A stretch of DNA of 59,657 nucleotides, filler included, from Squatina squatina (lineage: Eukaryota): NCBI GenBank assembly GCA_031763465.1. It is 3 parts of 3 records of this genome, joined end to end, with 100 filler letters (N's around TTAATTAATTAA, not from the genome) between each part and the next. Parts side by side here need not be neighbours in the genome. Positions count along the whole stretch, not along the records: positions 29,287 to 43,035 come from JARFOE010000057.1; 2 more parts are not named here. One strand, 5' to 3'. The notes under the pieces were generated by a model. The model saw only the letters and a program-made list of their open reading frames with translations. It was not told the DNA's origin and made no database searches. Positions 1 to 59,657 of this stretch are shown here, in pieces. The position numbers and the translations under genes are program-made. The stretch's first letter is position 1. Each line of letters starts with the position of its first letter.

Positions 1-2480
1 AGTTATTCACTGCTTTAACTAGGTAAGCTATCAGGAAAACTTGCCACCATTTCTTATTCTCAAATCTTTGTTTGAATGTTCCAGACACAAGAAGCCTTCA
101 ACACTTCAATAAGTCACAGATCCCACTCCTGGGACCTGCTGTGGTGCTGTGCCGTGCATGCCGACGACTTGTATGCTTTTATATTCCACTTGCTATTTTC
201 AAGCCCCTCAATTCCCTTGAGAGTGCCGTGTCTTTTTTTTTGGAAGAAAATTATATTTAAGGAATTGGGGAATTAATCCATCCTCCTAACCCCAGCTGGT
301 CCCACTTCCCTCTGGGTAAGAAAGCGTGAAAAATGCGATCGTTAGCCTTTCGCATCTGTCAGTATACCATGTGCTGCCTGGGAAACTGGGTCAGACTCAA
401 GGTGGGTGGGGATGTGCATCTGCAGTCTGTTCACATTCAAAATGGCAGCTCTGAATTATTTAAAAAGAAAGAAAGGCAAATTGGTTGAGGAATTAGTGTT
501 AGCAAGCAAATTCTGCCTCAGACAAAACCAAATTAAGAAATAGAGTTCCTCTAACTGGACACAAGTAGAACCTTGCAGTTACAGGTTTAAATAGTAGCAC
601 ATGGGTCCTGTGAGGTTATACTTGTTCTTCGTAGCCGGGGGTGAGGGGGGCGCAGGCGGGGCAGTAGTTTCTGTTGAAATGCAGGCTGTGACTGCACACG
701 CACAGCTTTTGCATTTCATTTTAGGAGAGAAATTGATTTGATTGCACTCTGCCTTCTGGTCTGAAGTTTGGAGCAAGGGCTAGCGGGAGTGCGGGAGTGA
801 AGCCGGTATCCACATATATCACACACTTATATAACACTGCTGTAAAGTGGATTCTGGAGCATTGTGACCAGGGGCGACTGGCTCCTCCCAAAAGGATGAG
901 GAATTCTTACAGAAAATTGAAGGATGCTGAGACTGCAGCGCTTTGGATTCATTCACAGGGGTGCTGCTCTCAGCTTCCCACATAGCCAGTCCGCAAGGTA
1001 ATACGCCCGTGTGNNNNNNNNNNNNNNNNNNNNNNNNNNNNNNNNNNNNNNNNNNNNNNNNNNNNNNNNNNNNNNNNNNNNNNNNNNNNNNNNNNNNNNN
1101 NNNNNNNNNNNNNNNNNNNNNNNNNNNNNNNNNNNNNNNNNNNNNNNNNNNNNNNNNNNNNNNNNNNNNNNNNNNNNNNNNNNNNNNNNNNNNNNNNNNN
1201 NNNNNNNNNNNNNNNNNNNNNNNNNNNNNNNNNNNNNNNNNNNNNNNNNNNNNNNNNNNNNNNNNNNNNNNNNNNNNNNNNNNNNNNNNNNNNNNNNNNN
1301 NNNNNNNNNNNNNNNNNNNNNNNNNNNNNNNNNNNNNNNNNNNNNNNNNNNNNNNNNNNNNNNNNNNNNNNNNNNNNNNNNNNNNNNNNNNNNNNNNCCG
1401 TGCTCGCCACGAGTCTGGCTAGGAGTGATCTGGTACAGTCTAGGCAACAAATCCTTTGGCCTCTGCTTCCCATTCCGTTTAAGTAGTTTCTTTCTATATG
1501 TACATTGTTCAGAGAAAGATAGAGGATGAAAGGCAAGAAGGATGCACAGGTGGGATGCTATAGAAGAGCAAATAAGGGGGAAAGAAAAGGAAAGGGGTTT
1601 GGTGCGCTGAACTAAGAAGCAGCAAGGAAAAGAAACATATCGCAGAAGCTTCTCAAACATGGTTATCCGAAGCAAGAAATTCTTTCCCTTCAGTTAAAGA
1701 ATTCATATGTGTTAAAACCAGCTTTTCCCTAAATCGGGTGTCTGTGAATTGACCTGCCCTGCTATACAAGAACAAGAAATGGTTTTGGGGAACAAAGAGG
1801 CCAAGATTATATGGTCTCTGTTAGGAACAGAACAAAGGAATGATAGACCCATAAGTAAGGGATGGGGAGAGAACAAAATCATTCAAGCAGTGAAATAATT
1901 CCCCAACACTCCGCAGATGCTCTGTACACATTCCCTATATTTATAAATTATTCTCTGATATTTATTTTCAGAGTGCAAACTACTCCAGGGGGGCAGGGAA
2001 ATTCTTAAACCACCCCAGGGGAGAGTGCTAGCCTTTTTTGTTCCACTAGCCTTGGAGGTCATTTGCCACAGACAATCGGTTTCATTATTGCTCACTCAAA
2101 GCTCAATAGCAAGTGGCAGTAAAAACGGTTTTGTATCAGACGGTTGTATCTATCTTTTTTTTTTCTTGTCTTTTTTTTTGAGATGGCAGTGGCTCGCCTG
2201 AGGATGTAATAAAAAATTGATTACATTTTCTGTCAACAGAGTGGTCGGGTGCTGCAGATGTGACCCTGTTAGTAACCCATGCAGAAAGATGCTACTTTAG
2301 ATATACAGTAAATGCAGCCTTTTTACTCTGATTTGCCAGCAGCCTTTACCTCAGCGAGGAATACCATTTGAAGCTGCATGNNNNNNNNNNNNNNNNNNNN
2401 NNNNNNNNNNNNNNNNNNNNNNNNNNNNNNNNNNNNNNNNNNNNNNNNNNNNNNNNNNNNNNNNNNNNNNNNNNNNNNNN

Positions 2481-2790
2481 AGCTTTTAAGCAGCGTCTTA
2501 AAGAGAGAGAGAGAGAGAGAGGTGGTGAGACAGAGGCTTGTGGCGGGGTCGGGGTGGGGGGGGTGGGGGGAGGCGGAGGTTTCCAGATGGCTTCCAGTGG
2601 GGGATGCTCAAAAGGCCAGAGTTGGGGGAACGCAAAACTCTTGGAAGGCTGTTGGGCTGCATGAGATTGCAAAGCCATGGATGGATTTGAACATGAGGAT
2701 AAAAATTGGGGTGTTGGGAGCCAATGAAGGCCGACGAGCACAGGGGTGATGGGTAAATAGGACTTGGTGCAAGTTAGGATATGGGCACAC
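2481..2790 (-). mobile_element. L2-like LINE 3' fragment
   Basis: PITPVLVGLHWLP motif on minus; related to 29680-30045 and 54535-54890. Confidence 0.7.
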
Positions 2791-4189
2791 TCGTTTTTGA
2801 ACAAATCAGTCACAAAGTGAGCATATCATGTTGTCTCCACTATCCCTGAACACAAACCCGCAGTGTGCTGCTGGTCTCTGCACCTCGAAAGAAGCCAGAT
2901 TTAGTTGAGTGGTTTGTGAAATATGCTACCATTGGTAATGGCAAGAGGGAGAAAATATAAGTAAGAGCAGAGAGGGAGAGACTGCTGGGTAGTGGGATCA
3001 CAGGACAGTACTGTTCATTGTTGAACAGTTAGTTTTACTCGGGCTGTCATGATGATTGGTGTGAGTAAAGGACACATTTACAACCACAGAGAAAAGGACA
3101 CATTTACAACCATACAGCAAGCTTTTGAAGTTGGGCTTGAGCTAGTTTGTCATAACAGAATTGAGGGAACCGTTGATTGTACCTACTTGTATTGGATGCT
3201 GTGGCTGATTGTTAGAAGCTGAGGTGATGTTCCCCAGCACTGACATTCTTCACCTTTAATGAGTATGTTTTAAAAGAAAAGTCACTGGAGATGTGGAAAG
3301 ATGCTGGTTTTGTGTTTTCTCTCATGATCGCTTAAACGGAAGTAGATTTTGGCAGTTGATGGAAACTAGATTAAAATGAAGGAGGCCAATTACGTTTCTA
3401 AAGTAGGACTTCAGTTCGTGCATTATTGATGGAGATGGGCAAGATGCAAAAGAACAAATACACTGTGGCTCCGCTTACTGTATATAACTGACTTTTTTTT
3501 GTCTGTAGGAAAAAATGTTTTATTAAAATTCTCCTTTATATATTTATATAAAAAGATCAAAGAATGAGCACTTCAAAAAATACTGCAACGGTGTTTTAAT
3601 CTTTACATCCAAGCTAGTTTAGAATGATGTTTGCACTGGCTTGTATCAATGCATAGATAACAGTGAGATTGGAATATGATGGGAACAGTGTGGCCATAAA
3701 ATTCAATTATTGTACAATTGAAACTATTGTACATGTTATCTACATAAGGAGATATGCCAGGGACACGGGATTAGGTCCCCTGCTTGTAGGATTGAAGTAG
3801 GATTGTGCGTTCTCAACTTGTGGCATCAACCATTGTTCTCTTTATCGCCTTTTCCTCCTACCCCTAAAAACAAAAGGTGGTGTCAACTGAATCTGGAATT
3901 GGGGCCCAAAAGGTGTCAAATGTTTGATCTTTCCCTACTCAACGCACACAAGTAGATTTTTCTTTTAAACCTCTGCTGCACCTACTCGAAAATACTGGCG
4001 CATTGCATTAGGGGGAGGGAAAGGGTGAGGGTGACGCCACAGTCGACTACAAAACCTACGCTCCCCGATGTCTATGCATGCTTTTCCAACCAGGGCCAAT
4101 GGAAAGCTACCAGTGGGAGCCCTGGCTTTTTTTTTTCTGCTCGCTATCCCAGGGGCACTGGAACATTCAGCCCCTGTTTTGCAATTTAA

Positions 4190-4650
4190 TTAAACCTTGG
4201 CTGATCTGTATCTTAACTTCATTTGCTCACCTTGGTTCTGTAACCCTTTAATACCTAAAACAAAAATCTATCAATCTTAAGTTTGAAATTGTCAATTGAT
4301 CTGGCCTCAACAGCTTTTTTTGGGGATAGAGTTCCAGATTTCCATAACCCTTTGTGTGAAGAAGTGCTTTCTATCATCACCCCTGAATGGCCTAGCTCTC
4401 CCCAATGGACTCCGCATAACAGAGGAAATAGTTTCTCTCTATCTACCCTATCAAATCTTTTAATCATACTAAGCACCTCAATTAGATTACCTCTTAATCT
4501 TCTAAACTCTAAGGAATACAAACCTTGTCGATGCAACCTGTCCTCCATAAATTAACCCTTTTAGCCTTGGTATCACTCTGGTGAATCTGTGCTGTTCCCC
4601 TTCCAAGGCCAATATATCCTTCCTGACGTGTGGTGCCCAGAACTGAAGAC
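4190..4650 (-). mobile_element. CR1-clade LINE 3' fragment
   Basis: Minus frame gives GLYSLEFRRLRGNLIEV...FDRVDREKLFPL, the CR1 ORF2 C-terminus, with frameshifts. Confidence 0.8.
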
Positions 4651-6214
4651 AGGTTGGAGCACCTAAAATGCCCTACTGAGATCAGTTAACTCATATAGGC
4701 CAGGGTTACACTTGGGGCCTTCGTGGTCTGTATAACTCAGCATCCCTCCAGAGGGTGCATTTAACCACTGCACTGAAGTGTGTGCATGTTTATATGTATA
4801 TTGTGTCTGTGTATGTACACTCATTTTAAGAACTATATATTGGATATGTCAACATTTGCACTTAATTGTAGTACTTAGACATTGCATTAAATGTGTTATA
4901 TTAACCATTTTGAAATGATTCTTGTTTGTGCATGCAAAATTAATTTGATGGAGACTTGGCAGGGTTTACTTAAATTATTCGTGTACCTTTGGTAAAATCC
5001 CAGATTCATGAACTGATTGTAGACTATCAGTGGTAATATAGTGCAGTGAACAACAGCACTTAGAAAGCTCGTACTAAATGCATTCAGCACATAAAGAGCA
5101 TCTTGTGTTTGTTTTCCATTGAAGTTAAACATAAGCATTCTGGTGAAGCAGCTTTATATATTAAAAAAAAGTCACCTGTAAATTGAGTGCGTATTGAATC
5201 CCTTTATTCAATCACCGTAACCATGGAAACGTAACCCAAGTTGCAACACATTAGTTTTTGGGCATGATCCATCATGTTCCTAGTTACGTTCTTAGTTTAT
5301 TCTTTGCATGTTTGAATTTTGATGAGTGGCTCCACGGTTCTGGCGGAAGTCAGTTATGGGCCAGCGAATGCAGNNNNNNNNNNNNNNNNNNNNNNNNNNN
5401 NNNNNNNNNNNNNNNNNNNNNNNNNNNNNNNNNNNNNNNNNNNNNNNNNNNNNNNNNNNNNNNNNNNNNNNNNTCGCTGTCATATGTTGTTTGAGGCTCC
5501 TCTGAATCGACTTGAGATGTTAAAGGTGCTATGTAAGTGCATGTTGTTGTATGTCGAGTGTTCTCATCTGACCAAATACTTCTCTCTGCCTCATTGCTTG
5601 CACCCTTTCCCCATTAGCCCATCCCAAGGAACGCCACCGGTCAGCATCACCACTTCGAAAAGCCACCCGGGACGACCTACAAGATCCAACCCAAGCAGCA
5701 TGTGAGTATTTGTCATACCAGGACAGGCACGCACTCTTCAGTGCAGTGGAAGGGCTCATGCCATTCCTTTCATAACATGTCCGGACCAGTTACTGTAAGT
5801 CAGCTTCGTCTCAGCCTGATGCTTTCTCATTTTCTCTCTTCAACTGCTTGCATAGTCAACAGTGGGTTCGATCATTTAAAGATTTTAAAAGGAGAAAAAA
5901 ATAGTTTGTGGCTAATGAGCTGCAGCAGGATGCATTTTAAGGATTTCAGGTTTTTTTTAAATCATAGAAATGCATTCAAATGACACTTTAAAGTTGTGCA
6001 TGTATATCAAATTTTGTCAGTGGTGGAACAGAGGCATTCACCACTACCAAATGTGTAATACTGAGAAGCAGACTTAAAAAAAAGCAGAAATTGTCAAGTG
6101 TAAATATTCAACTAAGAATGGTGAGACCAAAATATCTGTATTGCTCACCATTGTATGGTAGACCATGTTGCCTCATATAGACCAGTGAAACAAATGTCCT
6201 TCCTAACTACATAA

Positions 6215-6611
6215 AATGCTGGAAATACTCAGCAGGTCATGCAGCAGCTGTGGAGAGAAAGAGAAACACAGTTAATGTTTCAGGTCAATAACCTTTCACC
6301 AGAACTGGAGATGAACAGCTTTTGGAAATGAGCTGGACATTCTGTAACTGTTCACACCTCCTCTGGACTTATCTTTGTTTCCATGTTTGTCCTGTATCAC
6401 CTTTTTCCTTGCATCATCATCCCTTTTGTCATTTAATCACTCCTGCCCTCTGCCCCTCTGTTTTGTCCCTTCCCTGCACCCCCAGCCCCCTTTTCCCCCA
6501 TCTCTACTGTTAGTTAAAAGCTGTTCATCTCCAACATCTTCCCATTCTGATGAAAGGTCAGCGACCTGAAACATTCACTCTTTCTCTCTGTCAGATGCTG
6601 CCTGACCTGAG
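6215..6611. mobile_element. Penelope-like element remnant with inverted terminal segments carrying hammerhead motifs
   Basis: 6227-6308 and 6543-6611 are inverted copies of each other; each has CTG(A/G)TGA-hairpin-GAAAC. Confidence 0.6.
6541..6580 (+). ncRNA. Minimal hammerhead ribozyme motif, probably decayed
   Basis: CTGATGA 6547-6553, stem II AGGTC/GACCT, GAAAC 6568-6572. Confidence 0.55.
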
Positions 6612-9342
6612 NNNNNNNNNNNNNNNNNNNNNNNNNNNNNNNNNNNNNNNNNNNNNNNNNNNNNNNNNNNNNNNNNNNNNNNNNNNNNNNNNNNNNNNNN
6701 NNNNNNNNNNNACATGGGTGAAGTGCTGAGGTGCTTGTTGGCAAGAGAAGCCTTAGATTTTTTGTTAGCCTCTTAATTACTTCAACCAAGCAGCTATTGT
6801 TTAAATGTAAGCCGAGATGATGAGTGTTATCTGCCCTATCCTGTCCTTTGAGCAGGGTGACTGGATCGTGATTGGGAGCAGGAACCATTATTTCCATTTC
6901 CTGCTGCTTCACTGTGATCAGACCCAACCTGGCTTTTCTGGCTGAGCCTTAAAGCTTCGCTTGACCTTCACCCATAAGGCCACTGGGGCAACTCGCCAAT
7001 CATCTGTTTGTGAAGGTGACCTGCTACTTGCAGGTAGATTTTTGGAAAGAGATACTGCAACTTGAAAAGCTTTTGCAGTAAAAAAAAATAATGTGCTAAA
7101 GTTAGCTCTGCTCAAACTGGGATTCTTTTTGTCCCTGAGGTAAATTCAGCAATTTTTTTTTATTTGAAGTCTTAAACGCAATCCTTACCAAATAGTGCTC
7201 CAAGTGTAAAATTGGCAAGAACACACTGCCCCCTCAAAGAATCAGTGCGAGGTTTATATTAGATCATCAGGATTCTTTTTGTGTTATGCTGCTGGAATAC
7301 ATGATGATGCACCCACACAATGAGTAGCCTGACCGTTGCTATAAACTGGTCATCACCACTGACCTTTATTTCAGTGATCACTGGAATAAACGGCTACCGT
7401 GTCACTTTCTGGTTTTTATTACAAACGAGGCTTGTGAAATTCAGAGGCCGATCTTTTAAACACTTCTCCCTCTGACTGTTCTGAGCTTGCACCCCCTGCC
7501 CCTATGTTTCTGGGAGGGGGTGGGAGATGGTGCGGAGAGCTGAGATTTTGGTGCCAGCTCGGCAGGAGGCTCGTTGGACCCATCTGCTTCACGCCAGCTG
7601 GAAAATAGGACAGTGCCTGGCTTGTGGGAACAGATGGCCTCTGGGGGATGAGTGGGGGTGGGGGGGGATGGTTTCCCGCTGCAAATTCCTGTTTAGGGCA
7701 AATTAAACCAGATGTGTCTAGAAGAAGAAGAATTTACGCTAATGAGATTTGATAGAGGTCAAGAACAGGAACTGTCCTTAATTAACCCTTCGGGGACTAT
7801 GTTTCCTCAGACACTGAATGTAAAATGTTTCTCTATTAGCTAATGGTAGGAGGTAGCCTAGAAATACTGGATTGATGCAATCTGAAGGACTTGCACATAA
7901 AGAAACTACAACTCATTCCCCAATGCAACAAACATCCAAAAATAGCTCATTTTATTTTAATACGTATCATGGACAAAGAATACTTAAACTGTACTCTTAG
8001 GATTTTGTGTAATCTTATGATTAGTACTTAAAGCATAANNNNNNNNNNNNNNNNNNNNNNNNNNNNNNNNNNNNNNNNNNNNNNNNNNNNNNNNNNNNNN
8101 NNNNNNNNNNNNNNNNNNNNNNNNNNNNNNNNNNNNNNGAGTGGGTTTAAAGATTTTTTTTCATGTAAAGGTTATTAAAAGAACAGAATGAAGTTGTGTC
8201 AATCACAATGTGGAAGAGGAAATTAGATAAACACTTGAAGAGAAATGTTACAGGGTATGGAAAAAGAGCAGGAGAACAGGATTAAAGTAGCTAACTGATT
8301 TGGAGCAAGTACTGGCACACGTATGAGGGATGGAATTCCCCCAGAGGAATGGGAGTAGACCATTCAGCCCATACTGCTTTGTTAGCCATGGCAGCTCTCT
8401 CTTAAATCCTAATTCATTGCTCTTTTTTCCATATGTATTAATTCACTTGCTTCCCTTTTGAATACCTGAATTGATTTTGTATTTGTGTCCATTCACCATT
8501 CTAACCACCCTCAATGTAAAACCATATTTTTCCGGATTTGTTTTTAACTGGCTCGGATCTGTGCCATGGCTTTTGTGATAAAACACATTGTGTTCATTTA
8601 TTGCCAGCTAAGATTATCGGCGTTAAAACTTTTGAAAATCTGAGGGACGATAGGACACTTTAAAAGTCTGATGATTCTCCTTGTTTTTTTAAATCATTGA
8701 ATTGATGTTGTGGCTTCTGTTTTTAGAGCCGGGTTCATAGTTTCAGGCAGACTCAACTGATCTGTTTGACTGATCTGGACCAGTCCAACTGTTCTATAGG
8801 AAGGAGGGGAGTTTCAGCATTTCAGCCCTGCCATCGAGCCAAGAGCTGAAGTGATTTGGAGCCAGAGACTGTGTGGGAGCTGAGCAAGGCCAGATTACCA
8901 CATACTGTCATGTGTAAGTGGGAAACAATCAACAGCTTAATTCACCAGTGAAATGAATATGGTGAAAATATACTTGTCTCAGCAAATTGTTTCTAACAGA
9001 TTGAGTAAATTGATGAATATAATGAAATTGAGCCAAATCTGTGGTAAAATACTTTTAAAGGAAAAGAATGGTTTGAATTTGGCCTACGGCTGTTTAAGCT
9101 CAGCACAATATTTGAGTGCTTATTCTTGGCATTTCCCAGCCGCACGGCCCTTTTTTATTATAAGTTCCTGTTTTACTTTATTTTCTCCTTTATTTAAACT
9201 AAGGTCAGCGAATGTGATACCCAACACATGCTGGAATAATCTGAATATTTGGAAACTTAATTCCAAATAATCATCCTGATCATACCAGGAGGGAATGGGT
9301 AAAATGTATGTGTTTTCTTAGTTTTAACAAAAGTGTTTTTAA

Positions 9343-9751
9343 CTGAGTAAGAAGGTGTTGGTTCAAACCCTACTCCAAGACACATAATCTAGGCTGACAT
9401 TGCAGTGCATTACTGAGGGAGTGTTGCACTGGCTGAGGTGCCATCTTTCAGATAAGGCATTAAACCGAGGTCCCGTCTACTCACTCTTTAAGGTGGACGT
9501 AAAAGATCCCATGGCACTATTTCGAAGAAGAGCAGGGGAGATATCCCCCGTGTCCGAACCAATTTTTATCCCTGAAACAACATCACTTAAAAAAAAAATC
9601 TGGTCGTTATCATATTACTGTTTATGGGAGCTTGCTGTGCACAAATTGGCTGCCAAGTTTCCTACATTAGAACAGTGATTACACTTCAAAAAGTACTTAA
9701 TTGGCTGTAACACGCTTTGAGACGTCTGGTGGTCGTGAAAGGCACTATATA
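9343..9751 (+). mobile_element. DeuSINE (SacSINE1-like) copy
   Basis: TTAAACCGAGG...AAAAGATCCCATGGCACTATTTCGAAGAAGAGCAGGGGAG core; similar to 50207-50665. Confidence 0.8.
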
Positions 9752-11653
9752 NNNNNNNNNNNNNNNNNNNNNNNNNNNNNNNNNNNNNNNNNNNNNNNNN
9801 NNNNNNNNNNNNNNNNNNNNNNNNNNNNNNNNNNNNNNNNNNNNNNNNNNNTAAGCTTTACCCACCACTTTATTTTCATCCAATTTCACTTAACTGTATA
9901 CAAGTGAGTTGCATTAGCTTCAAGGCAAGTAATTTACATGAAGAGCAAAAATGAATTACTGAACAGCTGACAACAGTATGAGACATTTGACAACTGAGTG
10001 AGTGCAACCATGTGCACACCAAAAACAAAACTCCTACAAAGCAATAGGCTTAGTCTGAAGTTAAAAAAAAAAACTATTCTGTTCTTTCCTTCTCTCCACT
10101 CCCCAAAATTACACCCAAGAGAAACTTGGGGGGGGGGGCTTATTGTTTCTGTGTGGGATTTAGATACCACAGCACTAAATTCACTTGGAGAAGCTATGGG
10201 ATGGCCAGCGTGGGATTTGTAGAAAAGTGACACATTAATACAGTGAAGAACATGGGTGTTCTTCTGAGACTGGAGACGAGGCATGCTGTTGAGGCAGAGT
10301 AGAGGGGGCTTCATTCTGTATCCAACCATGTTTCACCTCCTCTGGAAGTGCTCAAGGGAGATACGAGCAGTCTGAACCAGAAAGTCTTCCGTTTCCCGGT
10401 AAGATCNNNNNNNNNNTAGGACCTTATCTAAATCCTGATGAAAGTCCAAACCTGATCTTAAAATTTTGATCCGTTTCTCAGTGTGTATAAGAGTCATAAT
10501 CGAGTCATATTTGCAAATAAACATTGCAAGCTTTCTAAGAATGATAAGTGCTTCAGTTTTTCTTTCCCCTCTGCTGAGCTTTTTAAAGACGTGTTGGGCT
10601 GTTTTCACACAACCTACCAAGTTGACATATGGTGATAGTCACGGCACTCCTTTCTCAGAGATGGCTGCAGACATATTCCATGCCTCTTTGCCTAGCTGAA
10701 TCCCTGTCTTATTTCAGTGTAATCATTTTGAGCTGGAGTTCACCACACTAACATGTTTAGCAAAACTCGGCCGTTGTAAATTGGCCTCACTGCGCCATTT
10801 GGTTTCTAAACAATGACCTCTTTTGACGAGTGGGTCAATGTGAAGGGGATGGTGGAGATTTAAAAATCTCACTCACAGTTTCACTGGAAGCCATTGCATA
10901 TGCTGTGCTCGGAGCAGCATCTCCCCGACACAATACATTTTAATTGGAATTTGCCACAGCCACATTCCCCAGGGGGGTTTTCTCCTGAGTGATTCATGCG
11001 ACTGACAGATCTCAACAGACCTGCTGACAAATACAAGACTTTTNNNNNNNNNNNNNNNNNNNNNNNNNNNNNNNNNNNNNNNNNNNNNNNNNNNNNNNNN
11101 NNNNNNNNNNNNNNNNNNNNNNNNNNNNNNNNNNNNNNNNNNNTTGTAGATAGGCTGGGGTGAGACAACGGAAATTTAAAGACGGGTGCAAGGATTTTAA
11201 ATTTAATGCATTGGAGAGCCAGGGAGGGAGAGATCCAGGGTGAGGGAGGACATAGTACGGGGCAGGAAACACGCAGCGGAGTTTTGAACAAGTTGAACAG
11301 GATGGATAATGGGAAGCTGTCAAGGAAACCATTGGAGTAATCAATCTGGAGATGATAGTGTGAATAAGGATCTCACTGACATAATGAGAATCTTGGTGGA
11401 TAGAAGCAATGCTGACCTTATCGAACAGTAGAATCATGAGTTTCTTTGTGTGAATCTTTGGTGCATTGTCTTGAACATGAGCTGTCTTGTATGTCACCAT
11501 ATATGATACTGAATTATCCTCTGTCGAAGTCTGAGGCTTCAAGTGGATATCCTTAACAGAGAGAGATGACTATATTGCATTGACTTTCTAATTGTCCCCT
11601 TGAAGATTAAGACCAAAATATAATACTGCAATGTTGTTTTATGTTGACTTTAG

Positions 11654-11756
11654 GAAGCCTCGCCCGGTGTCTCAGCTGGTGGCACAGCAAGTAACCCAAC
11701 AGTTTGCATCACCCACACAACCAAAGAAAGAGAAAAAAGACAAGGGAGAGAAGGAA
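11654..11756 (+). CDS. YAF2: YAF2 internal coding exon, 3' end lost in gap
   Basis: TTTAG acceptor then phase-2 (R)KPRPVSQLVAQQVTQQFASPTQPKKEKKDKGEKE, nearly identical to YAF2 as recalled; GXYLT1 lies downstream on the same strand as in mammals. Confidence 0.93.
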
Positions 11757-11991
11757 NNNNNNNNNNNNNNNNNNNNNNNNNNNNNNNNNNNNNNNNNNNN
11801 NNNNNNNNNNNNNNNNNNNNNNNNNNNNNNNNNNNNNNNNNNNNNNNNNNNNNNNNATGGACCTAGGCACTGGACACAACAAATGCATACATAGCCCAGT
11901 CAACCCTGCAAAGTCCTCCTCACTGAGGACTTGTACCAAAATTGTCCCAGAGGCCTGTCCCACAGACTAGTCAAGTATGACTATTTTACAG

Positions 11992-12175
11992 CCTGACAGT
12001 CATTATCACAGACTTTAAGGAGAAAGCGAGGTCAGCCCCAGCGGCCACTGCTACCTCGAGTACCACTGCCGACCAGCACAGCCTGAGCAGCTCCAGCTCC
12101 GACAACACAGAAAAAGGCTTGTCCCGGTCATCGTCGCCCAGGGGGGAAGGATCAGTAAACGGCGAATCCCACTAA
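11992..12175 (+). CDS. YAF2: YAF2 last coding exon, 5' part missing
   Basis: LTVIITDFKEKARSAPAATATSSTTADQHSLSSSSSDNTEKGLSRSSSPRGEGSVNGESH* matches the YAF2 C-terminus; TAA at 12173-12175. Confidence 0.92.
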
Positions 12176-13509
12176 AGTGCCGGCTGACCTACTTCCTTTA
12201 CTCACTCCTGTGCTCAACGGTTCAATAGTCAGCGTCTCAACAACTTCAGTCCTGGGCGTTCAGTGTTAACACTGGCAAGTCGGGCTGCCTTCTTCAGTTT
12301 CGGTTTCAGTGCTTTCTAATACTTGCGTACCAATCTGGAACTCTTGCACTGCGGCATGTTTTTGAGTGTAATTTTCTATAACTTAGATCGGACTGCCTAA
12401 GTAATGTGTTCGAGGACTGAATTGTGAAGCAGCTGGCTTTAGGTATTCAGTGCTACCTTTGGTCAATTTTCAATCAACTGCTGCAGTAACAAAACAATTT
12501 CTGAAAATCGTTTGCCTAGTTAAGTGCACCTGCTGGTACTTGGTGTGGTTAAATAGGAAAAGCATTCTCAAAAGCATTTGTATAAATTCTTGCCAACGTT
12601 TTTTCAACACTTGTTATTTGAATGGGAAAAAAATCACGTAGCCATTAAAATCGTGGCGTTACAAATGTCCACTGTCATTCATTTCAGTAAGTTACAGTTT
12701 TAATATGTAGGCCACAAGATTGGAAACTGTTACTGTCTGTGGTAGACTACAGTTCAAAAGTAACTGAAAACCTTTTCCTAACACGACCAATTTTATTTAA
12801 TTTTGCACATTAATTTACCTTAAATTCACAGCTTTCATTAACTAACCCGGGCTAAATTCAACACCTTAAGCCAATCCTTCAGTTGTTGCAGCCTTGTGCA
12901 TCTTGCCGTATCATTCCGATCTCTGTCCCATATTATTTCACTAACTTGTATTAGTACTGTATTAGTTTTGCGGTCAAACTGCTCCTGTAGTTTCAGTGAT
13001 CAATGTGGCCAATTCCAGAGATGCTGACAATTATTTCAAGTTTTTATTTCCCCAGCCCCAGTACAGAAAGACCAGAATCTTCAAAAGCTGATAAATTAAG
13101 CTGTTTCTGCCTCACTCACAACTTCACGAACCCACCAGACCCAGAGGAAGCTTTTACAACAGAGCTTAAACTGAAAAATGTTCCATTATATTCCCCCCGA
13201 CCCCTCCAATTGGAAATATTGCAGGAATCTAGCGGCTATCCATACAGCAAAAGGGACTCGGGTTTGTGACCGGAGGTGAAAATTTAGTTAACTAGACTGT
13301 GATTGAATATGTATGTCAAACAGGTTTCAGGCCCCAGGCACAAAAGAAGTGATTTAAAAATAGGAAAAATAACCATAGGTCCACAATAGTATATTGATAC
13401 AAACCAGGTGTAAAGAAAGTCACAACATTAAACTTCAGAATCACTTCCACCTTGCTTCAGGATATTCTCTTGTGTGTAAATACCTCAAACTAATTAATAC
13501 ATACTCACT

Positions 13510-13728
13510 AAACATAGAAAATAGAAGCAGGGGTAGGCTATTTGGCCCTTTGAGCCTGCTCTGCCTTCAATATGATCATGGCTGATCCTCTGTCTCAACG
13601 CCATATTCCCACTTTCTCCCCATATCCCTTCAGCATCTAGAAATCTATCTCCTTCTTGAATATATTCAATGATTTGGCCTCCACAGCCTTCTGTGGTAGA
13701 GAATTCCACAGGTTCACCACCCTCTGAG
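13510..13728 (-). mobile_element. CR1-clade LINE 3' end
   Basis: Similar to 20935-21215 and 38364-38560. Confidence 0.75.
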
Positions 13729-15687
13729 NNNNNNNNNNNNNNNNNNNNNNNNNNNNNNNNNNNNNNNNNNNNNNNNNNNNNNNNNNNNNNNNNNNNNNNN
13801 NNNNNNNNNNNNNNNNNNNNNNNNNNNNAGGAAAACGCTAATAATTAGATGCTTAGTATGTCTAAAAGTAGTTTTAATGGTATGTGTGGGAATAGTTTAT
13901 GATGATGTTGCCAGTTCTGAAAACTTCAATTAAGGTGTTTTGCTGATGTTTTGAATTTGCGACAGTATTTATACGTATTGTTGTAATAAAAAAAAAATTA
14001 TGCAAGAACACATTCTATCTTTGAAGCTCTGTTACTTCTCTATGTTACTTTTTAATAGCCTTCTGCGTGTATCGTCACTGGCAAAAGTGACCTTTTTTGG
14101 GAGGTCTCTGTGCTGAAACTTTGCGCAGAGGGAGGTAAATGAAAGAATTTGTTGAAATGTCACAGTCTGAAGTTTAATTGGTACTAGACGTGTTTCTGTC
14201 CCTTTTTTTTGTATATCTCACATTTTCCAAGCAATACAAGAAAAATACCTCACAGGCATTATACCGATTTTTTTTTTTTAAAAGTCAGCGTTGCAGCAAC
14301 TAAAAACTAAATAAAACCTTAAGCAGAGCTGAAGTTACATTTGTTACCAGCAGGCAAAACACCTTTTTTTTTAAAATTAAATGGTAACAGAATTAGTGGG
14401 TAATGTGGGAAGGGCCTAGCAACTGTGTGTGATGTCAGACACTGTTCCAATGTAACACGCAATAAGTGGCATAGACTGTATTTTCAGATGTAGGTATTTG
14501 ATACTAATACCTGTATTCAGTGATTATAGATTGTTTTACATGAGATTTTTATATCCTTTAAAAAAAACTCTTGGTGTTCATGCTGATATGTGTAGTGTTT
14601 NNNNNNNNNNNNNNNNNNNNNNNNNNNNNNNNNNNNNNNNNNNNNNNNNNNNNNNNNNNNNNNNNNNNNNNNNNNNNNNNNNNNNNNNNNNNNNNNNNNN
14701 CAGCATCTGGTCCTCTCAGAAGAGGGTTTAAATCATCCTTTACACTTGTAATAATCCTTATTAAAAGTACAATAGAAAATGTTAACAATTTAAAAAGTTA
14801 GACACAAGTGGCATAAACCCCAAATATTCTGTGAAGAACTTTTGGAATTTAAAAATATTGACCCTTTAATTATGCTTAACTTGTTTGAAATTCTCTGCCA
14901 TTTCAACTCTGTATTTTCAGATAATGTGTTAAATTTCATAAACTATTATTCTAATAGTTTTTAATAATTTTAGGGCCATATTGTTTTATTGACAGAATAT
15001 ATAATATGCAAACTGAATTCAATAGTACTTTTCATGGTTTCCTTAATGCTTGGTAATTTTATTGTACTTTGCTTAAGAAAAGAGTTGTTTTTCATACACA
15101 GCCTACTTTGTTTTTATTCAATCAGGTGTAAGGATGTTTCTGTGTCTTTCTGGAATCCATATTGGATGCTGCCCACTGGTGTTTGTGCAGTGAACTGCTT
15201 TTGGGAATCTGCGTTTAGGTAGGCTGCCTTGTAATTTGTATACAGAATAGTCTAACTTCTACGCTCCAGTTTTCATAGGATTAGTGTTTGTAGTGCTATG
15301 CAAAAAATGTGCGTAAATTTGGAAAACGAGCAGAAAATAGTTACAAGTTGGTAGTTCTAATACACACGGCAGTGTATTCCTATACACATGGATGCAAACA
15401 AGTGCTTGCGTGTGGAGAAGCAGACATACTGAATTTTAGATATTGAATGACTGAGATGTGGTGTATGCAGCACGGGTATATTTCATATGCTTAGAGCAAT
15501 TGAGCAACATGATTGCAGCCATGCTGCTGTCTCCTTATTCTTTATTCCTTGCACAAAAAGTTCAAAGTTTTTTTTTTTACTTGCTTANNNNNNNNNNNNN
15601 NNNNNNNNNNNNNNNNNNNNNNNNNNNNNNNNNNNNNNNNNNNNNNNNNNNNNNNNNNNNNNNNNNNNNNNNNNNNNNNNNNNNNNN

Positions 15688-15830
15688 CCTAACAGCACTG
15701 TGGGAGCACCTTCACCACACGGACTGCAGCGGTTCAAGAAGGCGGCTCATCACCACCTTCTCAAAGGGCAACTAGGGATGGGCAATAAATACTAGCCTTG
15801 CTTGCAAAGCGCACATCTCAGGAATGAATT
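15688..15830 (+). mobile_element. LINE 3' terminus, second copy at 24830-24920
   Basis: Shared GGCTCATCACCACCTTCTCAAGGGCA..TAGGGATGGGCAATAAAT. Confidence 0.65.
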
Positions 15831-16035
15831 TTTTAAAATTGCCTTTATGTAAAGCATTTGGAGTTGAAAAACCTTGACTGCACAGATTGTGATCTGTGCT
15901 GAAAGAAACTGTTACCAAATAGAGGTATCTTGAGCAGTCTGTATTCAGTAAATTTCTGCACTAAGCTGATTCAACAGTACCTATTTTTACCTACCTATCC
16001 GTTCTTCCTGACGTATTTGTCCTTTTCTTTTAAAG

Positions 16036-16287
16036 ATGATTCTGAAGGAGGTGGATTCCTTGCTCTATGTGGACACAGATATTCTGTTTTTGCGTCCTAT
16101 GGATGATATATGGGCATTTCTTGAAGATTTCAATCATACTCAGATTGCTGGAATGGCACCAGAACACGAGGAGCCACGAATTGGCTGGTACAACCGTTTT
16201 GCCAGACATCCATATTATGGGAAGACTGGAATCAACTCTGGAGTTATGTTGATGAACATGACCCGCATCCGAAAAAAATATTTTAAG
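16036..16287 (+). CDS. GXYLT1: Glucoside xylosyltransferase 1 internal exon (GT8 family), 252 nt
   Basis: Pyrimidine tract + AAG acceptor, AAG|GTAAGT donor; [20 protein letters not shown]...[35 protein letters not shown] with DxD motif. Confidence 0.93.
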
Positions 16288-19200
16288 GTAAGTGTGTCTG
16301 GATTTCTTTTGGTCATGATTAAACTGCGGCAATATTTTGTGCACATTGTGGTTAGTTTGATCTATTGTACTTTAAAGGATGTAGGAAATAAATGAACACA
16401 TATTGGGATCCATCTGAGTTGATTATAGCTCAGTGTGTTTCCTCTTCATACCCTTGTGTTAGCCTGTTGTCTTTTAGTGTGGAAATTCCACTGTTGAATG
16501 ACTGTTGCTTTTGATTATTTAGTTGATAAATGTTTCAATATACAGTATGGTTTAATTGTATTTAATTTATAAAATAATACAATTATAAAATAAAATTGCC
16601 AGGACACAGCCGGCTAATAAAAATTACATAGTAACTGAATATATATTCTTCCTGGCTCCAATTTTAATGTTTAGCTTGAAATTTCTTTTTATCCCTCTTT
16701 TTTTTCCTGAAGATGCTGACTCATATTGTGCAGTTATATGGGACAAGCACTGTGTTGATCACAGTGTTTTTTTTGTGTATGAACCAAACAATGAGTATTG
16801 AGTGGGGTGGGGTGGGGCGGGGGGGATGGTATCACAGCCAAATCCAATCGTTTTCACGTCCAACATCCACATTCGTGCACTTTCCAGCAGCAGTCACTGG
16901 ATAGTGATCAAGGTGGGAACCCTGGCTGATATTCCCCTGTGCCAAAGTCCCTGCTAATAGAATTTAATCATTAAACAGCAGACCTTTTAACAAGTACCAG
17001 ATGATATCATTAGTTTGCAGCAGAATGATCAGAGTTTGTGACTAAATTAAAGAATCTTGGTATAGCAGATATTTTCCTAATTAATGACTGTAATCTCTAA
17101 TTACAATCTAGAAAGGTTCTGGAGGGTTGAATATTAGGAGTTACTTTGACCACCGGATGGCGCTATTAGGCTGTCCTTTGGCGCCACTGAAACTATTGTT
17201 GGCAGAGGGAAAAGGGTCTGATTACAATTTAAACATGGAATAAAGCTAATTACTGAATAGTGTTTGATATGTCACAAGCTCGTATAGTTTCAAATTGCTT
17301 TGTTTATCAACTGAAACACACGTAAAGATGATAAATTGGTTGCTTATTAAGATGGGGAAGCTGACTATAGTACTGTAATAGTTATTTTTTGGTGAGCTGT
17401 TAGATTTATGTAGCCATGCACTGCTCAGGTTTTCATCTGTTGTGTATAATTAGGAATACAGCCATCTTTTCTGTGGTGGAATCTGTACAGTATTAGATGG
17501 GAATATTTTCCCATCTACATAAGCACTTTTTCAAATTCATCATAATAATATGTACTTCAGATTTTTTTAACTGCGGAATGTTCAGCATCAAGGAACATTT
17601 TAATACTTGGTTGTCATTTTTATCAGCTATATGTTAGCAAAACGATTATCAACATTTATTTTGGTAATATTTTTGAGCCCTTTTGAATGGCAGAGCAAAA
17701 ATGGACCATTTAGTGTTCTGAATGGGCATCAGAATTGCTTGCCAGTTTGTTGAATTTGATGCCCATTTGGAGTACAACATGCTGAGAATTTAACAACCCC
17801 ACCCGGCCTCAGCATTGGAGATCAATCTAAATCTAAGGCCTTGTCAGATTTCAACCAATTTGGAGTCCAGCCCACAAAAATTCTGCTGCTGCCTCCCATA
17901 GTTTACCTGCACTTCCATAGTTGGCTTACAGTGGCTTTTTTCTGAATTGCATTGACTGCCACGGTATTGGGGGAAGGCTACAGACTTCTACCGTACTTGC
18001 AGTCTCACAAAACTGTCCTTAGACTGAACAGTGTAGTTCTTCCAAATGTGATAGGGACATTGCTGTCTGATTTCAGTCCTGCTTTGATAGTTAACAGTCT
18101 AAAATATTGACTGTTAATTTGCATTTGACCGTGTTCAGTTTGTTGTCTTTATAGTGTATATTGCAGGAAATGAATAGGTTTGTACCACTCTCTCAGGGCA
18201 ATAAATGCGGCTTGTGAAATTTAGAAAACCACATTTAAAATCTGTTACAAAAGTCACTCTTGGTGTTTAATGTCTGTTAAGTCACGTGACTACTGCATGA
18301 CATNNNNNNNNNNNNNNNNNNNNNNNNNNNNNNNNNNNNNNNNNNNNNNNNNNNNNNNNNNNNNNNNNNNNNNNNNNNNNNNNNNNNNNNNNNNNNNNNN
18401 NNNCGTGGGCCGAAGGGCCTGTTATGTGCTGTATTTTCTATGTTCTATGATTGTAGCAGATCTAGGTATTCAGATTATCCAGCCAATGCACTAACAGCCC
18501 ATCCCAAACCTCCAGGCCCATGTCATTCAAACAGGACAAGCCAGTGTGTAAGATGTATAAAGTGCAAATGGGACAAAGTTGGCTGGCTTCGTCAGCTGGA
18601 TTTTCCAGGGCTCAAAAGCCATCCCTGAATTTTGCAAATCACTCCCCTGACTATTAACGCTGGGACAGTGGAAAAGGGAAGCCACCTTAGACAGGTTTCC
18701 AAACAAATGATTGAAGCTTGTCACTTGATTAGTCAGCCACAGGGATTCTGCTTATCAACATCACACACCTGGTTGTTTTGATTTTGCAGTGCTGTCCTAG
18801 AGGCATTAGAGAATTGATCCTGCTGTTGCTGGACTATTTGTCAAAGGACATGTGATAATTTCCACAGATACGGGCAGAAATGCAATTGACATATTGACAT
18901 TGATCAGGGAATACTAGTGGGAAAAAGCATTGAGGATTGTTTTTCATTAACTTAACGTTTTCAGAATTTGTGCTCTGACTAGCAATATTATTTTAGATAC
19001 CACAAAAAAGGATTGGAGAATTGCTCAAAGTGTAATTGATTCAAATCTCGTCATTAAAGAAACAACTTCATCAAAACAGCTCTTGAGATTTTTTTAACCC
19101 TTTGCTTTATATTTAATTGTTTTGTGTCATTTCTGATTTTCTAGATGAATCTGAAAACCTTAGTAAAAACATGGCTTTGCAGAATGGCCCAATAGTAAAG

Positions 19201-19439
19201 TTTTTTTTCTGTGGTACTGTCAGGTGAGGTTCTGCACAAGCAGAAGGTAAGACCATTACTTCAAGATAAGATGCTGTTACAATGGCATTTGTTTAGTTTG
19301 GTTCGTGACATTGGTGTACATGCTCCTTGTGTTTCCATTGGTAAAATCAACTTCCTTATCCCAACGGAAGGCAAACTACAGAAGCGGTCAGCGCAAAATC
19401 ACCTTTTAAACAGGCTTAAGGAGAACTCTTAAGAACACA

Positions 19440-19629
19440 TGTGTTCTCTTCTTTAGGCAGTCCCTCGGGGTCGAGGATGATTTGCTTCCACTCCAGAGTT
19501 GTGTGTTCTGAGGTGGCTGAAAAGTCCGATATGGGATCCGCAAACTCGACGGCAGGTGGGGCAGGTGGTATTTGATGGGGCGAGTGGATGGGATGCTCGG
19601 GTTTCCGCGCGCTCCTTCCGCTGCCTGCG
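19440..19629 (-). mobile_element. RTE-like LINE 3' end
   Basis: C-terminal C2H2 TTCPTCRRVCGSHIGLFSHLRTH followed by a short 3' tail. Confidence 0.65.
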
Positions 19630-19729
19630 NNNNNNNNNNNNNNNNNNNNNNNNNNNNNNNNNNNNNNNNNNNNNNNNNNNNNNNNNNNNNNNNNNNNNNN
19701 NNNNNNNNNNNNNNNNNNNNNNNNNNNNN

Positions 19730-19983
19730 CCCCATTGTTGTAGTGTAGGAAACATGGCAGACAATTTGCACCAAGGAAAGTCCCACAAACAACAATGTGT
19801 TAATAACCAGATAATCTTTTTTTTTGTGATGTTGGTTGAGAGATAAATAGGAAACCGAGAAGAACTGCCCTGTCCTTCTTCAAAATAGTGCTGTGGGATC
19901 TACCTGAGATGGCAGACAGGGCCTCGGTTTAATGTCTCACCTGAAAGACGGCACCTCTGACAGTGCAGCACTCCCTCAGTCAG
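19730..19983 (-). mobile_element. Partial DeuSINE copy
   Basis: Reverse complement of the same core (GGCCTCGGTTTAA, CAGTGCAGCACTCCCTCAG). Confidence 0.75.
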
Positions 19984-20934
19984 CCAGCATGCTGCTATAT
20001 GAGTGGAAAGTGTTGATGCTCTACCCTGAGAGACCAGTGGTGCAAGTATACAATGGTGCCAGTGTACATGTATTCTCATCACTAGTACCTCAGCAGTGAT
20101 AGAAATTTTAGCTTTGACCTTTGGAGACACAAACTTGCCAGCTGTTGAAGCGGAAGCCTGAATAAAACAAAAAGTTTGTTCTTGCCATATGGCACACGCT
20201 ATATTAAAACCTGCTCCCCCGATATCCACATGTTGCAAATGAGTGTCCACTTCACAGAAGAAGTTTGTCCAATATCTCAAAATGGAATATTAAAAATTTA
20301 GTGAACTGCTTTTCATATTTTTTTTATTATTGATTATGTCCCATTACCCAGCAACTGCTGGAATCCTGTTCTACAAAATGATAGTTCAAAGCATTAATAA
20401 TTAAAAATGAAATATGCTGCAACCAAAAATAAATTGGCTTACAATTTCTCTAGATTACTTAATGCAGATATGGGAACAGGATGATAGTGGATTGGAATAT
20501 TTTTTTTCACCCATAAGAAATGGATTTGAATTTAATTCAGGCATGCACGTCGGTCTTCTCACTGATTATGGGTTCTGCTTACTGAATTTGAGTTACCATT
20601 TCCCAATATTTTGACTTGAAGATAAGAACAGCCCTGACTCCTACTCCTTAAAAAGTACATACTATTATGATCCTTGTAAAGTTTCTTGCGTAGCTCATAT
20701 GTTCTGCCTTTTCTCATTCGTTCTTGGGATGTCACACATCTATTGCTCATCATGAGTTACCCAAGCAGTATGGGATTGGAGTCACATGTAGGACAGATTT
20801 GGTAGGGGTGGCAGGTTTATTTGGCATTTGACTTGATAAGTTTGAAGCATTTCACAAGATTGCAAGATAGATGGGGATGAGGAAGGACATCCAGAGCTCA
20901 CAAACCAAAAATAACCCTCGGTCTCCTCATCACA

Positions 20935-21215
20935 TAAGAATATAAGAACATAGGAAATAGGAGCAGGAGTAGGCCATCTGGCCCCTCGAGCCTGCTCCAC
21001 CATTCAACAAGATCATGGCAAATCTCCTACCTCAATGCCATTTTCCTGCACTATCCCCATATCCCTTGATGCCTTTAATATCTAAAAATCCATCAGTCTC
21101 TGTTTTGAATGTACTCAATGACTCAGCCTCCACAGCATTCTGGGGTAGAGAATTCCAAAGATTCACCACCCTCTGAGTGAAGAAATTTCTCCTCATCTCA
21201 GTCCTAAATGGCCGA
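20935..21215 (-). mobile_element. CR1-clade LINE 3' end
   Basis: CATAAGAA-type terminal repeats followed by the same 3' sequence family. Confidence 0.78.
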
Positions 21216-24200
21216 NNNNNNNNNNNNNNNNNNNNNNNNNNNNNNNNNNNNNNNNNNNNNNNNNNNNNNNNNNNNNNNNNNNNNNNNNNNNNNNNNNNNN
21301 NNNNNNNNNNNNNNNAGACAGGCTACTTAACTGATGTACCCACCACTGGTCGTTGTTTGTCTTTGTCCAATTTAAATTATGCATGAAAACCAGATCAGGC
21401 GGTGGAGAATTGATAGTGTGTTGTTTCAAATGCTTTGACAGCCATAGACTAAAGCAACGGAGAGAGTCGGCCTTTCCTGGAGGAAGATTATAAATAATAT
21501 TACGTTCAGTAATATAGAACAGCTGTTGTTTTTTTTTAACAAGAATCTGCTGGTGAAGCTGATAAGAAGCTCATTCTATTCATTTCCTTATCGAATCAGA
21601 AAAAGAACAAGACCCCCCTCCCAAATTAGCAACTGTGATTTATGTTGCTGTTTGGAACTGGGGCAAGGTTCCGCGGCAACTTGTAATTGCGGTCCAAATA
21701 AAAGGTCCAATGTCGGCTAACCAGTTTTTAATTCAATCTGGCAATTATATACACAAAAGCAGAGGTCAGTTTGCTTTTTGTGGGATGCAGTGGCCTCATT
21801 TATCTCAAGCGGCCACTTGGAAAAAAAATGTAACTTCACAGTGGAGTTCAGAAACATTCTGTCCATTGCGTTTGGTTCTTAATTAACCCATTAAGAACTG
21901 CAAGTGGTAACTCCAGAAGACGAACACTTGTCCAAACTAACAAAGACTCTTACACCCCTGCCCCCGAAGNNNNNNNNNNNNNNNNNNNNNNNNNNNNNNN
22001 NNNNNNNNNNNNNNNNNNNNNNNNNNNNNNNNNNNNNNNNNNNNNNNNNNNNNNNNNNNNNNNNNNNNNNNNNNNNNNNNNNNNNNNNNNNNNNNNNNNN
22101 NNNNNNNNNNNNNNNNNNNNNNNNNNNNNNNNNNNNNNNNNNNNNNNNNNNNNNNNNNNNNNNNNNNNNNNNNNNNNNNNNNNNNNNNNNNNNNNNNNNN
22201 NNNNNNNNNNNNNNNNNNNNNNNNNNNNNNNNNNNNNNNNNNNNNNNNNNNNNNNNNNNNNNNNNNNNNNNNNNNNNNNNNNNNNNNNNNNNNNNNNNNN
22301 NNNNNNNNNNNNNNNNNNNNNNNNNNNNNNNNNNNNNNNNNNNNNNNNNNNNNNNNNNNNNNNNNNNNNNNNNNNNNNNNNNNNNNNNNNNNNNNNNNNN
22401 NNNNNNNNNNNNNNNNNNNNNNNNNNNNNNNNNNNNNNNNNNNNNNNNNNNNNNNNNNNNNNNNNNNNNNNNNNNNNNNNNNNNNNNNNNNNNNNNNNNN
22501 NNNNNNNNNNNNNNNNNNNNNNNNNNNNNNNNNNNNNNNNNNNNNNNNNNNNNNNNNNNNNNNNNNNNNNNNNNNNNNNNNNNNNNNNNNNNNNNNNNNN
22601 NNNNNNNNNNNNNNNNNNNNNNNNNNNNNNNNNNNNNNNNNNNNNNNNNNNNNNNNNNNNNNNNNNNNNNNNNGTGCTTTTTGATTGTTGGTTACTGAAT
22701 GGTGGGTGATGTTTAGTAAATATACATGTTTGAAGTACATTTACCTGTATTGTGAGTGCATGTCAGGTGTTTTTTACTAAAATTAATGCATATGGCTGAA
22801 ACGCCACACCTGTCAGTAATTTTTATCGGATAACACTGCCACAGCAGACAATAAATATGGCTAATACTTATAAACTTTAACATTGGTATAGCATTCCAGT
22901 AACTATTTCTCCTAAGCTGATGCAGCAGATTGAGAGAATCATATCCATACTAAAATCAGTATAATGAATGAAGCACCTCACGCAGAAAGTAATTAATACC
23001 TGAATGGTCTTCCAGTTAAGGTAGTGCAGGCAAAATATCTGGAATCATTTACAATATAGTTGGAGTGGGGGCAGTACTGTAGGCTTGTGCTGGATGGATG
23101 TGCTAGGATTGGCCAAATGATCTTCTTCAGTTGTATCCAGGCTGATGATTGTTTCACTTTTTTCCCTATCCTGGGTCATCCCGTGAGGTGATGGGCAGCA
23201 CTCTGCCACTGCTCTGAAACCAGCCATGAGATAATGCATGAGAGTGATTGGATCAACTCTCCCACTGATTTTCTTTTGTCCTTGTGGGAAGTTCCTGGCC
23301 TTGGCTCAGTGTCTGACCACAAAAATACAGCTCAGGTAGGAATCAGTAGGCGGAGTATTACAGACGTGGTGCAGCATGTCAGAGAATGCACCCCCATCCC
23401 TTGAACAACTTAGAAAGTTAAGAGCTAGCTGGTGTGAGCCACAAATCATAGACCTTGGCTCTGGTCTGTGGGCCCGTTAGTTAATATTCACAGGCTGTGC
23501 TTTTTCTTCTCCATTCATCAAAGTCAGTGATATGAGATACAGGACAAGAAACATATGCATCTGTCCTGCACAGATGACCCAGACTCCATCTGTTTTCCCC
23601 CAGATTTAGTCCTGTGTTCAACCTTCTACCTCTGGAATCTTAATTACGTCCTGAGTAGATTATCAAGCTCTTTAAAGTGCTGAAAGGTATTGGTGATGCG
23701 GATATCAGCAGCTACAATAGAGTATCAGTGCACAAAACTACCAAGTGCCAACAGAAATTGGGGNNNNNNNNNNNNNNNNNNNNNNNNNNNNNNNNNNNNN
23801 NNNNNNNNNNNNNNNNNNNNNNNNNNNNNNNNNNNNNNNNNNNNNNNNNNNNNNNNNNNNNNNNNNNNNNNNNNNNNNNNNNNNNNNNNNNNNNNNNNNN
23901 NNNNNNNNNNNNNNNNNNNNNNNNNNNNNNNNNNNNNNNNNNNNNNNNNNNNNNNNNNNNNNNNNNNNNNNNNNNNNNNNNNNNNNNNNNNNNNNNNNNN
24001 NNNNNNNNNNNNNNNNNNNNNNNNNNNNNNNNNNNNNNNNNNNNNNNNNNNNNNNNNNNNNNNNNNNNNNNNNNNNNNNNNNNNNNNNNNNNNNNNNNNN
24101 NNNNNNNNNNNNNNNNNNNNNNNNNNNNNNNNNNNNNNNNNNNNNNNNNNNNNNNNNNNNNNNNNNNNNNNNNNNGAATAATGACTAGTGGCTTCCTCTC

Positions 24201-24976
24201 ATTCTATACATTGTGTTATTAATAAATGAAAAACACCATCAAGATATTGGGGTGAAATATAGAATGTAGATTACCTGTAAGAACAGGCCTGCAATACATA
24301 CCCAAGAGCATCTCTCATTTATAGCTATCCTTGACTTTCCTGTTAGGTTACTGCTGCATTGGCTCTAATTCCTTTCTGCAGTGACCATTTTTCTCTCCCT
24401 CAGTTAAAGCTTCATTGATGATATCTTCTTTTTCACTTTTCACTAACAGCAGGTGTCCAACTCCCCTCCACACATCTACACGAAAGTAGAGGTGACCTCT
24501 GGAATTTGTTCCCACACAGCCACATCCTTGAAAAGCGCAGATCGGTTATCTTTCTCTCTACATGTACCAAAATGATCAAGGTAACTTAGCACAGATCAGC
24601 AATTGAATCTGGGACTCTCCGTGCCTTTATGTCAGTACCTCACCATGTGATGCATTTACAGTGAGCTAGCAGGAATTGGCAAGCTTGTGCATCTTTTTCT
24701 GAAAATTGAAAGTACGGNNNNNNNNNNNNNNNNNNNNNNNNNNNNNNNNNNNNNNNNNNNNNNNNNNNNNNNNNNNNNNNNNNNNNNNNNNNNNNNNNNN
24801 NNNNNNNNNNNNNNNNNCACCACACAACTGGCTCATCACCACCTTCTCAAGGGCATTTAGGGATGGGCAATAAATGCTGGCCTTGCCAGTGATGCCCACA
24901 TCACATGAACGAATAATTAAAAAATACTATGGTACGTACAAATAATTCTGTCATGATGTTCAATCACTGCCAATTG

Positions 24977-25002
24977 ATATATATATATATATATATATAT
25001 AT
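24977..25002. repeat. (AT)n microsatellite
   Basis: Perfect AT run. Confidence 0.9.
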
Positions 25003-28000
25003 GAAAGGCTCAGATAGCACCCAGACATTCACTACTTCAGGACTTTACCAACTCTCAACAATGTAGGCTTTTGAACTCATGTCAGATAAGGTGGTTTAGT
25101 CTTCATCAGATTGCTAGGAGGCCATCTAAACATTACGACCATGATTCTTTCCGATGTTTCTGGATAATAGCATCCTTGAGTTAAGCCTTACCTTTGAAGT
25201 GATGCATGTATGATAGACCCTTTCGCAAGTTTGCCCAGCTGATGACCTTTAAAGGAGCACTAGTACTGCATCACATTAATGTAACAGATGGAAGGTCTTC
25301 ACCTCCCAATAATAAGCAGACTGTAAACAACAGGACATCTAAGATCAACTGGAGGAATGGAGAGAGGGGCACATTGTCTCCAAATATCTATCCCTGGTTT
25401 GATAGTTCTGGGTTGAAATATATCCACAGTTGAAGAGACTGCCATTTACAGATTCAAATTTATCAGGATATAAAAATCCTCCATCATGCAGAGGCATGAA
25501 TCCAGAAGGAAATTCTTGGCTGACAGGTTTACAAATGTCACTGAATAATCAGATAGCACCAGATGGCAGCTAGGGGGGATTAAACAGTTCAGTGTGAACA
25601 GTTGATGGTTCTGAAGGAAGAGACCTGTTGTCACCTCCAGCTGAAACATATTTGAGTATTCTCTTTTTAATGTCATTAAACATCTTACATACATTGCAAC
25701 GCCCTTTTATTTCTGGAAATAGCATCCCAGCGCCTTGTGCCTCTTCCCTGAGCTTGTCTGCATGTTCCTGGGTGTGGCAGAATTGTCCTGCTCCTATCTA
25801 ATCATCTCCACATGATTCGATTGTTTCGCTTGACATTTTACCCCAGTGTTTGATTGCATGGTTGACCTGTAAATTTGTTTCCCCTTGTGCAATTATTTTT
25901 CATCGCTTTTTGCATCCAAGGCCCTTCCATCTCCATGGCCAGGTCACTAGTGCATGTCAGAACATTCCTTTCAAATCCTAAAAGAAGTCTGAGATTACAT
26001 CACAACTAACGTTAATGAGTCGCCTTAGCTATCAGAGCAGTTTCAATACAGAGCTGAATATTTATGGGAAATTTGTGATGNNNNNNNNNNACTAAGTGCA
26101 ATATTCTATTATTCTCCTACATAACAGTCCATTAAAACTAATTTGCTTATTGCTGCTTCTCTGATGGAGAAACCACATCCAATGCCTTCTTTCAAACAGA
26201 GACATTGCTGTAACAAATATTTTCTGATTCACAGAAAGAGCCTTATTGTGGAGATCTGCTGTACGGATGAAGAAGGGGACTAATCATCTCTGAAATTCTT
26301 TTTGCTAGATTCAATCATTTTATTAAAACACTCCTTTATTTTGAATGACAGGCAGAAGCCTAAGAAAAGTGGGCCACCAAAATCTTCTGGCAAATGTTTG
26401 CTGCATTCCCGAATGCACTGATGACCAAAATATCTGATAAGGAAAACAGATAGGTTACTGCTTTGCAAGTATAAATATTTCTGAAATTATATTAGACATT
26501 GGTGTCGAAATGTGATAAGATCATTGGATACTGAACTCTCATTTTCTGGAGCAATTGATNNNNNNNNNNNNNNNNNNNNNNNNNNNNNNNNNNNNNNNNN
26601 NNNNNNNNNNNNNNNNNNNNNNNNNNNNNNNNNNNNNNNNNNNNNNNNNNNNNNNNNNNTGATAACGTGTGCTAACCTTTCTGCTGGAATTGCCCTACAG
26701 ATAACCTGCTTTTTGATTGTTAACGGAGACTCTAAAATTATCTTATACTGGTTCGTTGTCAGTCTGTTGGTTTGAAACATGACCCATGTCGTACATCACA
26801 AGGACTTATTGATAGTTAGAGGCCGTGTGTATGCACGCTGATAGAGTTTTCACTGCGCATTACCTGCTGTGTTTGCCCACAGTTGAAGCAGGGACACAGA
26901 TGTGCATCCTTCCTGCATGGCACGTGGATTAATTTACCACAGGGAGCAGAGTAAATGACTCGTGATGCAATTAAGCGTTTCCTTCATTCAAAATCTAACA
27001 GTGCCAGCACAATGGTGCTATTCTTAACCGTTCTGGAGTAGAGAGGCTAGGCAGGTGCAGCTGCTTGCATGCAAGAGGAAACACATGTTGTATAAAAGAA
27101 AGAAAGCTTGTGTACACTATATAAAAAAACCCTCTTACAAGTGAAATATAATCTTGCGATGTAGCAGCTGATAGAACCAATTTTAGAGGTTGTTAAAGAG
27201 TTTATACTACATTAAATGTATTCCCAGGGGTTTAATTTCTCATTGGTGATACAGCCCCTAACCTTTCCTTCAAGGAAAGGTTAATAGGCACCTATATGGA
27301 GTTTGGTAAATCACTTGCTGCTGTGCACCATTTCAACAGTACGAGTCAAGTCATAAAATAGAAATTAGAGGTTATCACATACGCACTGCTGCATATTAAG
27401 CATACACCGCCTCCTTTATCGTTTTATTATGTTCCAAGAACAGTCCATGAACATTTGACAAGTGGAGCATGGATTTACCCTCCAGGGCCTCTCTTTAAAA
27501 TCTTTGAAAATGGAGGTCGAGCTTCGAAACCCTCCACAATCGTCTCATGAGTAAACTGGTCCTGGTGTCTTTTTTGAATTTTTCTTTTCAGTAAGGAGGA
27601 ACTATTCAAAAGTAACCAGATTTAATACTAATCACCAGCCCATTTACATTTTCATTGTACTGCTGTCTGGCACAATCTGCATGTCACGTAAGACTCTGCT
27701 TTTATGTCTTACGTTTCTCACTGTTGCTCTGAGTTCATTCCGCTCAGTAATTCAACCATAGGATAATATCTAGAGGATAACAAGCTATAAAGGCCCACAT
27801 CACTGTATGTCAAGCAGGATTTTTTTTTGCATTCAAATTTCAACAATGAAACAACTAAGCTNNNNNNNNNNNNNNNNNNNNNNNNNNNNNNNNNNNNNNN
27901 NNNNNNNNNNNNNNNNNNNNNNNNNNNNNNNNNNNNNNNNNNNNNNNNNNNNNNNNNNNNNGAGGTGCATATCAGCCATGATCTAATTGAATGACAGAGC

Positions 28001-40613: not shown

Positions 40614-42566
40614 CTATGGATGAGGGATTGATTAAGACAAGTAGAAAATAAATGATGCATGCACCAAACAATACACACACACCACACACACACACACACA
40701 CCAAAGACTGGCCTGCCATTCTCCTGCGACTTGTAACAGCTAAAGCAAGACAGCAGCTGAAGCAGAGGAGAGCTACAAGGCGTGACGAACAGTATACAAG
40801 TGAGAGAAGCATGAAAGGCAGTACAAAGCCTTTTGAGAGTCGAAAGTGTTGCTGCACGGATACTGAACAGTGTCTGACATCGAACACAGGACATCGATTA
40901 CCAAACTTAAAGTGAGAGTGTTGGGACAGGCTGCAGATTGGCAGCGATGAAGAGAAAGGCAAAAACAATATGCGTTTGCAGCTTAGCGACTGAATGCTCT
41001 GAATATCTAAAACACACACAATATAATAAATAAAGATTGCACAGTCAGGGTTCTCGCTAGGGTTTTAGAAACTCCTGGGGATTTGAAAAATCTCAAGGCT
41101 CATTTCACAGAAACAACTTTTAGAAAGCTCTTGATTTTGCACTATATTGTCTTGCATTAAATTTATATGATCGATGTACTTGCATTTTTTGCTTCAATTT
41201 AATACTTCCGAATGTAGTTTGTCGAATGTAAATCTGTTGCCCTCCCTCCCCCAACATAACACTCACACATGCACACGCCTGTGGTGGCACCTTTGGTAAT
41301 CCACAGTCAACAGCCCTGTAAATGTTAACATCCCACCGAAAGTCCAATGAGATGAGAACAAATTCAAGTTTCACATTAACGGGAACCCTGCAAGCGGCTA
41401 CCAGCGGAAAGAAGCAGGACAACATCGACACAACTGCTTGCGGTAAACTGCAGCACCCAGAGACCAAGGACAGCAGCTGGTTAGCTCAAATAACACAAGT
41501 GATTATGGCACAGTGCAAGCTGAGGTGCAGAGAGAAAGACGCCTCTATTTAACGTGTCCTGTTAAGTGCAGGATAATGGATACCTGTGGGGGGGGTGGTG
41601 TCACAGTTGTGGAATCCGGATTGGGAAATATCACTCAAATATATAGACATACAAGCTGTATGTGAAATTCCTCAGTGAGCATTTCACACTGGAGCGAGAG
41701 TCTGATCATTTCTTGGTGCTTCAGAAGNNNNNNNNNNNNNNNNNNNNNNNNNNNNNNNNNNNNNNNNNNNNNNNNNNNNNNNNNNNNNNNNNNNNNNNNN
41801 NNNNNNNNNNNNNNNNNNNNNNNNNNNNNNNNNNNNNNNNNNNNNNNNNNNNNNNNNNNNNNNNNNNNNNNNNNNNNNNNNNNNNNNNNNNNNNNNNNNN
41901 NNNNNNNNNNNNNNNNNNNNNNNNNNNNNNNNNNNNNNNNNNNNNNNNNNNNNNNNNNNNNTATTGGAATTCTTCTAAGGCCCTTAGCAAGGGTGGTGCT
42001 CTCGCTCTTAAGTTTTGCATTGGCTGTTGAACTGCTAACCGTCACCATTCCTGGCACTGCAGACTGGCAAACACGAACTACAACATCCCCTAGGATTGTT
42101 GATGATCCGCCTATCTGTAGCTGTCAGCTCGTTGCCTCTCTCCCATGTATTAATATTCAGCATTATACTTTTGTGACCCAGGAAGACCAATTATCTCTGC
42201 AACGTAGTTCTCCCTGACTGGCAGCACGAATTGTGGCATCTCATACTCAACCCATTGCTTTCTTTTGTCCACATCATTAATGAGTGTCCAAGATTGTAAA
42301 CTCTCTCCATTTCAAAATAGATTTTCAGATTTGGAAAGCATTTTGGACAAGTTTGGCAATGATGTGATTTGAAATTGGGAGTTAGGCAGGGATTTAGGTC
42401 ACCAACCCTCCAGGATTGGCTTGGCGTCTCCAGGACACTGGAGCAAAAGCAGGAGAAAAATAATCTGTGCCTTTTTTAATAAAATTAAAAATAAAATCTA
42501 TTAAGTTATCGTACTATTTTACTACAGCTAGTGCATGCAAAGCAAGAAGGTGAAAGGTCAAAGTAC

Positions 42567-42620
42567 CAGGTCAAAGGTTGCCTCGAGGGATCGCTTCAGT
42601 GATCTTACAGCTGGCTGAGT
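42567..42620 (-). CDS. MBNL3: Muscleblind-like 54-nt cassette exon
   Basis: TTAAG|TQPAVRSLKRSLEATFDL|GTAC, exactly 54 nt, homologous to MBNL1 TQSAVKSLKRPLEATFDL. Confidence 0.88.
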
Positions 42621-42765
42621 CTTAAATAACAGGCAGCGAGCACATGGATGGCAATGGGCCAATGGGGTTCAAGCGCATTAACATTAACAGCAAGCAGAGG
42701 TGCGTCATAGGGCAGCAATACATTGTGGGTGGGTGAAGAGAAAAAAAAACAATCTGAATGCATTA
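42621..42765 (-). promoter_or_regulatory. Intronic splicing-control region upstream of the 54-nt exon (AG-exclusion zone, YGCY cluster, distal pyrimidine tract)
   Basis: No AG on the minus strand from 42753 to 42623; TGCT/CGCT/TGCC motifs; U-rich tract about 110-130 nt upstream of the acceptor. Confidence 0.75.
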
Positions 42766-43079
42766 TACAACTTATTAAAAAGAACAAGCATGCATAACAA
42801 AAGGTGTTTACTACTGTTATCGTACAACCATATCATCACAAACAGACACCTTGCACTCTACGCAAGCGACCGTCACATAAATGTTTGGAATCACCAAAGG
42901 AAAAACTAACATTTGTGTCAAAAGAAAGCAAAAATGGGCCAGACAAACTTAAACACTTTGGGTGGGGAGGAGCTGTCACTGACGGTGTCATCAAAAACAC
43001 GAACTCGCCATGTGAGGAGCCGCAAACGCGGACTCNNNNNNNNNNNNNNNNNNNNNNNNNNNNNNNNNNNNNNNNNNNN

Positions 43080-43091
43080 TTAATTAATTAA
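43080..43091. other. Artificial scaffold linker TTAATTAATTAA
   Basis: Same N44-12mer-N44 structure as at 29231. Confidence 0.95.
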
Positions 43092-43509
43092 NNNNNNNNN
43101 NNNNNNNNNNNNNNNNNNNNNNNNNNNNNNNNNNNCCCCATTAGCACCCCTCAGAGGTGCTAACGGGGCACGACTAGAGCTGAATTTCTTCCCCCCGCCC
43201 CCTTATAAAATTTTCAACACAGTGTCACTCCTTAGAGAAAGCAAATAGTAGCAGAGCATAGATATGTGAGCATGTTTGGTAATATGTTCTACTTTACTTT
43301 AGATGGGACGCTCCAGAGTCATTCTCCTAGTTCTGGTGGGCTCTCCAATCTGCCATCTTGTTCTTCTCGTTTTTATTCAGCTAACTCCAATGAACAAAAA
43401 ACAAATGGGAGTAAAGATACTCTTCCAAAGAAGTTTAACTTGTAAGTCTGCATGCAAAGTTATTCCTCAGATTGCTAGGTAAACAAACATTTTCACAAAT
43501 CAGATTCTT

Positions 43510-43755
43510 TTAATAAAAATGGTTGTGAATCTTTGGACTTCTCTACCCGAGAAGGCTGTGGATGCTCAGGTGTTCAGTATATTCAGAACAGAGATTTATA
43601 TATTTTTGGACTCTAAGGGAATCAAGGGATATGGGGCTAGGGCAGGAAAGTGGAGTTGAGGTAGAAGATCAGCAGTAATCTTATTGAATGGTGGAGCAGG
43701 CTTGAAGGGCCGAATGGCCTACTCCTGCTCCAATTTCTCAGGTATCTTATGTTCT
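43510..43755 (+). mobile_element. CR1-clade LINE 3' end
   Basis: Reverse complement of the 20935-21215 family. Confidence 0.75.
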
Positions 43756-44937
43756 TAAAATAAAATTCTCCCATTTGCTTACTTCCCCTACTTTCCTGAC
43801 GGCACCACATCTTGATTGTCATGGCTCCACAACTGCCAGATGTCCTGTGCTATCTATTCTAAAATGCTCATTCTTCATGTGTAAGCCAAATGGGTCCTGG
43901 TGTGCCATTTACTCACTGAGCGATTCAGAGTGAAAACAAACCATATCTACACATTTGCACTGTCTAGCAGAGGTTACTGGATAGCAATCTGAAAGGGGAG
44001 CAAAGTCTATTTTTTCCCGCCCATTCACTGTTGTAATACCAGAGCAGAGACCAAATACAATGATCCAATTGCGCTGCAGTAATCAAATTTAGAACCGTTT
44101 GGCTTAGGCTTCCCACCTCTATNNNNNNNNNNNNNNNNNNNNNNNNNNNNNNNNNNNNNNNNNNNNNNNNNNNNNNNNNNNNNNNNNNNNNNNNNNNNNN
44201 NNNNNNNNNNNNNNNNNNNNNNNNNNNNNNNNNNNNNNNNNNNNNNNNNNNNNNNNNNNNNNNNNNNNNNNNNNNTGCTCAAATGTCCCAGTTTCTTGGA
44301 GCGAGAGACAGAACCCTGACTGCACATGAGCAGTCTTGACGAGACGCGAATGCACATGCGCAGACTGATTGTCCCGGTTTGGGAATCTTCAGATCTGGTC
44401 AGCTTACCTGCTGCCCCCAGCTGAATTTCCAACCCTGGGTCACTTACATGTTGGAGGTGGGTTTCCCAGTCTCCACCAGTGTGTTACATGAGTATGAGGA
44501 CAGAGAAAGAGGTGACCACTGAGTTGCCTACTTCAAAAAAGTATTTTAATTAAAGATTTGTTATCAAGCTAATGAGGCCTATGCTTGGCGTCACTTTTTA
44601 CCCCAGGTTCCCTCTGCTCCTCTCTGAATGCTGATTGCTGTGGCCTGGCAGACAACCTTCCTTCCAGCATTTCAAGAGTGCAAATGGCAAAGAGCCCAGT
44701 CTTTACCATTTGTATGTCTCTACCATGCTGAACAGTTTACCCTGACAGAACAGTTCCGTCAGAAACAGTGGGGATGTGGGGTTTCTGCAAAGTGTGTTCC
44801 CCTAGCTGCTTTCTGCTTCAGCCCACTGCAGCTTTGCTGAAAAATCTGTTGGTGGAGGTGGAAAACCTAGGCCAATATCTGCATGGCTTAATGCCATATT
44901 AGGCAGTGCATTTACCATCTCGATTTTTTAAATGCAG

Positions 44938-47750
44938 GCTTGTGAAGAAAACCTAATGTAAGCAACATGGGTTCCTTTTTTAAAAAACACTTAGGCAATA
45001 TATCTTAGTTCCTTTATTAAAGCAGAACAAATTCTATGGAACAGTATTGCTAACTTTTTATTTGAACAAATGATTTTTACTTTTTTTAATGAAGGAAAAG
45101 CAGAAAATCAAACCCTTAACAATATGGAAAGAAAGGGTGCAATCCATGGACAGTGATTTCATGAAGCAGATCAGTGACTTCTTCAAAGCCAAGTTTCAGT
45201 AAGCGTCTGGTGATTTTGCAAGCTGTGAGGAATAGACATATTTGTCTGACCACCTAGTCTTGAAGAGGAAGCACTCCAGTTTGAAGTAAAGATTGTATTT
45301 GTGCTTTCCCAAAAGTAACTTATTCTCATATTTTATTTTTCATGTCAGCTGTTATTTGAATATTACTGCATATATCCTTGTTTGCTATACAGTGATCGAA
45401 ATTCATTAAAGAAAGCTTACACAGCTTTCAGCAGCTACGACCGCAAATACCTCCAAGTACCCTGATGGGTACGCACAAAGAAATTTAAAATTGTAAATTT
45501 GTCTCCGTGCCCTTGAGTTGTCTTCTTCTTGCTTGCAAGAAAATGGACTTAAAGAGTTTGACATAATGATGTAACCATATTCACTCCCAAGCATGTCTGG
45601 GGAAGTCTTTCTGCTGTGGGTGGCAGCTAGAAACAACCCAGGTTGTTTGTGGATTTTAAACATCATTCGTTCATCTATAATGACTGACAGGGTGACACAA
45701 AACCTTTGTAAAGTTGTGTTGTAAATTATTGAATTTCCTGGTTCTTGAAACATTTACTTTTGCTTAATTTTATGCATAAGTGGAGCTTTTAACTTCTCCG
45801 CCTGAACAATGACAAACTACCATGTTCAAGTTGAATAATTTCAAGCCTGGTGCCAAATTGTAACTCAGCAGGTAACTGTGATGAAATACAGATCCAAGTT
45901 AAAATAATAAAAATTTAACACAAACGATTGAACTAAGAAACAAACTTCCAAGAGTTACGTTCCCAGCAAACCCAAGTTTACTGAAGCAGTGGAACAATAC
46001 AGTTTTATCTGGTCCTCGTTCAGTGATTAATTTGACCAATTTATCCAAACCTCATAAATGAGTAAAGTAGCAGTTCTATACTGTTGTTAAAGGGACATGG
46101 CTGCCTTTTGTATTGATTTTACAGGACGTTTTTATTCTGCTTATCTATGAAGCAGAGCTCAGAGTAAAATGATGACGTCAACCTCAGTGTGTGCAACATT
46201 TTGAAACTACATGAGAGATATTTGCACTGCAACTAATGTATTTGCTACAGGGTAACTTCTATCTGTAGCCAGAGGCAGTACTTGAACTGAGATTTTACAG
46301 CAATCTGTTTTGGATGCTGAGCCTGCCTGGAAACCACCCGACATGGTGCAAACTGCTCTTTAATTTAAACATAATTCTGCAAGCCCACATAATTTAATAA
46401 ATTAGCTACATTACAATCCTTGAAGCAAATCAGGGTGTTCTAGGGACCTATTTCTTGAACTCCAGGCACAATTATATTCCAGCTTGCACACCTGAAGAAA
46501 GTATTTTTCTGGGGGCCGCTGGCAGACTGAAACTCTTCACCAGCCCATTGTTAAAGTCACCTATTAAACCAGAAATTCAAAGATTGTTAACGTATAAGTT
46601 TTCCAAAAAAAAAGAAATCCATGAATGGAGGTCTGCTGGATAGTACTTGGGAAAACTCCTTTTAGTAAAACAGCTATATGTCAAGTATTAAAGGGGCATT
46701 CCTTCAGAAACAGGATTCTACGCACTAAAATTACAATTGAAATAATTCTGGCTGAAAATTTAAATGTGCCCTCTTAAGTTGTAACTTCTATATTTCTGAT
46801 CAAATATGCACCTCAGCGGTGCACCTCACACTCTCTCTGTGAGTTAGCCATTTTGAGTACATTTTGGCAGAAGCTGGCATAACACAGTCATGTTTCCCAG
46901 TATCACTGACAGTGCTGCCAAGTGTGGATTGGATTTCAGCCAACATGTGGGTGCCAAATGAAAATGATGCAAAACTGCTACTTGGAGTTCACCTCACTCT
47001 CGTTGGTACTGGCTGGCATCAGCAACGTCCTTTTTTTGTCTTGGTGTGATGAAAATATCAGCATGGCACCCATACTAAAAATGGTGTTTAATGATAGCAT
47101 TAAATATCCTATATCTGTGCCCTGCATTGATTTCAGAAAGTTTCAAGAGGTCTGTACCAGTCATTTGATGTTTATTTTAACAGTAGTACAATATGTACTA
47201 GCTTGATGAAACTGAATGTAACAAATTACTTAAAAATCTGAAGTGTTTCTATTTGTGTTGCTCTGAAAGGTGCAGTTTTTTAATGAAGCTTTGCATACTG
47301 TATAGAAACTGCAAACACTATATTATGTCATGCAGGATTTCAGTATTATCAATTGTTGGCATGTGTTACCAACATATCTAGTATGTACATTTTACCTACT
47401 TGGTTCTGTCTTCTCATGTTGCAACCTGATGGCAATTTGAAATAATTTCTGGTAACCAGAGATTTATAATAAATTTTCAGTGTTGAGTTTAGATTCTCAT
47501 TGTAAAACTTTTCAGGTACAATGTATTGTATTACTTTTCAATTAATCATCTTCAGATTTGAATATTGTAATTCCTTGATTTGATTTAAAATCATACTGCA
47601 CCATTTTCCACCCACAAGACTGAGCGATACTTTCTGTAAGATTTCGCCATATATTGTAAATAACCATGTATAATTGCACAAGAGTTACATTGTAAGCATG
47701 TAAAAGATATGCAAATGTATTGTTTTTTAATAAGATAAAATTGAAATTAA
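44938..47750 (+). other. Candidate terminal exon with short coding tail and long 3' UTR, gene unidentified
   Basis: TTTTTTAAATGCAG acceptor, stops in all three frames by 44961, then about 2.8 kb of repeat-free AT-rich sequence with AATAAA at 47468. Confidence 0.35.
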
Positions 47751-48960
47751 TTTTTAATTTTTATTTTGTTTAGCATGTCCCATGAATCTCTTTTTAAAGC
47801 TGATTTTGCATAAATTCCTTTGTCACATACCTACTGTACTGTCTTGCTACAAGAATATTTAGAAACAGTGTTATGGATTCGATGTGCATACTGATGTAAA
47901 TATGGCCTTAATCAAATTGAGCTATGCAGTCTAAATACCTGGCTTTGTGAAAAACTTTAAACAGGTAATGTCAACTTAAGTTCTGTTACAGTTGTGTGTT
48001 ACATATTCTTAGGTAAGTTATAAACTCTAAATAGAAACTCAGCAATGCTGTTGGTGTTTGTTATCTTGCACAAAACCATAACTTGCATGTTACTGGCACA
48101 TTTCAATTCATTCCCCCTTTTTTATAAAGAAAACAGTTTTCTGTTGTGGTCTGATTGTTTAAGAACATAAATCATGGCATGAGGAAAGGCCAGTATGTCT
48201 ATTAAACTTGAAAGAGGACTGACTAGAATCAGAGGGTTGTAAGAACGAGACCTAGGGCTGACGAACAACTTAAGTGTGCAGTTTCATCACTTCTCAGCTT
48301 GGTGCCAAGTTGGAGCAGTGTATTGTGGTGGACAATTTCACCTTGGGAGAGAAAAGACAGAACCTCATGCGGTCTGAATTNNNNNNNNNNNNNNNNNNNN
48401 NNNNNNNNNNNNNNNNNNNNNNNNNNNNNNNNNNNNNNNNNNNNNNNNNNNNNNNNNNNNNNNNNNNNNNNNNNNNNNNNGTATCAAGGGACATGGATCA
48501 AAGGCGGGTAAATGGAGCTGACATACAGATCAGTCATGATCTCATTGAGTGGTGGAACAGGCTCGAGGGCCTGAACAGCCTATTCCTGCTCCAATGTTTA
48601 ATTTGGGGACATACACAGTTACTTTACAATCATACTAATAAGGCTTAAATATTTGGCTATTGAGATGCCACTAGCCTCATATTAATTCTCATAAAGCTAA
48701 TCTACAATTTTTACAAGAGAAATTGTGGAACTCTTTACTTCCTTCACTCTTACTTTCTTCCAACAACCTACAGCTATTTAAAACCAAGCTTTGTGTCACT
48801 TAGCTGCCACCACTTGATTTATTTCACCCATTCTTTTCAGCCTAAGTGATGTCTTCATTTTGCTTAGCAATTCAAAAAAAATAGTGAAGTTGCTTCCTTT
48901 AATGAATACTTTAAAATGATTTCATACACTCAATCAAAAACTTTGGGAAAACAATCTTAC

Positions 48961-49337
48961 CTTTGAATAAGATGTAATTAGTAAACATAAGCTTGGTTTC
49001 ACTATCCACAGAGTCTAACAGCTTGTTGATTTTTCCATTTGTCCTATTGCAAATATATTGGTTAATAATATCTGTGGTATTCGCTGTCTCTTGAAAATTT
49101 ACTGGAGTAATATCAACATTATAAAAATGAGAAAGATCATCGACAAATGTTGATTTCAAATGAAGATCATCCTGTACAAACAGAGAACTTCCCTGTGAGA
49201 TAAGAAACCCTTTGTTCCTGGTGATGTTGCTGTGAAGCCACTGAAACAACATGTGCAATAGGTACTGGTTGTCGGTATTGACTAAATCTTGTATGTTGAG
49301 GCCTCGGAGTATGTCAGCATGCGTAGCTTGTTTAGCG
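48961..49337 (-). CDS. SERPINA10: Clade A serpin, SERPINA10 (protein Z-dependent protease inhibitor)-like, partial exon
   Basis: AKQATHADILRGLNIQDL...RNKGFLISQGSSLFV...TNGKINKLLDSVDSETKLMFTNYILFK(G)|GTAAG; phase-1 intron in FKG typical of clade A; QGS and ETKL..YILFKG resemble ZPI. Confidence 0.7.
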
Positions 49338-49526
49338 CTGTAAGAAGTGAGTGGAATATGCAACAGCCGCAATACAGTTATTTGCCTCCTCGCCCGGAGT
49401 CTTGCTGTGCCTCACCCCCGCAGCCCNNNNNNNNNNNNNNNNNNNNNNNNNNNNNNNNNNNNNNNNNNNNNNNNNNNNNNNNNNNNNNNNNNNNNNNNNN
49501 NNNNNNNNNNNNNNNNNNNNNNNNNN

Positions 49527-49868
49527 GCAATCTTAGGTCTGGTGAATAATAACCTTTGTTTGTATAATTCTCAGATTAAGTAGCTTTTACCTCTACTGAT
49601 TCCTGTACTTGAAAGAAATTGAACCTCTCGAGGCGAATAAATAAATCAACTTAATTGCTGATACTGAAAAGATGAAGAAAATTGCTATTTGTTTACAAGT
49701 TCTATGGGAAAAATTATGAGCAACTTTTATCACAAGATTGAGTAGTTTAAAACAAAGACTGTTGTTCACAATGGAACAAACTGACAGATGAGTGCTCCTG
49801 ATTAGATGGAAAGAATACTGGGAACGTTACAACAACAATTATTTTTTCTTTGAATACAGATCATAAGA
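49527..49868 (+). repeat. About 340-bp non-coding segment duplicated at 52807-53146
   Basis: Colinear, with shared blocks such as CTGATACTGAAAAGATGAAGAAAATTGCT and AATGGAACAAACTGACAGATGAG. Confidence 0.92.
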
Positions 49869-50206
49869 TAAAAGCAAGTCAAGCATAATTGGACGCATAT
49901 TTTGTTAATCAGTGGTTGTGATTTTTTGCATATAAAGTCACATTTATATATAAAATGCCATTTATTAATATTTTTTCCAGAACATTTGAAGGTGTTCAAT
50001 GATTCTTACCCTCTTAGTTCACTTATACTGCAGCCAGCAGTTTGAGACAGAACTGAGTCCAGTCAGACAGTACCTAGTTTTATACTGCCTGGCTCCAATC
50101 TCTTGCGGAAAAAAGAGCTCTGCTCACATAAGTTTAGAAACATTTGCAGAGCCCCCATTCCCAGCAGTTTCAAAGTTTAGAGGGCAACAGTAGGGCCACC
50201 TACACT

Positions 50207-50665
50207 TAGTGGCTCAGTGGGTAGTAATCTTGGCGTCTGAGTCAGAAGGTTGTGGGTTCAAGTCCCACTTCAGAGACTTGAGCACATAAATCTAGGCTGA
50301 CACTTCAGTGCAGTACTGAGGGAGTGCTACACTGCCGGAGATGCCATCTTGTGGATCAGACGTTAAACCGAGGCCTTGTCTGCTCTTACAAGAGGACATA
50401 AAAGATCCCGTGACACTATTTCGAAGAAGAGCAGGAGAGTTACTCCCGGTGTCCTGGCCAACATTTATCCCTCAAACAACATCACTAAAACAGATTATCT
50501 GGTCGTTATCACTTTGCTGTTTCTGGGAGCTTGCTGTGCACAAATTGGCTGCCGTGTTTCCTACATTACAACAGTGACTGCACTCCAAAAGTACTTCAGT
50601 GGCTATAAAGTGCTTTGGGACATCCGGTGGTCATGAAAGGTGCTATATAAATGCAAGTCTATCTT
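50207..50665 (+). mobile_element. Near full-length tRNA-headed DeuSINE (SacSINE1-like)
   Basis: Box A-like TGGCTCAGTGG, box B-like GGTTCAAGTCC, Deu core, LINE-like tail ending GCTATATAAATGCAAGT. Confidence 0.85.
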
Positions 50666-52555
50666 TTTGCATAATTACTGCGTTTTACTGCAGCTACCAG
50701 TCTGAGATGCTGTTTGGGTTGCATCCGGCCAGAACCATGTTTACATTGCTTGGCCCCTGTCCTGCTCGAATTCTAAATGTCCTGACCAGAAGAGAGCTCT
50801 GCACGTACATGAGTAGCTAATGTTTGGCAGTGTTATTGGAACTAATTGCATTTGTCCATCCGTAACTCAATCTTTCCCAGGATATCAAACTTCTCCCCTC
50901 CCTCATTCTTCCCTCCCTGCGACAATTTACAGGCTTTTAAAATCCGAGTGAGGGCCCACCTAACCACCAGTTCTTAATCTACCTGGTCTTTCCACCTCTG
51001 TCCTTGTATTATGGGCCTTGACCCTTCACCTAGATTTCTCAGTGTTAACAAAAACAGCGAGGAAATTCAAACTGAAATTTAATCGGGGGAAACTAACAAG
51101 GTTTCACACGATAATTGTGGTGTCAGTTTGAAGTGGTTTGCTGTGCACTACAGGGTAAATGCAGCCTGAATCCAGCATCAGGGCTTAACATGACTCCAGA
51201 ATTAAGCGCAGTAAGACTCCCTGGAGGCGGAAGTCTCACTGTACATCTCTTCAGAGTTACTTCAGGCCTTGACACCTGATTCATATTACAAGTTAAGTGG
51301 TGGCGTGAAGCAGATTCGTTTCCACACCAATGCTAAGCATGTGAAGTGTGATTGCACCATTCGTCTCAATAATGCAATTCAGTGGTAGCAACCCATGGAG
51401 CTATACAGCATTGAAATGTTTAAAGGATATCTGAAAATTATTAACAAGGTGAACTTTTGTACAGGTTGTGACACAAAGGTTGAGTCCATCAAGTGGCTGT
51501 GTAAACAAGTTTTAAAATAAATATGCACTGATTTTGGACTAGAAGGTTCAATTCATTTCAGTTGTTACTTTTTTATTTTATTAGTGCCAGTCACTGCTTA
51601 GGCTGATGGTATGAAAACACCTGTTACTCGATAAAACACCCAATAAATAAGTAAAATTAGTTCTTCTAGCACTCTGTCCTCCAATAGGTTTATTACCTAC
51701 AGACAGGGCAAATGCTCAATATTCATGCACGATTCAGAAGGTGGAGATAGAACGAGATTTGGGCATTCTAGTACACAGAACTTTAAAGGCACTTGAGCAA
51801 TGCCCTGTGGCGATAGCTGGAGCAAATATGGTGTTGGGGTGTGTCCGTAGGGCAATTGAGTATAAGACAAGGCATACTATGGTATTGGATGGTATTAAGG
51901 CTTCAGAAAGGGTGTAGAGGAGAGCCACGAGACTAATTCCCAGTTTAAGACATCTTCTGTGCCCAACTGGACGCTGAGCGCTCACTGGAAACGAGCACTA
52001 AACAGGCGTCAGTGGTCTAACGCACGTTGTCGGTTCTAATGGCTGCGCTGGTGAATTGGAGTGGCAGTAGCGCTGGCACTAAATGAGCGCTGCTCCTGCA
52101 GTGCGTGCAGCGCTGAAAATGGCGGGCCACCCTGCAATTGATGTAAGAAGTTTGTGGCTCTTAAAAATAGCGGTGACACAGCCTTTTTTTTTTGGCGGTG
52201 CCACCTGGTGGGAAGTGTTTTGCAGCGGTTTAGTTTTACAAAAACAGGCACAAATTATTTTATTTAAAAAATTGGGATTTTTTCATTAAAATTGCCTTGG
52301 AGGCATTGTGTGGGAGTTAAAAAGCACTTCACTAACATTGATATTTCCCGCTAACTGCCCAGTTTTGATTTTTTTTTAAAATCTGACTACTCAACCATGG
52401 GGGGCTTCACAAATGTTGGATTGGGTACTGAGGTGCAGGGAAGGGATCCTTTTGGNNNNNNNNNNNNNNNNNNNNNNNNNNNNNNNNNNNNNNNNNNNNN
52501 NNNNNNNNNNNNNNNNNNNNNNNNNNNNNNNNNNNNNNNNNNNNNNNNNNNNNNN

Positions 52556-52720
52556 GGAGCAGGCAAAACTACATTTACGCAATTTTTAGCGCAAGCTTTA
52601 GAGCTTGAAGAAACTGTAACTAGCCCAACATTTACGATTATGAAAAGCTACCATTCAGGAGTTTTGCCTTTACACCATATTGATGCTTATCGATTAGAAG
52701 GTTCAAAAGAAGATTTATAA
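52556..52720 (+). pseudogene. tsaE: Internal fragment of bacterial t6A biosynthesis ATPase TsaE (YjeE); probable contaminant or chimera
   Basis: GAGKTTFTQFLAQALELEETVTSPTFTIMKSYHSGVLPLHHIDAYRLEGSKEDL*: Walker A, SPTF and HxDxYRL signatures. Confidence 0.9.
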
Positions 52721-52806
52721 GCATATAGATCACAACCAATAGCACACAAAGTTCAGTGACCTGTAAATAAATCCATTCCTTGCACAATATATTCCATAGC
52801 AGACAG

Positions 52807-53146
52807 GCAGTCTTAGGTCTCGTGGATAATAATCTGTTTGTTTAAATCTCAGATTAAGTCACTTTCACTTTTACTGATCCTGTACTTGAAAGAAATTAAA
52901 TCCCTTGAGGCGAGTAAATAAATCAACTTAATTTCTGATACTGAAAAGATGAAGAAAATTGCTGTTTGTTTTAAAGTTCATAGGGAAAAAATGAGTAACT
53001 TTTATTACAAGTTCGAGTAGGTTAAAACAAAGACTGTTGTTCATAATGGAACAAACTGACAGATGAGCGCTCCCGATTAGATGGAAAGAATACTGGGTAC
53101 TTTACAACTACAATTATTTTTTTCTTTGAGTACAGACCATGAGATA
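52807..53146 (+). repeat. Diverged second copy of 49527-49868
   Basis: Direct orientation, scattered substitutions and small indels. Confidence 0.92.
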
Positions 53147-53209
53147 GGAACAGATGTAAACAGAAATGTTTCTATAAATTAAATACATTTAATACTCAAC
53201 TAAACAGAG

Positions 53210-53830
53210 TTGAGTACAAGGAACAACTGAAGAAAACAAAGGTTGCTATTAGATCAGCAAAAAGGCCAGTGGAAAAAAAGATTGTAGACAACTGTGGCAG
53301 AAATGGGAAGAGCTTTTTTAGTTCTGTGAAGAGTCAGAGAACTATCAAAGACTGTGTTGGCCCACTGAAGGGGTGTTCAAGGTTACAAAGGACTCACTAG
53401 GTATGGCGGAGATATTAAATGAGCACTTTGCATCAGTCTTCACTCTTAAAGATGATGCTTGAATATTAAAATTTAATAATAATAGTTTTGTTAGTCACAT
53501 TAGTAACATTAACATAGATAAACGTTTCAGAAAGCATTAAGAACTTGAAAATAGATAGAGCAACCGGGCCGGGTGATATTCATCCCAGGGTCCTCCCGGA
53601 GATGGGACATGTGATGTGCGAGCCCCTGGCCTGTGTTTTTAATAGCTCACTGCACACTGGAATGGTTCCTACAGATTGGAAGGAGGCTAATGTAATCCCC
53701 ATTTTTTAAAAAAGATGACAAGACAGACCAGGGTAACTATAGGCCCATCAGTAATATGTAAGATACTTGAAGGAATCATAAGGGATGCAATATATGAATA
53801 TTTGGATAGAGAGGGGCATATTAGGGACCC
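53210..53830 (+). mobile_element. Decayed CR1 ORF2 fragment (region leading into the RT domain)
   Basis: GPGDIHPRVL, PTDWKEANVIPIFKK, PGNYRPIS, ICKILEGIIRD motifs interrupted by frameshifts. Confidence 0.85.
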
Positions 53831-54151
53831 NNNNNNNNNNNNNNNNNNNNNNNNNNNNNNNNNNNNNNNNNNNNNNNNNNNNNNNNNNNNNNNNNNNNNN
53901 NNNNNNNNNNNNNNNNNNNNNNNNNNNNNNCTAATGGAAGTATAAACTCTGTCCCCTCTCAGTTTTTTTTCCTTTTTCAGGCCTCCTTTGCTGAATCTTG
54001 AGAATGCAATCTAAAAGAAGTTGATGACTAAAGTAGAATTACCACAAAACAATGATTTTTTCTAACTCTTGTAGCTGATTGTAACACACCACCTCTGTGC
54101 AGCTAAAAAAAAATTGCATTTAACTTAACCTCACTGATGCAATAAGCTTAC

Positions 54152-54422
54152 CCAATCCGTAATGAATTTATTAAGTTTTGAAAATTGGTAATGGTCAGAT
54201 TTTGCTCCACTCCTGCCAATTTTCCCGGGTCTGGTAGAATCAGCACCAAGGAAGCATTTCCTTTATATGGAACCAAAATCACAGAACTGGAAAGTTCTTC
54301 ATCATAGTTCATAGCATATCTTCCTTTCCTCTTCATCATTTGAACTTTAACTGTTGTTGTATCGTCTACATGAAAGTTATCTTCGTAAGTGTTCTGAGGA
54401 TCAAAAGGTTTCACCCATTTAC
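54152..54422 (-). CDS. Alpha-1-antitrypsin-like clade A serpin exon, 271 nt
   Basis: TAG|(G)KWVKPFDPQNTYEDNFHVDDTTTVKVQMM...VPYKGNASLVLILPDPGKL...|GTAAG; length and phases as recalled for the equivalent SERPINA1 exon. Confidence 0.9.
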
Positions 54423-54534
54423 CTAAAAGAACCAAATAAAGGTGATGAGACACTGTACTGAACCGTTTACTCACCTGTATGACTATATAAGTGCATTTTT
54501 CCTCTGTCCTTTAATGTTAATGAAAATATTGTGT

Positions 54535-54890
54535 TCAAATCCCTCCATGGCCTCGACCCTCCCTATCTGCAACCTCCCCTACCACGACAACCCTTTGTGA
54601 TCTTTGTGCTTCTCCAAATCTGGCCTATTGGACAGCTCCAATTTTTATCACACTACCATTCATGGTCGTGCCTTCAGCTGCCTAGGCTCTAAGCTCTGGA
54701 ATTTCCTCCCTAAAACTCTCTCTGCCTCTCTACCTCTCTCTCCTCCTTTATGGCGCTCCTTAAAACCTACCTCACCTGTCCTAATAGCTCCTTTTGTGGC
54801 TCGGTGTAAAATTTTGTTCAATGGTCCTGTGTAGCGCCTTAGGACGTTTTATTACATTAAAGGTGCTGTGTAAATGCAAGTTGTTGTTGT
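54535..54890 (+). mobile_element. L2-like LINE 3' end in a serpin intron
   Basis: GRAFSCLGSKLWNFLP motif and (GTT)n tail. Confidence 0.72.
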
Positions 54891-55133
54891 TGATTTCCCA
54901 GTATTCACAAAGGGAGGAAACTACACCCCATAGAAATGCCTTAAAACCCTCATGGCAAATTATTTAAATTATTTACTTTTCACCATTTCTACTCATTTAG
55001 GTGTGACAGCAAAAAGTCTTGTTATTTTTCTTCNNNNNNNNNNNNNNNNNNNNNNNNNNNNNNNNNNNNNNNNNNNNNNNNNNNNNNNNNNNNNNNNNNN
55101 NNNNNNNNNNNNNNNNNNNNNNNNNNNNNNNNN

Positions 55134-55324
55134 AAGGCAAAGTCTATGTTTGCAGCTGAAAGTTTGAGTAGAGACAGTTGTCTGTTTAGATTGTTTTTAT
55201 TTTTTGAACCGGTATGAGCTTGCTGAGTTGTAGCCTTCAGTGTAGAAATTTTTCCATTGACACTGAATATTTCACTGTAGAGCACAGTGATCAGTAGCAA
55301 AGCAACAGGAATCAGTTTCCCCAT
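55134..55324 (-). CDS. Clade A serpin first coding exon, 5' part (signal peptide to helix A)
   Basis: CAG acceptor at 55334-55332, ATG at 55324; MGKLIPVALLLITVLYS hydrophobic signal; KLSAANIDFA helix A motif; cut by gap. Confidence 0.82.
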
Positions 55325-57118
55325 CTTGAACCTGCAAAGCAAAGAACAAACTTGTATTGCAGTGTTCTGAGATTGTTCAATGCCCGAGCTGTCTTCATCT
55401 AAGTCACACTTGGGCTCTGCACAACCTTAATAATGATGTTTAATTACATCGAGCAAGCTAACTGAGTTCTAAAGAGGCTTAAATATTGCCAACTTAATTT
55501 CTAAAACAAGTCCATTTATTAAACAGCATCTTACTTGAAGTCCAAACGTTGTTTCAGGGTCCTTCCACCTCCAATGAAGCAGGCTGTTCTTACTTTGGTT
55601 TTCTTCGCCCTTCTACATGCTCTTTGGTGTTTAAAGCCAATTTATACGGCAGCAAATGTAAACAGATCAGTTATGTATTAATCAGTAAACTGACCTTCAG
55701 TCTGATGGTAAACATTGCTATACAATGGTGTTTGCAGTGCAAATATGANNNNNNNNNNNNNNNNNNNNNNNNNNNNNNNNNNNNNNNNNNNNNNNNNNNN
55801 NNNNNNNNNNNNNNNNNNNNNNNNNNNNNNNNNNNNNNNNNNNNNNNNTACAAAATTTATTAAATCCAGAATCTCTTTTGTCTTGACATTTTCTACCTGC
55901 AGCCCCACCAATCCAAGTATTGAACATCGAGATCTCTTTGTTCTTCCATTCTGTTATGGATATACTTCAGTTTTCACTGTTCTTTATCCAAAGTTTCAGT
56001 ACTGTATAATTCTCTGCATTCAACTGTATCTGCCACCTTGCTACCTGCTCTGTTAGTCAGTCTATGCTGTCCAGCAATCTCTTGCATCCTTTTTTCACAG
56101 TTTGCAAAGCCCCTTAATTTGATATCATAAGCAAACTTCAATATCATTCATTTTGTGCTTATAATGCTGTTGTAAGAATTCCTACATCATGGTCAGCAGA
56201 ACATTGCAGGAGAGAACCATGGTTAGAAACAATTTGAAGAAAGTGATATTGTTGCGTGGTTGGAATCAATTTAATTAAATTGCTAATTAATGAAATGATA
56301 TGAGGCTATTTAAGTCTCTATTGGCCATGCAATCTGAAAACTGGTGATTGCCCACTGTAAATTCTGATGTATTCATCACCTCTACTGTCAGTCATGGCTT
56401 TTTATGTTCAATGCCCAGCTGACTTGATGGAGCGACTGCAAAGTACAAGATAGTGGTATTTTTCATTTGCTGGACAAGGCTACATTCTCAGCATAGTAAG
56501 GCATATATGTGGCAAAGTTCTGCATGCACACTCCAAGTTACCCTGTCAGTCACAGAAATCATCAACGCTGTATTTTGCAATATATTGTACATAAGAAAAA
56601 AATTGCAGATGTTGCAAATGCTGAAAAGAACAGAAGATGGTGAAAATATACAGCAGCTCTTTCAGAATCCAGAAATAGTTGGGTGCAGACATTTTGTGGA
56701 AACTGGAAAATAAGGAAGCCCCTTAATAAGTCTGAGCAAAATGAAGCAGGGGTGGCGAAGAGAACAAGAAGCAAAAATCATGTGTCAAGAATGCTCACTC
56801 CTGTCACAGAACGGCAGGTCATGGGTTGAATGTTACGCTGGTGGTTGGTAGACAAAGATTATCTCAGTAAGACATTGAAAAGAACAAAAGGGCTTGAAAA
56901 TAGTTAAGTAAGACAGTGAATAAAATGGAAAATAAGCACCAAAGGTAATTCAAAACTGGAGTCAAATGCAACCGGCAAGAAATAGGGAAAACTAAAACAA
57001 AAATTGAAAACTCGAAGTACTTGGGTAGCATATCTGGAGAGAGCAAGTTGACTTTTTGGTTATAGCTCCTTCATATTACCAATGAACAGCATTTAATTTA
57101 AAAAAAATGAAACCTTAC

Positions 57119-57299
57119 CACTTGTAGTCACCAATAACAGTAATTGTTTGGTCAGCATCACTTCCCCAAGTTATAGGTCGTTGCGTTACGACCTGGCGCA
57201 GAGTAAACACATGGTCACCAGGGTCTTTGTAGTTTATGAAGTATTCAAACACTCCAGTCTGGTCAGCAAAATTAGATGCTTCACTGAATGGTGGAATCT
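57119..57299 (-). CDS. GALC: Galactocerebrosidase exon, 181 nt
   Basis: CAG|[60 protein letters not shown]|GTAAG. Confidence 0.93.
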
Positions 57300-57482
57300 C
57301 TGAATCACAGGCAATTTGAAAAACAAGAATAAGTTTGTTTTTGAAACTCCATCTATACCAACATCCAGCATTCCAAAACCATGCGAACTTCACACCAATG
57401 GAAAAAGGTATTATAATTGTTTGAAAGAGGAAAAAAAAAATCACAAAAACACTGACCTATGATCTGCAGCATCTAGTGAAAA

Positions 57483-57900
57483 GAAAGACTTGCATTTATA
57501 TAGCACCCTTCACTGGACGTCTCAAAGTGTTTTACAGCCAATGAATTACTTTTTGAAGTGTAGTCACTGTTGTAATGTAGGAAACACGGCAGCCAATTTA
57601 CTCACAGCAACTCCGACAAACAGCAANNNNNNNNNNGAGGGATAAATATTGGCCTGGACACCGGGGATAACTCCCCTGCTCTTATTCAAAATAATGCCAT
57701 TGGATCTTTGACATCCACCTGAGAGGGCAGGCGGGGCCTCGGTTTAACATCACATCCGAAAGAAAGCACTTCATACAGTGCAGCACTCCCTCAGAATTGC
57801 ACTGGAGTGTCAGCCTAGATTTATGTGCTCAAGTCCCTGGAGTGGGATCTAAACCCACAACCTTCTGACTCAGAGGTGTGTGTGCTACCCACTGAGCCAA
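57483..57900 (-). mobile_element. Near full-length DeuSINE in a GALC intron
   Basis: Reverse complement of 50207-50665 along its length, with a 10-N gap. Confidence 0.85.
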
Positions 57901-58355
57901 AGTTGACANNNNNNNNNNNNNNNNNNNNNNNNNNNNNNNNNNNNNNNNNNNNNNNNNNNNNNNNNNNNNNNNNNNNNNNNNNNNNNNNNNNNNNNNNNNN
58001 NNNNNNNNCTGAAAATTTTCAAAGAGTCCCATTTCCAGCAGTAAATTCGGCGCTTAGCGCTACAAACTTTAAAAACCTGAATTGGTCGCCCCTTCTATTT
58101 TAAAAACTAATGATAATGGTAGTGTGCTATGGAAATCATACCCAACCACGTCAATTGGCAACTTGAGAAAAACAGCTAAAAATTTAACAAAAAAACAGGA
58201 AAGCTCTAGTAAAACCTTAAGGACTCAGTTCACAACTTAAGCAAGTCAGTATTCCACATGGATGTAAATTTTCCTTCCCCCAAAAAGGCATTGCACTAAC
58301 ATTGTAAACCTAATCATTTTAATACCATCTGAGAATGGAAGACTTAAAGGCCTGC

Positions 58356-58486
58356 CCAATAATGTCGACCACATCACATAGCTCAGTATGATGAAGCATA
58401 GACCAAGATATTGTTTCCCAAAGATTATCGCTGGCTATGATTTTCGCCTGCTCTACACCCATTTTGTCCATGGTGTTTCTCAGCAG
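58356..58486 (-). CDS. GALC: Galactocerebrosidase exon, 131 nt (not in ORF track)
   Basis: AAG|LLRNTMDKMGVEQAKIIASDNLWETISWSMLHHTELCDVVDII(G); KIIASDNLWE motif; donor reads GC. Confidence 0.88.
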
Positions 58487-58875
58487 CTTGGCAGAAAAAG
58501 ACAGAGAAAGTCATAGCATTTTAGATATCCACGTGTATTGTAATTAAAATTAAGAGTGAAGAAAACAAGTTTCTAAGACAGAAGCTATAATCAGAAAGGT
58601 GTCTGTAGATATTGGACNNNNNNNNNNNNNNNNNNNNNNNNNNNNNNNNNNNNNNNNNNNNNNNNNNNNNNNNNNNNNNNNNNNNNNNNNNNNNNNNNNN
58701 NNNNNNNNNNNNNNNNNGCACCGAAGAACCTGTTGTTCTTGACCTTGAATAGCTTAAAATTCTTTTTTACGATTTTGTGCTTATTTTGCTCACTTGGAAT
58801 GAACCATCTGATGATGTGAATTGTTTAAAGTGCCATTTTAAATATTGTATTATTTTATTAAATATTTGTACTAAC

Positions 58876-59015
58876 CCCAACATAATCGATATCAAGGTTG
58901 TGATACAATTTAGCACCATGAATCCACGAAGCGACATAATAGGCCGTTATGTCTGGGTAGGCATAAGGCCAGTTCGTTCCATGACCAATCCAACCAGGAA
59001 AGGCCCAAGGTAGCC
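58876..59015 (-). CDS. GALC: Galactocerebrosidase exon, 140 nt
   Basis: TAG|(G)[46 protein letters not shown]|GTTAG. Confidence 0.93.
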
Positions 59016-59657
59016 CTAACAAGAAAATAAACAAACACATGCACTAAAGTTTAGAATTAAAGCAATATTAATACAGGTTATTCAAGTTCCTTTTGGTTGA
59101 ATTTGAATTTCAGGATTTCTCCTGAATGTGGTGACATGATGGGATAAATTTTCAGGGGCTCCAGCAGCCCTCTGATACTTTACCCAAGTGACCGTGCTTC
59201 ATGCATGAGCCTATTTGTTAATTGGCTGTGCCTTCCCCTGTGCTTACAATATATTCCCAATTTTCAGCAAGTATCACTGCATTACCATTGGTAATAGAAT
59301 TCAGCTTAATCATCACCACCCCCACTCCCAGGAATCCCGAGGCAAATTGTAAAACCCTCACTGCTACCATAGTTGAAATTAGCTAACTCACTCTAAAACA
59401 GGGAACCAATGAGAGATTCTTGTTTTATGTGACTCAGTACCTCAGTAGGAGAGAGGTTTGGGTGTGTGTGAGAGAGAGAGATGGAAGAGTAAAGAGAAAG
59501 ATTACTTGTCTTTTTCTTTACTCACTAATAGGCTCTGTAGAAGCATTCACCTAAGTGGCTTTATGAATTGAATGCGCAGATAGTTGTTAACAGATATGAT
59601 ATAGTTGGGATTACGGAGACATGGCTCCAGGGTGACCAAGGCTGGGAGCTCAACATC

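What the first reader, a model, noticed from the sequence alone, without database searches (positions are those of the whole stretch)
42520..42765. MBNL3-like gene retains the MBNL1-type 54-nt regulated exon and its control region
Seen: intact 54-nt exon, a 131-nt AG-free zone upstream with YGCY motifs (TTAATGCGCTTGAACCCCATTGGCCCATTGCCATCCATGTGCTCGCTGCCTG), and downstream GTACTTTGACCTTTCACCTT plus an RBFOX TGCATG site (42539-42534). Established: in MBNL1/2 this exon controls nuclear localisation, is autoregulated from a highly conserved intron end with a distant branch point, and is mis-spliced in myotonic dystrophy; mammalian MBNL3 is generally described as lacking it. Inference: the circuit predates the vertebrate genome duplications and persists in this lineage's MBNL3. 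The exon has KRS where MBNL1 has KRP.
Basis: partly seen in the sequence, partly recalled or inferred. Interest (0 to 1): 0.7.

Follow-up and report, generated by a model that had tools for sequence, protein, structure and literature searches.

The report
Shark MBNL3 keeps known regulated exon
A shark-like fish's MBNL3 splicing-regulator gene still carries the small optional exon that likely lets these proteins control their own entry into the nucleus; this is the ordinary ancestral state, already published, which placental mammals lost.

Summary
The gene is MBNL3. Its constitutive exons fall outside the starred MBNL1 and MBNL2 clades, which hold the genome's two other paralogs, and FRMD7 lies next to it. 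The exon peptide matches annotated MBNL3 at 17/18, versus at best 15/18 for MBNL1 and 14/18 for MBNL2. It is not new. Spruce 2022 reports the exon in most non-eutherian Mbnl3 genes, and 32 of 143 MBNL3-class proteins retrieved include it, among them chimaera and ray proteins. Verbeeren 2023 traces the double-KR alternative exon across bilaterians, far older than vertebrate duplications. KRS is likely tolerated: S or T occurs at that position in 12 of the 32. Small additions: the distal intron end and a second, upstream TGCATG align with this genome's MBNL1. Inclusion and regulation in this species were not shown.

The parts
42567..42620 (-). 54-nt cassette exon (coding exon 5) of MBNL3; encodes the first KR of the bipartite nuclear localisation signal; S after KR
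   Evidence: frame, AG/GT; 17/18 to annotated MBNL3 exon, at best 15/18 to MBNL1, 14/18 to MBNL2
42623..42753 (-). 131-nt AG-free zone before the 3' splice site
   Evidence: 35 of 37,067 background intervals are as long
42632..42717 (-). cluster of 9 YGCY motifs, predicted MBNL silencer
   Evidence: function inferred from MBNL1 (PMC5082313)
42672..42677 (-). UGCGCU, the same hexamer as the central site most important for MBNL1 exon 5 dose response
   Evidence: PMC5082313 passages
42690..42695 (-). GCUUGC, the motif preferred in vitro by chicken and opossum MBNL3
   Evidence: read from the zone printed; PMC9084524 passage
42735..42752 (-). distal polypyrimidine tract, aligning with this genome's MBNL1 intron
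42761..42767 (-). candidate distant branch point (A near -143), predicted only; closer candidates exist near -84, -64 and -58
   Evidence: not mapped
42789..42794 (-). upstream TGCATG (RBFOX-type), present at the aligned place in this genome's MBNL1
42534..42539 (-). downstream TGCATG (RBFOX-type), 28 nt into the intron
   Evidence: paralog comparison impossible (MBNL1 stretch reads N)
40463..40613 (-). 151-nt exon 6 of MBNL3 with the second KR motif
39543..39578 (-). 36-nt exon 7 of MBNL3
29288..29642 (-). two FRMD7 exons (synteny marker, not part of the circuit)
   Evidence: (98% to shark FRMD7-like)

Best explanation
This is the 54-nt exon 5 of a cartilaginous-fish MBNL3 gene with a long AG-free, YGCY-rich intron end, and it likely works as the known MBNL feedback switch. 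Predicted mechanism: the spliceosome would start from a distant branch point and polypyrimidine tract about 115-145 nt upstream and scan the AG-free zone. When MBNL protein (MBNL1, 2 or 3) is abundant it would bind the YGCY cluster, block use of the 3' splice site and cause skipping. Skipping removes the first KR of the two-part nuclear signal (exon 5 KR, 19 residues, exon 6 KR), so the protein would become more cytoplasmic. When MBNL is scarce the exon would be included and the protein nuclear. RBFOX may tune this through the two TGCATG sites. Shown here: anatomy, paralog identity, and both included and skipped isoforms in annotations of relatives. Inferred: splicing in this species, branch point, MBNL and RBFOX action, localisation.
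For: MBNL3 identity: top hits of exon 6 are mostly MBNL3-named; tree of exons 2+6 puts C115 in MBNL1 (100/99), C80 in MBNL2 (99/99) and this gene nearest catshark MBNL3 at 97%; FRMD7 is adjacent. The exon peptide carries P3 and R6, seen in MBNL3 forms and not in the MBNL1 or MBNL2 forms retrieved. Included and skipped isoforms are both annotated in Narcine (P0002/P0004), Callorhinchus (P0244/P0017), Hemitrygon (P0130/P0231), Xenopus (P0009/P0005) and Amia (P0035/P0034). Anatomy matches the MBNL1 mechanism as described in PMC4176163 and PMC5082313. Non-eutherian MBNL3 prefers GCUUGC (PMC9084524), which the zone contains. Zebrafish mbnl1/2 exon 5 is MBNL-repressed (PMC8246264). Worm FOX-1 acts through an upstream GCAUG (PMC10773944).
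Against: No RNA evidence for this species. The YGCY excess vanishes under a dinucleotide shuffle (P=0.34). All true-shark MBNL3 proteins listed lacked the exon, though only 15 of 26 members of the main shark cluster were shown. The MBNL3 group itself is unresolved in the short tree (2 changes), so identity rests on exclusion, nearest rows, synteny and peptide. No paper found tests MBNL3 exon 5 regulation. A fold of the zone leaves the YGCY sites only partly unpaired (0.27-0.60).
Confidence: 0.8

Rival explanations
1. The exon is alternatively spliced but set mainly by other factors (RBFOX at the two TGCATG sites, or polypyrimidine-binding proteins at the distal tract), with the YGCY cluster secondary.
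For: Two TGCATG sites flank the exon, one aligned with the MBNL1 paralog; the YGCY count is not above a dinucleotide shuffle; FOX-1 regulates the worm exon in one cell type.
Against: Nine YGCY motifs including UGCGCU sit where MBNL1's silencer was mapped; MBNL loss alone raises mbnl1 exon 5 inclusion in zebrafish muscle.
Confidence: 0.09
2. The exon is decaying in this lineage, as in opossum, and is rarely or never included.
For: S instead of the P found in all 9 cartilaginous-fish proteins with the exon; no true-shark inclusion isoform among those listed; opossum exon 5 carries a stop (PMC9084524 legend).
Against: Open frame, intact splice sites, 17/18 peptide identity, intact zone; S or T at that position in 12 of 32 annotated MBNL3 inclusion isoforms.
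Confidence: 0.08
3. The 1.07-kb contig is a mis-scaffolded piece of MBNL1 or MBNL2.
For: The contig is bounded by N gaps (234 and 9,451 N). The MBNL1 exon position reads N (726 N), and no exon 5 is visible in the gapped MBNL2 intron.
Against: MBNL1 (C115) has its own, different copy of the upstream flank, 71% identical over 93 nt. The peptide is MBNL3-type, and only 14/18 to chimaera MBNL2. The flank shows no alignment to the visible MBNL2 intron (score 35; the C115 shuffle maximum was 48).
Confidence: 0.03

Closest known systems
Exon 5 (54 bp) of non-eutherian Mbnl3 (Spruce et al. 2022, PMC9084524)
   Same: Same gene, same exon, same position; peptide 17/18 identical to chimaera, stingray, caecilian and bird MBNL3 annotations.
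   Different: S for P after KR. The passages read do not name a cartilaginous fish and do not describe the intron; the species panel (S3B Fig) was seen only as a legend.
Autoregulated MBNL1/MBNL2 exon 5 (PMC5082313, PMC4176163, PMC8246264)
   Same: 54 nt, first KR of the bipartite signal, AG exclusion zone, YGCY cluster with UGCGCU, distal pyrimidine tract.
   Different: Different paralog; branch point and repression not shown here. Base-level identity with the human intron was not tested, as no tool supplied that sequence.
Bilaterian double-KR alternative exon, C. elegans mbl-1 exon 7 (PMC10773944)
   Same: KR on adjacent exons, first one alternative; upstream GCAUG present.
   Different: The worm exon encodes 75 residues; conservation is reported as limited to the KR motifs.

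Membership tests
MBNL3 orthologs | Groups apart from MBNL1 and MBNL2, while the genome holds separate MBNL1 and MBNL2 loci | tested here: met
   MBNL3 clade itself unresolved on 108 columns
MBNL3 orthologs | Synteny with FRMD7 (neighbour order recalled from human Xq26) | tested here: met
   16 of 19 hits named FRMD7 or FRMD7-like except two unnamed or hypothetical; the other 3 are unnamed fragments
MBNL3 orthologs | Synteny with RAP2C and HS6ST2 (recalled) | tested here: inconclusive
   Not found in 310 kb fetched, 33-54% N, nor by family searches (one search scored 150 of 297 candidates)
MBNL3 orthologs | Four CCCH zinc fingers | tested here: inconclusive
   Exon 2 (second finger) is on C57; exons 3-4 were not found and would lie in a 9,451-N gap
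MBNL exon 5 autoregulatory cassette | 54-nt in-frame exon encoding a KR, 19 residues before the exon 6 KR | tested here: met
MBNL exon 5 autoregulatory cassette | AG exclusion zone with YGCY cluster | tested here: met
   dinucleotide shuffle not significant
MBNL exon 5 autoregulatory cassette | Distant branch point in use | not testable with these tools
   Only candidates by motif
MBNL exon 5 autoregulatory cassette | Alternative inclusion in this species | tested here: inconclusive
   No RNA holder listed; both isoforms annotated in five other genera
MBNL exon 5 autoregulatory cassette | Skipping promoted by MBNL; inclusion gives nuclear protein | not testable with these tools
   Needs minigene and localisation assays

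The most novel reading that the evidence does not exclude
Shark MBNL3 preserves a near-ancestral copy of the whole exon 5 control module shared with MBNL1: distal tract, YGCY silencer and a previously unremarked upstream RBFOX site kept in both paralogs since the vertebrate duplications. RBFOX would then co-repress the vertebrate exon from upstream as FOX-1 does in worms, and paralog alignment would pinpoint the indispensable bases of the silencer mis-read in myotonic dystrophy.
Probability: 0.3. Interest if true: 0.35.

Novelty: new member of a known kind. Interest (0 to 1): 0.15.

Why it matters
Modestly. It confirms in a shark-like genome that MBNL3 began as a full, self-regulating MBNL paralog and that loss of the exon is a mammalian event, as published. 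The MBNL3 intron is a natural variant of the MBNL1 silencer, a standard myotonic dystrophy marker, so comparing paralogs could show which bases matter. It does not change current understanding.

Tried and rejected
RNA evidence: no RNA holder listed (two small-share runs of one study). A protein labelled Lampetra planeri MBNL1 with the exon (P0151) was rejected as evidence for jawless fish: it groups with pipefish MBNL1 (97/86) and looks like contamination. Searching the genome for paralogous copies of the zone found only this locus (one search gave 19 matches, and the 9 other loci returned did not align beyond background; 9 were not examined). Human MBNL1 intron text: no paper held the motifs; Gates 2011 is not held; the Hinman supplement with human-zebrafish intron alignments could not be read and may bear on conservation. 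Ras-family hits on C57 were RhoG-like and Ras-like, not RAP2. A single-sequence fold of the zone was uninformative. Two look-ups of earlier scan findings returned nothing. The reading 'KRS is a lineage novelty' was rejected.

Full report
Place. The window is a pack of three stretches; the finding lies in stretch 2 (29287-43035), which is G000:C57, window position plus 3,513,223. The assembly is gappy: 54% N in the 200 kb upstream. Nearest proteins of both genes in the stretch are from sharks and rays, so the animal is most likely a shark.

Observation. On the minus strand, 42567-42620 is a 54-nt open exon between AG and GT. The previous AG lies 131 nt upstream of the acceptor, and the zone holds 9 YGCY motifs, all within 100 nt of the exon. 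Of 37,067 inter-AG intervals in the window and fetched loci, 35 are as long; of 3,914 windows of 131 nt, 3 hold 9 or more YGCY (the background includes this locus). A mononucleotide shuffle reaches 9 in 1 of 10,000. A dinucleotide shuffle averages 7.9 (P=0.34), which counts against treating the motif number alone as proof. Nine of 10 other MBNL acceptors have 19-92 nt AG-free and 0-4 YGCY; MBNL2 exon 8 has 204 nt and 6.

Which paralog. The next exon (40463-40613) has three matches in the genome: C57, C80 and C115. Its best database hits are mostly MBNL3-named; 120 of 1,049 were listed. I built a tree from exons 2 and 6 only, with 24 hand-picked reference proteins and exon 5 left out. C115 falls in MBNL1 (100/99), C80 in MBNL2 (99/99), and this gene is nearest catshark MBNL3 (97% over 106 columns); the MBNL3 rows do not form a supported clade on so few columns. 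FRMD7 exons lie downstream in the same stretch. RAP2C and HS6ST2 were not found. Exons 3-4 were not found and would lie in a 9,451-N gap.

Mis-scaffolding. The MBNL1 locus reads N over its exon 5 position (726 N). Up to the gap edge it has its own copy of the upstream flank, 71% identical to ours over 93 nt (local score 84 against a shuffle maximum of 48 in 300). The two are therefore paralogous, not the same piece. MBNL2's intron shows no exon 5 between three small gaps, which leaves a small doubt. The peptide settles most of it: 17/18 to MBNL3 forms, at best 15/18 to MBNL1, 14/18 to chimaera MBNL2 and 10/18 to bowfin MBNL2.

Distribution. Of 283 MBNL proteins retrieved, 258 had the fourth finger motif; my patterns classed 143 as MBNL3, 98 as MBNL1, 8 as MBNL2 and left 9 unclassed. 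32 of the 143 include the exon. They come from chimaera, two rays, seven frog genera, a caecilian, birds (one record also labelled alligator), gars, bowfin, bonefish and a carp (names). A few of these carry an automatic 'protein 2' name but have MBNL3 sequence. Both isoforms are annotated in five genera; these are database models, whose RNA support I did not see. The residue after KR is P in 20, T in 8 and S in 4 of the 32; all 9 cartilaginous-fish proteins have P. True-shark proteins listed were all skipped forms, with 15 of 26 cluster members shown.

Literature. [quoted passage not shown] PMC10773944 (passages) finds the double KR on adjacent exons, the first alternative, in bilaterian phyla except Ambulacraria, shows autoregulation in C. 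elegans, and shows FOX-1 promoting skipping, with a conserved upstream GCAUG as the candidate site. PMC13044900 (passages) says human MBNL3 lacks e5 and is more cytoplasmic. PMC4176163 and PMC5082313 (passages) give the AG-exclusion-zone mechanism and the central UGCGCU. PMC8246264 (passages; supplement unreadable) shows zebrafish mbnl1/2 exon 5 repression. PMC5041496, PMC11837677 and PMC3595034 (passages) added nothing on MBNL3 exon 5; the last lists an MBNL1-MBNL2 paralogous noncoding element. Eight searches found no description of the MBNL3 intron control region or test of its regulation; the library lacks most subscription papers, including Gates 2011.

Mechanism. Most likely the standard MBNL feedback switch (0.8): a distant branch point (candidate A near -143, 8 nt before the last upstream AG; predicted), a distal pyrimidine tract, a YGCY silencer blocking the acceptor at high MBNL, skipping, loss of half the nuclear signal, more cytoplasmic protein. 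The zone has both UGCGCU and GCUUGC, the latter preferred by chicken and opossum MBNL3, so MBNL3 itself could bind. By the usual positional rule (recalled), the upstream TGCATG would favour skipping and the downstream one inclusion. None of these steps was shown for this species, since no RNA holder was listed.

Verdict. Real, correctly read and correctly assigned, but the expected ancestral state, already published and annotated. What is left is the description of the intron module in MBNL3 and one paralog-shared upstream RBFOX-type site. Interest 0.15.

Noticed in passing
proteins P0061, P0062, P0064-P0072, P0075: Twelve marsupial MBNL3 models from nine genera carry a different, arginine-rich 53-residue insert exactly where exon 5 sits; possibly a marsupial replacement exon, given that opossum exon 5 is reported to carry a stop.
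   Followed up: no
G000:C80 near 11437500-11437725 (L037): The acceptor of MBNL2 exon 8 also has a long AG-free run (204 nt) with 6 YGCY in the last 100 nt (boundary approximate).
   Followed up: partly
protein P0151: A record labelled Lampetra planeri MBNL1 groups with pipefish MBNL1 (97/86); probably contamination.
   Followed up: yes
window 29642-39543: MBNL3 exon 7 and the FRMD7 exons are only about 10 kb apart; MBNL3's later exons and RAP2C were not found between them, probably lost in gaps. A low-complexity tandem repeat fills 31955-34634.
   Followed up: partly
L065:667-1062 (G000:C57 near 3893700): An open frame is RhoG-like for about 60 residues and then switches to a Rab-like sequence (label recalled); possibly a chimeric assembly.
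   Followed up: partly
window 16012-16392 (+), and 49411-48914, 54510-54151, 55426-55136 (-): Open frames that look like a glycosyltransferase exon in stretch 1 and serpin exons in stretch 3 (labels recalled, not searched).
   Followed up: no
L057 (G000:C16:2430426-2430602) and L060 (G000:C328163): Two MBNL first coding exons lie on scaffolds other than the three MBNL loci, showing the genes are split in this assembly.
   Followed up: no
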